Shown here: piece after piece, positions 1 through 64,000 of the stretch
Layout: each line of letters opens with the position of its first letter
How positions within the stretch are numbered: position 1 is the stretch's first letter
Origin: a virus
Lineage: Duplodnaviria; Caudoviricetes
Direction: 5' to 3' (one strand)
Length of the DNA: 64,000 nucleotides
Virus record (IMG/VR): IMGVR_UViG_3300012041_000002
Location: 12,210 to 76,209 of that record
Notes under the pieces: generated by a model
What the model saw: the letters and a program-made list of their open reading frames with translations, nothing else
What the model was told of the DNA's origin: nothing
Database searches by the model: none
Translations under genes and position numbers: made by a program

Positions 1-1
1 T

Positions 2-199
2 TATGGTTCTCCAGAACATACGTGGAGTGATGCTGAGTTGGCTTTCAAGGAGTGGGTACTCAGCTCGGGTATCCTGAGCATTTATCGGGACAAAGCCGCC
101 GAATATACCATGCGCATGGACGTAGCGACAGCCCAACATGCCCTGGCTAACCTGCCGGAAGAAGCCAGACAGAAAATTATAGAGCAGTTCAGTGGATAA
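2..199 (+). CDS. 3' end of a hypothetical protein running in from the window edge
   Basis: Open frame YGSPEHTWSDAELAFKEW...IIEQFSG* from base 2 to TAA at 197-199; not in the ORF track because it has no start here. Confidence 0.6.
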   Translation, partial: YGSPEHTWSDAELAFKEWVLSSGILSIYRDKAAEYTMRMDVATAQHALANLPEEARQKIIEQFSG

Positions 200-203
200 T
201 ACC

Positions 204-455
204 ATGCCTCGCTTAGGAAGTTTCTACTACACGGACAACGAGTGGGAGGTGCTCAAGTATGGGTTCAGCCTTGCCGAGCGTAACAAGGCCATTGAACTCA
301 TAGGGGCCGGCAAACCTGTTGACGAGGCGATTTCGTGGCACCGTAGATACTCACACAGATTGGGTACGTTGGAAGAATTAGCCCGGGCGGAAATAGACAG
401 ACGATGTATGGAGGAGGTGCAGCAATGCCTGATGAAACACTACCAGACGAGATAG
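204..455 (+). CDS. hypothetical protein
   Basis: ATG 204 (MPRLGSF...) 4 nt after the previous stop; part of a tightly packed + strand run. Confidence 0.6.
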   Translation: MPRLGSFYYTDNEWEVLKYGFSLAERNKAIELIGAGKPVDEAISWHRRYSHRLGTLEELARAEIDRRCMEEVQQCLMKHYQTR

Positions 456-703
456 GTTACACCAACCTGAATCTTGCGAAGATTTTAGGGTTTTACGCCA
501 CTCGAGTAGGTACCACCGACTACTGGAATGTATTCAACGATAGCAAGAGGCGCGTGGGAAGTATCAAACGAGAGAAGTGTAGCTTTCCCAAGTGCCCGAA
601 TGACAAGTTTACCGTACTCACCAACTTGGGGTATACGGACAATTCCAAGCATAACTCACTCGACAGGGCTGTGGAGTGGTTCGTGAAGAACGAAGGGAGG
701 TAG
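425..703 (+). CDS. hypothetical protein
   Basis: GGAGGAGG RBS before ATG 425 (MPDETLP...). Confidence 0.65.
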   Translation: MPDETLPDEIGYTNLNLAKILGFYATRVGTTDYWNVFNDSKRRVGSIKREKCSFPKCPNDKFTVLTNLGYTDNSKHNSLDRAVEWFVKNEGR

Positions 704-705
704 CT

Positions 706-948
706 ATGCCGAAGATTACACACCTGGAAGATGGCACCAAGGAGCTAAAGCTGGTTCTGGTGCTCAGGGAGATGCCTGAGTATGACGATACCTTTGCTAC
801 CTTTTCGGCCACCTTTGAGGGGTGGCGTGAAGATGTCGAGGCGCTGGCCCATGCCCCGGGAGAAGCAGCGTCCATTCTTGTCAACGCCATAGCGGAGGGT
901 ATAGACGAGGGCAAGGAAGATTTTTTAGCGTTGTTCGATAAGGAGTGA
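706..948 (+). CDS. hypothetical acidic protein
   Basis: GGGAGG RBS, ATG 706 (MPKITH...). Confidence 0.7.
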   Translation: MPKITHLEDGTKELKLVLVLREMPEYDDTFATFSATFEGWREDVEALAHAPGEAASILVNAIAEGIDEGKEDFLALFDKE

Positions 949-951
949 GAT

Positions 952-1212
952 ATGCCACAGTACGAGATTATGAAGGTGTCCACCGTCAAGGAGCGTTTTT
1001 ACATAGAGGCGCCCAATGAAAAGGAAGCTGTAGAGGCTGTCGAAGATAGGGACGCCGACGATGAGGATTGGAACCTCGACTATACATTCATACGTGGGTG
1101 TAAGTTTGAGGAAAAGGTATACGAATCGGTGTTGGGTAGCAGCTTCACTATCGGCAGCCGCCACTCAGACGAGGAATTTAGGGAGTACGTGGAGGAAGAA
1201 GATGCCGACTAG
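952..1212 (+). CDS. small acidic protein, DpnD/PcfM-like
   Basis: AAGGAG RBS; pattern Y-x-I...F-Y-I-E-A-x-x-E-x-E-A resembles the DpnD/PcfM-like family; apparent paralog of 3924-4247. Confidence 0.5.
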   Translation: MPQYEIMKVSTVKERFYIEAPNEKEAVEAVEDRDADDEDWNLDYTFIRGCKFEEKVYESVLGSSFTIGSRHSDEEFREYVEEEDAD

Positions 1213-1483
1213 CACTATTTTGTTTGACAACACAGCCTGCTCTCTGCCAATCCATGCGCTGGAATGCGAAGAACATGTGGAATTTCATCTCAAACCTATA
1301 GGCGTGGAGGTTGGGGTAGCTCACGGCACTATACAGCAAGCGATAGTCCTGCTGCAAATAATGTCTGTGGGGGTTAGGAATCGAGAGGATGGCACAGAGA
1401 ATTATGCTGAACTGGAGTCGTCTACGGAACCCCTGGTAATCAGGATTCCATACCAGGACATCGAGAAATACTTGGTTACGTAG
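1202..1483 (+). CDS. hypothetical protein
   Basis: GGAGG RBS, ATG 1202 overlapping the previous gene end. Confidence 0.6.
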   Translation: MPTSTILFDNTACSLPIHALECEEHVEFHLKPIGVEVGVAHGTIQQAIVLLQIMSVGVRNREDGTENYAELESSTEPLVIRIPYQDIEKYLVT

Positions 1484-1539
1484 AAGTGCCTATAAGCCCG
1501 GCCTGAACAACCGGGTTTCGCAAATGAGGGTAGACATAG

Positions 1540-2247
1540 ATGCTAAAAAAGCCCATTCTGCGCGGGAGGTTATCTCGCGCCGTTGAGAGAACTGGAAATT
1601 CCAAACTAGGTGACGCCGCGGCCACCTATGTATCTAAAATCACCTGTCCTGTAGAATGCCCTTTGCTGAACAATGGCTGTTACGCACAGGGTGGACGGGT
1701 AGCCCTACAAACCCGAGAACTGAACTCCGACACCGAAGGTTACACACCCAAAGATGCGGCCATCGAAGAAGCTGGCTTTATCCGAACGTTGGCGGCGCTT
1801 ACTCGTCGCCCCCTGCGGTTACATGTTGATGGTGACTCACCCACAGATGAGTGCGCCAGTATCGTCGGCGAAGCTGCCGAGGAGTATCACGGCTGGGTTT
1901 GGACATATACACACGCATGGAGGCGTGTGAAGCGAATAAGTTGGAGGAAGAAAGTATCGGTTCTGGCTTCATGTGAGAACATGGGCCAGGTTGAGAAGGC
2001 CCACAAGCGCGGCTATGGAGCAGCTATAGTAGTGCCTGACTTTCCCAACGGTAAAAAAGCGTGGAAAGAGGGTGATTTCACCCTCATACCATGCCCGAAT
2101 ATGTCGGACAAAACCATCACCTGCACCGACTGCCGGCTATGCTTCAACGATACCGGGCTGCACGAACGCAAAGCTGTGATTGCGTTCAAGGTGCATGGTA
2201 ATCGCAAGAAGCGAGCAATTGAAGTGATACAGGAGGCATTCAAATGA
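1540..2247 (+). CDS. Gp88-like / degenerate radical-SAM-like Cys-rich phage protein
   Basis: TCPVECPLLNNGCYA (CxxxC..CY), RLHVDGD, WTYTH, SCE, CP..TCTDCRLC, AFKVHG motifs typical of this phage family. Confidence 0.65.
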   Translation: MLKKPILRGRLSRAVERTGNSKLGDAAATYVSKITCPVECPLLNNGCYAQGGRVALQTRELNSDTEGYTPKDAAIEEAGFIRTLAALTRRPLRLHVDGDSPTDECASIVGEAAEEYHGWVWTYTHAWRRVKRISWRKKVSVLASCENMGQVEKAHKRGYGAAIVVPDFPNGKKAWKEGDFTLIPCPNMSDKTITCTDCRLCFNDTGLHERKAVIAFKVHGNRKKRAIEVIQEAFK

Positions 2248-2471
2248 GCAACACAGAATACGTAGAGGTTAGTCACTTCACCCCCAACCATACCATACAG
2301 GTGAACTGCCTCGGTGGGTTGGTTGAGATACGAATAGAACAAACCGTCACTGGCCGCAGAGTAGTAATCATAAACCTCATAGACGACTATAGCTACTCAA
2401 TCCTTCCTGTGTGGGAAGTATGCGCGGGGGGAACGAAACTGAGGATTGACAACATTCTGGATTATGACTGA
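2244..2471 (+). CDS. hypothetical protein
   Basis: ATGA overlap with the upstream gene, GGAGG RBS. Confidence 0.6.
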   Translation: MSNTEYVEVSHFTPNHTIQVNCLGGLVEIRIEQTVTGRRVVIINLIDDYSYSILPVWEVCAGGTKLRIDNILDYD

Positions 2472-2483
2472 GAGGAGTGGTAT

Positions 2484-2762
2484 ATGGATAGGCTAATTTT
2501 GGAAGCTGGTGTTTTGAAGCGCATCCACGTCAACAAGCACGTCATAGCCTCAAATCGCAAGCACGGTACCCAGGAGCCGGTGTACACCACCAAGTGTAAG
2601 GGCAAGACTTACATCAGTGAGTCTGTACACATAGAAGGCCCCTCGAAGGCAATCTATACCCCGGAAAAGCCACTGTCCTGTGGAGCAGTGGCCTACATAA
2701 CCACTGTGGGGGCAGTCTGCCTCATCAATGTGAAGGTTAAGGAAAAAGTATGCTCACTGTAG
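2484..2762 (+). CDS. conserved phage hypothetical protein
   Basis: KRIHVNKHVI..N.K...EPV...GPS..IY.P.KPLSCGA motif, recognisable from many phage genomes; AGGAG RBS. Confidence 0.75.
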   Translation: MDRLILEAGVLKRIHVNKHVIASNRKHGTQEPVYTTKCKGKTYISESVHIEGPSKAIYTPEKPLSCGAVAYITTVGAVCLINVKVKEKVCSL

Positions 2763-3088
2763 ATAATCTTACGCACACACCATACCCAACACGCAGCCGG
2801 TACATCAACAGCTTCACCTACTTGCAGGGTGTCCTCGAGCAGAAACGAAACTTCATTTGCACGTTCAGAGTGGATGAGCAAAGCCTGGGTGCATGGGGGA
2901 TGGTGCGTATCTACTTCTTGCACGATGAAGCTCCTGTAGAGATTACCGAGCATGTTGCCAACATTCTGGACTACGGCTGCTGTGGTGAGGGCATATTCGT
3001 GTCTCCCCAGCATAGGTATTCCATACCGGGAATGGTGGGTAGACTCCTGTTCGACAATGTGAGCAAATTCTATGCAGCCTGGCTGTGA
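2750..3088 (+). CDS. hypothetical protein
   Basis: ORF track; coupled to neighbours. Confidence 0.6.
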   Translation: MLTVDNLTHTPYPTRSRYINSFTYLQGVLEQKRNFICTFRVDEQSLGAWGMVRIYFLHDEAPVEITEHVANILDYGCCGEGIFVSPQHRYSIPGMVGRLLFDNVSKFYAAWL

Positions 3089-3115
3089 TAAGCAGTCAAG
3101 GGTAAGGAGTGAGGG

Positions 3116-3415
3116 ATGGGGAGCAAGAAATCGAAAACTCAGGTGTACCTGGGCTGCAAAGTGTTCTTCATAGAGATGCCATCGAACGGTACAAAACATG
3201 GTATAAGGCTCATCAGCAACGAGGAGAAGTTCTGGGACTTGCTAACTTACGACGAAGCGTTCTATGAGCCGGAGGGCCCACTGGTAAACGGACTTTATGT
3301 AGTGAAGGTGTACCCAGAAATCTCCGATGAGTACGCCATCAAACATATACGTAAGTGCATCAAGAAGGCCGGGCTAACCCCGATGGGCCTGATTGGCACG
3401 AGTGGTAAGGAGTAG
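3116..3415 (+). CDS. hypothetical protein
   Basis: AAGGAG/GAGG RBS. Confidence 0.65.
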   Translation: MGSKKSKTQVYLGCKVFFIEMPSNGTKHGIRLISNEEKFWDLLTYDEAFYEPEGPLVNGLYVVKVYPEISDEYAIKHIRKCIKKAGLTPMGLIGTSGKE

Positions 3416-3417
3416 AT

Positions 3418-3630
3418 ATGGATACGAAGCTGGAAGAGTTGAAGGCACTGCTCGACACCTTTCGAGGGTGTGATGCTAGTGCCGTATGTGCTTTCCTGCC
3501 CTACGAAAGTAGCTACAAGAAGATGTCCAAGAGGACAGCTCGCTTCTATCGCCTGATAAACGAGCTGATGCTCGTCATGCGTGACGATGGGCGGCCTTAT
3601 TACATATTCGAGGAGGACGAAGATGCCTAA
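3418..3630 (+). CDS. hypothetical protein
   Basis: AAGGAG RBS; fills the gap exactly. Confidence 0.65.
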   Translation: MDTKLEELKALLDTFRGCDASAVCAFLPYESSYKKMSKRTARFYRLINELMLVMRDDGRPYYIFEEDEDA

Positions 3631-3931
3631 AATAGGAAAGTACGTGCTCAAGAGTGACGACTACAATGATTATTCCCTTGTGGGGAGTTCAGTGTGGATA
3701 AGTGTTGACAATATCAGCGTTTACATACGTCGCCGGTTGGGGGATAGTGGGGTGTATGTTGAATTGATGCCTCGTGGGTATGAGGCTAACGTTGATGGCA
3801 TCCTGAATGAAGCCTCGGCTTCGTCCGAGGACGCGCAGCGATACATAGACAGGAAAGTGCTAGAAGAGGAAGCTGCTCGTGAGGAAATTGAGCTGGCGGA
3901 AGCTGCTCGAGAGAAGGCCGAAGATGCCTAA
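3623..3931 (+). CDS. hypothetical protein
   Basis: GAGGAGG RBS, ATGCCTAA overlap (MPKIGK...). Confidence 0.65.
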   Translation: MPKIGKYVLKSDDYNDYSLVGSSVWISVDNISVYIRRRLGDSGVYVELMPRGYEANVDGILNEASASSEDAQRYIDRKVLEEEAAREEIELAEAAREKAEDA

Positions 3932-4247
3932 ATATAACGTCCATATATACACCATCGTGCGTGTGAAGGTGTGCGGTGTAGAGGCCGAGTCGCCGGTGGA
4001 AGCCATTGAAGAAGCCAGAAAGAAACCCCACTACTACGACTTGTTCGACTATATACCAAACCTGAAACAGTATGGTGTGCGTGAGGCGGGGTGGGGTGCG
4101 AAGCATGACGGCTATCTGGTGGACGAAGAGGGTGACGAGGAGTATGAGAACTCCAAGTATTACAAGGACATCGGCGGCAACCCCGTAGAGGAGGTAGTGC
4201 CAACCTATGACGAACTCATCGAAGCTGACGGTACGCAGGCGCCGTAG
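3924..4247 (+). CDS. small acidic protein, DpnD/PcfM-like
   Basis: ATGCCTAA overlap; KYNVHIY...VEAESPVEAIEEA pattern like 952-1212. Confidence 0.55.
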   Translation: MPKYNVHIYTIVRVKVCGVEAESPVEAIEEARKKPHYYDLFDYIPNLKQYGVREAGWGAKHDGYLVDEEGDEEYENSKYYKDIGGNPVEEVVPTYDELIEADGTQAP

Positions 4248-4473
4248 GCTAAACTCGGCCAACATACGTGTGTACAGGACTAATGATGCCGGTACCGGGT
4301 TTCGTTACGAAGCTCAGGATAGTGCCGGAAAGCTGATTGGGGGTTGTGCGGAAACCGCACTCTCTGGCAGTGAGGGTAGCAGGCGCTCGGCTCTTATGGC
4401 TGTTGTGCGGTGCGTGGAGGATACCGGAAGGTTTGACAGGGTTTCCCTGCCCACCGAGCTTACAGAACTCTAG
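4207..4473 (+). CDS. hypothetical protein (start uncertain)
   Basis: ORF track; fills the gap before the 4481 promoter. Confidence 0.45.
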   Translation: MTNSSKLTVRRRRRLNSANIRVYRTNDAGTGFRYEAQDSAGKLIGGCAETALSGSEGSRRSALMAVVRCVEDTGRFDRVSLPTELTEL

Positions 4474-4480
4474 CATAACG

Positions 4481-4504
4481 CTCAAATATTTGATATAATT
4501 TGAG
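4481..4504 (+). promoter_or_regulatory. extended -10 promoter (TGnTATAAT 4491-4499) overlapped by a palindromic operator candidate
   Basis: CTCAAATATTTGATATAATTTGAG: internal palindrome TCAAATATTTGA plus outer CTCAAAT/ATTTGAG arms. Confidence 0.55.
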
Positions 4505-4524
4505 TGACACTCAAAGGAGGTAGG

Positions 4525-4857
4525 ATGTCTGATTACTTGTTTACAAGACAGTTCTTTGGTTACGCAGACACCGACAAGAAGCGTACCGTAGAGGATAGGT
4601 TGCAAGAGGCGATGCTCAGGTATACGGAAAAGTACGGCAACCAGCCCGATATGATAGTGGTGAACGCATCGGACGTCGAGCAACTTGTTGCGGAGATGCG
4701 CAATAAGCCTTTCTTGGTAGAGGGGCAGCCACCTGCCGAGGCACCCCTTGATGCCATGGCCGAGGTTGGTAAGTTCTGCGGAGTGGGTGTCTACACCCGG
4801 CCATACATACGCCCCGGCCACTTTTGGCTGGGTATCCATGAGGAGAAAGTAGCATGA
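4525..4857 (+). CDS. hypothetical protein
   Basis: AAAGGAGG RBS, ATG 4525 (MSDYLF...). Confidence 0.7.
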   Translation: MSDYLFTRQFFGYADTDKKRTVEDRLQEAMLRYTEKYGNQPDMIVVNASDVEQLVAEMRNKPFLVEGQPPAEAPLDAMAEVGKFCGVGVYTRPYIRPGHFWLGIHEEKVA

Positions 4858-5060
4858 GTTGGGACGACATAGACGACGATAATTACTCAGACGGTATGAC
4901 ACCCCCACACTACAATGCCGGCAACGCCGGCTGGATACCACTCGACGATGATAGGAACTTTGACAGCTACTGCACATGTGGATGCCAATGTGAGCAGAAA
5001 GTTGAAGATGAGGGAAGGTGTGAGGACTGCCGCAAGGGTAACCACGTAGAGGCTTGTTGA
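4854..5060 (+). CDS. small Cys-rich (zinc-binding) protein
   Basis: CTCGCQC...CEDC..GNH; ATGA overlap. Confidence 0.6.
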   Translation: MSWDDIDDDNYSDGMTPPHYNAGNAGWIPLDDDRNFDSYCTCGCQCEQKVEDEGRCEDCRKGNHVEAC

Positions 5061-5278
5061 TAATGTGTGCCAAACCGTGGAGTGAGGCAGCGCACCTCAC
5101 TCGCCTGGACAAGCATATCAGCAAATGCTTCGATATGAACACCCCGGCCTCGAAGAGCAGTTCAGAACGTTTCCGTAAATGGTACGAGAAACGTAGCCAG
5201 GAGCCGGGATTTGTCGAAGAGTTCAAGGAATACAAGCGCAACAAGATGCGCGAGTATCGAACAAAAAGGAGAAAGTAA
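5054..5278 (+). CDS. small basic helical protein
   Basis: C-terminal FRKWYEKR...YKRNKMREYRTKRRK. Confidence 0.5.
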   Translation: MLIMCAKPWSEAAHLTRLDKHISKCFDMNTPASKSSSERFRKWYEKRSQEPGFVEEFKEYKRNKMREYRTKRRK

Positions 5279-6024
5279 TGACTAGCTTTGCGATACCAGT
5301 ACAACGCGGCTGTGGGAGCCGCCAGAAGGGGGGCGTTTACTTCGAGACTGCCCATGGCCCCGGAGGAAAGCCTGTGGAGTTCTTCCTGATAGACTCTCCC
5401 CTGCCGGTGCCCGCGGAACTGAACCTCTCTTCCATAGGGGTGCAGCTCGTGGAGTTCAACGGTGTCTACCACCTGATAGATGTCGTGGGCAAGGAGTATT
5501 ACCCGAACGTGGCCGATTTTGTAGAGGAGGTGCGCAGGTTTGGGGTGTCTCGCCGGCTACCTTCTTCGCTCGACTTTTCGAAGATTACTCCCGAAACCAA
5601 CCTTTATGCAGTGCATGACAGGGCCATAGTCAAAAACACCGGTGACTGGTTTGAGTATCCGGGCAACGAGTCTCCTGTCTGCCCCAAGGGGCTGGAGAAC
5701 CACCCTCGAGGCGTGGAGTGCTGCGCCTGGGTGTGGTGGAATGATGTGGAAGGTGGGCACACACCCTCGCTGGCCGACTCCCTATTCGGCCCGGAAGAGT
5801 TGACAGACGTGTATGATTTGGAAAAAACCCGCATAGTGCGGGCTATGCCCTCGTTCACCTACCGGGCACACTCTCGCCCGGAGAAGATTACCCCCAACTA
5901 TGAGAGGGGCTTCTTCGCACGCTTCCCCATTGGTAGGCTGGTGGTGGTGAAGGGTGAGGATAACACCGAAAAGTTAGACAAGGTGCGCAAGGCACACACG
6001 CTGGTGGAGGAAGTGGATGAGTAA
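5278..6024 (+). CDS. conserved hypothetical protein
   Basis: 248 aa, TAATG coupling, well-ordered N-terminal domain (RGCG.R.KGG.Y...D.VG..YYP.VADF.EE.RR.G.SRR). Confidence 0.8.
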   Translation: MTSFAIPVQRGCGSRQKGGVYFETAHGPGGKPVEFFLIDSPLPVPAELNLSSIGVQLVEFNGVYHLIDVVGKEYYPNVADFVEEVRRFGVSRRLPSSLDFSKITPETNLYAVHDRAIVKNTGDWFEYPGNESPVCPKGLENHPRGVECCAWVWWNDVEGGHTPSLADSLFGPEELTDVYDLEKTRIVRAMPSFTYRAHSRPEKITPNYERGFFARFPIGRLVVVKGEDNTEKLDKVRKAHTLVEEVDE

Positions 6025-6526
6025 ATCTACCACAGCGCAACGTATCGCCACCCTGGAAAATGCTCTGAAAGAAACCCTGTGGATGGCGAGGAGATATGCC
6101 GATGGCCGCGCTACTTACGCGGCCAGCTCCTACAATTCCGTAGTTCGACAGTTACTGGAACTGGGGGTGAGCCTGCCAAAAACGGACGGCACACTTTGGG
6201 CGCGTGATGGGATGGGGCGCAGGTATGATGGGCTGACTGACGCCGAGGCCGAGGAAGGCGCCAAACCACCAGATTGGCGTGAGGTGCTCAACACCCAGAT
6301 ACAGCTAAGGTTGCAGGAGAGGGTGTGGGAATTAGAGGGGGCGCTCGATAGGGTTGATTGGAGAGATGTGGGCCCCATAAACAACGATATGTGCAGGGAG
6401 TGTGAGGCCACCATTGACGCCGAAACCCAAGAATTAGCTGACGGGAGCGGGTGGGATTACATAGTCCACAAAGCCGACTGCCCTATAGCCGTACTAAAAG
6501 GAGTGAAAAGTGAGAAAACTATCTGA
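6017..6526 (+). CDS. hypothetical protein
   Basis: GGAGG RBS; C-terminal C..C...H..DC Zn-like motif. Confidence 0.7.
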   Translation: MSKSTTAQRIATLENALKETLWMARRYADGRATYAASSYNSVVRQLLELGVSLPKTDGTLWARDGMGRRYDGLTDAEAEEGAKPPDWREVLNTQIQLRLQERVWELEGALDRVDWRDVGPINNDMCRECEATIDAETQELADGSGWDYIVHKADCPIAVLKGVKSEKTI

Positions 6527-6890
6527 ACTGATACATGAGGGTAGCCAGTGCCGCCCGCAAGGCTTCAATGGCTTCGTACAACTAGCCGGGGAGAATGACG
6601 AAATACGCACCTGTGCCATCGGCGCCGCTATGGAGGCTGTTGCTTCTGCTCCAACCCGTGATGGTTGTTCCTATTCATTCCATAGTTGGGAATCGAAAGG
6701 GTATACAGGGTTACGCGAAGCACTTGGGATAGACATAGAGGACGATGATGAAGCCAGCATACCCTACCCACCAGAGTTAGGTTACAAGAGAGAACGCGAC
6801 TGTATTCTGGAGGTTGTCGCTGTTCTGAACGATGAATATAAGTGGACGCGAGAGAAGATAGCCGATTACCTCGAAAGTATAGGATATTAG
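6510..6890 (+). CDS. DUF6197-like phage protein
   Basis: CAIGA ... LNDEYKWTREKIADYLE pattern; AAGGAG RBS. Confidence 0.55.
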   Translation: MRKLSELIHEGSQCRPQGFNGFVQLAGENDEIRTCAIGAAMEAVASAPTRDGCSYSFHSWESKGYTGLREALGIDIEDDDEASIPYPPELGYKRERDCILEVVAVLNDEYKWTREKIADYLESIGY

Positions 6891-6898
6891 GGGGAACC

Positions 6899-7126
6899 AT
6901 GAAACTCGCTATGTCACCGGAAGAGTTTAGCGCGTGGCTTGAGAGGGAAAACTCCTGGCAATTCCCGGCCAAACCATACACAGATTGGCAGTGGTGGCTC
7001 GCAAGGGTTGATACACTAGCCAACCAGGAGATTACCCAACAGACAACCCTCAAAGAATTATCAGAAATCCATGATGCACGTTACATACTTGAACGCTTCG
7101 CAGCGTTCTCCGAAAAGCCCACTTAG
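6899..7126 (+). CDS. hypothetical protein
   Basis: AGGGGG RBS, ATG 6899. Confidence 0.65.
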   Translation: MKLAMSPEEFSAWLERENSWQFPAKPYTDWQWWLARVDTLANQEITQQTTLKELSEIHDARYILERFAAFSEKPT

Positions 7127-7135
7127 GAGGAACAA

Positions 7136-7969
7136 ATGAACACCGTAATCGAAGAAACAACCCAACTCAAACTAACCCCGGACACCCCTTACACACCTGA
7201 ACTACGCAGCATCTTCCTGACGCTGCTGCCACCAGACGAGGAGATATTTAGCAAGGAGCCGTCGCCTTCATTCGTGCGCAGCGTCGAGGCTTTTGGGGTG
7301 CTGCAACCTATCGGAGTGGTGCCCAGCACCGTATCCCCAGGTGGGTATGAGATAGGATTCGGCAGGCGCCGCGTCAAGTCTGCCCGCAAGGTAGGTATGC
7401 TGGAGATACCTGCTCTGGTGTTTCCCGAGGGCACACCGCTGCATATCCTGGCCGAGATAGAGAACAACCAGCGCTCTACTGACAAAACTCAGGACTTGCG
7501 CTTCATTTCTCAAATGGTTCGTGACGGGGCAGACGAGAAGGAAATCTCCAACATCACTGGCATGGCGATACCCACTATACGTAAGATGCTGCGCTTCACT
7601 TCGCTGGTGCCGGAGCTGCAAGAAGCCTTTATGGACGGGCGCATGGCCCTGACTGCCGCTGAGAGGGCTGTGAGACTGCCCAAGAGCAGCCAGCAGGAGC
7701 TGGTGGGGGTGCTGGAACAGGCGGGCAAACTCACCGAAAAGGATGTCCACACAGCCAACAAGGTATCCTCGGCAGCAGCTCTGCAATCCGTAAGTAGCCT
7801 GTTCGATGCAGCCCCGGAAGAGGTGCCCTGGTACATGCGCGTCAAGGACGACATCACCCGAGCCCTCGGCGCCATACACCCGGCACACCCACGCCGGGCG
7901 GAGTGGGAGAGAAAGTTGGAGGAGCTGGTGGGGGAAATCTACGCAGACGGAGCAAAGTACAATGCCTAA
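7136..7969 (+). CDS. ParB/RepB/Spo0J-family protein
   Basis: SVEAFGVLQPIGV..GYEIGFGRRRVKSA..EIENNQR (ParB N-terminal GxRRxxA and ENxQR), then HTH EKEISNITGMAIPTIRKML. Confidence 0.85.
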   Translation: MNTVIEETTQLKLTPDTPYTPELRSIFLTLLPPDEEIFSKEPSPSFVRSVEAFGVLQPIGVVPSTVSPGGYEIGFGRRRVKSARKVGMLEIPALVFPEGTPLHILAEIENNQRSTDKTQDLRFISQMVRDGADEKEISNITGMAIPTIRKMLRFTSLVPELQEAFMDGRMALTAAERAVRLPKSSQQELVGVLEQAGKLTEKDVHTANKVSSAAALQSVSSLFDAAPEEVPWYMRVKDDITRALGAIHPAHPRRAEWERKLEELVGEIYADGAKYNA

Positions 7970-8465
7970 ACATATGTACGAAGTATACAATTTGCTAGGG
8001 GTTGTCGAGATAAACGTAGCTCTGGCCTGGGCGCTTATCGAGTCTGACGGCAGAGAGCCCAGCGGGTACGCCGATGTGCAGGAGCAGGGGCTCAAAATGT
8101 TCGGGCCACTGGTGGAGGAAGAGGAAGCTCCCAAATACATAAACCTGTTCTCTTACTATGTGGACAAAGAAAAAGCCCTCACCGACGAATCCGTAGATGT
8201 CACAGTGCCGGTGATTCTCGCGGATATTGGGGAGTACGGCACCCCTATTATCGATGGTGTCCATCGCATGTATAAGGCGTATGCCACCGGGGTAGAAACT
8301 ATACCGGTGCATAAACTGTCTGCGATAGAAACCTACTGTCTCATGGGAGAGGGCAGGAGCCTTCTCTTCCACAATGATGGGCAAACACGCAACAATAGTC
8401 GCATAGAAGAGATAAAGCAACTCCAGAAGAAGCTCAAGCCGCTGAAAGGAGCGATAGCAGCATGA
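7962..8465 (+). CDS. ParB/Sulfiredoxin-like N-terminal domain protein
   Basis: PVILA..IIDGVHRMYKA...ETIPV motif (DGxHR). Confidence 0.7.
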   Translation: MPKHMYEVYNLLGVVEINVALAWALIESDGREPSGYADVQEQGLKMFGPLVEEEEAPKYINLFSYYVDKEKALTDESVDVTVPVILADIGEYGTPIIDGVHRMYKAYATGVETIPVHKLSAIETYCLMGEGRSLLFHNDGQTRNNSRIEEIKQLQKKLKPLKGAIAA

Positions 8466-8803
8466 TGAAAGCATCAGAACTGTTACGAGAAACACGAAAA
8501 CTCATCGAAAAACCCGAAAACTGGACAACCGGCGCCTGGGCAAAGGACGCCAAAGGCAAGAATACACACGAAACCAGCCCAAACGCGGTTTGTTGGTGTG
8601 CCTTCGGGGCGTTCCTGAAAGCATCGGATGCGGCTTATAACTCTGGCGAGTATAGAGAGCAACTTTACTTCGCTGCGGAGGCTCTAACCAAGTGTGCTGG
8701 TGGTAGTGTCATAACCTTCAACGATTTGCACACCCACGAAGAGGTACTGGCCCTGTTTGACACCACTATAGCACAGCTGGAAGCTGTCGAGGCAGCAGCA
8801 TGA
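8462..8803 (+). CDS. DUF6197-like phage protein
   Basis: WTTGAWAKD..CWCAFGA..ITFND..THEEVLALFD. Confidence 0.65.
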   Translation: MMKASELLRETRKLIEKPENWTTGAWAKDAKGKNTHETSPNAVCWCAFGAFLKASDAAYNSGEYREQLYFAAEALTKCAGGSVITFNDLHTHEEVLALFDTTIAQLEAVEAAA

Positions 8804-9204
8804 GCCTCATACTTCCACCGCACGTCGAAGAAGCACGACGTAAGCAGTCTCTGGCAGGCACCTACACCCCTCTTCCCTTACCCTCAGAAGTCAAGGAGGT
8901 ACTCCTGCCCAACGGAGTGAAACTCCGACAGAGGGAAATAGTGCGAATGTCCAACGGAGAGCCGGGGGTGTGGTATGTAGCTTCACGTACCGGCCTGCGT
9001 GTACTGGCAACCACCCGTGTACAGGAGGAATCCAGGATACTGCTAGTCTCCCTGTCCTACAAGAATAAGCCACCCTCTCTGGCAGACGTCTGGAATGTAC
9101 GGGCAGGTTTCTACCCTAACGAAGTGCCGGTAGTTATATATGTCGGCGATAAATTTGCCGACGATGCCGAGCATAATGTGGTGGAGTTGAGGCAGGCCGG
9201 GTAA
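8800..9204 (+). CDS. hypothetical protein (DUF7694-like)
   Basis: GLRVLAT..VSLSYKNKPPSLADV..VRAGFY..HNVVEL pattern. Confidence 0.45.
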   Translation: MSLILPPHVEEARRKQSLAGTYTPLPLPSEVKEVLLPNGVKLRQREIVRMSNGEPGVWYVASRTGLRVLATTRVQEESRILLVSLSYKNKPPSLADVWNVRAGFYPNEVPVVIYVGDKFADDAEHNVVELRQAG

Positions 9205-9818
9205 TGAGCAAAATTTACCTGGATAGCTTCGATATAGAGGTAGAAAAGGCAGTGCTCATAGATTCTATTGCGAAGAAAAACGACGCCTTCTGGCGTGAAA
9301 ATACGTATATCGCAGCCGAGGTGAGTGCTGCTCTGGCTAATAATCAGTTTGTGTCTCTGGAGAGGGCAGAAAGGTTCCTGCACCGTATGGTACACAAGTA
9401 TCGTAGGGAAATAGCGGTGGGGTTCAATAGTCGGGGAGAGTATGCGTTCAACATTACGGGTGGGGAGTATTCGATAGAAATCCCGGACTCCATGATGGAG
9501 GAGATAAAGGAGGGAGGGGTGCTTACGCATTCTCACCCGGACGATGAGCCACTGAGCTGGAACGATATTTACTCCTCGGCAATTTGGGGGCTGTGGGAAA
9601 TCAGAGCCGTTACACCGTGCGGTACGGTTCACACTATATCGGCTCCCACCAATCTTGGTGGGAAGATTAGGGCTTTAGAAAAATTTGTGGAGGAACATGG
9701 TTGCAGTATGTACACCACCGAACGAATCCTAACAATCTTCGCCCAGGAACATAATCTGCATTACACAACATTACACATAGGAGGGGGTATTGAACACGAA
9801 TCTGGAAACCACGGCTAG
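9204..9818 (+). CDS. JAB/MPN-like metal-binding protein
   Basis: E..VGF (REIAVGF) ... THSHPDDEPLSWND = HxH-x6-S-x2-D JAMM-like motif. Confidence 0.6.
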   Translation: MSKIYLDSFDIEVEKAVLIDSIAKKNDAFWRENTYIAAEVSAALANNQFVSLERAERFLHRMVHKYRREIAVGFNSRGEYAFNITGGEYSIEIPDSMMEEIKEGGVLTHSHPDDEPLSWNDIYSSAIWGLWEIRAVTPCGTVHTISAPTNLGGKIRALEKFVEEHGCSMYTTERILTIFAQEHNLHYTTLHIGGGIEHESGNHG

Positions 9819-10191
9819 TCACATGGAAGCCAGCTACAATCTTGGGTATGAAACCGCGAAGAAGGATTATGAGTATGGCCCACCCATCTTCAACAACTAC
9901 TCGTGGTTTATTCGCAGGAAGATGACACTTTTACCAGTTCCCACAAGCTACGACGATTTTTGCCGTGGCTACACACAGTTTATCCGAGAGCAAACCACTT
10001 ACCTTGCTTACAAAGATGATACAGGGGAGGTTTACGTATTCCATGACATAGCAACCGACACCTTCGGGTACGACATTATATTCACCCCGCAGAACCGGAC
10101 TGCCTACTCAGCAGGGCAAACTACGGGGTTCAACACAACCTACTTCGCCGAACTGGAAGGTAGGAAAATTCTAGCATTAGGAGCAAGCTAA
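9790..10191 (+). CDS. hypothetical protein
   Basis: GGAGG RBS before TTG; fills the gap. Confidence 0.6.
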   Translation: MNTNLETTASHMEASYNLGYETAKKDYEYGPPIFNNYSWFIRRKMTLLPVPTSYDDFCRGYTQFIREQTTYLAYKDDTGEVYVFHDIATDTFGYDIIFTPQNRTAYSAGQTTGFNTTYFAELEGRKILALGAS

Positions 10192-10192
10192 C

Positions 10193-10828
10193 ATGGCAGA
10201 TACATTTGGAGCCACCACAGAAGCAACAATCAACCCGAACGCCTTGAAACCTCCCGTACCGGCCCTGTACGGGGGCCGGGGGCTACGCCCGCTGGCGGAG
10301 ATACAAGAGGACTTGAAACGCCCCATACCGGCAGAGCTACTCTTCTGGAAACCCGGTAAGGGTGGCAGCAAAATGCTACTCTACTGGCCCTGGTGGGTTG
10401 GTGTCCGGGCATTCGACAAGATGGCCCCCGGGTGGAGTTTGGAACTCTCCTCACCGGTAATCTCCTCCGACGGGCACGTTTCGATAGTCGCCAAAGTGTT
10501 CATACCCTGTCTGGAAAATTCCTACCCGGGGTTCTTCAAATCCTCGAGCGGGGGTGATTACGAGGGAACCAAAGAGGCCCAGCAGGTGCAGGGCAGCAGC
10601 GGAACGTACACCAAGGAAGCCACTTTTGGCAAGGGATTTGACCCGGTTCTGGACGCCGAACGGCAGGCAATGTGCCGGGCTATGTCCAACTGGGGGTTCG
10701 GCTTTGATTTGTACGTACCGGAGAAGCTCAGGTTACACAAGTGGGTTGAGCCACCCCCGCCAGATGATGAGCCGTGGAAATACCCCAATCGCCAGCAGGG
10801 GGGGAGCTACAAGGGTAAGGGGCGTTAG
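10193..10828 (+). CDS. Rad52/Rad22-family single-strand annealing protein
   Basis: LKRPIP..LL.Y.PW...RAFD..APGWS.E...AERQAMCRAMSNWGFGFDLY (Rad52 signature A.KRA...G.G..LY). Confidence 0.8.
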   Translation: MADTFGATTEATINPNALKPPVPALYGGRGLRPLAEIQEDLKRPIPAELLFWKPGKGGSKMLLYWPWWVGVRAFDKMAPGWSLELSSPVISSDGHVSIVAKVFIPCLENSYPGFFKSSSGGDYEGTKEAQQVQGSSGTYTKEATFGKGFDPVLDAERQAMCRAMSNWGFGFDLYVPEKLRLHKWVEPPPPDDEPWKYPNRQQGGSYKGKGR

Positions 10829-11089
10829 ATGGCTACCAAAACCATCACAGTATGTGACTTTTGTGGAGAGGTGTTGGAGGAAAAGCGGGCGGTGATTGAG
10901 GTAAAGTCTACCGAAATTGTGCTCAATCCGCACAATGGGATAGCGGATAATATGTACGAGGAGCTGGATATGTGTATGTATTGTGTAGAGTATGGGCTAG
11001 AACACCTTCTCAAACAAATCAATTACCAGCAGACAGTCGAATGGAGAACTTCCCTGAAAAATAAATGCGACGATAGAATCTACTCCTAA
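10829..11089 (+). CDS. small zinc-ribbon protein
   Basis: TVCDFCG...DMCMYC. Confidence 0.7.
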   Translation: MATKTITVCDFCGEVLEEKRAVIEVKSTEIVLNPHNGIADNMYEELDMCMYCVEYGLEHLLKQINYQQTVEWRTSLKNKCDDRIYS

Positions 11090-11111
11090 CCACCAATATC
11101 CATTACTTAGT

Positions 11112-11140
11112 ACCCCCGAGCGCATTGCTCGGGGGTTTTT
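11112..11140 (+). terminator. intrinsic terminator ending the early gene run
   Basis: ACCCCCGAGC-GCATT-GCTCGGGGGT stem followed by TTTT. Confidence 0.85.
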
Positions 11141-11218
11141 GTATCTCTGAAAGGGGGTGGTTTATGAAAGGGTAACCTCGTCGGCAGTATCAGCAACACT
11201 AACATAAAGGAGAAAATC

Positions 11219-11854
11219 GTGCAGTTCAAATCGACAGCCAGAAAGTTCCTGGCATTAATCCTGGGTGTGTCTGCCCTGGCCGGTATCGCGCACCCGTATA
11301 GTGCGCAAGCAGAGGCAGAGCAGCCCCAGTCTCCGGGCTTTACCACCGAAACAAAGCCTATAGACGACCCGAACATTATGCGCCTCACAGTACAATTCAA
11401 CTTGCAGGGGTTACCCCAGGGGATTATTTGTGACTCCAGGCGCAGCACAAGGTTCGTAGCCATTCAGTTTACTCTGAACGGTAACATTTACGATTGGTAC
11501 CCTCAAACCGACTGTTTGGGTAGGGCCGAGGTTGACTTACCCAATGGATACGGGCAGTTCGAATTATGGGCCAAGGCGGATTCGTGGTTGGCGGCTCGTG
11601 GCTCATTCACATGGCCCGGCCCAGGCTATAACCTCGTTATAATCAGTGACCCGCTAGATGGTGGGGATGCGAACGCCGACAACATCATAAACATTGTTGA
11701 CTTCAATGTTTATGTGAACACGTTTGGGTGTTCCTGGGTGGATTCATGTTACCAGCTCTTCGCCGATATTGACAGAAACCACTTCATCAGTGTGACGGAC
11801 TTCAACATCTTCCAGGGAAACCATGGAAATGCTGGCGCACCACCGATACACTAA
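11219..11854 (+). CDS. secreted protein with C-terminal type I dockerin-like domain
   Basis: Signal peptide (K/R, hydrophobic core, AQA); duplicated EF-hand-like GDANADNIINIVDF..F / ADIDRNHFISVTDF..F. Confidence 0.8.
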   Translation: MQFKSTARKFLALILGVSALAGIAHPYSAQAEAEQPQSPGFTTETKPIDDPNIMRLTVQFNLQGLPQGIICDSRRSTRFVAIQFTLNGNIYDWYPQTDCLGRAEVDLPNGYGQFELWAKADSWLAARGSFTWPGPGYNLVIISDPLDGGDANADNIINIVDFNVYVNTFGCSWVDSCYQLFADIDRNHFISVTDFNIFQGNHGNAGAPPIH

Positions 11855-11860
11855 CACGTT

Positions 11861-11890
11861 TTGATAGTCTCGTAGCTCATGTGGTACAAT
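11861..11890 (+). promoter_or_regulatory. sigma70-type promoter
   Basis: TTGATA-18-TACAAT with TGn extension; CTCATGTGGTA recurs at 12117-12127 in front of TATACT. Confidence 0.6.
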
Positions 11891-11918
11891 TATCCTTGAA
11901 TCCCTTGGAGGTATACAC

Positions 11919-12101
11919 ATGAGCTACAAACTAACCATATCCGCGGCACTGGTGTTGGTGCTGGTAACTGTATTGGCCGGGTGCAATATCCAACCCCCAC
12001 TCACAGTATCTAGTAGGTTGGTACCTGCGCGTTATACGTATATGGTTCCGACACCGGGGCCGACAATTCCAGAGGCAATAGAAACAGGGGAGCCCAAATA
12101 A
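11919..12101 (+). CDS. small lipoprotein
   Basis: Hydrophobic stretch ending in lipobox LAGC; GGAGG RBS. Confidence 0.75.
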   Translation: MSYKLTISAALVLVLVTVLAGCNIQPPLTVSSRLVPARYTYMVPTPGPTIPEAIETGEPK

Positions 12102-12160
12102 TAGCAATTCCTGCAACTCATGTGGTATACTGTTTCCCAAATCTTACGGAGGGTAGATAC

Positions 12161-12328
12161 ATGGATTGCAGGGACTGTTCACGCTGCCATGAACGAGCGG
12201 CTATAGGAATGTCAATGGGGTGCATTCGCGTAATGTGGGCCCTGACAACCATTCCGTTCTGGATTGACTTATTCAGGAAAAAGTGCCCGTACTGCGGGCA
12301 CCCCATTAGTTGGCACAAGTTTGTATAG
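12161..12328 (+). CDS. small Cys-rich protein with a hydrophobic core
   Basis: GGAGG RBS before ATG 12161; CRDCSRC...CPYCGH. Confidence 0.6.
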   Translation: MDCRDCSRCHERAAIGMSMGCIRVMWALTTIPFWIDLFRKKCPYCGHPISWHKFV

Positions 12329-12337
12329 GAGAAAATA

Positions 12338-12610
12338 ATGCCTCAGTATAAAGTTCTGGACAAAAATGCTCTGCGCAGGTTCAGTAAAGAAGCCGAGAAG
12401 CGTGGGATAACGGGCGCCAGTGTGGAGAGGCTTGATAAGCTGCTAGAGAAACAGCCCGACGATACCCTGTACCCTATTGGCTTTTCGTACCTGCATAATG
12501 ACAAAGATGTGAGGTGTTCGGTAACACTCAACGAAGATAGCGAATCTGTGCTACTGGACATTCCTCTGCAAAACTTCAACCACCTGCCAAGTGTAGAGGT
12601 TGATGAATGA
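12338..12610 (+). CDS. hypothetical protein
   Basis: AGGAG RBS. Confidence 0.7.
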   Translation: MPQYKVLDKNALRRFSKEAEKRGITGASVERLDKLLEKQPDDTLYPIGFSYLHNDKDVRCSVTLNEDSESVLLDIPLQNFNHLPSVEVDE

Positions 12611-12879
12611 TGGAAATGACAGTCGAAGAGGCAATATCTCACCTAAACTACAGTCTTGCGGTTGGTTATGAAGAGGATACTAAGCCTCACACCTTGCAAG
12701 AGCTAGATGCTATAGCATACTTAGTGTTGTCAAAAGAGATGCTCCGACTGCGAGGGATAATCTGCAAGGCCGGGGTTATGATGAGAGAGGCTGGTGTCAA
12801 TAGTGGTAGATACACAGACGAAGTGCTCGCCGAATCCACCAAGTATGACAGATACGGAAAAATAAAGGGAGGGGGCTAA
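12607..12879 (+). CDS. hypothetical protein
   Basis: ATGA overlap; last gene of the + block. Confidence 0.65.
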   Translation: MMEMTVEEAISHLNYSLAVGYEEDTKPHTLQELDAIAYLVLSKEMLRLRGIICKAGVMMREAGVNSGRYTDEVLAESTKYDRYGKIKGGG

Positions 12880-12890
12880 TTAGCCCCCTC
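12869..12890. terminator. perfect 22-bp palindrome at the convergence of the + and - blocks (probable bidirectional terminator)
   Basis: GAGGGGGCTAATTAGCCCCCTC. Confidence 0.6.
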
Positions 12891-12894
12891 TTCC

Positions 12895-13176
12895 TCATCC
12901 TGCCAAGTCTATCACCCTCTCGTGCATGTACTCCTTGGCTGCGGTGTACAGGGCGCCCTCTGCTTCACTGTCAATCCACTCCAATTGGGTGGCCCCATCG
13001 TGCCCGTGGACATCAATGGCAGCCGCGATACTATCGAAAATAACATACGAGCGGTTATCCCCTACACACCAGCGCATCGCCACACGCCCGTCGGAGAACT
13101 CAACACCCTCCACAACCACCCCCGGGCCGGAGTAGCCGCTGATGTCCTGATACCGAACGAATACAAACCTACGCAC
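12895..13176 (-). CDS. conserved phage hypothetical protein
   Basis: F.FVR..DISG.SG.G.V.EGVEFSDG.V..RW..S...DVHGH.G.T motif seen in actinobacterial phages. Confidence 0.75.
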   Translation of the reverse strand: MRRFVFVRYQDISGYSGPGVVVEGVEFSDGRVAMRWCVGDNRSYVIFDSIAAAIDVHGHDGATQLEWIDSEAEGALYTAAKEYMHERVIDLAG

Positions 13177-13883
13177 TATCCTTCCTCCAATAACTTATAG
13201 TCACCTTCTACGATGTCCATATACTCAGGCATACGCTCCTTACGCCTGCGAGAGCCGCTGATGAGCCTCTCGTAAAGCCCCCGGGCCACCATCTCCAACG
13301 CCTGCTTACCACTGACAGGCTCACCACCGTCGAGTAGCTGACTGACGCGGGCAATCTCCTCGATGATAATCATGGCGTCGGAGTCGAGCTGCTGCACCAT
13401 AATCACCTGCGTGTCCGACAACTGCCCCAGAGCCTTCATGAGGGTGGTAATCTGGGCGTTGAGGGTTTCGCCACCTTTGAACGCTGCATTCCACTTGAGC
13501 GGGTCACCAGTTTTGAGAGGTAGCCGGCCACATTCACGGCACCGGCCAAAGTGCTCATCATGTTCCCAGTCACCGTGAAACCCAATCTCGGCTTGCAGGG
13601 CATTCTGCAAAAACTCCGTCCTACGGATGGCACGCTTGATTACATCGAACGTATCCATGGCCTTTTCGAACGCAGCATCGCGCTTATCCTGGGCCACGTC
13701 CGAGGCCGGCTCAATCATTTTTTTCGTAAGCCTGCCCAGCCTCTCCAACTGCTCCTTGTACCGGAACACCGTTTTCGAAGAGATACCCAATTCCTCGGCA
13801 ATCTGTGGGTACGTCATGCCCTTGCCAATCATTTCCTCAATCATGCCGAGGCGTACTGTGTCATAATTGTCGCCTGTTGCCAA
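13176..13883 (-). CDS. HTH + coiled-coil protein, candidate terminase small subunit
   Basis: N-terminal HTH GMTYPQIAEELGISSKTVFRY, helical middle, acidic tail. Confidence 0.5.
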   Translation of the reverse strand: MATGDNYDTVRLGMIEEMIGKGMTYPQIAEELGISSKTVFRYKEQLERLGRLTKKMIEPASDVAQDKRDAAFEKAMDTFDVIKRAIRRTEFLQNALQAEIGFHGDWEHDEHFGRCRECGRLPLKTGDPLKWNAAFKGGETLNAQITTLMKALGQLSDTQVIMVQQLDSDAMIIIEEIARVSQLLDGGEPVSGKQALEMVARGLYERLISGSRRRKERMPEYMDIVEGDYKLLEEG

Positions 13884-13894
13884 TGCTTCCTCCC

Positions 13895-14179
13895 CTACTC
13901 TAGGGTATCTATACCCATATGGCGCTTGAGTCTGTTGACTTTCTCGGCCAAATCCTTACGGTGGGCCAACTCCACAAACTCAATCAACTCGGCCAGCTCT
14001 TGCGACACATAGGCTGCACACGCCAGCCACCCCCAGGCCATCGTGGAGCGCTTTACCCCACGGCTATCCCGCGTGCGCAGGATTGGAGCCATATCCTTCC
14101 ACACCGTTACAAAACCCTTGTGTCGCAGCTGGAAGTGCCGGAACTCCTCGTCGGTTATGAACTGTATTGGCCTACCCAT
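13895..14179 (-). CDS. hypothetical protein
   Basis: GGAG RBS before ATG 14179 (MGRPIQ...). Confidence 0.6.
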   Translation of the reverse strand: MGRPIQFITDEEFRHFQLRHKGFVTVWKDMAPILRTRDSRGVKRSTMAWGWLACAAYVSQELAELIEFVELAHRKDLAEKVNRLKRHMGIDTLE

Positions 14180-14525
14180 ATGGTAGCTTCTCCGGGGATA
14201 CTTGCTGCACAAAAGTTTGAATGCTGTACGATTTGCCCTCTTGCACATGGTAGAAGTTGTCGACAGGGCAGATGTACAGTTTATAGTCCCGCTCCGTGTA
14301 TCGAACCTGATACTTGTTCCACAGGTACTGACGAGCCAACTCGGCAGCTTTCATATAATCCTCAGCCACTATGGGAAAGGAGTTGAACTCAACTATGTCC
14401 TGGGTGTTTATGGGGGCAATTGCCGGTGGGACGGTAACCTGAACAGCCTCCACACGAATCGGTGGGAGTACAGTCACGCGCTTGTACACGGCATAGTTGG
14501 CTATGTAAAGTTTTAGTTTGTCCAT
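14172..14525 (-). CDS. hypothetical protein
   Basis: ATG 14525 (MDKLKLY...), overlaps the next gene. Confidence 0.6.
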   Translation of the reverse strand: MDKLKLYIANYAVYKRVTVLPPIRVEAVQVTVPPAIAPINTQDIVEFNSFPIVAEDYMKAAELARQYLWNKYQVRYTERDYKLYICPVDNFYHVQEGKSYSIQTFVQQVSPEKLPYG

Positions 14526-14613
14526 GTTGCCAACACCACAATTGTTCCAATAGCTATGGCCCATACGATAATACTAATAGCTATGATTTGAAGTACATTC
14601 AGCCTATCTTTAC

Positions 14614-16536
14614 TCATCGTGCCTCCGGCAAAATATAGTTGGTGGTGAGGGGGAAGTTAGTCCTAAAGTTGGGCATAACCCCGCTTGTCACCAGCATCAC
14701 TCCGATATAAACAGGCATTCCGCCTATGTTCTCACCCTCCGGGCCGACTATTCGAACTATGCCAACCTCGCCATCGTCGTCGGTGGAAATTTGTGACGTG
14801 TCAACACGTAAGTCTAGGCGCTGTATCCCACCAACTGCCGGTGGAAACACCGTGCCCTCTGACGGAGATACACTCAGCCAGTCTCCAGCGTCGCCCAGTA
14901 CCTCGGCCTGCCAACTCTGCTCACTGGCCGCGGCATTGTACAGATAGGTGGTGAAAGTGTAGATGCCGGTGGAACGGGCGTCTATGCGCACATTGTTAGA
15001 CGTGACATTCACCATACCGTGTGCCTCGTGTGGGGCAGGGGTTGGGAATCTGGGACTGAATGAGGTTTCAGTCTCTAGCTGGAAGTTAGAAAGTTGTGCG
15101 TTTTGCGCACGAACGTATATCTGGTTCAGCCCCGAGTATAATTTGCCCGGAGGTATCTCGACATAATTCAGATGCTCCAGATAGCATGGTGTGCCTGTAC
15201 ACGAACGTACCGGCACGTCAATCCAGCCGGTGGTGTTCACCTTTACCTGTATACTGCCGGAGTCAGCGTTACCCACGAACAGTAATCGTGTTCGACGTTC
15301 AAGTTGCGGTTCTCCGGGCCACCAGATAAAGATGCGGCGCTCACGAAGGCTGCTGAAATCCAGCCTCGGGCAGTCCTGCACCCTGTCAACTTCCATGCGT
15401 GTAACCGGAGGGCAGCCCTGATACCCAGTCACTGCGGTGCCCAGAGAGGTGCCGGCAGGCCCATCGAAGATAATATTATCCCAATGCACCACTTGATTGG
15501 CTACAGGTGCGGTTATCCTATCTCTGGCCGAGTACCATGTACGGTGGGCCAGAATAAAGTACCCTCGGGTGAATGGTAGTGGAGCAGGAAATGTCGCCTG
15601 AGCCACAAGCTGCTGGTTTATGTAGAACTTGGCTCCGCGACGGCTAACCTCAATCTTTACAGGTAGCCTGATATTCACCGGGGTGAAAAGTTCCTGTGTG
15701 GATATATAATTTACTTCCGTTCCGCCCAAATTCAGGCCAATTCCGGGGAAATTGGAAGTATTACCACCCCTGTCAAAACGTGTGGAAAATTCCACCGAGT
15801 TAGGGTGCCCGTCACCCTCGCCGGCGCCAAACTCCTGCGCACTCCAAGGAACATTGTCCTCCCCTACCAGATGTATCTCGGGCCACTTGCCTTCGATGTG
15901 GTGCGTGGCCGAAAAGTCCATCTCGGTAATCAGAGTACGTGTCATATTGTCAGACAAATCCACCTGCACTCGGGGGCGGATGTACAGCTCCCCCCGTTGC
16001 TTGCCGCCGAGCATCTGCGTATGAATGTGGAGCTCCGACACGAACGTTAGGAATTTATCCGCCTGATTGACGCTCTCTGGGCGCTGCCCACTACCATATG
16101 AGGTGCGTATATCGTACAAGTTGCTCGACATAGCCCCGGGTACTGCTTCGTTGAAATTGTCGTTGAAGGCTTCATTCGGCAAATGTGTGGGGGCAGAGGT
16201 GTACTCCATGACACTTCCACCAAAGATTCTGGTACCGTCAGGCGACAGGCCGGACACCGTAACCGTGTACGGGTGCATAGGTTCCAGCCCATTCGCCTGT
16301 ATAGCCCGGGCGTTGCCGGAGGTAATCTTCGACTGTTGTAGCTCCCCGGTGGAGGCATCATGCACCTCGAGCAGGGTGAACTGCTGGCTATTCGTGCCGC
16401 CTATGTCAACGTGCAGGGTGGAGTCGAGAGCCACCACCCCGAGAATAATTGGCGGGGAGGGTGCTGCCCCCGCTAATGCAATCAGTAGAACCGGCAAAAC
16501 TCCGGCTAATATAACCAAGCGCCCTAATTTGCTCAT
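14614..16536 (-). CDS. large secreted beta-rich protein (Fn3-like, lectin/ConA-like and BACON-like segments)
   Basis: Signal peptide MSKLGRLVILAGVLPVLLIALAGAA; GLEPMHPYTVTVSG (Fn3 LxPxxxY); WQAEV..DWLSVSPSEG (BACON); GGAGG RBS. Confidence 0.7.
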   Translation of the reverse strand: MSKLGRLVILAGVLPVLLIALAGAAPSPPIILGVVALDSTLHVDIGGTNSQQFTLLEVHDASTGELQQSKITSGNARAIQANGLEPMHPYTVTVSGLSPDGTRIFGGSVMEYTSAPTHLPNEAFNDNFNEAVPGAMSSNLYDIRTSYGSGQRPESVNQADKFLTFVSELHIHTQMLGGKQRGELYIRPRVQVDLSDNMTRTLITEMDFSATHHIEGKWPEIHLVGEDNVPWSAQEFGAGEGDGHPNSVEFSTRFDRGGNTSNFPGIGLNLGGTEVNYISTQELFTPVNIRLPVKIEVSRRGAKFYINQQLVAQATFPAPLPFTRGYFILAHRTWYSARDRITAPVANQVVHWDNIIFDGPAGTSLGTAVTGYQGCPPVTRMEVDRVQDCPRLDFSSLRERRIFIWWPGEPQLERRTRLLFVGNADSGSIQVKVNTTGWIDVPVRSCTGTPCYLEHLNYVEIPPGKLYSGLNQIYVRAQNAQLSNFQLETETSFSPRFPTPAPHEAHGMVNVTSNNVRIDARSTGIYTFTTYLYNAAASEQSWQAEVLGDAGDWLSVSPSEGTVFPPAVGGIQRLDLRVDTSQISTDDDGEVGIVRIVGPEGENIGGMPVYIGVMLVTSGVMPNFRTNFPLTTNYILPEAR

Positions 16537-16537
16537 C

Positions 16538-16915
16538 CTATTCCTCCACCCGGTTGATACTGGCATCGCTGGAAAACTTATCCCCGTACCTCTCGCGTAA
16601 CTTCTTGATATTAGCCCCCATAATCTCCGGCAAAGTGACGTCGATGGTATCCGCGGCCAGGGCCAGGTACCACATCACATCCCCCATCTCTTTCACTACT
16701 TTTTCCTTGTCCAGCGAGTGCCCGTGGATAACGTGTTTCTTCATATGTTCGGTGAATCCACCTGCGTGGGTTACCAAGTTCATAACCGCACACAACAACT
16801 CTGCTGCCTCTCCACTCAGGCCAAATGCGGAAGCCATTAGCTGTTCTTCCGTCGGGGCCACTTTTGCAGTCTGTATCGCCATCCTTTGGTATTCCAGTGC
16901 GCTGCGTATTTCCAT
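16538..16915 (-). CDS. MazG-like nucleoside triphosphate pyrophosphohydrolase
   Basis: GLSGEAAE...EHMKK...KEMGDVMWYLALAA...N..KLRERY. Confidence 0.9.
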   Translation of the reverse strand: MEIRSALEYQRMAIQTAKVAPTEEQLMASAFGLSGEAAELLCAVMNLVTHAGGFTEHMKKHVIHGHSLDKEKVVKEMGDVMWYLALAADTIDVTLPEIMGANIKKLRERYGDKFSSDASINRVEE

Positions 16916-17213
16916 GTGCTTTCCCCTTTCTTCTCCTCTTGGCGCCCACCTTGACGCCTTTGTATGGCACTGCCATCTCCAAATCTATCTCGCCCGACTC
17001 CACCATAGCGTCCAGGCTTATCACACGCCACGAGGTGGCTATACGGTGGCGCTCCCTATCCTTCTCTTGTTTCAAGAACCTCATCCACTCCGGCATAGGG
17101 TGCCCACCATACTGGTGCCAGCACGTCGAACAGAATGGCATGGCTGCGTTGAGCGGTAGTCGAGTGCAGCCGGGTATTGCGCACCTGGCACCATGTAGCT
17201 GTGTCTGATTCAC
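16611..17213 (-). CDS. hypothetical protein with N-terminal Cys motif; 3' half overlaps MazG out of frame
   Basis: CAIPGC...FCSTC; the first ~100 aa fill the gap between 17210 and 16915. Confidence 0.45.
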   Translation of the reverse strand: MNQTQLHGARCAIPGCTRLPLNAAMPFCSTCWHQYGGHPMPEWMRFLKQEKDRERHRIATSWRVISLDAMVESGEIDLEMAVPYKGVKVGAKRRRKGKAHGNTQRTGIPKDGDTDCKSGPDGRTANGFRIWPEWRGSRVVVCGYELGNPRRWIHRTYEETRYPRALAGQGKSSERDGGCDVVPGPGRGYHRRHFAGDYGG

Positions 17214-17476
17214 CAGATAACCCCACCAAGTAGAAACCCAACTACGAGGGCTAACAGGAAACTGTGCATAAACTTGAAGGGGTAATTGCGGAGTGACAGG
17301 TACATGAAATGCCAGTCACCTATCTGTACCCGCCATCGAAACCGCCCTGACGGCTTATCGAACAACCACCTGCCCTTCGTCATGGAGAACCCCCACTTGA
17401 ACAGGAAAAATATCCACCCGTCACGCAGCCTATGGATTTGAATAGGCCCCCAGGTTTCGTGAAACATTTTAGCCAT
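17210..17476 (-). CDS. small Trp/Phe-rich membrane protein
   Basis: GGAGG RBS; C-terminal FLLALVVGFLLGGVIW helix. Confidence 0.65.
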   Translation of the reverse strand: MAKMFHETWGPIQIHRLRDGWIFFLFKWGFSMTKGRWLFDKPSGRFRWRVQIGDWHFMYLSLRNYPFKFMHSFLLALVVGFLLGGVIW

Positions 17477-18310
17477 CTACCGTCCCTCCCGGGCTATCTG
17501 GGCACAGAGGCCCGCTACTGGGCACCAGGGCGCCTTCCCGCGCCAGCCGGTGCATTTCCACACACTGTCCGAGTCCAGCTCCGCATCGAGTACAGGGGGC
17601 AGCAACTCGTCCACGTCATACGTTCCGTCGAACACCCCGACAAATTTAGAGATACGTGCGTCCAGATACTCTTTGGTTTGCCCCAAAGGCCATAGCTCCA
17701 GTGCTGTGCGATGCGGGCGCTTCATGGAGAACTGCTGGATAAGGGCTCGGGTAACTTCAATCGGCCCCTCAGTCTCCCACGTTTCCAGAGCCTCACCGTC
17801 AGGGCACTCGTGCATAAACTCATGCGGCTGGGCCAGCATGTACCTGTACACGGATAGCTGGGGAACCCAGTAGGGCTTCTTCTTGCCTACATCGTCGTCC
17901 TTGATGCTCTTGTAATCTATGAGTAACTTCTGCCCTGGAATCACCTTGTCCGGTTTACCACGAAGGTACATCCACCCCCCACCCGGAATCTCGTAAGTTA
18001 TGCGAATAGCCCTCTCCACAAGGGCATCATCTTCCTGGGTACCATCGTCGAGGAAGGCGTGTATCATCGTGCCCCGGTAGGCAGCGTAGGCATACTCAAG
18101 AGGCACCCAGTAGTCACTCTGCTGCTTGAGTACAATAGCCCGCGGGCAGTCAGAAAGCATCGTAGGAGAGATGTAGTCGCGCTCTTCCTGCACAAACATC
18201 TTCTCCACCGTCTGGGGTGTGTAGGGGAAGTCGTCAGGGTAGGTTCTCGCCAACTCGAGTATCTCCTCGTGAGTCCACCGTCGGCCATCCCAAATCCAAC
18301 CGATTTGCAT
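17477..18310 (-). CDS. Cas4/RecB-like PD-(D/E)XK exonuclease with Fe-S cysteines
   Basis: SPTMLSDCPR, GTMIHAFL, LRGKPD, LIDYKS, QLSVY, terminal C-x9-C-x5-C; start moved to MQIGWIW. Confidence 0.85.
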   Translation of the reverse strand: MQIGWIWDGRRWTHEEILELARTYPDDFPYTPQTVEKMFVQEERDYISPTMLSDCPRAIVLKQQSDYWVPLEYAYAAYRGTMIHAFLDDGTQEDDALVERAIRITYEIPGGGWMYLRGKPDKVIPGQKLLIDYKSIKDDDVGKKKPYWVPQLSVYRYMLAQPHEFMHECPDGEALETWETEGPIEVTRALIQQFSMKRPHRTALELWPLGQTKEYLDARISKFVGVFDGTYDVDELLPPVLDAELDSDSVWKCTGWRGKAPWCPVAGLCAQIAREGR

Positions 18311-18495
18311 TATCCTACCCTCTTTTTTTCGTAGGCTTCCAGCGCCCGCAAGGTAGCCCGCACCGTACATTTCGTAACCTTCAACACCAGTGTATCTCCG
18401 GCTTCATTCTTGATAAGTACGGTGTTGTTGTCCGGCCTCATGAATATCTCAACTATGCGACTCCCCTTGAAAGTCACCGGCTTCTTGTCGCTCAC
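18310..18495 (-). CDS. small hypothetical protein
   Basis: GTG start overlapping the upstream TGA (MSDKKPVTF...); TAATG coupling downstream. Confidence 0.55.
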   Translation of the reverse strand: MSDKKPVTFKGSRIVEIFMRPDNNTVLIKNEAGDTLVLKVTKCTVRATLRALEAYEKKRVG

Positions 18496-19010
18496 TGTAG
18501 CTGTCCCTGCATCACAGGCAACCCTTCGTGGTACTCGGTTCCCGGAACCTCTCGAAGGATTACCTCTATCGGCACGGTGTGCCCGGTAGACATATAGAGG
18601 GTTCGTTTCTCCCGCTCCCCCTTGGTGCCCACCACCTTCTCCGGGTAAGACAGTAAATGCTCGGCCATCCACGATTTGAGGGCCGGCACCGGTATGAGCA
18701 GCAGCTTCCCGCTTGTCACGAAGTAATAGGCAACCACATCGGCGCAGGTGTAAATCATGCAGCCGGGGTTGCCCTTTGAATTGTTCGACACCCGCTCGAG
18801 GTAAACATTGCCGCTCGTCCACCTGTCACCCTTTACCTCGCACAGGCGTATACCATCGCTGCTCTCCAGCAGCAAATCCACATCCAAAAGCTGGAAGAAT
18901 TTATCATCCTGAACGTCATGCACTTCACACTGGCTCTGGGACTTCACCCATGTGGAGAAGGACTGTACCGCCCAATCCCCTATCTTCGCGGCTTTGGAGA
19001 ACGTTAGCAT
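18492..19010 (-). CDS. restriction-endonuclease-like PD-(D/E)XK protein
   Basis: DVDLLL...CEVKGDRWTSGNVYLE, YYF; TAATG coupling at 19010. Confidence 0.65.
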   Translation of the reverse strand: MLTFSKAAKIGDWAVQSFSTWVKSQSQCEVHDVQDDKFFQLLDVDLLLESSDGIRLCEVKGDRWTSGNVYLERVSNNSKGNPGCMIYTCADVVAYYFVTSGKLLLIPVPALKSWMAEHLLSYPEKVVGTKGEREKRTLYMSTGHTVPIEVILREVPGTEYHEGLPVMQGQLQ

Positions 19011-19528
19011 TACTTCTTTTTCCTCTTGGCCTCGGAAGATGCTTTTATGGCGCATTGGGCACACAGCTTCTTACCGAAGCGTTCCACAGACAAAGCCTCA
19101 ACTTGCGCGGAGCTAATCTCGGCAGTGCCGCTGAAATAAGATTTGATGGCGTGTGGCTCACCATCCCCCTCACATTTCGTATACCCGTAAGACTCGGGGC
19201 TCTCGTCTACAGCGTCCCACTGTATACCTGTGGGTTCCGCCTCGACTTCTTCCTTCGGGGCTTCAATCTGATGCGCGTAATCAACGTCTACACCGGCAGT
19301 TCTCAGGCACTCATCGATAGCGTCGTCAAGCACATGCTTGACAGAACTTGTATTCAAAGTTAGGGCACCTATTTGCATGGTGCTCCAGTAACTGTACTCA
19401 CCCCTCTCTGTTACCACCTGCGCGATAACCGTAACCATTTCGCTATCCTGCTCCAGCATTACAATCTGGGTAGTGATGGACAGCTTCGAAAACTTCCTGT
19501 GCGCGGCTTTTACCAGTTCAGTGCTCAA
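19010..19528 (-). CDS. recombination-associated protein with C-terminal zinc finger
   Basis: CEGDG...S..RFGKKLCAQC tail typical of phage single-strand annealing proteins; AAGGAG RBS. Confidence 0.5.
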   Translation of the reverse strand: MSTELVKAAHRKFSKLSITTQIVMLEQDSEMVTVIAQVVTERGEYSYWSTMQIGALTLNTSSVKHVLDDAIDECLRTAGVDVDYAHQIEAPKEEVEAEPTGIQWDAVDESPESYGYTKCEGDGEPHAIKSYFSGTAEISSAQVEALSVERFGKKLCAQCAIKASSEAKRKKK

Positions 19529-19542
19529 CCTAGCTCCTTTTG

Positions 19543-19573
19543 TAAAGAGCGGGGGCTGTGGTGGCCCCCGCTC
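19543..19573 (-). terminator. GC-rich hairpin downstream of ssb (terminator or attenuator)
   Basis: GAGCGGGGGC/GCCCCCGCTC 10-bp stem followed by a short TTT on the - strand. Confidence 0.6.
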
Positions 19574-19585
19574 CGTCAGTTAGTC

Positions 19586-20041
19586 CTAGAAAGGCAAGTC
19601 GTCGTTTGGTGCCGATGCCTGGGTAGCCTCGCCACTCCCCATACTTTCCCGCAAAGCCTTGAAATCAACGCCACCACCAGTCTCAGGTGAGGAGGTGCCA
19701 CTATCCCCACGCCTGTTCGGCGAGGAGAGGAACACTATGTTCTGAACAACATACTCGTTCGTTGTTACCTGAATACCGTCCTTCTCGTATTGACGATTCT
19801 GCGCACGCCCTACAACCTCGACGTGTGAGCCTTTTTCCGTATAATCCCTCACCAGTTCGGCCTGCTTGCCAAAAGCAACGATGTTGAACCAATCGGTTTT
19901 GTTCTTACCATCGGCGTCCTTTGTAAAGCCCGTTACCCCTATTGAGAACGAGGCAGTCACCTTGTCACCGTTAGTGAAGATTTTCGGGTCACGTCCTAGA
20001 TACCCACTGAACACGCAATTATTCAATCCTGGGTTTGCCAC
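19586..20041 (-). CDS. ssb: single-stranded DNA-binding protein
   Basis: LNNCVFSGYLGRDP...TDWFNIVAFGKQAE..KGSHVEVVGR..; acidic tail NDDLPF. Confidence 0.95.
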   Translation of the reverse strand: MANPGLNNCVFSGYLGRDPKIFTNGDKVTASFSIGVTGFTKDADGKNKTDWFNIVAFGKQAELVRDYTEKGSHVEVVGRAQNRQYEKDGIQVTTNEYVVQNIVFLSSPNRRGDSGTSSPETGGGVDFKALRESMGSGEATQASAPNDDLPF

Positions 20042-20105
20042 TTCATTTACTCCTTTTCGTTCATACTAAGTATATACTATCAAGCATACTTTGACTATCA
20101 ATCAA

Positions 20106-20134
20106 AGTATAGCACACGTTTGCCCGGCTGTCAA
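20106..20134 (-). promoter_or_regulatory. consensus sigma70 promoter for ssb
   Basis: TTGACA-17-TATACT on the - strand with TGn; inverted repeat ATACTTTGA-N7-TCAAAGTAT (20086-20110) overlaps the -10. Confidence 0.8.
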
Positions 20135-21114
20135 GGACGCATTTGAAAGATGGTGCTGAATGCCTTTGGCTGCACACCTTCCAGCGGTTGGAACTCCCCC
20201 CTAAAGTTCACATAACCTGCCTTGACAAGTTCGGAAATGTCCTTGCCGTATGTCGGGCTCCATGTAACCCGGTACGACTCGATACCAATGTTACGCATGA
20301 CTCTCCACAGCCGCCTGCTGGCCTCGCGGCCCGCGGCGTCGGCGTCATAGCAGATATAAACACGCATCTCTGTCAGCTCCCCCAATATTGGCAGAGCTGC
20401 CTTCGACAGCAAGTTTCGACACCCGGAAGTGCAGGAGATGGCAACCCCACCTGCCTGCACCATAGCCAGAGCATCAAACTCCCCCTCGACGAGGGCAACC
20501 TTCTTGCACCCATTTGCCAGCAGGGGCCACCTCACCCCCGGCGGTATGTACCACCTTGGTGGGCTTCCACACCCCTCTGCGTGCCAGTATTTGTTTTGAG
20601 TGTTACGCCAGTTGTCCTCGTCTACCCTGTACCGTATGTTCACCAGCTTCCCGTTATAGTCAAACACCGGTATGGTGTACGCGAAGCCTGTCCACCCTAT
20701 ACGTGCTTCCCGAATGGTTTCGGGAAGCAGCCCATACTTGTTACATAGCCAACCAATCTTGTTTGGGTGTTCGTCCAATAATTTAGCAAAGCTATCAATG
20801 GTTGATGGGTTTAGGGTAAGGGGTGAGGGGAGGGGAGCGTCTGGCCCGCTCTCACCGTTGCACAACGCGGAGGCTATCTCCAGCGCATCTATCTTGCTAC
20901 ATTCACGCACCCTCATGATGTGCTCGAGGGCCTTCTCGCGGAATCCGCACACGAAGCAGTAGGTGTTGCTCGGGTATACGGCCAGGTTTGGCTTGTTCTT
21001 GTCTGTGTGCGCGGGGCACCTGACGAACACGGGGTTGCCGCGTTCCCCCGGGTACAAGCCACGCAAGTCCACACGCCTGGCTAAGTCAGGCACGAGATAC
21101 TGTGTAGCAACCAT
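20131..21114 (-). CDS. DNA primase (CHC2 zinc finger + TOPRIM)
   Basis: RCPAHTD...YCFVCG (CHC2), LVEGEFDALA, CYDADAAG; AAGGAG RBS before ATG 21114. Confidence 0.92.
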   Translation of the reverse strand: MVATQYLVPDLARRVDLRGLYPGERGNPVFVRCPAHTDKNKPNLAVYPSNTYCFVCGFREKALEHIMRVRECSKIDALEIASALCNGESGPDAPLPSPLTLNPSTIDSFAKLLDEHPNKIGWLCNKYGLLPETIREARIGWTGFAYTIPVFDYNGKLVNIRYRVDEDNWRNTQNKYWHAEGCGSPPRWYIPPGVRWPLLANGCKKVALVEGEFDALAMVQAGGVAISCTSGCRNLLSKAALPILGELTEMRVYICYDADAAGREASRRLWRVMRNIGIESYRVTWSPTYGKDISELVKAGYVNFRGEFQPLEGVQPKAFSTIFQMRP

Positions 21115-21177
21115 ACTCTCACTCCTTTCTGGCTCCAGTCGAGGTGGCCTCGGTTTTGACAGCGACTGACAAAATGG

Positions 21178-21206
21178 AGTATAACCGAAGGATATTTGAT
21201 TGTCAA
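21178..21206 (-). promoter_or_regulatory. leftward sigma70 promoter (primase)
   Basis: TTGACA-17-TATACT. Confidence 0.8.
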
Positions 21207-21232
21207 TACTTTTGCCAATTTTGGTTTGGCTA

Positions 21233-21261
21233 TTGACAAAGTTGGCAGAATGTTTTATCAT
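21233..21261 (+). promoter_or_regulatory. rightward sigma70 promoter (dnaB operon)
   Basis: TTGACA-17-TATCAT. Confidence 0.75.
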
Positions 21262-21519
21262 CAGTCAAAGGGGTTGGGGTTGGAGCTGGAAAGAGGCAAT
21301 ACCTCTAACCTTGAAGAATATATTACTCTAATCCCTTTTCAGGGATTAGAACTAAAAGGAGTAGCCTATTAGTATTGCAGAATGTCTTATTAGTTAGAGA
21401 GTAAACACACCTAGGTTGCAGAGTTAAAGGGGTGAGAGTATAGGACATACGTGCTATGTGTATAGATACCCTCCCCATCCCTCACACCTTTACCTACTAC
21501 GTTACGTAAGGAGAGTTTT

Positions 21520-22455
21520 ATGAACTTGGAGGCGACTGTTACGAAGTTGAAGAAACTGAGTGCGGAGAACACGTTTGAGAAGATTAAGTTGTTTCGTGAG
21601 AAGCCCGGGTTTATACCGGGCATAAGTACGGGGTACCCAAAACTGGACAGGAAGCTGGGCGGCTTACAGGCGCGAACGTTTACACTTCTGGCCGCCCGTC
21701 CGAAGGTGGGTAAGAGTGCGCTGGTGCTCAACATAGTGCTCAATGCTGGGCTGGATGGCAAACGGGTGGCTTTTTTCTCGCAGGAAATGTCTGAGGACCA
21801 GCTACTGTGGCGTCTGGCGTCCATGACGTCCGGGATACCCGGGCAGGCGATACGGGAGGGGTTCAGGTACGAACATGGCGTTGAGGTGCCCTTGCAGGAG
21901 TATGAGTACGAGCTGTTCCAGAAGGGGGCCGAGTATGCCACCACCCTACCAATCGGGCTGCACGTAGGGGGCATCACCACAGACGCCATGTGGAAGGTAC
22001 TCGAGGAGCTTGAAGGCAGAATAGACATTGCGGTAACCGACCATATCGGGCTGCACACTGATATGCCCACGGCATCTCCATACCAGCGTGTTACGGCAGT
22101 CACCCGCTCCCTCAAGGATATGAAACTGCGGTTCAACATTCCGATACTGGGTGTAGCGCAACTCTCGCGCTCGGTAGAGCAGCGAGAGGATAAGAGGCCA
22201 CAGATTTATGATTTGCGGGACTCCGGTAGCGCCGAGCAAGACGCAGACACTATCCTGCTCATGTACCGTGCGGATTATTACGTGCCACAGGACGATGCTG
22301 CCGCTGCCAAGCCGTCAGATGTGGAGTTGAATGTGGCGGCTAACCGGGATGGGCCTACTGGAGTAGTGCATTTTCATTACGACAGGGCCACCCAGAGGTT
22401 CACGGAGAAAGGGAGCGATGGCAGCCAGACGAGTGAGGACGAAGCGCCTTTCTGA
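21520..22455 (+). CDS. dnaB: replicative DNA helicase, DnaB family (motor domain only)
   Basis: LAARPKVGKS (Walker A), FSQEMS, VTDHIG, AQLSR.VEQREDKRP...DLRDSGSAEQDAD, NRDGPTG. Confidence 0.95.
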   Translation: MNLEATVTKLKKLSAENTFEKIKLFREKPGFIPGISTGYPKLDRKLGGLQARTFTLLAARPKVGKSALVLNIVLNAGLDGKRVAFFSQEMSEDQLLWRLASMTSGIPGQAIREGFRYEHGVEVPLQEYEYELFQKGAEYATTLPIGLHVGGITTDAMWKVLEELEGRIDIAVTDHIGLHTDMPTASPYQRVTAVTRSLKDMKLRFNIPILGVAQLSRSVEQREDKRPQIYDLRDSGSAEQDADTILLMYRADYYVPQDDAAAAKPSDVELNVAANRDGPTGVVHFHYDRATQRFTEKGSDGSQTSEDEAPF

Positions 22456-22577
22456 AATTGCGGTTGTAGAGAGGCGTGTATCAGGGTTGCGTACACGAAA
22501 ATTGTTTCTACTGGACGACGAACGCGGGCAACTTGTAGCGCTGGAGTGGGTTCTCAGGTTGCTAAAAGGTGAATTGA

Positions 22578-22781
22578 ATGAAATGGATTACCGATAGGTG
22601 CGCGGTGGTGGAATGCAGTAAGAAGGCGCCCAAGGATGCAGAGCTTCTGGACGAGTGGACAGAACTCAACAGTACAGCCTCGGTAGACGGGCGTGTAGTT
22701 AGCATCACGGTGCTTGTGTGCCCGCAGTGCGCGAAGAAAGTGTTAGCGCACCAGAAGGGAGAGATTAGCCTTGTCAAGTGA
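22578..22781 (+). CDS. small zinc-binding protein
   Basis: RCAVVEC...VCPQC. Confidence 0.6.
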   Translation: MKWITDRCAVVECSKKAPKDAELLDEWTELNSTASVDGRVVSITVLVCPQCAKKVLAHQKGEISLVK

Positions 22782-23298
22782 GCATGAAGAGCAGGTAGCC
22801 TTCTTCCGTATGGTGCGCCAGTACCGTGACTACCCAGAGTACCACAAGTTGCAGGCGGTGTTCGCTGTGCCCAACGGTAACAAGCGCGAGGGTGCGGTGG
22901 CCCAGTCCCTGTCCGACGAGGGTGTGGAGCCGGGTGTGCCGGATGTGCTAATCCTTGCCTACGGGGAAGATAACTCTTTCTCCGAGTCGGAATTTGTTGA
23001 AGTGTACGGGTTCGCTGCCATAGAGTTCAAGAAGCCAGGGCGTGAGAAAGAACGTGCCCGTATGGGTAACGTTGAGCCATTCTACGTTGGCAAGTCTGAG
23101 ATACGCCCGATTGGTTTGAGGGACTCAAACAAGATGGTTACAACCGGGGGGTTCTCGGACTACCAGCTTGGGTGGGCAACCATAATTTCTGAGAACAGTG
23201 GAGACTACTTCGCTGCTTACAACTGGGTAGACGCATGGAATTACCTGTGTGACTATCTGGATTACCCAGCACTAAAAGTGAATAAGGAGGCAGCATAG
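22771..23298 (+). CDS. VRR-NUC domain endonuclease (resolvase-like)
   Basis: SEHEEQ..FF..AVPNG..R...EGV.PGVPDVLI...IEFK. Confidence 0.85.
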   Translation: MSSEHEEQVAFFRMVRQYRDYPEYHKLQAVFAVPNGNKREGAVAQSLSDEGVEPGVPDVLILAYGEDNSFSESEFVEVYGFAAIEFKKPGREKERARMGNVEPFYVGKSEIRPIGLRDSNKMVTTGGFSDYQLGWATIISENSGDYFAAYNWVDAWNYLCDYLDYPALKVNKEAA

Positions 23299-24227
23299 TG
23301 CCTGAAATCATAGACGGTGAGTATGAAGTGCTCGACGATGATGGCCCTGTGACATTTCTGGACGAGGCGCCAATACCCCCGGGTGAGGTGTACGTCGGCG
23401 AGAGCGATAAGGGTATTTTTCTGGATGCTTCGGACATCGAGGAGTTGATAAAGGACTCGTCGCTTGTGAATGTGGCCCAGGAGCAGAACCCACAAACCCT
23501 CGATATTCTGGCCGAGGCTTTTCCCAGCCTGCGCCCGGGAATAGACGAAGCCAAGCATGAGCGGTTGTTACTGTGCAAGGACGACATCACCAACGCCCTG
23601 CGCATCAGCAATTCCATGATGATGTTTGTGGCTGGCAAGGTTCTTCTAATCGAGAGGGAGCGCCTGTACGAGGCCGAGATAAACCAACGTACAGGAGAGC
23701 CGTACAAGTCCATGTACGAATACTACCCGGACTTGCTCGACGAACTGCGCTCTACGGTGATGCACAAGCTGTCCAAGCGGCAGGTGCAAGCCTACGTGGC
23801 TATACACAAGGTGCTGGTGGAGGGGCTCGGGGTTACCACGGACACCATTGAGCAAATCGGGGTGTCCAACGCCACCGAGCTGCTCGAGGCCACCGATTAC
23901 AACCCACGCACTGGACAGGTTGCCGAGGAGCCACGCCCGGGCAAGCTGGGCAAGGTTGAGGTACTGGATATGCTGGCCCAGATAGCCGACGAAGCGTGGG
24001 ATTACAAACAAACGAGGCAGGCGCTCGGAGAGGCCCGCGGGGTTATGCAGCGCACTGTACACGTCAACTGGGAGCCGTCCGGCATACCAAAGGGCTCCAC
24101 CCTGGCGCTCACAGGAATCACCATCTTCGAAGATGGGGTGCCACAGGGCTACATGGCATACAAGCCTGAGCTGGCCGAGTGGTTGACTAAGAAGCTGGGT
24201 GCGACTAGCAATCTGGAGGAGTTGTAG
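23298..24227 (+). CDS. hypothetical protein (DUF3102-like helical region)
   Basis: AAGGAGG RBS; GKVLLI.RE.LY...YKSMYEY...LSKRQVQAY pattern. Confidence 0.6.
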   Translation: MPEIIDGEYEVLDDDGPVTFLDEAPIPPGEVYVGESDKGIFLDASDIEELIKDSSLVNVAQEQNPQTLDILAEAFPSLRPGIDEAKHERLLLCKDDITNALRISNSMMMFVAGKVLLIERERLYEAEINQRTGEPYKSMYEYYPDLLDELRSTVMHKLSKRQVQAYVAIHKVLVEGLGVTTDTIEQIGVSNATELLEATDYNPRTGQVAEEPRPGKLGKVEVLDMLAQIADEAWDYKQTRQALGEARGVMQRTVHVNWEPSGIPKGSTLALTGITIFEDGVPQGYMAYKPELAEWLTKKLGATSNLEEL

Positions 24228-24484
24228 TGGTTACGAAGATTAGGATTACCGGGCTGTGGACTGGGGGCATTGCCCCGTTCGTGGCCGAGGTGGATTGGGG
24301 TGACGACAGCACCATGCTGAAACTTCCCCTCAGTTTGGAGAACGCTGTGGTGCTGCCTGGGGTAGCAGGCCCCTTTGGGGGTGTTGAGATGGAGTCAAGC
24401 GGGGTGGTGTCAGGGTACAACCTGATGGGTGAGTGGGTGGACATACCGGCTGGGCCATACCCGGCTTATTCTGAGGCCAAATGA
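24227..24484 (+). CDS. hypothetical protein
   Basis: GGAGGAG RBS, TAGTG coupling. Confidence 0.6.
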   Translation: MVTKIRITGLWTGGIAPFVAEVDWGDDSTMLKLPLSLENAVVLPGVAGPFGGVEMESSGVVSGYNLMGEWVDIPAGPYPAYSEAK

Positions 24485-24515
24485 CTTTTTCGCGGGGGCG
24501 AGAGATGAAGATTAG

Positions 24516-24833
24516 TTGCCAGAATACGTGCGTATCGAATATACGCGATACATTATCGAGAACGTGCTCAAGAATTTTCCTGAGCTTTACACCATGTCCC
24601 GACACGGGAACATCGGTGACGGAACCAGCACGCAGTTGATTACCATCATGCTGTGTGACATTGAGAAGGCAGGTGCGCAGGTGCCCAAGGATTTACATCC
24701 TTACATCACTTCCCTGTTCGTGGCCGGCGACGGTGCGCTAGTCGGCGAGCCTTATGCTGCCTGTTCTGGGCAGGACTTCGAGAACATCTGTAACGAGATG
24801 TACGAGGTGCTCAACATTATCGGGCTTGATTAG
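24516..24833 (+). CDS. hypothetical protein (possibly a sigma-factor-like helical fragment)
   Basis: ORF track; fills the gap. Confidence 0.5.
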   Translation: MPEYVRIEYTRYIIENVLKNFPELYTMSRHGNIGDGTSTQLITIMLCDIEKAGAQVPKDLHPYITSLFVAGDGALVGEPYAACSGQDFENICNEMYEVLNIIGLD

Positions 24834-24845
24834 AGGGGGAACATT

Positions 24846-25517
24846 ATGCAGTGTATAGCAATTAGCGGTAAGTTTTGTAGCGGAAAGGATAGCCTGGCTA
24901 ACGAGTTGATTGCGTTGGACGAGCGCTACCGCCGTATAAGCCTGGCCGACGCCTTGAAGCAAGATATTTGCGATTTGTGCTGTGTGCCTCTGGCTACACT
25001 AAACGCCAACAAGCATATCTATCGTGGGCTGTTACAGGCATACGGGGTGGTGATGCGCGACGTTTGGGGTGACGACTACTGGGTGGACAGGCTTTTCGAT
25101 GATGCTCGGGCAGCAGGGAATGAGCACCTGATTATAGCAGACGTGCGCTTTCCCAGCGAGGTACTGGGCATAAAGGGTTTCCTTGGTGAGGAGAACACTC
25201 ACCTGATAAGGCTCACCGCACCTATAGAGGTGCTGGTGGAGCGCTATAAGGAGATTTATGGAACGGAACCTACTGAGGAGCAACTTCGGCACTCGTCCGA
25301 AACAGCTCTTGATGATTATGTTGCGCCGGGCGTCAGCTTTCATCAGTACCTTCGCTCTGACTTGGGTAGCCCTAAATTGCTGGCACGCATTGTTGCAGAC
25401 ACCCTCGCGTCGAAGGGCTTTGATTTCGGCCCGGCTCCGGTTGTGCAGGAAGCAGTGGTTTTGGAAGCATATAAGGGAACTGATGGAGGACAAGATGCCG
25501 ATAGTGCAGCCGCGTAA
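24846..25517 (+). CDS. deoxynucleoside monophosphate kinase
   Basis: ISGKFCSGKD (P-loop), SLADALK, RGLLQAYG..RD..YWV, IIADVRFPSE, HSSE. Confidence 0.9.
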   Translation: MQCIAISGKFCSGKDSLANELIALDERYRRISLADALKQDICDLCCVPLATLNANKHIYRGLLQAYGVVMRDVWGDDYWVDRLFDDARAAGNEHLIIADVRFPSEVLGIKGFLGEENTHLIRLTAPIEVLVERYKEIYGTEPTEEQLRHSSETALDDYVAPGVSFHQYLRSDLGSPKLLARIVADTLASKGFDFGPAPVVQEAVVLEAYKGTDGGQDADSAAA

Positions 25518-26112
25518 GGTAGCCATTATAGACATAGACGGGGTGCTGTGCTGCACCTGCCCAACCGCGATGAACAAGCTGCGGAAGGCCGAGGGGCTGC
25601 TGCCCGTGCCCCCTCCTACGGAGTATGGGCTTAGTGATTACTTCTCCACCGAGCGGGAATACTGCCTCAAGGCTTTCAAGGAGCCGAAGGTATACGAGTT
25701 GTGCGAGCCGTTCGAGGGGGCTGTTGATGCCGTCAAGGAGATAGCCACCAAGTTCGATATTTGTTATTTTACTGCCCGAGGGGTTGACTATAATCAAACT
25801 ATCGATGATAATAGTATCGGTGATGTTACCCTGAGATGGCTTCGGCAGCAAGGCTTCCCGGAAGCGCCTACGTGCTTCCTCGGGCCTGGGGAAACGAAAG
25901 TACAGGTGGCTAAATCCCACTATGGGAACGACATAGCCTTCATAGTCGAGGATAAGTTTGCCACGGCAAATGACTTCGCAGAAGCGGGGATAGAGGCTTT
26001 CCTTGTGCGCTACCCATACAACTGGCAAGCGCAGTACCCGTCGAAGGTTATACCGGTAGGCTCAATCAAGGACGTACCGTTCTGGGCGAAGCTGCTGGGA
26101 ATGGAGAAGTAA
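25495..26112 (+). CDS. 5'(3')-deoxyribonucleotidase, HAD family (NT5C-like)
   Basis: IDIDGVL (DxD), PFEGA, FTARG, T..WL, IVED, YNW; GGAGG RBS before ATG 25495. Confidence 0.85.
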   Translation: MPIVQPRKVAIIDIDGVLCCTCPTAMNKLRKAEGLLPVPPPTEYGLSDYFSTEREYCLKAFKEPKVYELCEPFEGAVDAVKEIATKFDICYFTARGVDYNQTIDDNSIGDVTLRWLRQQGFPEAPTCFLGPGETKVQVAKSHYGNDIAFIVEDKFATANDFAEAGIEAFLVRYPYNWQAQYPSKVIPVGSIKDVPFWAKLLGMEK

Positions 26113-26113
26113 G

Positions 26114-28261
26114 GTGGTGTTAGTGGAATCCGTTGCGTATGAACTGTTTGAGGCACCGAGGATTGAGGCCAGCCCTGCTAGTAAATACGTGTATGTGCGT
26201 GATGGAGTGGAGTTTTGCAACTGGATGGGGGATATATACGCGAATACCCACAGGATACTTTCGTTCGATGTTGAGACTACCGGGCTGCAAGCCGTGGCCG
26301 AGAAGCTGGTGTTGGTGCAGATTCACCATCGGGACTTCCCAACTATCGTTGCCGATGCCCGCTACATATCACCTAAGCACCTCATTATGGGGCTGGTGGA
26401 CATCATGCAGGATGAGAAGTGGCTCAAGATTGCGCACAACGCCCAGTTCGACTACGGGTTCATTCTGCACCACCTGAAAGTACGCACCGTGCGTATGTAC
26501 GACACCATGCTGGCCGAGAAGCTCATCACGGCAGGGTACCTGTTCGGTGGTAACACTCTGGCAGACGTCGCCCGCAAATACTGCGGGCACATCATGGACA
26601 AGAGTGTGCGTATGGACTTCCCTACGCTTGGCGACAAGGACTTGACAGAGGTGCAGTTAGAATATGCTGCCTCGGACGTGCAGGTTTTGGAAGGCATTAT
26701 GAACCTCCAGATACCCAAGCTAAAGGAGCGAGAGCTGATGAAGGTTGCCAAACTGGAGTTTGCCCTCATCCCCGCGCTATCCGAAGCGCACCTGCACGGA
26801 GTGTCGGTGGACAGGGAACGGTGGATGGAGCACCTTGCGTATCTGGAGGGGGAAGAGAAGCGTCGTGGGGAGGCTCTCGTAGCGGAGCTACAACCATACC
26901 ACCAGATGTACCAGTCGGAGAAGTATGCCGAGCAGGAGGCTGTGTACAATACGAAACTGGCCCAGTATCAGGCCGAGAAGGACTTACGAGCGCAGCGTGG
27001 GGCAGAGTTCAAGAAGGCTATGATTGAAAACGGCAAGAGTAGCGGAGAGGCACAGAAGCTGCTCAACGCATGGAAGAAGGACAATCCACCCCCGAAGAAA
27101 CCCCCGGCACCCGGCGATTTGCGTGAGGAGCCCATCAACCTTGGTTCCAGTAACCAGCTTGGTGGGGCGTTGAAGATGTACACGGTGCCAGTCAAGCAGA
27201 ATGAGCTGGGTAACTTCTCCATCGACAAGGAAACCTTGAAGCTACTTTCTGCGGAGTTCCCCATATGTCAGGATATACTCGACTGGCGGGAAGTGCAGAC
27301 GATACTCGAATCGTTTGGCACGAATGTTTTAGAGAGGGCTTCGTTCGACGGCAGGTTGCACCCCACATTCAAGCAGTACGGGGCAGTGTCAGGGCGTATG
27401 GCCTGTGCGGAACCAAACGTGCAGCAGATACCGGGGAACGAGATAGGTGGGGAGCTGCGGCGATGCTTTGTTGCCGGGCCGGGGAACGTGCTACTCGACT
27501 TGGACTATTCCAACATTGAGCTGCGTATACTGGCCGACTTGGCAAACGCCCGTGGGATGATAAAAGCCTTCCACGATGGAGTGGATTTGCACTCCGTAAC
27601 CGCCTGCAAAATGTTCGGGTTCAACTACGATGATATGGTGAGGGTGCTGGCACTCGAACACCCCGAAGGAGAGGATGTCAAGAAAGCGGCTACCTACAAC
27701 AAGCATCGCAAGATTGCCAAGACAATCAACTTCGGAGTTCCTTACGGGCAGTCTCCAGCCGGGTTTGCCCGCCACCTGAACCTTCCTTACATGAAGGCTA
27801 AGGAATACATGGAAGCCTACTTTGACGCCAACCCGGAGGTAGAGAGGTGGCTAAAGCAAAATTCCATGTACTGCCTGCGGCTGGGTTACACGGAGACATT
27901 GCTTGGGCGCAAGCGTTTCTTTGACGTACCTCGGATGCCCTTCAACCCGGACGATATACCCGACTACAAAAGGCAGATTGGCTCAATCAAGCGCTGGAGC
28001 AATAACCACCCCATTCAGGGGCTATCGGCTGACATCACCAAGCTGGCTATTGTCAAGCTGTACAAGGCTTTACGCGAGAGGGGGCTAAAGTCCAAGATGA
28101 TTATGTTCGTCCATGACGAGATTGTAATCGAGTCACCTGTGGAAGAGGCCGAGGAGGTTATGGCCCTCGCATCCACAAAGATGCGAGAGGCCGGAGAATA
28201 CTTCATCACCAAGGTGCCTGTGGAGATAGGCACCAAGAGTGGAGTGTACTGGAGTCACTAA
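26114..28261 (+). CDS. polA: DNA polymerase family A with 3'-5' exonuclease, no 5'-3' exonuclease
   Basis: FDVETTG, HNAQFD, DTMLA, YAASD (exo I-III); GRMAC.EPNVQQIP, DYSNIELR, K.INFG..YG, VHDE. Confidence 0.97.
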   Translation: MVLVESVAYELFEAPRIEASPASKYVYVRDGVEFCNWMGDIYANTHRILSFDVETTGLQAVAEKLVLVQIHHRDFPTIVADARYISPKHLIMGLVDIMQDEKWLKIAHNAQFDYGFILHHLKVRTVRMYDTMLAEKLITAGYLFGGNTLADVARKYCGHIMDKSVRMDFPTLGDKDLTEVQLEYAASDVQVLEGIMNLQIPKLKERELMKVAKLEFALIPALSEAHLHGVSVDRERWMEHLAYLEGEEKRRGEALVAELQPYHQMYQSEKYAEQEAVYNTKLAQYQAEKDLRAQRGAEFKKAMIENGKSSGEAQKLLNAWKKDNPPPKKPPAPGDLREEPINLGSSNQLGGALKMYTVPVKQNELGNFSIDKETLKLLSAEFPICQDILDWREVQTILESFGTNVLERASFDGRLHPTFKQYGAVSGRMACAEPNVQQIPGNEIGGELRRCFVAGPGNVLLDLDYSNIELRILADLANARGMIKAFHDGVDLHSVTACKMFGFNYDDMVRVLALEHPEGEDVKKAATYNKHRKIAKTINFGVPYGQSPAGFARHLNLPYMKAKEYMEAYFDANPEVERWLKQNSMYCLRLGYTETLLGRKRFFDVPRMPFNPDDIPDYKRQIGSIKRWSNNHPIQGLSADITKLAIVKLYKALRERGLKSKMIMFVHDEIVIESPVEEAEEVMALASTKMREAGEYFITKVPVEIGTKSGVYWSH

Positions 28262-28272
28262 GGAGTAATTAC

Positions 28273-28500
28273 ATGAAGATGTGGTTTTTGTCGACAGCAA
28301 TACTGTTTGCGCTGGCCTTTATTCTTGGGCTGCACATATATCTCATACTACTCGTGGGGGAAACCTACGGGGGCGCAGCGGCTATATTGTACGGGTTCTC
28401 CCCGATTATTGTTGCCGTGCTTGTAGCATTTGTGGGGGTTATACATACTGCTCTAACGAAAGGCACAGATGAACACCAGAATAACACAGGAGTACATTGA
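28273..28500 (+). CDS. small membrane protein (two TM helices)
   Basis: Two hydrophobic stretches; AAGGAG RBS. Confidence 0.65.
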   Translation: MKMWFLSTAILFALAFILGLHIYLILLVGETYGGAAAILYGFSPIIVAVLVAFVGVIHTALTKGTDEHQNNTGVH

Positions 28501-28735
28501 AACTATAGTGGAGTCTTACTCACGTTCTGGCCCGCTAATATTGAAAGGCGATGCTAAGATTAGCAGGTTGCCGCAAATTGTACGGTGTGAGTATTGTAAG
28601 AGGGGGGCTTACGATACCCGGTTTGTGTGCGAAGGGTGTGGGGCGCCACTCCCAGTAGTAGAGCACCCCATGCTTCATTTATCTTACGTGGATAAGTTCG
28701 ACGAAGATTTGATAGTGCGATTTGGTGATAACTAA
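28469..28735 (+). CDS. small zinc-ribbon protein
   Basis: RCEYC...CEGCGAP. Confidence 0.65.
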   Translation: MNTRITQEYIETIVESYSRSGPLILKGDAKISRLPQIVRCEYCKRGAYDTRFVCEGCGAPLPVVEHPMLHLSYVDKFDEDLIVRFGDN

Positions 28736-28756
28736 TGCTACACGAGGAGAACAAAG

Positions 28757-29500
28757 TTGAACCTGAAAAATAGTAGTACCAACGCTAATCCGTTTGTATT
28801 AGTAGAGCGGCCTTCGTTGGTAAACGTCGCCCCCGCGAACTTGCGAGGGCCAATCTCCTTATCCACCTCCGCCGGTGAGGGTACCTCTCCCAAAGGGGAT
28901 AAAGAAATAGAGGACAACCGAAGGTTCCTGGAAACCTGTGGGGAGTTCTTTCTTTACTCGGAGATTGACGACAAAACCTACGAGTTAGCAGTCGCTATGC
29001 AGCGCTTCGCCCACTCCCACAAGGGTAAGAGCAACAAACCCCGTATCAAGCTGCACATTTCCTCCGGTGGAGGCAACATTGACGTGGGGTTGTCGCTGGG
29101 TGGGATGATTACCTCCATCAGGAACACCTACGGGGTTCTCACCGACACATACATACAGGGGCTGGCCGCATCCATGGCCGGTATCCTGGCCCAGTTCGGT
29201 AACCACCGCTACATCGACTCCAACTCCCAGTTCATGGTGCATGACATCTCCATAGGCGGGCGTTACAGGTTCGACACCCGGGACATTCTGGATTTGACTC
29301 ACATGGTTGACAACACCCGTAGCATCATAGCCAACATTTACGCAAGACGTAACACAGCCGGGTATACCAGCGCAGAAGATTGGATTACCAAGTATATGAA
29401 CGGGCGTGACTACTGGCTCACGGCTCAGGAGGCTCTGGATATGGGGTTGGTAGACTCTATACTACCCGATTGCCCGGAGATGGTGAATGAAGCTCAATAA
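28757..29500 (+). CDS. clpP: ClpP-family serine protease subunit
   Basis: ISSGGG, GLAASMAG (Ser), FMVHD (His), RDYWLTAQEALDMGLVD (Asp); GAGGAG RBS before TTG. Confidence 0.92.
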   Translation: MNLKNSSTNANPFVLVERPSLVNVAPANLRGPISLSTSAGEGTSPKGDKEIEDNRRFLETCGEFFLYSEIDDKTYELAVAMQRFAHSHKGKSNKPRIKLHISSGGGNIDVGLSLGGMITSIRNTYGVLTDTYIQGLAASMAGILAQFGNHRYIDSNSQFMVHDISIGGRYRFDTRDILDLTHMVDNTRSIIANIYARRNTAGYTSAEDWITKYMNGRDYWLTAQEALDMGLVDSILPDCPEMVNEAQ

Positions 29501-29576
29501 GTGCATAAAAGAGAACCTCAAATATTTGAGGCGCCCTACAGCTATGTCTGTAGCCTTTGAGAAGTATTTACAGGAT

Positions 29577-29608
29577 AAAGAAAAGGGTAAGGCTGGTTAG
29601 CCTTACCC
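29577..29608 (-). terminator. intrinsic terminator of the blaI-like gene
   Basis: GGGTAAGGCT/AGCCTTACCC 10-bp stem followed by TTTTCTTT on the - strand. Confidence 0.75.
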
Positions 29609-29998
29609 CCTTTGGTTTACTGCGCTTTTCACAGCCTCGACACCAAACGTGTCGAACATGGCTTCCACAACCTTGTGTAGTTGGGAGTTCATGTATTCGT
29701 CGTAGTTTTGGGTAACCGTATACCGGTAGGCTACGTCGGTTCTGTCTTGCCTTAGAAGCCCCTTCTTCACCAGTCTCACAAGTGTGGTGGTGATAGTCGG
29801 ATAGGAGGGCTCTTCGTCCTCCACAGAGCGCGACAGCATTTCTTTGAACACCTGGGTAACCGTGGCGGAGTTCTTCTGCCACATGATGTCCATTATTTCT
29901 TCTTCGAGGGAACCCAGGGCATTGATTCCCTCTATATCCAATCGGTTTGATTGTCCTCGAAGTACCTTCATTTCTAGTTGCTCACTCGTCATTAGCAT
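29603..29998 (-). CDS. BlaI/MecI/CopY-family winged-helix repressor
   Basis: LGSLEEEIMDIMW...ATV..V...YPTITTTLVRLVKKGLL.Q......YRY. Confidence 0.9.
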   Translation of the reverse strand: MLMTSEQLEMKVLRGQSNRLDIEGINALGSLEEEIMDIMWQKNSATVTQVFKEMLSRSVEDEEPSYPTITTTLVRLVKKGLLRQDRTDVAYRYTVTQNYDEYMNSQLHKVVEAMFDTFGVEAVKSAVNQRG

Positions 29999-30053
29999 TT
30001 ATTGCCCTCCTTTGATTATACGTCTAACGTTACTCCTTGGGTAGTGGTAATAG

Positions 30054-30084
30054 TTTTCCACATTTAGTATACCACTTATCCACA
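30054..30084 (+). promoter_or_regulatory. two tandem DnaA boxes
   Basis: TTTTCCACA (30054-30062) and TTATCCACA (30076-30084), both fitting TTWTNCACA, same orientation, 22 bp apart. Confidence 0.55.
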
Positions 30085-30094
30085 TACATTGCAA
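30066..30094 (-). promoter_or_regulatory. sigma70 promoter for the blaI-like gene
   Basis: TTGCAA-17-TATACT with TGn. Confidence 0.75.
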
Positions 30095-30126
30095 TATCTG
30101 TGCCACAATAAATCCCCCTTTCCAAT

Positions 30127-32136
30127 ATGTCCTACCCTAAAATAGACGCCTCCGAATACAGCAGCCTGTTAGAGCGTGTATATACGCAGATACAGATAAT
30201 GGTTGAGGACGGCAACCCGGTTGACATTGTTACGTTCATCGAGAGCAAGGAGTACCTGGGGCAAACCCTGTACCCGCGCCAGCGCTTACTACTCAAAATT
30301 TATTATAAATTAGATTTATCTTCGTACCCCTGCTGGTGTCTACGCGAGAGTAAAGAGAACATCGGCAACCCCGATTGCAACCTGTGCGCAGGTTCCGGCC
30401 TCTACGATGAGTTGTCGGACGTCAAGCATCTTCTATCCTGCAAAAATAAATATGCCAAGCTGCACTTCCCGCTACTCTGCCGGCACCATGTTCTCGGCGA
30501 GTGTACCAACGAAAAGTGCCATCTGGTTAAGTATTCTCACGACTATAGAATCCTCCCCGACGACGAACTACGCCAACGGCTACAGAACCACCACGCCCAT
30601 ATTTTCCTCGGCATAGCCGGGAGGCGTGGTTCCAAATCGGCCCTCGGCGCCTTTATCAACGCTTACGAGCAGTATATGCTCAACCGCGACGCCAACCCAC
30701 AGCTAACCTGGGGGCTGCTCCCCGGACAGGCGATTGGTACCGGCAACGTAGCTGCCGACGAGCAGCAGGCGTTGATACTCTTCAAGCAGTTCAAAGCCAT
30801 ACTCGACAACTCCCCCTGGTTTCAGAAGATACGCTACCGAGCGCTGGAAACAGTCGTAGAGTTTCCTGGGCGCTCTCTGTACGCCCGTTCCATGCACTCC
30901 AACTCCTCCTCGGTGCGTGGACAAACCCTCAAAGCCATCTTTCTGGATGAGTTCTGCCACTTCAACCGCACAGGCGGCAAGCTGTCGGACAAGGCCATGT
31001 GGGCGGCTCTCGCCCCGTCTGTCATAACCTTCAAGGGGCTCGCCCGTATTGTAGTGTTCTCCTCCCCCCTCAACAAGGCCGGGCAGGCTTACGAGCTATT
31101 CGAGCTGGCCGAGAAGGGCGAGGCTTTACATGTTATAGCCGTCCAGCTGGCTACGTGGGAGATGAACCCCACAGTTACGCAGGACAACCCAGAAATCGTA
31201 TCCGCTCGAATGCTTTCTCCAGAATATGCGGAGATGGAATACGGTGCCCAGTGGGCCGAATCCGCAGGGCAGTTCATACCCGAAGAGGCCATCGTGGCCT
31301 GCGTCGACAAGAATGGCCGAGGCGCCAACACCTTCGGCCTGCCGGACGTCAAGTATCAGCTACACCTAGACTTATCCAAGAGGCGCGACAGAACCGGCCT
31401 GGTGGTTACCCACTGGGACAGGGAACGCAGGAAAGTCGTGGTTGACTTGGTAGTGGAATTTGACCCGCAAAAAGGCCCGGACTTCGGACACAACGGCGAT
31501 GTTGTAAATGAGTTAGGAGAGATAGACGTTGAGAAGCTGTTCGAGTATGTGCGAAATCTGCACACGCTACACAAATTCCACTTCAACTCCATCACCTGCG
31601 ACCAGTTCAATTCAGTATGGCTGGTGCAGGCACTACGTAAGCACTTCGGCGACGTCAAGGGAGACTGGGTTGGGGAACTCCACATCACAGATAAGCTCAA
31701 CCGCGAAGCCTTTGGAAATCTACGTTCCATCATCGTCCAAGGCGGCCTCGACTTATACCGCCACCACGAACTTATCTCCCAACTTACCCTTCTCGCCCAG
31801 ATAATAAAAGACTCCGGCGCATGGAAGGTTGAAGCCCCTCCCGGCTACCATGACGATTTGGCCGACTCCCTGGCTTTCGCTGTGCTGCGCTGCCTGCAAC
31901 TATCTCTCGGCATAACCTCTGGCATAGTGCTGATAGATATGCCCAAAGAGGAAAAACCGGAAGCCCCCATACCAGAAGAGAATGTATACGACGAGCGCAA
32001 GCGCATCGTACCACAAGAATTATTCGAGGCCGGTGTGCGCCACTCCCAGGATTGCCGCCCAGACTCGTGTGTTTATAACTGCCCCGTATTACAAGCCCAC
32101 ATGCGAGCCCATAGGCACAGTCCTGCGGGCCCATAG
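30127..32136 (+). CDS. terL: terminase large subunit
   Basis: AGRRGSKS (Walker A), IFLDEFCHF (Walker B), FSSP, LHLDLS...D.T, DQFNS, HDDLADS. Confidence 0.93.
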   Translation: MSYPKIDASEYSSLLERVYTQIQIMVEDGNPVDIVTFIESKEYLGQTLYPRQRLLLKIYYKLDLSSYPCWCLRESKENIGNPDCNLCAGSGLYDELSDVKHLLSCKNKYAKLHFPLLCRHHVLGECTNEKCHLVKYSHDYRILPDDELRQRLQNHHAHIFLGIAGRRGSKSALGAFINAYEQYMLNRDANPQLTWGLLPGQAIGTGNVAADEQQALILFKQFKAILDNSPWFQKIRYRALETVVEFPGRSLYARSMHSNSSSVRGQTLKAIFLDEFCHFNRTGGKLSDKAMWAALAPSVITFKGLARIVVFSSPLNKAGQAYELFELAEKGEALHVIAVQLATWEMNPTVTQDNPEIVSARMLSPEYAEMEYGAQWAESAGQFIPEEAIVACVDKNGRGANTFGLPDVKYQLHLDLSKRRDRTGLVVTHWDRERRKVVVDLVVEFDPQKGPDFGHNGDVVNELGEIDVEKLFEYVRNLHTLHKFHFNSITCDQFNSVWLVQALRKHFGDVKGDWVGELHITDKLNREAFGNLRSIIVQGGLDLYRHHELISQLTLLAQIIKDSGAWKVEAPPGYHDDLADSLAFAVLRCLQLSLGITSGIVLIDMPKEEKPEAPIPEENVYDERKRIVPQELFEAGVRHSQDCRPDSCVYNCPVLQAHMRAHRHSPAGP

Positions 32137-32159
32137 CGCTCACCGGAGAAATTTGAAAC

Positions 32160-34346
32160 ATGCCAACGAACTCGATTGACATGATAGTTGAGGATTCCGC
32201 CAAATACTATCAAGACATCTCCGGCTTATTCCTACCCAAATTCAAAGCCCAGGAGTCCAACTCCAAGGCGATAGCTGTCAACCACGCGGCCATGCCGCTG
32301 ACGTTTGAGCAGCACGTCCGTGCCCAGGTGGAACAGTCTCGACGCAGATATTTTATTTTCCACGAGCTGTACCGCCAGCACGTTTGGACTCGTGCCGTGG
32401 TTGACTATATTGTTCGCCGCGGCAACAAAGGCCAGGACAGGCTGGTGGATGAGGCCGACCCGCTCAACCCGGACATCGCAAAGATAAAGAAGTTCTTCAA
32501 AACCTGCCACAGACTAAAAAGTTTCAAGCAACTCAAAGCCTCCGCCATGCGCGACGTGCTGGTTCAGGGACAGGCGTACTGGTTCATCGAGAAGAATGGC
32601 AAGGGGGAACCCATAGCCCTCCACGAGATGGACGCCAGGATTTCCTTCCCCATTACCGACTTGCACGGCATGGTTATCGCCCACGTACAGGTGTACAACG
32701 GGCAGGTAGTGCTGTTCGACACCTCTGAGGTAATCTACTTCTTCACCTCGAACAACGGCTCCCTGCCTAACTCCATCTCTCCGCTGGAATCTCTGGTAAA
32801 TCCCATCGCCGCCGAGCTGAACGCTCACCTGTACAACGCGATGCTGTTCGAGAACAACCTCAACATAGGTGCGGTATTCTCCATACCGGACGCAACCGAC
32901 GAGCAGATTGAGTCCAACAAGGAATACCTCCGCGACCAGTATTCCACCCCCGCAAACGCCCACCGGCCTCTCATACTGAAAGGCGACGCCAAGTTGCTCC
33001 GTGACGGGGCACTGGCCCTCAAAGACATCAACTTTACGGAGATGATTGCACTCACGCGCCACTCCGTGTGCGCTGTGTACGGCATCCCGGAATCGTTGGT
33101 AGGTATCTCTACCAGTGTCAATCGTTCAGAAGGCGACAACAATGAGTACGACGCCTACGTAAACACCATCCTTCCTCTTCGGGAAGATAGGAATGAGCAG
33201 ATAAGCTCCCAGCTTATCCAGTCACCTGAGAACTTCAACTCCCAGGACGTGTGCCTGGAAGTGCCTCTGTCGAGCAAGTTACCCACTCCACAGCATCTAA
33301 AAGCCGTATCCTCGGCAGCTGACTTGGGTGTGTACACCTTCAACGAGATGCGCGAGATGTCAGAAGCCGAGCCTGTGCCGAACGGTGATGTGCATGTAAT
33401 GAAGATACCCGGTGCGGGTGGGTTTATCCGCCCGGACTTGACGGCTCTTCCAGGGCTTGGTGACCCGCATTGGGATATGGAAGCCTACCAACTGGAGCAC
33501 CTGGCCGAAACCCAGATGCAGAAGGAAGCCTCAGACGAGGCTGCTATGCAAGGCATACAGCTACAGGCACCACAGCCCGACACCCCCTACATACCACCAC
33601 GCCCACAGGAACGAATCCAGCAAGAGCACATCGCCTCTCGGATAGTAAATGTAGCCCGCGCAAAGGAAGTAGATAAAGGAGTGAGGGATGGGGAGGCTGG
33701 TGGCAACTTTGTCTACCGCCGAACCCCCATGCTGCCCGGCACTCGTGGTGGGAAACCCTACGTAACCAGTACCGGCAGGACACGCTATGGCCCTCCACCG
33801 AAGGGCAAGCAAGCCCCGATAAACGCCCCCGACGGCTCACCAAATGCTAACACCCTCACCAACCCACGCGACCCGAACTCCCCCAAGCGACTAACCCCCG
33901 AGGAGAAGCTGGGTGTACACGCGGCTCAGGCGCAGGTGCAGTTCACCCTGCGCAAGGCCCAGCAAGAGAACTGGGACGACGAGCAGTTTATAAGTGAGTT
34001 AGAGAGCCACGGGTGGCAACCCGCTTCGGGCACGCAGGAATCGTTCTACGACTCCCACGACGCCCTGGCCGAGGCCCGGCGCCTGGCCGAGCTATATTCA
34101 GACAAGGTATACACCCTGTTAGGTGCCGACGGCACCTACTTTATTCTGGAAAACGACTTATCCTCGTTTGTATCCAAAGGGCAGGAAAAAATCAAAGAAG
34201 GCAATTCCAAGCCAGCAAAACCCCCAGTCAAATCCCCGTCCCTCAGTGTGGCACGTTCTGCCCTGAAACCTCCCCCACCCTCACCCCTTAATCTTGACTG
34301 GCTAACCAGGATGAGACTTTTCGTAGAAGGAGATAACTATGGGTAA
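32160..34346 (+). CDS. portal protein with ~290-aa C-terminal extension
   Basis: Follows terL; D.LVQGQAYW.I, SPLESL, N..LFEN...GAVFS, HSVCAVYGIPES, TFNEMRE (HK97-like portal). Confidence 0.9.
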   Translation: MPTNSIDMIVEDSAKYYQDISGLFLPKFKAQESNSKAIAVNHAAMPLTFEQHVRAQVEQSRRRYFIFHELYRQHVWTRAVVDYIVRRGNKGQDRLVDEADPLNPDIAKIKKFFKTCHRLKSFKQLKASAMRDVLVQGQAYWFIEKNGKGEPIALHEMDARISFPITDLHGMVIAHVQVYNGQVVLFDTSEVIYFFTSNNGSLPNSISPLESLVNPIAAELNAHLYNAMLFENNLNIGAVFSIPDATDEQIESNKEYLRDQYSTPANAHRPLILKGDAKLLRDGALALKDINFTEMIALTRHSVCAVYGIPESLVGISTSVNRSEGDNNEYDAYVNTILPLREDRNEQISSQLIQSPENFNSQDVCLEVPLSSKLPTPQHLKAVSSAADLGVYTFNEMREMSEAEPVPNGDVHVMKIPGAGGFIRPDLTALPGLGDPHWDMEAYQLEHLAETQMQKEASDEAAMQGIQLQAPQPDTPYIPPRPQERIQQEHIASRIVNVARAKEVDKGVRDGEAGGNFVYRRTPMLPGTRGGKPYVTSTGRTRYGPPPKGKQAPINAPDGSPNANTLTNPRDPNSPKRLTPEEKLGVHAAQAQVQFTLRKAQQENWDDEQFISELESHGWQPASGTQESFYDSHDALAEARRLAELYSDKVYTLLGADGTYFILENDLSSFVSKGQEKIKEGNSKPAKPPVKSPSLSVARSALKPPPPSPLNLDWLTRMRLFVEGDNYG

Positions 34347-35889
34347 ACCTGCCAGGGCACCTGGCGAGTTCAAGTTCGTAATTCCTCTCGACGGTACGTA
34401 TGTTGTTCGTTCAGAGGTAGGAGCCACCGGCGCTGAACGCAGGTGGCTTGTTTTGCGGGGGTGGGCAAGCGACGCAGGTGTAGACAAATGGGACGGGCAG
34501 ATGGCCCCCGAGTGTGTAGTGGGCATGGTGCGTGCCGTAAATGAACGTTCAAATACCGCTACACCGGTGTTTGAGAATGAACGCAAAGCTAATAGCGCTA
34601 CTATCCGAGGCCCGGTTGGGGTGGACATCGACCATTCCAATATATGGAACCACCAGATAGGATACGTGACTAGAGCTGCCGTCCTCAACGAGTCAGACAT
34701 CCCCAAAGAATTACACGGAAAAGTTACTCCTCCCGTTATGGAAGTGGAGTTGGAAGTGGACTTGGGGTATTCCTCCGGGCGTGACATACAACACGCCATA
34801 GACACCGGGCGCAAACTGGGGCTATCCGTGTACGGTGAAATCAAACAAGGCAAGAGGGTTCTGCGTTCCAACCCAGACGGTACCACGAAATCTATTCAAT
34901 ATTTTCAGAATGTCGATTTGCACAAGATTGCGGTAACTACCCAGCCAATCAACAACGCCACCTGGGTGGAAGTTGTGCGGCGCTCAATGTCAGGAGATTA
35001 TTTAGACGATATGGAAACTGAGGAAATTATCGAAGAGGAAGCAGCCGAAGAGGTTGCCGCCCCTCCAGAAGAAACGCCCGTTGCTGATGAGATTGCGGCC
35101 CCGGTTGAGGGCAATTTGCCGGAAGCAGTCGCCAGTGATGAGCCGCCCCTGTTCCTTTCCGAGGACAACCACGAAGCTGTTTCAGCACCTTTGGACGTGG
35201 AGACACCTGAACCTGCACCGGAAGTTGTGCTGGAGCCCGAAACGGTTCCCGATACAGCCGTCCCGGAGCCTGTGGAGGTTACCCTGCCAGAGCCTGTGGA
35301 ACCAGCCGAGGTGGTAGCCCGAGCCGAGTCGGAACCGGAAACGCCAGCCGAAGAGCAGCCCGCAGAAGGGCAGTGGCTTATGCGTGCCGAGTACGACAGC
35401 AACATGAACGAGTTGCGCGAGATACTCAGGCCCATGCCTGATTTCGTCGCCCGAGCCGAAGAAGTATTCGGACTTGTAAATACCCTAAACTCACTGACGC
35501 AGAGCCAGGCCACTCTAATAGAGTCGCAGGCTTCTACTATCAATGAGTTGTCCTCACGTATCGAGGTACTAGAAAATCGTCGCAGTGGCTCCCGCACCCT
35601 TACTGTAAACGGGGCTGTCGGTGAGCTTGTGATGCGTTCTGAGGCCGAGATTGAGGCTATAAGAGTAGCGGAACTTGAGCGTAAAGCAGCCATGATTGAC
35701 GCGGTTGCTCGTGGGGATTATCGAGAGGTTGAGAACAATGTGTTTGGCAGGTTTATGAACCTACCTTCCCCCGCATCCAACCCCTACCCCAACGCAGTTT
35801 CCTCTTCTCTGGAGACAGCTTCTCCCGTAAAAGCTACAGACGCTAGTGCTGAAACCGCCGCTGAACCGGCGGCCACCCCAACCGAATAA
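34339..35889 (+). CDS. prohead protease fused to acidic scaffold
   Basis: LRGWASD..VD..., DIDH, GLSVYG, IAVTTQP.N (HK97-type protease) then a long E/P/A-rich linker and helical tail. Confidence 0.85.
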   Translation: MGKPARAPGEFKFVIPLDGTYVVRSEVGATGAERRWLVLRGWASDAGVDKWDGQMAPECVVGMVRAVNERSNTATPVFENERKANSATIRGPVGVDIDHSNIWNHQIGYVTRAAVLNESDIPKELHGKVTPPVMEVELEVDLGYSSGRDIQHAIDTGRKLGLSVYGEIKQGKRVLRSNPDGTTKSIQYFQNVDLHKIAVTTQPINNATWVEVVRRSMSGDYLDDMETEEIIEEEAAEEVAAPPEETPVADEIAAPVEGNLPEAVASDEPPLFLSEDNHEAVSAPLDVETPEPAPEVVLEPETVPDTAVPEPVEVTLPEPVEPAEVVARAESEPETPAEEQPAEGQWLMRAEYDSNMNELREILRPMPDFVARAEEVFGLVNTLNSLTQSQATLIESQASTINELSSRIEVLENRRSGSRTLTVNGAVGELVMRSEAEIEAIRVAELERKAAMIDAVARGDYREVENNVFGRFMNLPSPASNPYPNAVSSSLETASPVKATDASAETAAEPAATPTE

Positions 35890-35949
35890 ACCCCCGGCCC
35901 GAGAGGGCCATTTTTATTCCCCAAATTTATCCCCTAAACGGAGAACAAA

Positions 35950-37089
35950 GTGACTCTACCCTTGAGTGGTAATTATATTGAGCGCAGGGATGATGAGCCG
36001 TACTTCAATACGGTTGCCCGCGCCATTACCTCTCCCATGACTACTGCCGCGTATGTCGATAGCGCTACTACCGACTACCACCGGCTAGATGTGTCTGAGG
36101 TAATGCTTGTGTGCGCCAATGAGGTTATTCCTCTGGTGCAGACATTTTCCCGCCGCGAAGATGCCGCGGCTACCAAGCACGAATGGTTTGAGCAGTACAT
36201 CCCTGACGATGCCGGCACAGTGTTCCTTGCGGAAACAGCTGACCCGGCTGCGCAGGTTGCTACTGTGCCTACGCGCTTTAGTAACACAATGGCGAAGATG
36301 GGCCGCCTGTTCATCATGTCAGATGAGGCCCAGGTAATCGCACAGGCCCGCGGCCTTCATGCTGTGGGTGTGGACGAGTTTGCTCGCCAGATGTCCATTC
36401 AGACGCGCCAGCTTGTGCGCGATACTGAGAAAGCCCTTATCGAAGCTGTTGAAAGCACCAGTTCCCCTCGCGGTTTCCGCGGCATTCTGGGTGCCTATAA
36501 GCCTTCGGCTGGTGCTACCCTCAACGGCTGGATTGGTGGCGTGGTAACTGCTACCACGCTTGACTTGGGTGGCGACAAGATTGTTGCCAGCGGCGCAACT
36601 TCCGGCCAGCGCAACGTCGAAGATGTGCTGAACCAGTTCATGCTCCAGCTGTACCTGCTCTTCGCAGGCCCCATGCCCAACACCCTCTATGTGCCCCCGC
36701 GTTTCCTGAAAATCATGCAGGACGCCGCTTCGGCCAAGATTCAAATCAACCTGTCTCAGGACGATTTGGCTAGGCAGATAAAGTACAACCTGGGTGGCGC
36801 AACCGGCAAGTTCTACACGAACTTTGGCCTTATGAATGTGGTAGCCCACCCGAGGCTGCTCGGCGCTACCGCCACCCCTGGTTCAGGCGATAACGTGCCT
36901 GCTGCTTCCCGGTTGCTTGCGCTGGAGACTAACTCTTTCAGCATTATCGACTATGTGAACAACGGCGGCTTCCGTGTGGAGCAGCGTGCCAAGACTGGCC
37001 CCACCGACACACGCCTCATCTCCCAGTACCTCACTCTGGAAGTGCGGAACCTGAACAGCCACGGCTGTATCAAGAACTTCTGGTTCTAA
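35950..37089 (+). CDS. major capsid protein (SU10 MCP/DUF5309-like)
   Basis: Position after the protease; KHEWFEQ..., N....., RD.EKALI, R.F.GIL, F.T.FG...VV, YLTLEVRN..HG.I. Confidence 0.88.
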   Translation: MTLPLSGNYIERRDDEPYFNTVARAITSPMTTAAYVDSATTDYHRLDVSEVMLVCANEVIPLVQTFSRREDAAATKHEWFEQYIPDDAGTVFLAETADPAAQVATVPTRFSNTMAKMGRLFIMSDEAQVIAQARGLHAVGVDEFARQMSIQTRQLVRDTEKALIEAVESTSSPRGFRGILGAYKPSAGATLNGWIGGVVTATTLDLGGDKIVASGATSGQRNVEDVLNQFMLQLYLLFAGPMPNTLYVPPRFLKIMQDAASAKIQINLSQDDLARQIKYNLGGATGKFYTNFGLMNVVAHPRLLGATATPGSGDNVPAASRLLALETNSFSIIDYVNNGGFRVEQRAKTGPTDTRLISQYLTLEVRNLNSHGCIKNFWF

Positions 37090-37097
37090 AAATCTTT

Positions 37098-37121
37098 GGG
37101 GGTGGGTGAAAACCCACCCCC
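37098..37121 (+). repeat. GAAA-tetraloop hairpin, copy 1
   Basis: GGGGGTGGGT-GAAA-ACCCACCCCC, no U-tract. Confidence 0.75.
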
Positions 37122-37140
37122 ATTCCCAAATGGAGAAAAC

Positions 37141-37437
37141 ATGAAATTTGTAAAACTTTCCCTCGAAGAGGGTACTTACCCCCTGGCTGATGGTAGTTTT
37201 CTAACAACCTCCGGCAATGGTGTTCTGGTATCCGAGGATTTGGTTGACAGTCTACTGGCCGCGGGAGCTGAACTTGTGGAAGAGATAGAAGTAGAGGATA
37301 CCCTCTCCTATCCCACAGGCCCCACTGCCGGCCCTCTGGCGAAGAAAGCCAAGGAACCTAAGAAGTCCCACAAAGAGGATAAAGAGCCCCCCACTCTGAC
37401 GTCCGATATGTTCATCGATGGAGCCCCACCCGCGTAA
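37141..37437 (+). CDS. hypothetical head-region protein
   Basis: GGAG RBS, ATG 37141. Confidence 0.7.
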   Translation: MKFVKLSLEEGTYPLADGSFLTTSGNGVLVSEDLVDSLLAAGAELVEEIEVEDTLSYPTGPTAGPLAKKAKEPKKSHKEDKEPPTLTSDMFIDGAPPA

Positions 37438-37446
37438 GGAGGCACT

Positions 37447-38028
37447 GTGGCTAACTATTGCTCCCCGCAGGATGTCACGGATATGCAGTCCGGCGCCAAC
37501 ATAGTTGTGAAAGACTGGTGGTTGGATGCTATTGACAGGCTAATGGAGCGCTACACTTCGCAGGGTTACAAGGGTGCTGAACGTATCTTTGAGTATACCG
37601 GTGACAGTAATAACCGTATGCGCCTTCCCTCCATTCCAGACGAAGTTACGGAAGTAACGGAGGATGATGAGGTTCTGGACGATTCGGAGTATTACATTAG
37701 CAACAAGAAGTATCTCTGTCGTAACCAGTCCTTTCTCAGCACCGGAAGGTGGCTGAAAGGTGTGCGTTACAAGGTGACTTACACGGAGCCGGACTTTGAA
37801 GCTGACGCAGAGCTGCTGCCCGATGAGTGGCGCCTGTGCGCTGCTGAGTGTGTTTCGATAGTTGTTTCCTGGGCCAAGAAGCGCAAGCAGTTTGGTTCAG
37901 CCCTCACCGCTACAGAATCCGGCGACGCCGGCAAGGTAGCCTCCAGTACCTCATTCTCTTTCCCCTCATCTGTGGGAGAGGAACTCAAACGCACAATTCA
38001 AAATTTACTGCGCAGAGACTCATTCTAG
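37447..38028 (+). CDS. head-tail adaptor
   Basis: MANYCSPQDV.. start, position after the capsid, .TY..G-type beta region, P.E...AAE. Confidence 0.7.
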   Translation: MANYCSPQDVTDMQSGANIVVKDWWLDAIDRLMERYTSQGYKGAERIFEYTGDSNNRMRLPSIPDEVTEVTEDDEVLDDSEYYISNKKYLCRNQSFLSTGRWLKGVRYKVTYTEPDFEADAELLPDEWRLCAAECVSIVVSWAKKRKQFGSALTATESGDAGKVASSTSFSFPSSVGEELKRTIQNLLRRDSF

Positions 38029-38038
38029 GAGAAGGAAT

Positions 38039-38566
38039 ATGCCGATTATGTCGGGCGTAACGATGAACGCTGTGAAGCTCGCCCTCGCTTTGGAACGTTC
38101 ATTGAAAGCCAATATCCCGGCCCTCGTAGACGAGATAAATGCGTTTGTGGATGCGGATGCGCCTGAACTACAGGACTACCCGCTTATTTACCCTGTGACT
38201 ATCGAACTTGGTATCACCAACCGGCTCATCAAGAAAGGCGCTGACGAACTGCCCGCCATTGCGTGCGGGGTGTATTCTCGTGAGCCCGATGAGGAATACG
38301 AGCAGGGTAACATCTCGACGGTACTCTATCCTTACATGATAGAGGTGTATATAGCAGACGCCAACGACAAAGCCTGTTACATCAGGAGCCTCAAATGGCA
38401 CGCAGTTCTCGACGCCTTTGTAGAGAGATATTGCCAGAACCTTGTGTATGGCTTCCTTACTGCGGAGTCTGCTACAACTGACATAACTTTTGCCCTCGAA
38501 AAATCCTCGGAAGAAATCTTCAAGCAGGTAATTGCTGCGGTAGGCGTATGGAAAGGCCCTGAGTAA
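38039..38566 (+). CDS. head-tail joining / tail terminator-like protein
   Basis: Position; LPAIA..., YMIEVYI beta pattern. Confidence 0.55.
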   Translation: MPIMSGVTMNAVKLALALERSLKANIPALVDEINAFVDADAPELQDYPLIYPVTIELGITNRLIKKGADELPAIACGVYSREPDEEYEQGNISTVLYPYMIEVYIADANDKACYIRSLKWHAVLDAFVERYCQNLVYGFLTAESATTDITFALEKSSEEIFKQVIAAVGVWKGPE

Positions 38567-39555
38567 TGGCCGGAGATTTGGATTTCGGTTTCCGTGTTGG
38601 CAGAGGTACTTTCGATGTACGTTTCACAACTCTGAACGCAAGGCTACGTTCCATGACTCCCGGCTCGATTGACGCCGAGGGGGAGAAGATAGTAGCCGCC
38701 GAGTTTCGCCGATTGCGCAAGTTGGTTGAGGAAACCCTCAAAGCGTATGCCCCGGTTGGCCCTGAACCTATCACTGTGCAGTTTGCCAACGGCACTTCCA
38801 AAACATTCTTCGAAGGCCCGCACCTGCGGGACACTATCGAGGCAAGAGTGGTTAGGAATGTGCTCGAAGCACGTATGGCCTGGTGGGGATTTGTCACCAC
38901 CGAAGGCCGAGGCGCTCTACCCGATAGAGGCCGCGACGAGAATGGCCGACGCAAGACTTACCCGGTTTGGGTACCTGGCCGAGGCTTGGAGTTTCACCCA
39001 ATAGTAGGCCCGGCTACCACACACTCCGACGGTGGATTATCCGCCAGGGAGCGTATGGACTGGCTGAAACGCGCCAACAATGAGTTGTTCAACGGTGGCG
39101 TGGTGGAAGTTACTGCCACAATAATCGCCGAACGTATCGCGGATATGTTGGCCCTGTCAGGTTCTGGGTATGACTCCCTGACGTCCCGAAAGTTAGCCCG
39201 CCCCGCTCAGGGGATGCGTGCAAAGCAGAAGGCGCTCGTCAAGAGACAGAAATCCCAGGCCAGGTATCGTGCAAGACGACGCAGGCTGGGCCCTGGGGCT
39301 ACTACCCCAAGACGTATCAAGGCCGAGGCAACTCGCCGGAAAAAGTTGAGCACAAGGCCCGAGCTGGAAGCAGAGGACGTTAGGGGTGGGGTGTACCGCC
39401 TTACCGCTAAAGCCACACGTAGGGCTCATGGGCTACATCGCCCTGCCCGAAGATATGGCACGTTGCTGCGCCAAATGATGCGAGAAAGACGACAGTATTT
39501 TAGCAGACTTATGGAAGAGCTGCCGGAGCCAAACTATAACGTGTTTGAGGACTAA
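38566..39555 (+). CDS. neck protein (HK97 gp10-like) with basic C-terminal extension
   Basis: LKAYAPV...G.HLRDTI...WGFVTTEGRG; R/K-rich last ~110 aa. Confidence 0.55.
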   Translation: MAGDLDFGFRVGRGTFDVRFTTLNARLRSMTPGSIDAEGEKIVAAEFRRLRKLVEETLKAYAPVGPEPITVQFANGTSKTFFEGPHLRDTIEARVVRNVLEARMAWWGFVTTEGRGALPDRGRDENGRRKTYPVWVPGRGLEFHPIVGPATTHSDGGLSARERMDWLKRANNELFNGGVVEVTATIIAERIADMLALSGSGYDSLTSRKLARPAQGMRAKQKALVKRQKSQARYRARRRRLGPGATTPRRIKAEATRRKKLSTRPELEAEDVRGGVYRLTAKATRRAHGLHRPARRYGTLLRQMMRERRQYFSRLMEELPEPNYNVFED

Positions 39556-39557
39556 AC

Positions 39558-39812
39558 ATGCCAAAAGAAAAAGAATTTCAGGATTTGCCTGAACTCACCC
39601 CCAAACCAGACAGCCCCGCGAAGAGCGAGGCTGCTCCATTTAAGGGCTTTGCCCTCGTCCTCATCGAGGGCGCCAGTGCCAATCTAGTCTTTCCCCTGTC
39701 AGGCGGAGAGTACCTGCTCAAACCGGGGGAGTATCTGCCTCTGCCAGAGGCTGACATTGAGCAACTCGTGTCCCTTTATCCCCAATATTTCGCAAAGGAG
39801 CTATTTAGCTAA
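39558..39812 (+). CDS. hypothetical protein
   Basis: GAGG RBS; fills the gap before the tail tube gene. Confidence 0.65.
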   Translation: MPKEKEFQDLPELTPKPDSPAKSEAAPFKGFALVLIEGASANLVFPLSGGEYLLKPGEYLPLPEADIEQLVSLYPQYFAKELFS

Positions 39813-40792
39813 TGGCAGCAACTCAGGCCCAAATTGATGCCCTCAAGAGGCTAGTCAATCAGGCTGAAATTTATCTGAACGTTCAGAAGCCCGCCACCGG
39901 CACCCCCCTCTATCTGATGAGTGGTGTAAACGCCGGCAAGCCACCCCTGAAAGACAGCGCTACTGAACCGGCCACATGGGTAGGCACAACTTCCGGTGGT
40001 TCGGTTGTGTCGTACAAGCCCGAATACGACGCCATAGAAATCGAGCAGGCAACAGGCAAGGTTGCCCCTCGTATGAAGGGTGAGTCCGTTACCGTTGAGT
40101 TCATGGCCGCGGAAGCGGTGTGGGAGAATATCAAGGCCGGTATCGGTGCTGCACAGCACACCACTGTAGCCCCAGCGGCTGCTATCGCCAACCCCACAAC
40201 CGCCCCCACCGGTTCGGCTGCTTCCGGTACCACCCCATTCGGTACCGGTAATATCACCGTCAAGTACGGTTTCCGCAACGCACGCGGCACAACCACTCTT
40301 TCCAACGCCCTCACTGTGGCTGTTACATCTACCCAGCAAATCAACATAACAGTTGCTGTTTCTCCCCCTGGTGGGTGTTCGGTGGACTGGTATGTTTCTC
40401 CTGCTACAGGGGATTCTGCTGTAGAGTTCTACGCCAACAACGACGGCTCCACGTTCTCTATCGTTGACTTCGGTAGTGGCAACATGGCCCCGGTTGTCAA
40501 CACGACAGCCCTCGTAAGCCAGATTGACTTGCTGACAGTCGGTGGACAGACGTTCATCGAAGAGCAGTGTGTCGCTCTCGTGAGTGAGATTGGCTCGTGG
40601 GATAATGGTGGCCCGGTTATCCTGTACGAAGTAGTGTGTATCTACAATTGTCTCTCCACCAACGGTGTCGAGATAACCTGGAAGCGCACGGATACTCGTA
40701 TGGTGAAAATTACGCTAACAGGCTACGCCGATGTAACCCGTAACGTAAATGACCAGCTTTACCAGCATTATCAGATGTCAGAGCCTGCATAA
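39812..40792 (+). CDS. major tail tube protein with inserted beta-sandwich
   Basis: WVGTTSGGSVVSYKPEY..IEIEQ..., later V.IYNC.S..G.EITW......KITLTG; position before the chaperones and tape measure. Confidence 0.82.
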   Translation: MAATQAQIDALKRLVNQAEIYLNVQKPATGTPLYLMSGVNAGKPPLKDSATEPATWVGTTSGGSVVSYKPEYDAIEIEQATGKVAPRMKGESVTVEFMAAEAVWENIKAGIGAAQHTTVAPAAAIANPTTAPTGSAASGTTPFGTGNITVKYGFRNARGTTTLSNALTVAVTSTQQINITVAVSPPGGCSVDWYVSPATGDSAVEFYANNDGSTFSIVDFGSGNMAPVVNTTALVSQIDLLTVGGQTFIEEQCVALVSEIGSWDNGGPVILYEVVCIYNCLSTNGVEITWKRTDTRMVKITLTGYADVTRNVNDQLYQHYQMSEPA

Positions 40793-40805
40793 TCCTGAAT
40801 AGGAT

Positions 40806-40841
40806 GAGCCCCCTCCAGATAATGGAGGGGGCTCTTTTTTT
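40806..40841 (+). terminator. intrinsic terminator after the tail tube gene
   Basis: GAGCCCCCTCCA-GATAA-TGGAGGGGGCTC + T7. Confidence 0.9.
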
Positions 40842-40909
40842 ATTGCAAATATCCTCCGTTTGTATTACGAGGGGGCGACACTCTCGCCCATGCAAAATAT
40901 CAAAGGAGT

Positions 40910-41569
40910 ATGAATTTGGCTAACTATGATGATATGAGCCTGCGCGAGCGTCGTGATATTGACGACAGAATCGAGCTAGGCCACGGAGAGCTTGTGACTA
41001 TCAAGTACCCCGTCATGCGTGACGAGGAATTTGAAGTCGAGGAGAAGATTGAGGTTCCTAACCCCGATGGTGGGGAGCCGAAGTACGAAACCGTCAAGCG
41101 TATTGAGAAGCGTCGCGTGAAGGTAGAAGTTACCGAGCGCCACTATGTAGGCAAGATGGGCGCCGGGGAGACAGGCGCCATTCTTGGTATCCTGGGCGCT
41201 GTGTTCGTGAACGGCTCCACAGCCAAGCAGGACGCAGCCCGCAAGGATAACATGGTTTTCCTGGAGTTCCTCGACGAGTACCACATCAACCTGCTACTGT
41301 CCCTTATCCTCAAGGTGGAGCAGGACTGGGTGCGCAAGCATTTCGACTTAGATGGCTGGGTAATCGACGTGGTTACTGCCTTTTTCAGGTACAACAATTT
41401 TTTCAAACTTCTCACCCGGGTGATGGAAACGGCGACAAAGATGGGGTTGACGGAACAAGCCGTTCAAAATATCGCCTTGGGCGAGAGTCAGAATTCACAG
41501 AACTTGGAGCCTTCCGACTCTACATCGGAGACTGCATCCACATTATTCGTGCTGCCTACACAGGCATAA
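40910..41569 (+). CDS. tail assembly chaperone (G-like)
   Basis: Between the tail tube and tape measure genes; AAGGAG RBS. Confidence 0.75.
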   Translation: MNLANYDDMSLRERRDIDDRIELGHGELVTIKYPVMRDEEFEVEEKIEVPNPDGGEPKYETVKRIEKRRVKVEVTERHYVGKMGAGETGAILGILGAVFVNGSTAKQDAARKDNMVFLEFLDEYHINLLLSLILKVEQDWVRKHFDLDGWVIDVVTAFFRYNNFFKLLTRVMETATKMGLTEQAVQNIALGESQNSQNLEPSDSTSETASTLFVLPTQA

Positions 41570-41922
41570 CCGAGGACGAAATTCTTTGGGAGCATGATTG
41601 GTACTGGGTGTACGAAACCATCAACCGTATAGATTACGATAAACGAGAACAGCGTAAGTGGGACTTGCAATCCAGACTGGCGGTTGGGCGACTAACCTCG
41701 TTTGGTGCTGATGAGGGAGCTGGAGAGTTTTTCCAAAACCTGTGGAGTAGTTTGGAGACTGAGAACGAAGAATCTGCTGCCATAGATGCCGAGATGAAGG
41801 CAAGAGAGAAGGAGTTGGAGAAACGCAACGCCGAACTTATTGCCAAGTTTCGTGCCAAAGAGCAGGCAGGAACTGCTTCCACACCCGGGGGTGGGACTAT
41901 TATCATGCTGGATGGTAAGTAA
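41251..41922 (+). CDS. tail assembly chaperone T-like frame, probably reached by -1 frameshift
   Basis: The -1 frame is open from 41251 to 41922 (...YIGDCIHIIRAAYTGITEDEILWEHDWYW...); coordinates give the open frame, not a start codon. Confidence 0.65.
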   Translation, partial: HGFPGVPRRVPHQPATVPYPQGGAGLGAQAFRLRWLGNRRGYCLFQVQQFFQTSHPGDGNGDKDGVDGTSRSKYRLGRESEFTELGAFRLYIGDCIHIIRAAYTGITEDEILWEHDWYWVYETINRIDYDKREQRKWDLQSRLAVGRLTSFGADEGAGEFFQNLWSSLETENEESAAIDAEMKAREKELEKRNAELIAKFRAKEQAGTASTPGGGTIIMLDGK

Positions 41923-41929
41923 AGTTGTT

Positions 41930-41963
41930 AGTCCCCTAACCAATACGGTTAGGGGGCTTTTTT
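41930..41963 (+). terminator. intrinsic terminator before the tape measure gene
   Basis: AGTCCCCTAACC-AATAC-GGTTAGGGGGCT + T run. Confidence 0.8.
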
Positions 41964-41997
41964 ATTTAGGGGTAGACACACCAAAAGAGAGTGAAAC

Positions 41998-44900
41998 ATG
42001 GCAGATAGAACCGTCAAGGCAGTGGTTCGAGTAACCGGTGACTCCAAGCAGGCTACAGATGCTATCCAGAAAACTGTCAAGGCTATGCAGGATGCCGGGG
42101 CTGCCTCCGTAAAGGTTACCAACACCGTAGCTCAGAGGGCTGTCAAAGCCAATTCTGATATGGACGCCAGCCAGAAGAAGCTGGCCGGGGCCATAACCAA
42201 CACCACCTCCATAACCTCCAAGTGGGTGAAGGCCAACGCAGACAGTAAAGGCGTTATGGCCGGTGTAACCGCTCAGGTGAGGGCAGCCGGACAGTCCTAC
42301 AGGGAGTTTGGTACCCACGCCCAGAATTCTCTCACACAGTTGGGTGGGGCCGGACGTTCCCTCGGACAGGCTATTGCTACAATTGTTAGGGAAGCCAGAA
42401 CCATCGCCCCTATTTTCACCTCAACCGCCCGCAGCGGGGTGGGGCTTCGCCAGCAACTTCGCTCTCTTGGTGGTGATTTACGTAATGTTGGGCTCATCAT
42501 GCGCACCAGTCTGGCCGCGGGTGGTGGGCAGGTTAGGCAGGTGTTCGTCAACCTTGGAGGAGCCTTCCATGCGTTCCTCAAATCCATCCCTCTGGCTATT
42601 CGTGGCACGGTGGCCCTGGCCCAGGCTATGGGTAAGGTGGCCTCTGCCTCTCTGGGTGTAGTTGCCGGAGTAGGTAAGGCAGGGGCGGCTGTACACGCGG
42701 CTGCTGCACGCTTCATGGGCTTTGGGAAAAGCACCGGGGGCAGTTTTGCTACCGTTGGTACTCACATGGCCGGGCTCGCGGTGCGCCTGCAAGGTATGCA
42801 GACAGGGTTGTACGCTGTAGGCGGTGCAATGACGGTGCTCGCCAACAAAGCAAAAGAAGCGTTCGCAGACATACTGAACGTTGCCGGAGAGTTTGAGCAG
42901 AAAATGGTAACTCTCGGGGCTGTGCTTGGCAAGAGCGTCAGTGAAGGTACCAAGGCGGAACTACAAAAGTTCGCCATTCAGTTGGGGCAGTTCACCCCGA
43001 TTTCCTCGAACGAAGCAGCAACCGTACTCAACACCCTAATCCGTGGTGGCAAGACAGTCACCGAGGTTATGAACGGAGCTGCATACGCAACCATCGCTCT
43101 GGCTAAGGCCAACGAGATGGAGTTGCTCCCCGCTGCTCAGGCAGTAATCCAGGCCACTAATGTGTTTTCCGCACAAAATTTGGGTGCGGTAGATGCAGTC
43201 AACACCATGACTAAGGTGGCAAACGCCTCGTCCGTTGAAGTGAAGGACTTGGCCGATACCATGAAGAATGCCGGTTCCGCGGCTGCTGTGATGCAGGTGG
43301 ACTTCAAAGAGTTCATGCTACTGGCCGGAACACTAGGCGATATGGGTATCAAGGGTGGCGAGGCCGGTACGGCCATGCGCTACTTCTTCCTGAACCTCAT
43401 ACCCACTACGCAGAAGTCTATACGGCTCATGCGCGAGTACGGGTTGCTGGTGATTGACAACGCCAAGGCCACTACTCTACTGGGTGAGGCCGGTATCCAG
43501 TACACCAAAACCGAAGAGGGAATGCTCGAAGGTTTGTGGAAGATGGTGGGTGGCGTCAAGCAGCTTGGTAAGAGCTATGCCGAGTCGGTGTCTGATGGAG
43601 AGCCTGCTGTCAAGAAGTTTCAACAGTACCTCGTCCATCAGGGCATTGTCACTTCCAAATTTGTAGACACCCAGACAGGTAAGCTAAAAGCCTCCAGGGA
43701 AATTCTAAAAGAGCTATTTGAATCGTTTGGCAAGCTGACTCCTGTGCAAGCCGCCGATAAGATGGGCGAGATATTTGGTGTGCGTGGAGGTTTCAAATCC
43801 GCCGCACCACTCTTCATGGCGTATCAGGAGAACAGGAAAAAGATTGAGCTTGAGATTGAGAAAATCAACGAGCTCGAGCGCAAGAGATATATTACCAAAG
43901 AGCAGGCCAACGCACAGATAGCTGCCCTCGAAAAGGAATCCGGGAACCTCATCGACAAGCTGATGGGGGAGATGGAGAACTATGGTAATGCAGTGGACAT
44001 CATGCAGGAGCGCCAGAACACCTGGGTAGGCTCCAATGAGTATCTGCAATCGTCCCTCGAGGCACTCAAAGTGGTACTGGGCACACCTCTGCTCGACACT
44101 TTCTCCCCCATTATTCGTGGTATTGGCGACATAATCAACCAGCTTACCACCCTGGCCGAGGCCAACCCTGAGATAGTCAAGACACTCGGCCTTATCAGCA
44201 TGGGCGCTGCCGCCTTCGCCGGACTTGCCGGCCCAATCATGGTGCTTTCGGCTGCATGGCCGTACCTGATGATGGGCCTGTCCTCGATGGCCGCGGGCAT
44301 CTTTCCGGTGATAGGGTTACTCACCCTGCTTGCCGGGGCTGTTACAGCCGTTCTGGTAGCGGTGGCTGACCCGTCACTGGGTATCCTACCTGCTATCCAA
44401 CAGGCGTCGGCTGCTTTAGGGGAGATGCTGCCGGCAGCTATAGCCATAGCCACACAGTTCTTCAACGAGATACTGCTGCCCATTGGCTACGCGATTGCCC
44501 TGTTCTTCCGAGACATCCTTCTCCCTGCCATCGTGGCTTTCGCCGGGTGGATGATAGACAACCTTCCGGCTGCCATCAGCGCAGCGTCAGATGTTCTGAC
44601 GAACGTGCTGATACCTGCCCTCGCTATGCTGTTCACCTGGCTGGCCGGATTTATCCCACAGGCTTTGAATATTATGGCAAGCCTGTGGAGCAACTTGATA
44701 GTGCCCATTCTGGGTTTCTTCGCCAACCTGATTGCTACGGTGGTAATACCGGCCCTGATGCAGCTTGGCAGTTGGCTTGGGCAGTTCCTGCCTGTAGCCA
44801 TAGGAATCCTGGCCGACATCTGGAACGGTGTACTCGCACCGATAATCACCTTTCTGGCAGACGTTATCTTCAACCTGCTGCTCCCGGCCTTTATGGCCGT

Positions 44901-47900
44901 AGCGGAGTGGTTAGGGAGTATCCTTCCTCCGATTATCGCCTTCGTGTCTGATGCTGTTCAGCAGTTCATCATACCGGCCTTTCAAAAGGTTATAGAGATA
45001 CTTGGCCTGGTGCTCCCACCTATCCTGGCGGTAGTGGGCACTATCCTACAATTCCTGATACCAGCGTTCCAGATGGCGTGGAACATTATCGCCCCCATCG
45101 TCCTGTTCTTGCTCGACGTGATAATCATGGCGTGCCAGGGTATGGCGATAGCCTGGGGTAACTTCGTGGATTGGTGGCAGAACGGTACCGGCCTCATACA
45201 CGACGCCCTGGTGTTCATCTGGGAGGCTGTCACCACCATCTTCGGTGCTATCTTCCAGGCCATAGGCTGGGTAGCCGAGAAGTTAGGTGAGTTCTTCGGT
45301 TGGCTGGCCGGTGCCAGCAGTGAGGCCGGTAAGAAAACCGGGGGTAACTTCACCAACGGTATCGTCGACGGCTGCGAAGAAGGCACTCCCAAGATTGGGC
45401 AGCAAGTGCTCAACATTGGCAAGGGGTTCCAGTCTCTGGAGTCGCCTTCGGGCGTGTCAGGGTACACCTCCGGTTTCAACTGGAGTGGTGGAATCCTAGA
45501 CGGTATCAACGCCAATATCCCTGCGATTGAGAGTGCCGTCAATCAAGTAAATAATCTACTCAACAACCTCGCCATGCAGATGGAATCGGTGGCGAGGGCA
45601 GAGGAAGCAGGTGGAGACTCCTTCTTCCCGACAGATGCAGCTACCAAAGAGAAGCGGGCCAGGATGCTTTACTACCTGGCTACGCGCAAGAGAGACTTAT
45701 CCGGCAATTTAGACATTGCCAAGAAAGCCCAGTTCAACCCGTTTGGTGGGCAATCATCAGGTGGGAGTGGACTACCCACAGGGTTCGACGGGTTGGGTGG
45801 TGGTGACGGTACCAGTCCTTACGAGCCCGGTGGCCCACTCGAGGGTGAATACCCTCATGCCCCAGCCGGTGGGGGTGGTGGGGGCGCTGGCGCCAGAGAA
45901 AAGTCAGCAGCCGAAGTAGCCGCCGACTTGGTGAAGAAAGTCGCCGACGGCATCAAATCAGGCATCGAAGCCATGCGCCAGCTGGCAGCTATGGTAGTGC
46001 CCGCTAATGTCGCCGAGAAGGCCCAGCAGTTTGCCGTCGTAGTGAACGACATCGTTCAGGCCATACAGAAGATAGCCCTACAGTACAACAGCGAAGAAGG
46101 GTTGTCTGTGCTGGAAGCCACGGAGAAGTTCGCTGACGCCTCGGGCAAGGCCATGGGCTTGCTCTCCAAAGGTGTAGAAGCCTTCAAGGCCATAAAGGAT
46201 TTCGCTGCTCCGGCTAAAGAATCCGTGGCAATCTTCGTGGCCTCGGTGAACGATTTCATGGGGCAGTTCGTGCCCATGGCAGCATCGTTCGATGTAGAGA
46301 TGGTAGCCAAGAGCCAGGTGTTCGCTGACGCGGCTGACAAGGCTCTGGGGCTCATCTCCAAGGCAGTAGAGGGCTTCAAGGTGGTTCGGGGAATCCGAGC
46401 CCCTCTCGAGGCCGACATACAAACCCTGGTGGACTCCATCAGGATGTTGATGGATAAGGTTGCGCACATCTCTGATGTGCTGGCCCCTGAGCTAATAGAC
46501 AGGAGCGCCATGTGGGCGGAAGCTGCCGGCAAGGTAGCCGACGCCATGCTAAAAGCCGCCACCTTCCTCAACACCCTCGCCAACCCCAAGTTTAGCATCA
46601 ACGCCTCGGCAGAACGTGTGCAGCAGCTAGTCAACTCAGCCATGCACATAATGAACCTGCTGGGTGATTTGCTCACTGCCAACCCCGGGTGGACTATCGA
46701 GAATGCCGAGCGGGTAGCAGCTTTTGCGGAAACCGCGGGCAAAGTGGCGGAAGCTCTTGGCAAGGCTTCTACCTTCCTCTCGGAATTAGCGGCAGACAGA
46801 GGCCGGACTAAATTCTCCAGTCTCGCGGAGCGCGTACAGGAACTTGTCAACGCAGTAGTTGATATGGGCATCCGTATGCGCAACGCTGTGCAGGAAGAAG
46901 CCTTGGACAATGCACCACTCTTCGCAGAGGGTGCGGCCAAGGTTATCGACAGCCTCATCAAGGTTCTGGAACTGCTGCAAAAGTTGTCCGGCGCCAAGAA
47001 GCTGGGTGACTCTTCCAGAGTGGCCGAACTTTCCAAAGCTGTCGTAGACATGGTTGGGATGTTCAAGTCAGCACTCGCCGCCGCTGGCATCAAGGCTGAC
47101 GAGACTACCGTAGAGGCAGACTCTCTGGTAGCCCAGCTATCCGAAACATACGCAAAGATACTCGAAGCGCCCACAAAGGCGCTCGAGCTGCTGGAGAAGC
47201 TCTCTCAGGCAGACGACATCTTCAAAAAGAACCCCACACGCTTCGTAGGCCAGCTCATCTCCGGTATGAAAGTGGTGTTGCAGGCATTCTCCGCTGCACG
47301 CACCGAACTGGAGGGTTTGGTTGATACGGAACTGGTGGAACTATCTGCCCTCATAGGTGGGGCAGTAGAGGGGCTCTCAAAACCCCTCGATTTACTGAAC
47401 GGATTAGTCTCCTTCCGTCCGGTGTCCGATGCCACAGTAGACAGGTTCATATCCTCTGTACGCACTCTGGTGCAGAAGCTGTCTATACTGCCACTGGAAA
47501 TCGCACCTGCCCTTCTGGACATTGCTCAGGAGTGGGGTGAGAAACTCGGCCCTGCAATAGAGACTCTCGGCGCTGCCCTCGACTTGTTCATAAACCTAGT
47601 CGGTGAAACTGACGAGGAAGGGAAGCGTAAGGGTGGACTGAGGCCAGTCGATGCTGACGCAATAGGCGAACTTACCGGGAAGCTGTGGCTGCTGCTGCAA
47701 AAGCTGCGCACAGACTTGCTGGAGAAGATTGCCCCTGAGATGCTTGACTTGGCGAAGGACTTCGGCGAAAAGGTTGGGCCGGCAGTTGAGATGCTCGACA
47801 AGGCTCTGGGCCTGTTCATCGCTCTGGTGCCCGACTCAGAGGGCAAGGGTGGCCTCAAACCAATAGACGTTGACGCCATAGGCGCTCTCGTGGGCAACCT

Positions 47901-48765
47901 GTACATCCTCCTCCAGCATTACCGAAACGTAATAATGGGCGGGGAGTTCCAGGGTGACTTCGCCGAAAGGGCTGTGGCCTTCGCCGGCACTGCCTCAATA
48001 GTGCTGGATAGCCTCAACTCGGTTCTGCAACTGGCTAAAGACATCCAGACAGCCAACGAAAATGGGGCTATAGATAAACTGCCTGAGATGGTTCAGAAGC
48101 TGGCTACAGCCCTCGCAGCAGCTGCCAGCATAGAGTTCCCCAAACTTGGGGTTGATATGTCGAGCAGCGTGGGACAGATGTTCGCCTCTCTGGTGGCCCT
48201 GTTCCAGCAGCAGACTAACTCGGAAACACCCGGCACCATCGCCTACTACTTCTACGGAAAAAGCATGGAATCCCTGCTCTACCGTATGTGGTTCGCAGTG
48301 GAAGGCAAAGGCGGGCTTCGCCCCACTATGCGCCTGGCCTTCGAAGGCATGATGAACGAAATCGTGCAAGCCGTGCAGGGTTGGGCTACCCAGCTCAAGA
48401 ACGTCTGGAATCAGGTTATGAGTGATATGCGTACCCTGGTGAGTAGCGGGTTGAACGAAATTCGTTCCATGCTCACCTCATTCACACAGGGCTCAATCAC
48501 TATGACTATGACAGTTGACGGGTTGAATGTCCCTGCCCTGGCAAGCGGTGGAGTGGTAACGCGCCCCACCTATGCCTTCCTCGGCGAGGGTGGAGAACCG
48601 GAAGCGGTTATCCCCCTGTCCAAGCTGGAGAAGATGCTGGGAACCGGCGGAAACCAGACAAAGAACAAAACAGTCAACAATATCCGCGCAGCCTACTTCA
48701 ACTCCTACGCAAATCAGAAAGAGTTGGATAGGCGCCAGAGACTTCTGGATACCAGTCCAGACTAA
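41998..48765 (+). CDS. tail tape measure protein (TP901/PhageMin_Tail-type), 2255 aa
   Basis: FEQKM..LGAVL..T..ELQK.A..LG..T.., N.S...V.DL..MK, G.KG.EAGT.MR; amphipathic repeats; C-terminal LASGG.V..PT.A..GE.G.PEAVIPL. Confidence 0.95.
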   Translation: MADRTVKAVVRVTGDSKQATDAIQKTVKAMQDAGAASVKVTNTVAQRAVKANSDMDASQKKLAGAITNTTSITSKWVKANADSKGVMAGVTAQVRAAGQSYREFGTHAQNSLTQLGGAGRSLGQAIATIVREARTIAPIFTSTARSGVGLRQQLRSLGGDLRNVGLIMRTSLAAGGGQVRQVFVNLGGAFHAFLKSIPLAIRGTVALAQAMGKVASASLGVVAGVGKAGAAVHAAAARFMGFGKSTGGSFATVGTHMAGLAVRLQGMQTGLYAVGGAMTVLANKAKEAFADILNVAGEFEQKMVTLGAVLGKSVSEGTKAELQKFAIQLGQFTPISSNEAATVLNTLIRGGKTVTEVMNGAAYATIALAKANEMELLPAAQAVIQATNVFSAQNLGAVDAVNTMTKVANASSVEVKDLADTMKNAGSAAAVMQVDFKEFMLLAGTLGDMGIKGGEAGTAMRYFFLNLIPTTQKSIRLMREYGLLVIDNAKATTLLGEAGIQYTKTEEGMLEGLWKMVGGVKQLGKSYAESVSDGEPAVKKFQQYLVHQGIVTSKFVDTQTGKLKASREILKELFESFGKLTPVQAADKMGEIFGVRGGFKSAAPLFMAYQENRKKIELEIEKINELERKRYITKEQANAQIAALEKESGNLIDKLMGEMENYGNAVDIMQERQNTWVGSNEYLQSSLEALKVVLGTPLLDTFSPIIRGIGDIINQLTTLAEANPEIVKTLGLISMGAAAFAGLAGPIMVLSAAWPYLMMGLSSMAAGIFPVIGLLTLLAGAVTAVLVAVADPSLGILPAIQQASAALGEMLPAAIAIATQFFNEILLPIGYAIALFFRDILLPAIVAFAGWMIDNLPAAISAASDVLTNVLIPALAMLFTWLAGFIPQALNIMASLWSNLIVPILGFFANLIATVVIPALMQLGSWLGQFLPVAIGILADIWNGVLAPIITFLADVIFNLLLPAFMAVAEWLGSILPPIIAFVSDAVQQFIIPAFQKVIEILGLVLPPILAVVGTILQFLIPAFQMAWNIIAPIVLFLLDVIIMACQGMAIAWGNFVDWWQNGTGLIHDALVFIWEAVTTIFGAIFQAIGWVAEKLGEFFGWLAGASSEAGKKTGGNFTNGIVDGCEEGTPKIGQQVLNIGKGFQSLESPSGVSGYTSGFNWSGGILDGINANIPAIESAVNQVNNLLNNLAMQMESVARAEEAGGDSFFPTDAATKEKRARMLYYLATRKRDLSGNLDIAKKAQFNPFGGQSSGGSGLPTGFDGLGGGDGTSPYEPGGPLEGEYPHAPAGGGGGGAGAREKSAAEVAADLVKKVADGIKSGIEAMRQLAAMVVPANVAEKAQQFAVVVNDIVQAIQKIALQYNSEEGLSVLEATEKFADASGKAMGLLSKGVEAFKAIKDFAAPAKESVAIFVASVNDFMGQFVPMAASFDVEMVAKSQVFADAADKALGLISKAVEGFKVVRGIRAPLEADIQTLVDSIRMLMDKVAHISDVLAPELIDRSAMWAEAAGKVADAMLKAATFLNTLANPKFSINASAERVQQLVNSAMHIMNLLGDLLTANPGWTIENAERVAAFAETAGKVAEALGKASTFLSELAADRGRTKFSSLAERVQELVNAVVDMGIRMRNAVQEEALDNAPLFAEGAAKVIDSLIKVLELLQKLSGAKKLGDSSRVAELSKAVVDMVGMFKSALAAAGIKADETTVEADSLVAQLSETYAKILEAPTKALELLEKLSQADDIFKKNPTRFVGQLISGMKVVLQAFSAARTELEGLVDTELVELSALIGGAVEGLSKPLDLLNGLVSFRPVSDATVDRFISSVRTLVQKLSILPLEIAPALLDIAQEWGEKLGPAIETLGAALDLFINLVGETDEEGKRKGGLRPVDADAIGELTGKLWLLLQKLRTDLLEKIAPEMLDLAKDFGEKVGPAVEMLDKALGLFIALVPDSEGKGGLKPIDVDAIGALVGNLYILLQHYRNVIMGGEFQGDFAERAVAFAGTASIVLDSLNSVLQLAKDIQTANENGAIDKLPEMVQKLATALAAAASIEFPKLGVDMSSSVGQMFASLVALFQQQTNSETPGTIAYYFYGKSMESLLYRMWFAVEGKGGLRPTMRLAFEGMMNEIVQAVQGWATQLKNVWNQVMSDMRTLVSSGLNEIRSMLTSFTQGSITMTMTVDGLNVPALASGGVVTRPTYAFLGEGGEPEAVIPLSKLEKMLGTGGNQTKNKTVNNIRAAYFNSYANQKELDRRQRLLDTSPD

Positions 48766-48771
48766 TAGTTT

Positions 48772-48793
48772 GGGGTGGGTGAAAGCCCACCCC
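48772..48793 (+). repeat. GAAA-tetraloop hairpin, copy 2
   Basis: GGGGTGGGT-GAAA-GCCCACCCC. Confidence 0.75.
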
Positions 48794-48810
48794 TATTGTA
48801 AGGAGTAAGT

Positions 48811-50853
48811 ATGCCATCTGCGTATGATGTGCTCATAAAGTATGGTGAGGATTTCGCATTCAGCCTGAACCTGAATGACAGAACCAACTATTTCTGTAAG
48901 CCACACTCAGCCAACTCCAGCCCCGAACAATCTATAGAGTTGTCGGAGACTGAATACGCCTCGCCTTTTGTGCAAAGAGTTTCGATGAACGAGCGGGTGC
49001 TGTCTATCAACTTTACCATAAAAGCCGAGCCCTTCACTTTCTCCTACTACACCAAGCTGAACGCAGTCAAGAAAGCCCTCGGCAATGGCCCAATCAGGCT
49101 GGTGCTCACCCGTCAGGGTATCGGCGACTTGCTAATCGAGGCCGAGTCCGAGCAACTCATCGAAGGCGGGCACCCGTGTGACTTTGAGATACACCTGCTT
49201 TCTGCCGACCCGGTGTGGACTTTACTGGGCACGGAGGAAGAGGAGAGCATCACGATTGGCTCCAGCCCCGTAAGCAACCCGGAGATACCCTTCCCACCTT
49301 ATGTAGGCACGGCGCCCACCGAACCTGTCGTAACCTTTGAGGTTGACGGACACTCAGGGGTGTGGAGATATTACCGGGACATCACAATTACCAACCGCTC
49401 CACCCTTCCCCTATCCTATTATCCAGTGTGCATTGACTTGGGTGACATCAGTGCTCAGGTGGGCACTAAATTCTTCGAGGTTGGTGGTGGAAACCAGCGT
49501 ATCAAAGATATTCGTCTGGAGTCGCAGGGGGGTGCTGCCAAGCAATTCTACCAGCGAGACATAGGCGAGCGCGGGGGTACATGGCATACCTCAGTCAAAC
49601 TGTGGACGGTTATCTACTCTCTGCAACCTGACGAGTCGAAAGTGCTGCGCGTGCTGTACGGCAATTCTTTGTGTTCCCCTCTGGTGGAGAACTCCACCGT
49701 CAAGCCCATGTTCAACATGTACGACTCCAACAATGGGGAGTGGATATTCGCCGACTTTTTGCCGGCGCAAAACCAGTCACAGGAGCGCAATATGCCCTGG
49801 GGGCCATACACCCCAAACCGCATGAACATGGACTGGATAAAGTACCCGCACCCTCACTTCGACAACCCAAACGCCCCGTATGTAGTGCCCTGCGCGGGAG
49901 GGAAGGTGCAATACTTTGGCCGCGGCAGGGGGTTTGCCGGTGTGGGGCTCAACCTACCGGTGCCAATTGCCTCGGTTGACTTTGACTACCAATTCTCAAC
50001 TAACATCAAGGCTCCGTTAGTATTACGAAGGCTTTACCCGGACGGGCGCTACTTCGACGATTGGAGTATCCCGGACTCTGTGAATATTTTAGGTAAGAGT
50101 GTCTACGCCCAATTAGCGGCGAATGCCCTTACCGGTTACGTGAACATCACCCTCGATATGGTGACGAGGGGTGGGGATACGTTCGCTGTCAACGACAGGG
50201 TAGCTATCAAGCTGGACAACGGCAGCACCCACCGCAGCCTGATTACCGCAGTAAACACCGGCACCAAGGTTATCACCTTGCAGACGGCAATGCCCTCGAA
50301 TGCCAGCATAGGCAACCGGGCGCAGCAGTTCCAGACAGGCAGCACTACGGTATCCTTCCCCACAACCGACTATCCCTATGGGGTGGTATTCGGGCTTCGG
50401 GTGGACTTGCCTGAGTACAATCTCGGCGATTGGTACTACGGTGCGGCCAATACGGCCACCATCAACTTCCAATCGTCCAAGACTCCCGGTGTAACCGCGT
50501 GGGGCTCGGCTACGGAAGTAGACTTGACTGTGGTTGGATACCAGCTCTCGGGACGCTTCGGCAACCCTATAGTTGGTGAGTACGTAGGCGTACACACCAT
50601 CCTTTCTACGGTTGGTGACAAGCTGGTTGTGGATTGCAAGAATAGAAGCGCCATTTATTACCACTGGAATGGTTCCGGCTACGATGAAGGGGTGGACAGG
50701 TTCGAGGCACTCTATTTTGACGAGGAAGTGCGCAGGTACTGGGTGCATGTGGCCCCCATTGACACCCTGCAAAGTATCGAGTTTATCGCCGACTCCCAAT
50801 CTAACTTCTCCAACATCACCGTCACAGCCCGCTATCCGATAAGGTATCTGTAA
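48811..50853 (+). CDS. distal tail (Dit-like) protein with large inserted domains
   Basis: Directly after the tape measure; Dit-like ends (F.I.L...DP.W; final ...Y) enclosing a WRYYRDITITN..DIRL (DUF2341-like) insert. Confidence 0.7.
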   Translation: MPSAYDVLIKYGEDFAFSLNLNDRTNYFCKPHSANSSPEQSIELSETEYASPFVQRVSMNERVLSINFTIKAEPFTFSYYTKLNAVKKALGNGPIRLVLTRQGIGDLLIEAESEQLIEGGHPCDFEIHLLSADPVWTLLGTEEEESITIGSSPVSNPEIPFPPYVGTAPTEPVVTFEVDGHSGVWRYYRDITITNRSTLPLSYYPVCIDLGDISAQVGTKFFEVGGGNQRIKDIRLESQGGAAKQFYQRDIGERGGTWHTSVKLWTVIYSLQPDESKVLRVLYGNSLCSPLVENSTVKPMFNMYDSNNGEWIFADFLPAQNQSQERNMPWGPYTPNRMNMDWIKYPHPHFDNPNAPYVVPCAGGKVQYFGRGRGFAGVGLNLPVPIASVDFDYQFSTNIKAPLVLRRLYPDGRYFDDWSIPDSVNILGKSVYAQLAANALTGYVNITLDMVTRGGDTFAVNDRVAIKLDNGSTHRSLITAVNTGTKVITLQTAMPSNASIGNRAQQFQTGSTTVSFPTTDYPYGVVFGLRVDLPEYNLGDWYYGAANTATINFQSSKTPGVTAWGSATEVDLTVVGYQLSGRFGNPIVGEYVGVHTILSTVGDKLVVDCKNRSAIYYHWNGSGYDEGVDRFEALYFDEEVRRYWVHVAPIDTLQSIEFIADSQSNFSNITVTARYPIRYL

Positions 50854-51969
50854 ATGTATCACAGGATTGTAGCTCATAATCGCCTTGGGGAGCCGCTGGC
50901 GGAATTGCACAAAGCCTGGGCTGTCTCTCGCGCAGTGGCTCTCAACAAAGGTGGGGTACTCACCTTCAATATGTCCGTCGAGGACACCAAGTGTACCGAG
51001 GCAAACCTGGATTACAACAATCTCATAGGGGTGTACTCGGACGAGTTTGAGCCCTGGTGGGGTTACGTTGTCGAACATTCCCAGACAGGCGGGCAGATGG
51101 CTATTACCTGCCACCATATCCTGCACAGGCTTGGCAGGCGGCTCACTCGCCCCGGCAAGATGGAGAACGTCACTGCCGGGGCTATCTTCCGCTTCTTACT
51201 CGGGGAGGCTAATAGGGAAGAGTCGTGCGGCATCAATTTAGGAGAAGTGTTCGACGGTGGCAAGGTGTACACGATGGAGTTTGAGTACGAGAGTATCTAT
51301 GACAAGATACAGGATTTGCTCGAAATGTCCGGGTGTTACTTGCAGATGGAAACCATTCGCCCCGGCCTGTGGGAGTTGAGCCTCGTGGAGAAGGTTGGCC
51401 GAGATTTGACGGATACGGTGGTTTTCTACCGGGGCATCGACTTCGACGGTAAGCCCGAGATGCGTGGTGACAACACGCAGTTCGCCAACAGAGTGTTCGC
51501 CCTGGGACAGCACGAGGAAAGTTCTGACGAAACCGAGCGCCCCATAGGTGAGTACACCGACTGGAATTCCGTGCAGGATGAAGGGCTGTCAGAGCTTCCC
51601 ATTGAAGTATCTGATGTGTCGGACAGGCACACGCTGGACGTTTTAGCCAGGGCCGAGGTAAACAAGCGCTTGAAGGCTTACTACACCATACCCATAACCC
51701 TCAACCGCAAACGCGAGTTGTGGAGCAAATTTACCGATGGGGATATTGTATGCGTCTATCTACCCGGGTACATGTTCAAGGGGGCAGTTCTACCGATGCG
51801 GATACTGGGGCGTGAGCCCAACGAAGCCAAGGGCATCATGGTGGTGGCGGCAGAGGTTGTTCGAGGAGAACAGGCGCAACTACTATCCATGTATAAAAAT
51901 TCTCACTACGGCACCCGTTTGGGAGACTTACCAGAACTTCCGAAAGACGAAAACCCACCCACAGAATAG
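50854..51969 (+). CDS. tail hub / Tal-like minor tail protein (ReqiPepy6 Gp37-like)
   Basis: LN..G.LTF.M, WWGYV, N..FALG, GD.V.V..P..; position after Dit. Confidence 0.75.
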   Translation: MYHRIVAHNRLGEPLAELHKAWAVSRAVALNKGGVLTFNMSVEDTKCTEANLDYNNLIGVYSDEFEPWWGYVVEHSQTGGQMAITCHHILHRLGRRLTRPGKMENVTAGAIFRFLLGEANREESCGINLGEVFDGGKVYTMEFEYESIYDKIQDLLEMSGCYLQMETIRPGLWELSLVEKVGRDLTDTVVFYRGIDFDGKPEMRGDNTQFANRVFALGQHEESSDETERPIGEYTDWNSVQDEGLSELPIEVSDVSDRHTLDVLARAEVNKRLKAYYTIPITLNRKRELWSKFTDGDIVCVYLPGYMFKGAVLPMRILGREPNEAKGIMVVAAEVVRGEQAQLLSMYKNSHYGTRLGDLPELPKDENPPTE

Positions 51970-51977
51970 GAGGAAAT

Positions 51978-53060
51978 ATGGCAGACGGAGATAAGCTAAA
52001 CTCCGTTCTAAACCCGTCCTCCCAACCTGTGCGATTGAGGAAACTGGAGAAGCAGGTTCGAAGCATACGCCAGAACCTGCACCAGGGCCCGGGTATTGTC
52101 GAGGGTGGACAGTTTGGCTCCAGGACAGCCGAGGAGCCCCCCACAAAGTTTTACATAGAAGATGAGCATTCTGGCAACAGTTTCGAGATTTACAAGAACC
52201 AGAAGCTAATCTTCACCGTCGACAAGGCGGGAAACATCAACACCCAGGGTGGTGACGCGGAAATTCTCCCCACCCCCACAGGACTGTTGACTGTCGGGCG
52301 AACCGCCACTATTGGGGTACGGTTCGACAGGCTACTGCGCTCCGCATACCCCGACTATTACTACACAGAGATATACAAGATAGCCGATGGCGGCACCATC
52401 CTCGACGGGCAGCTGGTTGCCATATCGGACACCGGTTATGCGGAATTCTCGTGGGACGTCGAAAACGACACCCAGGGTATCGTCAACTACACCCACGTCA
52501 TAGCCCGCCACGCGGGCTTCTCCGGGCAATTTTCTCCGGTGTGCGCCCAGCAGGTTATCAACACCAAGCTGATAAAGGGTGTTGACTTGGAGGAAACCGG
52601 GGTTACCCCGGGCAGCTACGACAATGCTAACGTTACCGTCGACATCTGGGGGCGCATCACCGACATAGAAACCGGGGGTAGTACCGAGGCCGGTAACAAA
52701 GCGTCGTTCCAGCTCTCTATCCAATCAGAGCCGGGAATAATCACCACAGGCCCAAAGCCGGGGCACGTCCGAATCCCCTACAACTGCACACTCAACAAAG
52801 TAACCATTGTTTGCCAGGAGGGGCACACCAGCTCGGCCTCGGTGGACGTGGAAATGACTACTTTCGCAAACTACCCTGCGAGTTTCGCTTCCATCACCGG
52901 CAGTTCCCCACCCACCATTTCCGCGGCCTACAAGGCCGAGGACTCCACCCTCACAGGTTGGGACACAAGTTTCGCAGTGGGGGATATGCTCCGATTGAAT
53001 GTACTTTCCAATGACGATGCCAGTGAACTTACACTGGCGTTCTTTCTCACCAAAACTTAG
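51978..53060 (+). CDS. minor tail / fibre protein
   Basis: TGVTPGSY..VTVD.WGRIT tail-fibre motif; conserved C-terminal beta domain. Confidence 0.7.
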   Translation: MADGDKLNSVLNPSSQPVRLRKLEKQVRSIRQNLHQGPGIVEGGQFGSRTAEEPPTKFYIEDEHSGNSFEIYKNQKLIFTVDKAGNINTQGGDAEILPTPTGLLTVGRTATIGVRFDRLLRSAYPDYYYTEIYKIADGGTILDGQLVAISDTGYAEFSWDVENDTQGIVNYTHVIARHAGFSGQFSPVCAQQVINTKLIKGVDLEETGVTPGSYDNANVTVDIWGRITDIETGGSTEAGNKASFQLSIQSEPGIITTGPKPGHVRIPYNCTLNKVTIVCQEGHTSSASVDVEMTTFANYPASFASITGSSPPTISAAYKAEDSTLTGWDTSFAVGDMLRLNVLSNDDASELTLAFFLTKT

Positions 53061-53068
53061 GAGAACCT

Positions 53069-54097
53069 ATGCTACTTGGAATGGATAGCTTTGACGGCTA
53101 TACCTCCTCTACCGACATGGGGAAAAAGTGGTTAGCGGCCTCTGGAACTATAACGGCCAGTGTTGGGCGCAACGGTACAAGCGGCTTACGTATAGGCGGC
53201 GGGGCAAACCCTATTTGGGCTATCGGTACACAGACTGAGGTTGTAACCGGGTTTAGTTGCCAGATAAACACAGCCCTCGGCTCGTCTACCAGTATATGTG
53301 AACTCCGAAACGGTACCTCTCAACAGCTCGAACTCAGGGTTACCACCGACTATAAATTACAGGTAACCAGGGGAGGCGCCGGAACTATACTGGCAACCAG
53401 CACAACTGCACTACTCACGCTTGCGGTTACCGCACACATACAGTTCAAAGCCTTACTACACACCAGCAGCGGCGGAAACTTTCATGTAAAGGTGAATGGG
53501 GTTACCGTATCCTGGGACTCTGCTAATACCGGGCGCACCACAGCGGCCTCTCCCGGTACAGCCGACAGGCTTTACATTACAGGACACGGCACCGGGAGTG
53601 GTAGTACCGTCATAGACGATTTTTGGGTGTGTGATACATCAGGCTCACTCAACAACGATTTTCTTGGGGATTGCCGTGTCGAGTGTATACGCCCCAATGC
53701 TGCCGGCGATACCACCCAGTGGGACAGGAATACCGGCTCCACTAATTATGAGGCTGTGGATGATACTGCTCCCGACGGTGACAGCACCTACGTGTATACC
53801 GGGGTTGACGGTGAGATAGATTTATACAACTTTGGCAGTCTGGTTTCTACCTCCGGGTTGGTACTGGCCCTCCAAACCATAATCTACGCACGCAAGGATG
53901 ACGCCGGCGCCAGAAAGTTATCCACACTCCTCAAGTCTGGTGGTACGGAGTATCCAACCGACACCTCCCTTGAGGTATCCCTGAACGACGACTACAACAT
54001 GATTATCAACCGCTTCGAAGAGAACCCAGTCACTACTGATGCCTGGACTATCTCGGAAGTAAATGCCGCGCAATTCGGGTTCAAACTCACCGACTAA
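53069..54097 (+). CDS. structural tail-associated beta protein
   Basis: MLLGMDSFDGY...DDFWV.D..G..NNDFLGD.RV...P..G....W...N..VD...PD.D..Y motif common in uncultured phage tail regions. Confidence 0.7.
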   Translation: MLLGMDSFDGYTSSTDMGKKWLAASGTITASVGRNGTSGLRIGGGANPIWAIGTQTEVVTGFSCQINTALGSSTSICELRNGTSQQLELRVTTDYKLQVTRGGAGTILATSTTALLTLAVTAHIQFKALLHTSSGGNFHVKVNGVTVSWDSANTGRTTAASPGTADRLYITGHGTGSGSTVIDDFWVCDTSGSLNNDFLGDCRVECIRPNAAGDTTQWDRNTGSTNYEAVDDTAPDGDSTYVYTGVDGEIDLYNFGSLVSTSGLVLALQTIIYARKDDAGARKLSTLLKSGGTEYPTDTSLEVSLNDDYNMIINRFEENPVTTDAWTISEVNAAQFGFKLTD

Positions 54098-54108
54098 GGA
54101 GATAATTT

Positions 54109-54417
54109 ATGGCACTTGATGCCGGTATTGTCTCCCAGGACATCGTTGAGGTTATTGTTGAGGTTGACAATAATAAAGCCCGGGTTAGCCAGGGCTCCGT
54201 TGAGGCTCTAGTACAGCCGGATAGTAACTTCGCCCGGGTGAGCCAGGTTGTGCTTGAAGTGCTGGTAACGCCGCCCCTCAATGCTTCCCTGGTTAGTCAG
54301 AGTAGTGTAGAGGCGCTTGTGGCCCCGGACAACAACACCGCCAGAGTAAGCCAAATTTTGAGTGAAGTCCTTGTAGGCCCCGCTCGAGAACGAGTAAAAA
54401 TCATTTTCTTCGACTAA
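54109..54417 (+). CDS. small protein built from five ~18-aa VSQxxxE repeats
   Basis: IVSQDIVEV, RVSQGSVEA, RVSQVVLEV, LVSQSSVEA, RVSQILSEV. Confidence 0.75.
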   Translation: MALDAGIVSQDIVEVIVEVDNNKARVSQGSVEALVQPDSNFARVSQVVLEVLVTPPLNASLVSQSSVEALVAPDNNTARVSQILSEVLVGPARERVKIIFFD

Positions 54418-54432
54418 AACAAAGGAGTATAC

Positions 54433-54693
54433 ATGCCAGGCCCAGTAGCCGGTACAGGCCCATCCGGCCCCCCTGGTGGTGGGGGCGGCGGGGGCAGCGA
54501 TGCAAACTACGTCCATACGCAATCCTCGGCGAATACGGTATGGACTGTTACCCACAATTTAAATAAACACCCTTCGGTACACGTCGAGGACTCGGGCGGC
54601 AGCGTAGTGTGGGGCGATGTGCTGTACGTGAACAACAACTCTCTAACGATAACTTTTGCCGTGGCCTTTTCGGGCAAAGCATACTGCAACTAA
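54433..54693 (+). CDS. small tail-fibre-associated protein
   Basis: YVHTQ.SA..VWT.THNL.K.PSV.V.D...V.Y...N..TITF...FSG.AYCN motif. Confidence 0.8.
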   Translation: MPGPVAGTGPSGPPGGGGGGGSDANYVHTQSSANTVWTVTHNLNKHPSVHVEDSGGSVVWGDVLYVNNNSLTITFAVAFSGKAYCN

Positions 54694-54710
54694 CCCCAGG
54701 AGAATAATAA

Positions 54711-55841
54711 GTGAAGTTCCTAAACAACATTGACTTAAACCTCAATCAGATGCTCAATACCTTGCTACAATTGCTGGGTACTGACCCGGCATCCCCCACT
54801 GAGGGGCAGATATGGTACAACACGGCTTCAAAGCGTCTCAAATATAGAGACAACGCCGGGAACCGTCTAACCCTCACCGACTTGACAACTCTCGCGGATT
54901 TGGCCGCGCCTACAGGGCCGGTGTCTCTCAACGGGCAGAAGATAACCAACCTGGGCACCCCTACCGTCGATACAGATGCTGTTACCAAGGCGTATGTCGA
55001 CGCCCTGGAGAATGGCCTGGACGTGAAGGACTCCGTTCGGCTGGCTACCGCTGCTGCCCTCCCCACCAACACCTACAACAACGGCTCGTCCGGTGTAGGC
55101 GCAACTCTCACAGCCACAGCCAACGGTGCCCTGTCTGTGGACGGTGTAGCGGTTGGGGTTGGTGAGCGCATACTCGTCAAGGATGAGGCCACCCAGGCTA
55201 ATAACGGCATCTACACGGTGACAGCCGCAGGCGGAGCCGGTGCCCCCTACGTGCTGACAAGAGCCGTAGACTGCGACACCGCAGCCGAAGTATCCGGTGG
55301 CCTGTTCACCTTTATCGAGGAAGGCACGCAAGCCGACACCGGCTGGGTGTGTACCACGAATGGCGTCGTGACAATCGGCACCACCAACCTCACCTTCGGG
55401 CAGTTCTCCTCGGCTGGAACCATACTTGCCGACGAAGTAACCCTGACGAAGAGTGGCTCCACCTTCTCCATCAAGTCCACCTACGCAGGACAAACCTCCA
55501 TCGTCACACTGGGCACGATTGGCACCGGTGTGTGGCAGGGAACAGCCGTAGCGATTGGCTTCGGCGGCACAGGGGCTTCCTCGGCTTCCGGCGCCCGGAC
55601 AAACCTGAACGTTCCACAGCGAGGGTATGTGGCAAACATAGGTAATGGCACGGACGTCAACATCACCGTTACCCATGGACTGGGCACAGAGGATGTAGCC
55701 ATCTATGTGCGCGAGGCCGGTGGCAGCAAGTATCGTGTTTACCCCGACGAGAAGGTGGTGGACACTAATAACGTGACGCTGGAGTTTACCGTAGCCCCCA
55801 CCTCTAACCAATACCGAGTTCTAGTCCTACCCAAGGAGTAA
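54711..55841 (+). CDS. tail fibre / structural protein
   Basis: GQIWYNT, KITNLGTP..DAVTKAYVD, DVKDSVRLAT, RILVKDE...NGIY, LTRA.D motifs. Confidence 0.8.
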   Translation: MKFLNNIDLNLNQMLNTLLQLLGTDPASPTEGQIWYNTASKRLKYRDNAGNRLTLTDLTTLADLAAPTGPVSLNGQKITNLGTPTVDTDAVTKAYVDALENGLDVKDSVRLATAAALPTNTYNNGSSGVGATLTATANGALSVDGVAVGVGERILVKDEATQANNGIYTVTAAGGAGAPYVLTRAVDCDTAAEVSGGLFTFIEEGTQADTGWVCTTNGVVTIGTTNLTFGQFSSAGTILADEVTLTKSGSTFSIKSTYAGQTSIVTLGTIGTGVWQGTAVAIGFGGTGASSASGARTNLNVPQRGYVANIGNGTDVNITVTHGLGTEDVAIYVREAGGSKYRVYPDEKVVDTNNVTLEFTVAPTSNQYRVLVLPKE

Positions 55842-55844
55842 TCC

Positions 55845-56633
55845 ATGCCAAAGATTTTGAAGGCGCCCTCTGCCAATCAGGACGCTACTACGGTGGAGTG
55901 GGTGAAAACCAACTCCACCAACGGCTGGATTGGTGCCTACTCTACAGAGCCGAACGCTGCCTTTGGTGGGGATGGTGACTTGTTCATCCCAACGGACAGT
56001 ATCTACCTGGAAGCTATCCTGTCCGGGGCATGGGTGCAGCTCGGGCCTACGCGCTTGCTGGTTGAGCCCCCTGCGCTTGGTGGGTTTACAGCCGACAATA
56101 TAGGCGACTCTACCACCGACACCACACGCGGTGGTATACGCCTCCTGAGCGGCACCCCCACTAACCAGATTAGGGCTTACTACAAAACCTGCCCGTCAGC
56201 ACCATGGACACTCGAAGCCGCTTTCCTAAGCGGGGGTGCCATAAACACTTCTGGGGATTCAGGCATCTTCATGCGGGACGGTAGTGGCAAGATTATGACT
56301 TGTTCCTATTCACAAAATGGTAGCTTTCGTGTCGACAAGTGGACGAGCAGCTCCTCATTCTCTACCAACGCTAAAACCGACTCTATGGGGTTGGGTATTC
56401 CGTTTACCCCGCACTGGGTGCGCATCAGGGATAACAACACCGACATATTCTTCGACTTTTCATATGACTTGGGCACTACCTGGCTCAATCGTTACAAGGA
56501 AGCCCGGGGTTCATTCTTCTCCTCCGGCCCAACTCAGGTAGGCTTCTTCGTCAATGATGCTAACTTATCGGGGGGTGCCTCCGTCGGCGCACAAACCATA
56601 TGGCTATACCACTGGAAGGAAATAAACTCATAA
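55845..56633 (+). CDS. tail-associated lectin-like protein (candidate receptor binding)
   Basis: Beta-rich; WVRIRD...FDFSYD.G..W pattern. Confidence 0.55.
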   Translation: MPKILKAPSANQDATTVEWVKTNSTNGWIGAYSTEPNAAFGGDGDLFIPTDSIYLEAILSGAWVQLGPTRLLVEPPALGGFTADNIGDSTTDTTRGGIRLLSGTPTNQIRAYYKTCPSAPWTLEAAFLSGGAINTSGDSGIFMRDGSGKIMTCSYSQNGSFRVDKWTSSSSFSTNAKTDSMGLGIPFTPHWVRIRDNNTDIFFDFSYDLGTTWLNRYKEARGSFFSSGPTQVGFFVNDANLSGGASVGAQTIWLYHWKEINS

Positions 56634-57869
56634 ATGGCAAAAATCTATGCAAACGGAAGTAACGCTGTCACAAGGCTGGTGCAAACCGCAGAAGAAGAAC
56701 AGAGATTTGGCGCACCGGCTGGTACCGCACATACGTTGGACTTCGATACTCGCACTAACCTAGCACTGGTGGACGACATCATAGAGTTTATGCACCTGTA
56801 CACCTATGATGGAGCCGATTTGAAGAAAAGCGGAGTCACCCAAACTATAGAACCCCCCGGAGCACTGGAGATTGAGGACAACTACGGTATCAAATTTCGG
56901 GTGCCTATTGAACTGGCTCTTCCTGATGGTACAGTATTTGGGAAAGCATACGCCGAAGATTTGGGTGGAGGGGTAAAGAAACTCCACATAGAGGTAATCG
57001 AGCCGGGGGTTAGCCTGAGACTTTACTCCCCGGAGAAAGTGATAATTGACGCGCCACAGGGTGGCGTTGAAGTGTTCCCGGCTGACGGTGTAAAGATACA
57101 GTCAAGCGGGGAGGATGTCCCATCTTTAGAGGTTGTTGGGCAGTTCAACAATGCCTCCTGGTTCCGTGTCAAAGATGTGGATGATGATATATGGTTCGAG
57201 GTTCTTCCTGACGGTACGGTTGAGTACGAAGGTGTTGAAGTAGCGAAGATAAACGACTCCAGATTCACCGATGCACGCACCCCCACTGCCCACTCTCACG
57301 CCATAGCAGACTTGCCCAGCGAAGTTGCTAGACGCATATATTCTCAGCAAACCACCAAGACAGTTACCTCTGCTTCCAAGACTGTCCTGCACGATACTGC
57401 AAGTGGTGTAGGTTCCGCTATCAGCAGCTCCAACATATCGTTGAGCGGAATGGGCCCGGGTACAGAGTTCCACATCAAACTAGGTGGCTCTATAAGCATC
57501 GCCAACACCGCACACACAGCCAACTTTTTGGTGGAGTTCGGCTCTACCCCGATTGCAGTCACCAACGATTTGTTCTTCGACAACACTATAAGCAACGTTG
57601 ATTTCAGCATAGATTTGTTGCTCACATGCCGGGGCAGCGGGGCCAGTGGAAAGGTATATGCCAGTGGGCGCCTGTGGATACTGGGAACCTACGGAATGGT
57701 TACCGGTGGTGGAGACTTCATCGGTACTGGCTTCTTTCTCGACGAGGACGGCTCAGGCACCATAGACTTCGGGAATGCCCACAACCTAAACATCAGCGTG
57801 GATTTCAGCTCGGTTACGGGGGGTACCCAAGTACTGGTGCATACGTATTCCGTTCACAGAGTAGGTTAA
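56634..57869 (+). CDS. tail fibre-like protein
   Basis: D.RFTDARTPTAHSHAI.DL fibre motif, beta-rich C-terminus. Confidence 0.65.
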   Translation: MAKIYANGSNAVTRLVQTAEEEQRFGAPAGTAHTLDFDTRTNLALVDDIIEFMHLYTYDGADLKKSGVTQTIEPPGALEIEDNYGIKFRVPIELALPDGTVFGKAYAEDLGGGVKKLHIEVIEPGVSLRLYSPEKVIIDAPQGGVEVFPADGVKIQSSGEDVPSLEVVGQFNNASWFRVKDVDDDIWFEVLPDGTVEYEGVEVAKINDSRFTDARTPTAHSHAIADLPSEVARRIYSQQTTKTVTSASKTVLHDTASGVGSAISSSNISLSGMGPGTEFHIKLGGSISIANTAHTANFLVEFGSTPIAVTNDLFFDNTISNVDFSIDLLLTCRGSGASGKVYASGRLWILGTYGMVTGGGDFIGTGFFLDEDGSGTIDFGNAHNLNISVDFSSVTGGTQVLVHTYSVHRVG

Positions 57870-57893
57870 GGGGTGAGGGATGGGGAGTAATCA

Positions 57894-58658
57894 ATGTTAG
57901 ACAAAAAGAATAAAAACAAATACTTCGGCGCGGTGTACATGCGGGACAAGCTGGTTGCCGACGATTTGATTGATGTCGTGGTTACGGTACGAAGGCTCTC
58001 CACAGGGGCTGCGCTGGTGACTAACCAGCCAGCCACCCATGTGGGGGGCGGGCTGTACACCTACTTACTACTGGCTTCGCATACAGAGAACGAAGATGTG
58101 TATGTGGCCTTCTTCCACACCGACGATACCTCAGTCAACTTACAGGATATGGTGGCCGACTGGACGGTGGGTGCAGCCGGGGTGGACTTTTTGGATATGC
58201 CAATATCCAACGTGGCCGCCAACGCAGGGGTTGCAGCCTGGGAAGAGTTCCTGGCCGGGGAGTATGCCCCGGGCACTGCCGGGTGGTATCTGAGCAACAT
58301 TATATCCCCACAGATACATGTTGTAGGGCCTATAGACGAACGGGGGGTGCTATACCTGTTCAAAGGGGATGCCTACATAACAGACGAGGGAACCTCCATA
58401 CTATTTACTGATGTCAACCAAACCTGGCCTGAGCTAGATGATGGAGAGGTTCATTTCCTGACGTTTGGTTTGGACGTTGTTACGGAGATAGTAAACCCTA
58501 CAGGTTCCAATAAGCAGGTACGTCTGGAACTAACCGCAGAGCAGACTGCTGCCTTTACCTCGGCCAACGTAGATTACGCCATTCGGTATGTGCGCACGAA
58601 CGGCAATCCTACTACCCTCAAACGCGGCGGGTTTGTACCACAGGTTACGCATCACTAA
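57894..58658 (+). CDS. minor structural protein (BppU-like C-terminus)
   Basis: GGGLYTY; C-terminal L.KGD.Y...V.L.LT.EQT.....Y.I. Confidence 0.55.
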   Translation: MLDKKNKNKYFGAVYMRDKLVADDLIDVVVTVRRLSTGAALVTNQPATHVGGGLYTYLLLASHTENEDVYVAFFHTDDTSVNLQDMVADWTVGAAGVDFLDMPISNVAANAGVAAWEEFLAGEYAPGTAGWYLSNIISPQIHVVGPIDERGVLYLFKGDAYITDEGTSILFTDVNQTWPELDDGEVHFLTFGLDVVTEIVNPTGSNKQVRLELTAEQTAAFTSANVDYAIRYVRTNGNPTTLKRGGFVPQVTHH

Positions 58659-58683
58659 TCATCAATAATTGGGAGCAGTAAGT

Positions 58684-59013
58684 ATGCCGGAACAACTAGA
58701 AAGAGCCGGGGGTATATCAAATGTTCTGCAAGCTGGGCTGGTTGAGTTATCCACGTCTGTGAAATATTTGCGAGAAGGTGTTGAGAAACTCGACGCCAAA
58801 GTTGACAGGGGTTTTGAGCATATAGACTCAAAGTTTGGAGACAGCGTGGTGAAATTCCAGGAACTACACATCAGAGTGCTTTTGCTAGAAACTCTGGTAA
58901 AGGAACAGGGGGAAGCCTCCAAGCGCAAACTCAACTGGCTTTATGTTGTTACCGGAGGTATGGTGCTCACACTCGTATCTCTGGTGTTACGGCAGATGCT
59001 TGGTGTCAACTAA
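58684..59013 (+). CDS. holin-like / XhlA-like protein
   Basis: Coiled coil followed by a single C-terminal TM helix; first gene of the lysis cassette. Confidence 0.6.
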   Translation: MPEQLERAGGISNVLQAGLVELSTSVKYLREGVEKLDAKVDRGFEHIDSKFGDSVVKFQELHIRVLLLETLVKEQGEASKRKLNWLYVVTGGMVLTLVSLVLRQMLGVN

Positions 59014-59037
59014 ACCGTTAGTATTAGGGGAACTCAC

Positions 59038-59676
59038 ATGAAAAAGAAGTTAGGAGCGCTTATGGCGCTCCTTTTACTTATGTCCTGGCTCACAAACGAG
59101 CCCGAGTACCCCAACACCACCATTATGTGGAGCCCAGGCCCGGTTTTGAACCAGAACGGCCTCCCCCAGTGCGTACCCTACGCCATCCACACACTATTAC
59201 AGGCGGCTCCTCACCGTTTACATTACCTGCCCTCCCCGGGCAGCATCTACTACGGGGCACGCTCCATAGAGAGCCGTGCCCCTCATACCCCGGGAACTAC
59301 CGTGCAAGCCGCGTTCAAGTATATGCAAAACTTAGGTTTGGTAGACGACTGGCGGTACTCATGGAGTATCCAAACAGCCTCGAAATGGTTCGATTATGGC
59401 CCGGTGCTCGTGGTGGGCAGGTGGCGTGTGGGTATGTACCCGGAGGAGTTTGGGTACATTCGTACCGTTGGAACACCCTTTTCAAGTGCGCACGCTATTA
59501 CATGTTACGGCCTGTCAACTGATAAAGACTGGTTTTGCCAGAACACCTGGGGCCCTGTCTGGGGCTACGGTGGGCGCATGGTGTTCAGTTATGCGGATAT
59601 GGATAGATTTGGCGCGGATTTTTTCCAACCAAAAGTGTCGTCGCAATATACAGATTATTGGAGTAAATTCAGATGA
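59038..59676 (+). CDS. papain-like (C1) cysteine peptidase with N-terminal signal/anchor
   Basis: LNQNGLPQC (oxyanion Q, catalytic C), SAHAI (H), QNTWG..WG..G (N). Confidence 0.85.
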   Translation: MKKKLGALMALLLLMSWLTNEPEYPNTTIMWSPGPVLNQNGLPQCVPYAIHTLLQAAPHRLHYLPSPGSIYYGARSIESRAPHTPGTTVQAAFKYMQNLGLVDDWRYSWSIQTASKWFDYGPVLVVGRWRVGMYPEEFGYIRTVGTPFSSAHAITCYGLSTDKDWFCQNTWGPVWGYGGRMVFSYADMDRFGADFFQPKVSSQYTDYWSKFR

Positions 59677-60545
59677 TTGTAGGGGCGCATCTACGCAACC
59701 AGCCTCAGCTATGGCCGGAGGACTTCACACGTTTCAAACGAGGTAAGTTCAACGGGGCTGTAGCTTTGTGGGAACACAACCCGGACGAGGTTCTGAAACT
59801 GGGCATTAGCCCGGAGAGCTGTGTCGTTCGATTGCCCGACAGCGAATACACCGACTGGAGTAAGGGTTATCCAAGAAAATATATCGTGGGGTGGAGCGAT
59901 TACGTAGCCGATTGTCTGCGCACCATAACCCGCTTCTATGCGAAGGGGTTCAGGGTATTCCAGCTCGACAACGAGCCCAACCTTGTCTGGAAGCACCACG
60001 GACGCACCGAGTGGGACTGGGCCACCTTCATGGCCGACGTCCTGCCGCCAATCCACGCCGCCAAGCCGAAAGACGCACTCCTGGGCCTCACGCCGATGTC
60101 TATGCCTTCACAATCCCCCCAGTGGATAAACGTACTGTACGACAAGAAGGCCAATGGCCTGCCCCTCGAGCGCTACTTTGATGTCGCCATATCCCACTGC
60201 TATTGGCAAGCTGCCGGCGATATGAACGCAGACTGGGCCGGGAAGGAACACGAGTGGCTCTGGCGCAAGACTGGTATGCCCATCTATATAGCCGAGGCCG
60301 GTAACTCTTCCATCCAGCAGACTAACCCACCTAGCCTGGAGGAAATAAGGCGCAGGCAGGAGACACAGTACCCGAAGTACATCGAAGCATTGAAAGCCTT
60401 CACATATGTGCGAGGGGTGTACTTCTTCATACTCGGCGGCACCGAGATTGATTGGAAAGGGTTTCTGCTCACCGACAAGATTTGTGACGCAATAGGCTCC
60501 CGGGTTGGGGGCGGAGGGGGCGGCAAGCTGCCGCAGCCCAACTAG
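59673..60545 (+). CDS. glycoside hydrolase, clan GH-A TIM barrel
   Basis: FQLDNEPN (acid/base), ISHCY, PIYIAEAG (nucleophile). Confidence 0.75.
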   Translation: MIVGAHLRNQPQLWPEDFTRFKRGKFNGAVALWEHNPDEVLKLGISPESCVVRLPDSEYTDWSKGYPRKYIVGWSDYVADCLRTITRFYAKGFRVFQLDNEPNLVWKHHGRTEWDWATFMADVLPPIHAAKPKDALLGLTPMSMPSQSPQWINVLYDKKANGLPLERYFDVAISHCYWQAAGDMNADWAGKEHEWLWRKTGMPIYIAEAGNSSIQQTNPPSLEEIRRRQETQYPKYIEALKAFTYVRGVYFFILGGTEIDWKGFLLTDKICDAIGSRVGGGGGGKLPQPN

Positions 60546-60555
60546 GAGATTATTT

Positions 60556-61296
60556 ATGCCAGAACTAACACAGGAACAGCTTGCTGCGCTGTATACACCG
60601 GAAGCTATTGATGCCAGGTTTCCAATCGTGCATACCGGTGTCAAGCCAAGAATGCTTTCCCCTCAAATATTCCCGGATTACGCCCGCAACTTTTTCCTAG
60701 GGTTTACGTACTACGACGACGAGAATCAGTACGTGGGTGGTGTCACCATCTTCAAAGTAACCCCGGCAGGAGACATAACCCTCGTTTACTCTGAGCGCCC
60801 GTCCATCGGGAAGGGTGACGGATTCTGCATGGTGCAGGTGGGAGCCCATATTCAACCCTTCCTGTCAGTGCATGTTGGGGATGGACAAAGCCAACTCTAC
60901 CCTATGCCTACATGCCTAAACGTGTGTGTACCCTGGCCGCAGGGCGTTGAGCCACACGGACAAGCTGGCGGCTTTATGGTGTCAGAAGTTATACAGGAGC
61001 CTCAATTGACAGAACAGCAGGTAAGGGAAATAGTACGCGCAGAAGTAGCCGCGGGCAACGCTGCCCTGGTAGCGATGTTCGGTGGTGGCTCGGTGCGTAA
61101 TGGCATCGAAGAAAAGGCCAAGGATGCTATGGTTGAGATGCTGGATGCAGCTACTATCGAAGATGGCAGGGAAGGCCCATTCCGCTCCCTGCTGGCCTCC
61201 TTCAACCGCGACAGGTGTTACGAGGCTCTGGTGTCATATTTCGGCCCGCCCCCGGGAGAAGATGAGCCTCTAACTCCGGCAAAAGGCGCCGTCTAG
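60556..61296 (+). CDS. hypothetical protein in the lysis cassette
   Basis: AGGAG RBS before ATG 60556; beta N-terminal half, helical C-terminal half. Confidence 0.7.
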   Translation: MPELTQEQLAALYTPEAIDARFPIVHTGVKPRMLSPQIFPDYARNFFLGFTYYDDENQYVGGVTIFKVTPAGDITLVYSERPSIGKGDGFCMVQVGAHIQPFLSVHVGDGQSQLYPMPTCLNVCVPWPQGVEPHGQAGGFMVSEVIQEPQLTEQQVREIVRAEVAAGNAALVAMFGGGSVRNGIEEKAKDAMVEMLDAATIEDGREGPFRSLLASFNRDRCYEALVSYFGPPPGEDEPLTPAKGAV

Positions 61297-61304
61297 GAGG
61301 CAAC

Positions 61305-62090
61305 ATGTTCGAAATAGATTCAACTACCTACACCACCAACAATTACTGGAGCCCGGAGAATTTGCGTGGGTTGCGCGAAACCAGCCACATCATGATACAC
61401 ACCACGATGGGGCGGGAGGCGAGCGATATACGCGAGCTGACTGAGGATAGAGGCCGCAACTCCAAGAGCATCAACTATTATGTTGCTCGACGCCAAAAGA
61501 TATTCCAGATAGTCGCCCCTGAACTTGCCTCCTTCCACTGCTACACAGCCCCCGGCGCCAAGAGAGATGGCCCATTCCGTCGCACTCTTGGGTGGGGTAA
61601 CGAGAATTTTAAGACTATCGGCATAGAGTTCGAGGCTCGTGAGAACGAGCCGCTCACCGAATGGCAGATTTCCGCTGGCAAGTGGCTGGTATCCTACCTG
61701 TGCGGGCGGTTCAACATACCGGTGGACAGGAACCGGATACTCGGGCACTACGAGATAAATGTCCAGAAATTTGACCCGCAACCGTCACAGGGCTGGAACT
61801 GGGACGACTTCATGGCCGGGGTTCGTGCGTATTCCGCACAGAGCGATGGCCGAAAGTATAAGTTCTTCCCCGAGACAGGCTACAGCATCTCCGGTGGCTT
61901 TTACGATTTGTGGCGATTTGACATCGACGGTTTCCCCAAAACCTTCGAAGAGGCAGAGGCGCAACCAGACGGCTCGGTGCTGACGGTGCAGTATTTCGAG
62001 AATACTCGCATGGAGTGGAAACCGGGGATGGAGGCTCGTAGGGGTGCGGTGGGGCGAATGTATCTCAAAGCCATAGGGCGAATCAACTAA
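61305..62090 (+). CDS. N-acetylmuramoyl-L-alanine amidase (Amidase_2) endolysin with Chloroflexi-type cell-wall repeat
   Basis: IMIHTT, SINYYV, SFHC, IGIEF, ILGHYEI..KFDP; C-terminal FFPETGYSISGGF..W...GFP.T.E..TVQYFE..RMEW.P. Confidence 0.9.
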   Translation: MFEIDSTTYTTNNYWSPENLRGLRETSHIMIHTTMGREASDIRELTEDRGRNSKSINYYVARRQKIFQIVAPELASFHCYTAPGAKRDGPFRRTLGWGNENFKTIGIEFEARENEPLTEWQISAGKWLVSYLCGRFNIPVDRNRILGHYEINVQKFDPQPSQGWNWDDFMAGVRAYSAQSDGRKYKFFPETGYSISGGFYDLWRFDIDGFPKTFEEAEAQPDGSVLTVQYFENTRMEWKPGMEARRGAVGRMYLKAIGRIN

Positions 62091-62098
62091 GGAGTAAA

Positions 62099-62530
62099 AT
62101 GAACGAACCAGTCATAACGGATGCGGTTAGTGCTGCTGTGCAGCTTCTGATACTAACCCTCATACCGATTTTCATAGCCGGGGCCAAGGTGCTCATCATG
62201 GACGTGTTCCCTTCCTGGGGCAAGAAGCTGAAAGCTAACCTGTCCGAGCAGCAATGGTACATGCTCGAGCAGCTGGCCGGTGTGGCTGTCAAGTACGCCG
62301 AGCAGCTCGCCAAGAATGAAGATGTGCGCAACGCCGGGCAGTATAAGTACGAGCAGGCCAAAGCCCTCATAGACGAAACCCTCGCCAAGAATAAGTTAAA
62401 GTTTACTACCCGAGAGATTGAGGCAGCGATTGAAGCAGCCGTGCGCGATACGTTCCCCAAGGAGGAAGCTAAAACTCAGCACCCTCTAGAGGAGTATAGT
62501 GAATCGGCAGCCGGAGAATTGCCTAAATAA
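62099..62530 (+). CDS. holin, LL-H family-like
   Basis: One N-terminal TM helix, then AV..AEQL...G..KY..A...L....IEA.IEAAV. Confidence 0.85.
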   Translation: MNEPVITDAVSAAVQLLILTLIPIFIAGAKVLIMDVFPSWGKKLKANLSEQQWYMLEQLAGVAVKYAEQLAKNEDVRNAGQYKYEQAKALIDETLAKNKLKFTTREIEAAIEAAVRDTFPKEEAKTQHPLEEYSESAAGELPK

Positions 62531-62546
62531 TAGCCCATTTGGGCTA

Positions 62547-62575
62547 TTGCAGTCCTGGAACATATGTGCTATACT
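62547..62575 (+). promoter_or_regulatory. sigma70 promoter for a candidate small RNA
   Basis: TTGCAG-17-TATACT with TGn. Confidence 0.65.
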
Positions 62576-62581
62576 TATTCT

Positions 62582-62666
62582 TGATAGGGTTATGTCAAGA
62601 ATGTGTTCACTCTCATTATTTTCTCTCCTTGCAGGCGCACCCTTTCGGGGGTGCGCCTCTTTTTTT
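62582..62666 (+). ncRNA. candidate ~85-nt antisense small RNA
   Basis: Own promoter, no + strand ORF, pyrimidine-rich anti-SD seed (TTTTCTCTCCTT), ends in the terminator below. Confidence 0.5.
62633..62666 (+). terminator. intrinsic terminator
   Basis: AGGCGCACCC-TTTCGG-GGGTGCGCCT + C-T7. Confidence 0.85.
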
Positions 62667-62710
62667 GTCCAACTTTACAGGCAGTAAATCTTACAGTCTT
62701 ATGTAAATTA

Positions 62711-62740
62711 TTGCCTTTAGATAATTATCTTTGGTATAAT
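62711..62740 (+). promoter_or_regulatory. sigma70 promoter with a palindrome in the spacer
   Basis: TTGCCT-18-TATAAT with TGn; AGATAATTATCT at 62719-62730. Confidence 0.65.
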
Positions 62741-62777
62741 TTAGCTAACGCCTTGAACAAGCGAAGCTATTAGAATA

Positions 62778-63047
62778 ATGGAGGGCGAAGAATTGGGTAG
62801 ACAGCGATTGGAACAACCACCCCGAGTAGCCGGCAGCACCATTTCACACGGTGTTATTGACTACCCACCATTGATTGAGGAGAGCCCCGTACTGCGCCAG
62901 GTTGAGCGCCTAGAATATCTTCGGATGCAGAGGGATTTGTATACTGAGGCGTTTGAAACCGAACAGGAAGTGTTGGAGAATATGCGTTCTGTTTCCGCTG
63001 TGTGCAAGCCAATGCCCGCATTCAAATACTTGGAGCTTATTGTATAG
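62778..63047 (+). CDS. hypothetical protein
   Basis: 89-aa ORF behind its own promoter; weak RBS. Confidence 0.5.
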   Translation: MEGEELGRQRLEQPPRVAGSTISHGVIDYPPLIEESPVLRQVERLEYLRMQRDLYTEAFETEQEVLENMRSVSAVCKPMPAFKYLELIV

Positions 63048-63211
63048 TCTACCGTCAGGCGCCGATGGTATAACTGTTGAGGGTAGACGACAACAGCCCT
63101 TTACACAAACCATTTTATTCAGGTTGTCGGGTGAACAGCCCAACAAATGGCCCCAAGCATCATAGTCTGCGATACCAGCAACGCCTGACGGCAGACTACA
63201 GCACAAACGCA
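63045..63211 (-). ncRNA. candidate structured non-coding RNA (~170 nt)
   Basis: 17-bp closing stem (63182-63198 with 63045-63061), 6-bp inner stem, two hairpins, four G-U pairs only on the - strand, own promoter. Confidence 0.6.
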
Positions 63212-63216
63212 TCCCA

Positions 63217-63245
63217 AGTGTACATAATAAAAAAGAACCCGTCAA
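63217..63245 (-). promoter_or_regulatory. sigma70 promoter embedded in the terminator hairpin
   Basis: TTGACG-17-TACACT on the - strand. Confidence 0.7.
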
Positions 63246-63267
63246 GATTCTTGACGGGTTCTTTTTT
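63229..63267. terminator. bidirectional intrinsic terminator
   Basis: AAAAAAGAACCCGTCAAG-ATT-CTTGACGGGTTCTTTTTT perfect 18-bp inverted repeat. Confidence 0.92.
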
Positions 63268-63279
63268 GTATTTTAGGAA

Positions 63280-63588
63280 CTAATACCCGGGCATCATCTC
63301 CCCGGAGGGCTTGGATTGGCGGCGAAGCATATCCTCGGCCATCATGGTGGTGGGTTGCTTATGGGGCCTCTTACGTAGAGTGTTGAGCAACTCCCCACTC
63401 TTACCCTCCGAAGCCGCTTCAAGAAGCTCCTCAACCTCAACAACCGTCACCCCGCGCAGTTTTACCTTGGGTTGTGAGCCTGCTACAACCGTAAAGGCCC
63501 CGTACTCGGGTTCAGCAATTATTTCCACGCTTTGCCCCCACTTGGAGATTACGCTCAGTTTCTTGAAATTTGTTAGATTTATCTGCAC
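63280..63588 (-). CDS. hypothetical protein
   Basis: AAAGGAG RBS; ends just before the terminator. Confidence 0.7.
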   Translation of the reverse strand: MQINLTNFKKLSVISKWGQSVEIIAEPEYGAFTVVAGSQPKVKLRGVTVVEVEELLEAASEGKSGELLNTLRKRPHKQPTTMMAEDMLRRQSKPSGEMMPGY

Positions 63589-63600
63589 TTCATTTCTCCT

Positions 63601-63978
63601 TTAGGACGGGGAACCCCAGTAGGGCAACTCTGATTTATAACAAATAGGGCACTTCGCATCCCCACAGTGGGGTATGTCATACTTAGCAGCCGACTCCACA
63701 ATACTCCTCCGGGGCACCTGAACGTATGGGGGTTCAGGCTTGGCGAGCTGCTCCACTTCCTGCTTCAACTCCAGCAGCTCCAGCAAATCTTTCAGCATCT
63801 GCCCCTGGGTGTCGAGCATACGAGACATCTCGGCAATCAGTAGAAGGTACCCATGCCCGGGGATACCGCAAGGATTCTCGGCATACTGCCGGGCCAGCAA
63901 TATCTGCTGCTGTTGCTGCGGCCCAAACTCATTCACCCACCCTGTAAACTTTTCCGGTGCAAACCTCTCCCCGGCCAA
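63601..63978 (-). CDS. hypothetical protein with C-terminal H/Cys motif
   Basis: HCGDAKCPIC; start uncertain near the window edge. Confidence 0.65.
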   Translation of the reverse strand: MAGERFAPEKFTGWVNEFGPQQQQQILLARQYAENPCGIPGHGYLLLIAEMSRMLDTQGQMLKDLLELLELKQEVEQLAKPEPPYVQVPRRSIVESAAKYDIPHCGDAKCPICYKSELPYWGSPS

Positions 63979-64000
63979 CGGGGTTGCCGTTACGACTCCA

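Follow-up and report, generated by a model that had tools for sequence, protein, structure and literature searches.

A candidate small RNA with an exposed anti-Shine-Dalgarno tract directly downstream of the holin gene in an uncultured temperate phage

The window analysed is a stretch of 64,000 nucleotides and covers positions 12210-76209 of an IMG/VR phage record that is 76,209 bp long and has a terminal repeat of 123 bp. Its late genes form an uninterrupted block on the + strand, which runs from the terminase gene (30127) through an Amidase_2 endolysin to a Holin_LLH protein and constitutes a late operon of about 32 kb. The amidase gene occupies positions 61305-62090 (PF01510, E=1.8e-18) and the holin gene, the final one of the late/lysis operon, positions 62099-62530 (PF09682, E=2.6e-10). 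Strong intrinsic terminators are also placed within the operon, at about 40800-40840 (-22 kcal/mol) and 41925-41965 (-20 kcal/mol), as well as a third, bidirectional one at 59040-59075 (-13 to -16 kcal/mol); they imply partial termination or antitermination among the structural genes. The candidate small RNA (sRNA) unit starts 17 nt past the holin stop codon and corresponds to the holin 3' UTR, so that it belongs to the 3' end, not the upstream side, of the late/lysis operon. The unit is followed, in order, by a second promoter (P2, 62711-62740), an ORF of 84 or 89 codons, a bidirectional terminator and two convergent - strand genes. The bidirectional terminator (63228-63265), which separates the 84-aa gene from the convergent genes, has a perfect 12-bp stem with A6/T6 flanks and was missed by a consensus scan. 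A tyrosine integrase gene lies past the convergent genes, just outside the window, and the phage is therefore temperate.

The + strand promoter P1 (62547-62575) is read directly as TTGCAG (62547-62552), a 17-nt spacer and TATACT (62570-62575), and TGTGC at 62565-62569, just before the -10 element, provides a full TRTGn extended -10. From the placement of the -10 element and of the terminator T1, a non-coding RNA of about 85 nt is predicted at 62582-62666 on the + strand (83-85 nt for a start at 62582-62584). T1 (62633-62666) is an above-chance stem-loop (62633-62658; 11 pairs, 8 of them G-C, loop of 4 nt, -22.3 kcal/mol) followed by C and seven T. No terminator was found between the holin stop (62530) and T1. 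Since T1 comes directly after the + strand lysis genes, it is also the end of the late operon. Two further hairpins are placed upstream. H1 (UAAUAGCCC-AUUU-GGGCUAUUG, 62528-62549, -12.3 kcal/mol), without a U tract, spans the stop codon of the holin gene as well as the TTG in the P1 -35 element. The palindrome H2 (TATTCTTGATA-N6-TGTCAAGAATG, 62576-62603, -11.2 kcal/mol) covers the predicted start site and would be either operator-like DNA or a hairpin confined to the read-through late mRNA: a start at 62582-62584 strips away the greater part of its 5' arm. These two hairpins and T1 together account for the strong folding of the 138-nt region in comparison with shuffled sequences (z = -5.6). 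The predicted RNA holds no credible + strand ORF, and its sole ATG frame (62592-62687, 31 aa) runs out through T1. An attP site or a tRNA fragment was considered and rejected, the region being devoid of tRNA-like sequence.

The predicted RNA carries ahead of T1 the tract CAUUAUUUUCUCUCCUU (62614-62630, + strand), complementary to a Shine-Dalgarno (SD) sequence, 8 nt and an AUG, that is, to a translation initiation region (TIR). The surrounding segment 62606-62630 is free of G and mostly unpaired, with lower unpairing at 62627-62629. A first-pass annotation made from the letters alone had described a promoter TTGCAG-17-TATACT, a strong terminator about 85 nt past it, the lack of an ORF between them and a single-stranded, pyrimidine-rich middle. 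All four descriptions agree with the present analysis, which adds the extended -10.

The -35 element of P1 matches TTGACA at 3 of 6 positions, which is why a generic promoter scan missed the site. Its core, TGTGCTATACT, is part of the 10-mer GTGSTATACT, of which the 76-kb genome has four copies where 0.25 would be expected (Poisson probability about 1e-4). All four copies are intergenic: 12122-12131 and 62566-62575 on the + strand, 20115-20106 and 30075-30066 on the - strand. The three copies other than P1 lie 30-70 nt upstream of SD-led genes, namely a small-ORF operon (12161/12338), the SSB gene (19586-20041, PF00436) and the gene of a BlaI/Penicillinase_R-like regulator (29603-29998). A -35 element (TTGCAG, TTGCAA or TTGACA) is placed exactly 17 nt upstream in three of the four. 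With a score that rewards extended -10 elements, P1 ranks in the genome-wide top 12, against 4.45 expected from Markov simulations. P1 has 19 of 23 nt in common with the 12122 promoter and 19 of 22 nt with the SSB promoter (20115, - strand), scores that none of 300 shuffles matched in either case. By the promoter family, ranking and paralogy tests, P1 is thus above chance. At the 12122 and holin junctions the last codons and the stop of the upstream ORFs also agree (..GE(L)PK*, CCYAAATAATAGC), and P1 very probably either works as a promoter or descends recently from one that did.

Some side observations concern these promoter regions. The paralogous junctions of gene end and promoter, 12087-12131 and 62514-62575, agree in the last codons, the stop, a TAATAGC and the promoter spacer and -10 element, and the holin-side copy carries an insertion of about 15 nt that creates H1, absent from 12087-12131; the junction looks like a module-boundary sequence. 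Palindromes of the type TTTGA-N7-TCAAA, at 4499-4515 and 20090-20106, start on the final base of the -10 element of two extended -10 promoters and are operator-like sites. Four such palindromes occur, at spacings of N4-14, for 0.4 expected; H2 is a looser variant (CTTGA-N10-TCAAG). A common TTGATAG operator was rejected, as the motif is not enriched. The -35 element is immediately preceded by a CCCAWWTGGG palindrome both at P1 (62534-62543) and at the second promoter of the related contig described below (911-920).

The phage is an orphan temperate lineage without close relatives. Searches with blastn and tblastn against 50,697 phage records gave no match for the region, the holin, the amidase, or the holin and 90-aa ORF of the related contig. 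Among 5.8 billion proteins the holin, the amidase and the 89-aa ORF found only themselves (no relatives with common 5-mers), IMG/VR scans with five proteins or ORFs and two DNA patterns returned nothing related, and searches with neighbouring proteins, TerL and the integrase yielded only identical copies or nothing useful. Seven holin-bearing contigs are 100% identical across the region and hence show no variation. The integrase has one 29% match, in a Terriglobia MAG; TerL has only 27-31% matches, in 401 Acidobacteriota genomes, with at most 31% to anything found; and the SSB is closest to Firmicutes-phage SSBs (about 35%). The host was not identified from the integrase, TerL or SSB matches.

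An exhaustive HMMER search with the holin revealed one clear relative, P0007 (36% identity, E=1.6e-16), and all the comparative evidence comes from this single relative and its 2.2-kb contig, L030. There the holin stop (709-711) is followed by an orphan promoter, TTGACA-17-TATACT (755-783), with 11 of 12 consensus positions. A stretch of about 45 nt without ORF or RBS comes next and holds CAUGAUAGUUCCUCCU (806-821), whose CU motif is unpaired at 0.68-0.84; a CAU lies 5 nt upstream of the unpaired UUCCUCCU. After a 16-bp terminator (827-862), a second promoter, TTGACA-17-TATTAT (926-954), precedes the 14-nt box GCCTTGAACAAGCG (966-979), which is identical to positions 62750-62763 of the window and equally distant from the -10 element. 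Past the box are a GGAGGG SD, a 90-aa ORF, an A/T-flanked terminator and a convergent gene. The layout is that of the window: holin, orphan promoter, unpaired CU tract, terminator, second promoter, 14-mer box and an ORF of about 90 codons. The CUCCU core lies 2-12 nt ahead of the terminator stem in both phages, and H2 is not conserved. The intergenic DNA of the two phages is otherwise unalignable, so the functional layout is what persists; in this pair of sequences, the features surviving divergence are the promoter, the predicted unpaired CUCCU ahead of the terminator and the neighbouring unit. Around the other Holin_LLH relatives the neighbourhood differs, and a pattern of the 14-mer plus an SD gave nine matches in IMG/VR, all unrelated. 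Separately, the translation start regions of the two holin genes (AAGGAGTAA(A/G)ATGAACGAA; 62084-62105 in the window, 163-184 in L030) are identical at 18 of 19 nt, in contrast with the 36% identity of the proteins.

The neighbouring unit conserved alongside the candidate sRNA (62711-63047, + strand) comprises P2 (TTGCCT-18-TATAAT, 62711-62740), the box GCCTTGAACAAGCG in the 5' UTR (62750-62763) and an ORF of 84 or 89 codons that starts at TTG 62793 or ATG 62778 and ends at 63047. The 84-aa ORF (ORF84) and the 90-aa ORF of L030 show weak homology (Smith-Waterman score of 44 versus 26 +/- 5 in shuffles, p=0.0045). The ORF84 product is acidic and hydrophilic, and the ESM Atlas gave no match for it. 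The box lies 9-11 nt past the -10 element in both phages, is not complementary to the predicted sRNA and could act as an operator or as an RNA element.

A search for targets was conducted within the phage, as the first-pass annotation had suggested. Against 223-252 SD-bearing phage start sites, the duplex energies of the seed do not surpass those of shuffled seeds (p=0.48, 0.43 and 0.11), the shuffled seeds being of the same composition and the targets being candidate RBS windows. No phage RBS outperforms the shuffled seeds, including that before 12338, which had been singled out previously; an RBS-start context is indeed present there, and its true sequence, AGGAGAAAATAATG, has one A more than had been written. 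Pairing with the start regions of the holin and of ORF84 or its 90-aa counterpart, in both phages, is likewise no better than shuffled. The RBS of the holin, 12338 and ORF84 were consequently rejected as specific targets (ranks 108, 45 and 65 of 223). The single matches at 12338, at genome position 7467 (AAGGAGAAAATAGTGAACA) and at the holin RBS (AAGGAGTAAAATGA) are suggestive, and none is statistically outstanding. The earlier option of a trans-acting blocker of AGGAG-type RBS thus keeps its accessible tract and the layout found in L030 and loses a specific phage target. It is, as judged from these features, the best mechanism for the candidate sRNA, unproven as it is, and the target may be a host mRNA.

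We give about an even chance to the reading that the locus encodes a stand-alone phage sRNA of about 85 nt, which would have the late-operon terminator in common with the late mRNA and would expose an anti-SD/anti-AUG seed. The promoter family within the genome and the architecture repeated in L030 strengthen the core of the first-pass idea, a unit from promoter to terminator for a short non-coding RNA with an accessible anti-SD tract. A host-type promoter (sigma-70/sigma-A-like, extended -10) at 62547-62575 would start transcription at about 62582-62584, and the intrinsic terminator of the late operon would stop the RNA at about 62666. The product would be a non-coding RNA of about 85 nt, and the late mRNA would carry the same stretch as its 3' UTR. 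The single-stranded CAUUAUUUUCUCUCCUU of the small RNA would then most likely pair with a phage or host mRNA over the translation initiation region of that target and block ribosome binding. The motifs, their statistics and the architecture conserved in one relative are direct readings of the two sequences; from them we infer the existence of the transcript, its action in trans and its choice of target.

T1 is needed in any case to end the late operon, which leaves the promoter as the sole argument for an RNA of its own. In another reading, the locus would be no more than the late/lysis operon's terminator and structured 3' UTR, with an inactive promoter-like site and a functionless CU-rich tract. 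T1 is indeed the first terminator following the 32-kb + strand operon, H1 and H2 are meaningful only in a read-through RNA, the P1 -35 element has 3 of 6 positions of TTGACA and escaped the generic scan, and the paralogy of P1 to the 12087-12131 junction means that it could be a recombination scar, a duplicated junction. However, P1 retains every key promoter position and is part of a family that is significantly over-represented, and the L030 equivalent is an 11/12 consensus promoter despite surroundings beyond alignment; we regard the 3' UTR explanation as rather unlikely. It is still less probable that P1 is a second, upstream promoter of the 84-aa gene and the 85-nt RNA a terminated leader, an attenuator acting in cis. 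The two promoters have the same orientation and the tandem order P1-T1-P2-ORF is found in both phages, but no antiterminator was detected between P1 and T1 (the best competing fold has -9.3 kcal/mol versus -22.3 kcal/mol for T1), which makes an attenuator role for ORF84 unlikely. Besides, P2 lies downstream of T1 with its own conserved 5' UTR box, and no riboswitch or leader family matches the region. As for a small hydrophobic + strand protein of 31 aa (ATG 62592 to 62687), the open ATG frame here and a 34-aa frame in L030 speak for it, whereas the frame has no spaced SD, traverses the terminator to a stop 21 nt past the T tract and encodes a peptide unrelated to that of L030; such a protein is highly improbable.

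The remaining explanations concern the opposite strand and a generic mode of action. The reverse complement of 62590-62630 reads AAGGAGAGAAAATA-ATG AGA GTG AAC ACA TTC TTG ACA TAA, that is, AAGGAG, 8 nt, an ATG and an 8-codon ORF (MRVNTFLT*, 62616 down to 62590), precisely as the first-pass annotation had it. A functional - strand ribosome-loading site (SD plus AUG with a minimal or start-stop ORF), for which the + strand RNA would be a perfect cis-antisense partner, would fit the SD and ATG kept at 7-8 nt spacing on the - strand of both phages. It would also fit the seed 19-mer GCAAGGAGAGAAAATAATG, which has 19 unrelated matches in JGI metagenomes, 13 of them the genuine RBS and start of long ORFs. 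No - strand terminator was found between 63210 and 62616, and transcripts from 63245 could arrive. Against this, the L030 counterpart (AGGAGGAA-CTATC-ATG) opens an ORF of two codons (ATG GGC TAA, MG) versus eight here, and the peptide is therefore not conserved. The combination of AGGAG, a start and an ORF shorter than 40 codons occurs in 27 further cases in the genome, so that the mini-ORF is not above chance. The nearest - strand promoter-like site (63245-63217, 9/12) is modest, about 600 nt off and inside the terminator 63228-63265, and none was found on the - strand of L030. The earlier proposal of a - strand transcript heading into the lysis cassette does not fit the orientation: the lysis genes are on the + strand, upstream, and downstream of the mini-ORF the - strand holds only the antisense of the holin and amidase genes and no coupled gene, so that the transcript would be antisense to them. 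On the same grounds, together with the remote promoter and the peptide divergence, the reading of a cis-antisense RNA controlling a leader peptide finds no support. Judged by conservation in L030, the + strand unit stands, as do the SD and ATG, and the mini-ORF peptide does not. The 19-mer has the look of a textbook RBS, as is unavoidable for any anti-TIR seed, and the - strand SD and mini-ORF are, on this comparison, most likely the mirror image of the + strand seed; a functional - strand site has a low probability. Improbable as well, if marginally less so, is a generic anti-initiation-region RNA, in which a phage-made imitation of the 16S anti-SD is joined to a complement of the start codon, kept adjacent to the holin in an uncultured temperate lineage. 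Its role may be that of a timer or safety lock for the translation of lysis genes or of the host, or it may neutralise antisense read-through into the lysis genes via the conserved - strand start-stop site.

To our knowledge, almost no regulatory RNAs have been described for phages from uncultured lineages. Few phage-encoded regulatory RNAs are known beyond the lambda-like, P1/P22 and Vibrio phages (PMC12197685). The stand-alone sRNA preferred here unites a within-genome promoter family, a late-operon terminator and an architecture kept over about 64% protein divergence. If true, it would represent a new sRNA family directly 3' of the holin, and the control of lysis timing or lysogen fitness by a holin-adjacent sRNA is plausible. 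The candidate, computational and drawn from two genomes, is a solid lead and not a discovery.

Comparison with described systems places the candidate sRNA outside every known family. Rfam 15 at gathering thresholds gave 0 matches over the window, and the best sub-threshold scores (ncS025, 25.4 vs 46 bits; mmgR/suhB, 23.5 vs 41; sbrA, 21 vs 45; SR6 antitoxin, 18.3 vs 55) are all driven by the terminator. A type I toxin-antitoxin was rejected, given a mini-ORF of 8 codons, a 31-aa frame without SD that crosses T1 and an acidic, hydrophilic ORF84. The arrangement recalls CopA/CopT-tap of plasmid R1, with an antisense RNA over the RBS of a tiny ORF; however, translation of tap is coupled to that of repA, which shares its strand, whereas the tiny ORF here is uncoupled, is followed by no same-strand gene and is not conserved as a leader ORF. 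RBS-blocking phage RNAs are represented by P22 sar and P1/P7 c4 (PMC12197685), which the candidate resembles as a short phage RNA with a terminator and a proposed action on the RBS. Nevertheless, sar is a true antisense RNA of ant and c4 arises by processing from the operon of its target, whereas the candidate has neither an opposite-strand gene nor a defined target. Phage lambda encodes the sRNAs PreS, LPR2 and 6S (PMC12197685; bioRxiv 10.1101/2024.10.31.621285). The likeness is that lambda, too, has sRNAs in its late region; its RNAs depend on Hfq, however, and have no sequence relationship with the candidate. In contrast to the 6S of lambda pR'-tR', the candidate has no long downstream operon for antitermination read-through, only the 84-aa gene, the bidirectional terminator 63228-63265 and the convergent - strand genes.

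Two classes of bacterial sRNA come nearer in design. RsaE/RoxS are Gram-positive sRNAs with a C/U-rich anti-SD seed and repeated CCC loops. The candidate resembles them in its accessible, conserved pyrimidine motif complementary to the SD and in the presumed occlusion of the RBS, whereas it has a single CUCCU, a complementarity that reaches the start codon and no Rfam match, and no specific phage target emerged for it. The 3'-UTR sRNAs that have their own promoter and use the terminator of the upstream mRNA are classified as type I, for example DapZ and MicL, which are enterobacterial, Hfq-dependent and chromosomal. The candidate differs in being phage-borne, probably in a host with strong SD sequences, in its lack of sequence similarity to them and in being known here from sequence alone. 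On the other hand, it has in common with type I a putative promoter of its own at or just after the end of the upstream ORF (11/12 in L030 too), an intrinsic terminator common to sRNA and mRNA, and a predicted single-stranded seed immediately 5' of the terminator hairpin.

Follow-up and report, generated by a model that had tools for sequence, protein, structure and literature searches.

An exceptionally stable fold of three helices, about 160 nt long (63043-63200), lies in the intergenic space between two converging genes of a temperate phage; it is real and specific to the minus strand. We tentatively read this element as a minus strand RNA that would serve as a cis-antisense regulator of the convergent 84-aa accessory gene, a reading that we regard as possible and still short of probable. 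The structured part would then be the 5' domain of a transcript that begins just past a bidirectional terminator, and we infer that its promoter is active, that the RNA pairs with the mRNA of the 84-aa gene and that this pairing has a regulatory outcome. If real, the element would belong among the small structured or antisense RNAs of temperate phages. All positions refer to the window that was analysed, a stretch of 64,000 nucleotides (64 kb) that reaches from base 12210 to base 76209 in a virus record 76,209 bp long. A sequence comparison showed that the record ends share a 123-bp overlap, indicating that the assembly is circular.

Transcription units converge on the element from both sides. 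On the plus strand, upstream of the element, are the lysis genes, the last of which code for an Amidase_2 endolysin and a holin, and these are followed by a small promoter-plus-terminator unit at about 62548-62668. Between the element and this neighbouring small RNA unit (62583-62668) no pairing beyond that of shuffles was seen. The 84-aa gene (62793-63047, plus strand) has a TTG start located 7-8 nt past a GGAGG, with an alternative ATG start at 62778 that would yield 89 aa. It is served by a strong plus strand promoter, TTGCCT-18 bp-TATAAT (62711-62740), that matches 10 of 12 consensus positions and has a TG before the second hexamer. The stop codon of this plus strand gene, TAG at 63045-63047, falls inside the 3' arm of the helix that closes the element. 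From the other side, two minus strand genes of 174 aa and 102 aa run toward a hairpin at 63229-63267. The 102-aa gene (63280-63588) is directly upstream of the element and closes a unit that diverges from the integrase, a tyrosine recombinase (Phage_integrase, E 7e-30) located about 1.5 kb from the element across the record junction. A scan for tRNA and tmRNA genes returned none.

Judged by protein searches, all three genes adjoining the element are orphans. The 102-aa and 174-aa proteins were searched among 5.8 billion proteins, and the 89-aa version of the convergent gene product in an exhaustive search of 1.8 billion; apart from one spurious repetitive match, each recovered only itself. Cluster members are the same proteins with other start-codon calls, and AlphaFold models of the two minus strand neighbours are too poor for structure searches (pLDDT 42 for the 174-aa protein and 58 for the 102-aa protein). 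The 84-aa frame looks coding by its codon score (0.11; long phage genes score 0.23 +/- 0.14 and antisense frames -0.36), whereas the minus strand frames that cross the element have a score of the non-coding kind (-0.12). This difference favours the antisense reading.

The minimum-energy fold of the minus strand is a three-way junction of helices P1, P2 and P3 with 66 base pairs, 13 of which are G-U. P1, which was located by inverted-repeat search and by folding, pairs a 5' arm at 63200-63172 with a 3' arm at 63043-63071 through 28 bp that include five G-U pairs, with one C/U mismatch, and its core is an inverted repeat of 27 nt that is 85% complementary. The initial annotation had described a 17-bp closing stem (63198-63182 with 63061-63045) and a 6-bp inner stem (63177-63172 with 63071-63066); both are present, the former extended here to 28 bp and the latter forming part of P1. 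The P2 arm (63104-63171) has at its base a helix of 10 bp (63171-63162 with 63104-63113) in which three pairs are G-U; above this come a weak section rich in A and U and, at the apex, a stem of 8 bp (63146-63139 with 63131-63124) that carries the loop CUGUUCA. P3 (63072-63098) is a hairpin of 8 bp, two of them G-U, with an 11-nt loop. The two branch hairpins noted earlier (63146-63139 with 63131-63124, and 63098-63091 with 63079-63072) thus correspond to the P2 apex and P3, and the four G-U wobbles noted with them are all in the fold. P2 begins on the base adjoining P1 and P3 finishes on the base adjoining P1, with only 5 nt of the junction unpaired. Overall the structure is larger than was originally described. 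Two sequence motifs recur within it: an 8-nt motif, GGGCUGUU, is common to the P2 apex and P3, which hold two of its six copies in the 64 kb, and the heptamer GTCTRCC is present as three full copies and a six-base near-copy (63165-63170) in alternating orientation.

We assessed the fold against dinucleotide shuffles of the same sequence. The minus strand RNA folds at -79.9 kcal/mol as compared to -53.2 +/- 4.0 kcal/mol for shuffles (z -6.67), with none of 200 shuffles being as good, while the plus strand RNA folds at -57.4 kcal/mol (z -4.48). When both strands of the whole 76-kb phage genome were scanned in 1690 windows of 170 nt, the minus strand of 63038-63207 ranked first with a GC-corrected z of -4.82 (the runner-up had -3.46), whereas the plus strand of the same segment was outside that strand's eight best windows. 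The structure is also not a property of P1 alone, as the 100-nt interior that remains after removal of P1 has a z of -2.27 on the minus strand (4 of 200 shuffles) versus -0.15 on the plus strand. These values bear out the initial view that this is a structure of the minus strand, and the fold energy, the first rank among 1690 x 2 windows and an interior that is structured on the minus strand only all favour the antisense reading. The strand specificity arises because G-U pairs on the minus strand become A-C mismatches on the plus strand; specifically, P1 has six positions that are not Watson-Crick pairs, and five of these are G-U on the minus strand as opposed to none on the plus strand. A covariance model built from the minus strand fold scored 187 bits on the minus strand versus 39 bits on the plus strand which, together with the G-U share of 13 of 66 pairs, again favours an antisense RNA. 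Folding as single-stranded DNA gave z values of -4.88 on the minus strand versus -3.76 on the plus strand, and the fact that G-T pairs stabilise single-stranded DNA too weakens the antisense reading. Among the long-range inverted repeats of the 64-kb window the element stands out most clearly, the only longer pair reported (21113-21441, 34 nt) being just 74% complementary.

The comparison of strands also bears on the idea that the plus strand is the functional one. As the 3' UTR of the 84-aa mRNA, the element could respond to a ribosome at the TAG with a change in folding and mRNA stability; the stopped ribosome would open the closing helix and the right arm would then form an octamer hairpin described below. 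The location of the stop codon as the first triplet of the left arm is congruent with this idea, the 84-aa transcript certainly contains the element, and a ribosome could hold one arm open, in which case two folds would be physically meaningful. However, the plus strand fold is 22 kcal/mol weaker, its interior is no better than shuffles and all of the wobbles become A-C mismatches, and we consider a plus strand function very unlikely.

Transcription of the minus strand would depend on a sigma-70-like promoter candidate, TTGACG-17 bp-TACACT (63217-63245), with its hexamers at 63245-63240 and 63222-63217 and a predicted start near 63210. This site, which the initial annotation had called as a promoter, is found where it was reported and matches the consensus at 9 of 12 positions. 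Its -10 hexamer matches at four of six positions and it lacks an extended -10, with a TG abutting the hexamer. Its -35 hexamer had been placed inside the upstream terminator hairpin, and it indeed lies in the descending arm of the perfect 19-bp stem at 63229-63267. The candidate sits 10-12 nt ahead of P1 on the correct strand, a placement that favours the antisense reading and that, as we estimate from the rate in shuffles, would have a chance of about 3% for such a narrow slot, which is suggestive but short of proof. The antisense reading is weakened by the promoter being a consensus match of a common kind: the 1.6-kb region holds five promoter-like sites of 9/12 quality where 1.7 are expected, and shuffles of the region give such matches about once per kilobase. 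No promoter-like site was found between 63062 and 63181.

The hairpin at 63229-63267, whose two flanks are an A-run and a T-run, would by its sequence behave as a canonical intrinsic terminator on both strands. The terminator halves of Thr/His and other Rfam leader models align to it, also on both strands. It is predicted to end the minus strand 174-aa/102-aa operon as well as the plus strand 84-aa gene. A scan of the plus strand from the stop codon (63047) up to the hairpin at 63229 found no terminator, so that the 84-aa mRNA should contain the element's exact complement in its 3' UTR, and if the minus strand promoter fires then the two RNAs would be complementary over about 165 nt or more. 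No minus strand intrinsic terminator was found after P1, so the minus strand RNA probably runs on, antisense to the body of the 84-aa gene. P1 itself is not a terminator since no U-run follows it; what follows is UAUACAAUAAG on the minus strand and CAGCACAAAC on the plus strand. A cis-leader role is also argued against, as no RBS-preceded ORF follows the structure on the minus strand.

From this arrangement an antisense mechanism can be outlined. The compact junction fold would make for a stable antisense RNA that displays the P2 and P3 loops, each of which would find its perfect complement in the corresponding loop of the mRNA 3' UTR. Contact between loops would nucleate a long duplex, the duplex would be cut by a double-strand-specific RNase and expression of the 84-aa gene would be lowered. 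A hairpin that may form at the 5' end of the nascent RNA would be displaced once the 3' arm is made.

Known cis-antisense RNAs provide a useful comparison. ColE1 RNA I/II, R1 CopA/CopT, lambda OOP and the bsrG/SR4-type convergent pairs of B. subtilis prophages are cis-antisense systems that work through stem-loop contacts and RNase III. The element resembles them in being a small promoter-driven RNA (with the promoter being a candidate here) that lies opposite a real gene and is fully complementary to its transcript, in offering several hairpin loops for a first contact, and in its location in the accessory region of a temperate phage. It differs from them in that its 5' part overlaps the 3' UTR of the mRNA, as opposed to a 5' leader or a 3'-3' overlap, in that its hairpins are locked in a 28-bp closing helix with no antisense terminator, and in that its target is a hydrophilic 84-aa orphan and not a membrane toxin or replication primer. 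A second comparison is lambda sib retroregulation, where an RNase III site is located next to the terminator downstream of int and the terminator hairpin itself is extended. The element likewise has a long helix that adjoins an intrinsic terminator, and like sib it is located in the lysogeny region of a temperate phage; its helix would join any read-through transcript of the 174-aa/102-aa operon. Unlike sib, the helix is separate from, and downstream of, an intact protective terminator hairpin, and the upstream genes are not int.

The 28-bp closing helix and the near-perfect three-way junction are not required by an antisense role, which weakens the antisense reading. A structure that exceeds antisense needs instead fits the same minus strand RNA acting in trans as a protein-binding decoy or scaffold, where the GGGCUGUU hairpins would be paired binding sites suited to a dimer and P1 would be an end-protecting or processing helix. 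This is also congruent with the compactness of the fold, which has almost no unpaired junction bases and a long closing helix, and with the duplication of GGGCUGUU in the P2 apex and P3, which account for two of its six copies in the 64 kb. Nevertheless, there is no nameable partner for such an RNA, as the 102-aa and 174-aa neighbours are orphans with pLDDT values of 58 and 42; its 3' end is undefined given that no terminator follows P1; and 6S, Y RNA, pRNA and the other Rfam families gave no match. A role in trans thus appears quite doubtful.

Searches for RNA families gave no assignment. Rfam 15 at its gathering thresholds gave no match anywhere in the 64-kb window, and among matches with E<=10 the only one touching the fold proper was a sub-threshold match to mir-57 (15 bits, E 2.5). 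Matches to ncr1015, TeloSII_ncR33 and OrzO-P, which are weak or anchored on the terminator, reach partly into the fold, and the remaining matches at E<=10 are all on the neighbouring terminator hairpin. None of these is a credible match, and the families so covered include C4, 6S, Y RNA/YrlA, pRNA and small ribozymes. The initial statement that the element fits no recognised RNA family therefore stands, as none matched credibly even at E<=10. The analogy to P1 C4 and P4 CI drawn at the same time found no support: their covariance model gave no match at E<=10, and a CCA-like 3' end is lacking. Like these immunity RNAs, the element would be a small structured RNA from a temperate phage, built from a closing stem plus branch hairpins; unlike them, it is about twice the size and lacks both upstream target repeats and a tRNA-like RNase P end. 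The pRNA of phi29 is a further comparison, as it too is encoded by a phage and combines a three-way junction, two loops and a helix that closes the 5' and 3' ends, but there is no Rfam match to it here, and a 669-aa large terminase and a 76-kb genome do not indicate a phi29-type packaging motor. A retron msr-msd was also considered. The element does have closing inverted repeats, which are a generic feature, but the 76-kb genome has no reverse transcriptase gene (RVT_1, E<=1) and no long ORF lies downstream on the minus strand, and this candidate was rejected.

Copies of the element were looked for at several levels. No second copy is present in the phage genome, and a covariance model run on this genome, along with the two IMG/VR records nearest to it, recovered the element and nothing else. 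The exact 17-mer arm has one chance match in IMG/VR, inside a coding region, and no other copy there; blastn of the element against GenBank phages and plasmids returned nothing; and the translated element matched none of the called ORFs among 5.8 billion proteins. A pattern of 10+10-base arms, run on genome and metagenome collections, returned only unrelated GC-rich chance matches among the matches listed, this pattern being too permissive in GC-rich DNA to exclude copies elsewhere. Within the phage genome, 11-mer matches of the element and complements of its loops occur elsewhere at chance level. The lack of any diverged homologue in the searched collections, and thus of any pair supported by covariation, weakens the antisense reading. 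At present the element is a single sequence without relatives, and we regard it as a well-defined, testable candidate and not as a discovery.

These searches also bear on whether the repeat functions as DNA, either as a miniature transposable element, as a segment invertible by a tyrosine recombinase or as recombinase accessory sites. A relevant precedent is the flagellar switch of C. difficile, a 154-bp invertible DNA segment flanked by inverted repeats. The element is like miniature inverted-repeat elements and invertible switches in its size of about 154 bp, its imperfect inverted repeats of 17-27 bp, its intergenic location and a nearby tyrosine recombinase; it is unlike them in being single copy in the sequences searched and of one orientation in six assemblies, in lacking an internal promoter and in having a strand-specific structure. 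Specifically, its 27-bp terminal inverted repeats surround 100 bp, and each end has a further copy of the heptamer just inside it, a full copy on the left and the six-base near-copy on the right. These heptamer copies also fit protein-binding sites or transposon ends on DNA, which weakens the antisense reading. A TA is found on each side if the bounds are set at 63047-63196, although TA is self-complementary and at the G63047 boundary could equally belong to the repeat. The recombinase gene 1.5 kb away and a convergent intergenic region, a typical landing place, point in the same direction. Against this, the phage has a single copy, none was found in IMG/VR (by the 17-mer), GenBank phages or plasmids, and no ORF among the 5.8 billion proteins matches the translated element. 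In addition, the segment has no promoter inside it, the contigs of six consensus assemblies run through it in one orientation, and a strand-specific interior fold with a one-sided G-U pattern would be unexpected. We think a DNA-level element unlikely.

The phage itself was recovered in five further contigs (ENA ERZ27267681/83/85 and Logan SRR6448217/247) at 99.99-100% identity, and SRR6448217 is a member of a benthic mat data set from Lake Vanda, Antarctica. The phage population is that of Antarctic lake mats and is a single clonal one, and the near identity of the six assemblies leaves no variation from which covariation could be assessed. The nearest cultured phages have a terminase identity of just 23-26%. 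No related phage was found in IMG/VR, where the terminase found at best a stretch of 46 residues with 43% identity and where queries with the 102-aa, 89-aa and endolysin proteins found no relatives. A cassette made up entirely of orphan genes in a single clonal population, with no conservation seen, is in keeping with a relic or fortuitous palindrome that has no function today, such as a hairpin or duplication that has decayed and is tolerated between converging genes. Such an origin is unlikely in our view, as no other fold in the genome is as extreme and as several independent features, namely the G-U pattern, interior fold, abutting junction and promoter placement, agree on one strand.

Finally, we analyzed alternative pairings of the closing helix arms. 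The perfect pairing of the 5' octamer (63198-63191) with 63170-63163 reported in the initial annotation was confirmed, and it forms a minus strand hairpin (63163-63198) with a 20-nt loop. The 3' arm has its own local hairpin (63047-63088), in which 63088-63078 pairs with 63057-63047 at 10 of 11 positions. Both alternatives arise because copies of the GTCTRCC heptamer are present in alternating orientation, and a perfect 8-mer partner for the 5' arm was found inside the interior in only 274 of 20000 shuffles. Enforcing the 5' hairpin gives a best fold of -51.1 kcal/mol as compared to -79.9 kcal/mol, about 29 kcal/mol worse, and the ensemble free-energy gap of 27.7 kcal/mol gives the alternative an equilibrium share of about 3e-20. 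When the chain was folded at increasing lengths, the 5' hairpin was the minimum-energy fold at about 50-100 nt; at 110-120 nt it gave way for a time to the P2 base helix, returned at 130 nt and yielded to the same helix once more at 140 nt, and from about 150 nt P1 formed with the emerging 3' arm. The claim that the hairpin forms first during transcription thus holds for short nascent chains, where it is the minimum-energy fold, and the hairpin would then yield to P1 when the 3' arm has been transcribed. The middle of the P1 arm lies in the 20-nt hairpin loop, where it would offer the 3' arm an unpaired toehold for displacement. From these calculations we read the 5' hairpin as a transient co-transcriptional folding intermediate and not as a second functional state, with the non-random octamer leaving some room for a kinetic role. 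In the overall interpretation given at the outset, the multi-stem minus strand structure is real and the promoter-like site is plausibly placed, and it is the claim of bistability that fails, given the share of 3e-20 and the gap of 27.7 kcal/mol.

An RNA that is truly bistable, that switches under ligand or processing control or that is processed by RNase P as an immunity RNA of the P1 C4 or P4 CI kind is accordingly highly improbable. The octamer partner is unlikely by chance (274 of 20000 shuffles), the 3' arm has a mirror-image alternative and the direct-path barrier from the alternative state is high at about 28 kcal/mol, this being an upper bound. These features are outweighed by the negligible equilibrium share of the alternative, by the ready toehold in the hairpin loop, by the lack of an Rfam C4 match and by loop complements that are at chance level elsewhere in the genome. 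We also regard as rather doubtful a related idea, in which the element represents a new class of phage RNA, a promoter-driven three-way junction of about 160 nt with a built-in folding pathway that provides timed or closed-form control. Each arm of the closing helix would have a local decoy partner derived from copies of one heptamer, the RNA would pass through an open form of two hairpins with complementary 20-nt loops before snapping shut, and an accessory gene or a host factor would be regulated either by this time window or through the closed form. Should the RNA be made, it would represent a new phage regulatory RNA family from a little-known lineage and a clean natural case of a programmed folding pathway outside toxin mRNAs.

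Folding pathways of this type are known from hok and from H. pylori aapA1 and aapA3, the fold-back toxin mRNAs of type I toxin-antitoxin systems (PMC6733600; PMC5416894), where metastable hairpins occur in which a short 5' hairpin forms first in transcription and is later replaced (PMC6733600). The element differs from these mRNAs in having no Shine-Dalgarno-preceded small hydrophobic ORF and no membrane-spanning segment; its internal frames code for a 14-aa or a Cys-rich hydrophilic product with no RBS, and it contains nothing to be kept from translation. The likeness to fold-back toxin mRNAs is architectural only, and lies in a long-range 5'-3' closing helix combined with a transient 5' hairpin that is predicted here.

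Immediately 3' of the stop codon of the holin gene there is a 7-bp hairpin (62530-62547) with a U-rich tail (UAUUUA) on the - strand and not on the + strand. This hairpin could serve as the end point, before the lysis genes, for a long - strand antisense transcript originating from the element, the three-way-junction RNA fold predicted on that strand. Sequence features also delineate a compact promoter and strong terminator unit on the + strand at 62548-62668, with a promoter composed of TTGCAG and TATACT separated by a 17-bp spacer, and a strong terminator at 62633-62658 that is followed by a T-run. The RNA predicted between this promoter and terminator is ~85 nt long, does not contain an ORF and includes the pyrimidine stretch UUUUCUCUCCUU. 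Whether this ~85-nt RNA was paired with the element or with the mRNA leader of the convergent 84-aa orphan gene, the predicted pairing was no better than that of shuffled sequences.

The whole 76,209-bp phage genome, comprising the 64,000-nt window and the 12 kb that precede it, has no copies of GATC versus ~298 expected from length. The frequency of CCWGG is normal across the genome, and GANTC is present at approximately half frequency. The absence of GATC suggests that a host restriction system cutting at GATC has exerted strong selection on the phage. Regarding the endolysin gene (61305-62090, + strand), the nearest feature-based clusters in a protein atlas are viral first and then bacterial, with Chloroflexota the commonest phylum among the bacterial clusters, which hints weakly at the host's identity. 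Cyanophages are present among the distant terminase matches.

As a chance by-product of the scan with the arm pattern of the element's closing helix, a family of high-copy repeats, each ~130-160 bp and bounded by long terminal inverted repeats, was observed in JBGART01, a Myxococcaceae MAG. Sampled at JBGART01 loci matching this pattern, the family exhibited a 132-bp spacing in 43 of the 128 matches listed, and 40 aligned copies are ~80% alike per column. This family resembles a miniature transposable element but has no sequence relationship to the phage element.

Finally, the early genes downstream of the integrase gene (bases ~2000-12000 of the phage record) include one for a 154 aa Macro-domain protein (PF01661) and a series of small paralogues, one of which has a weak match to DUF6197 and several of which share a CTNG.FG motif.
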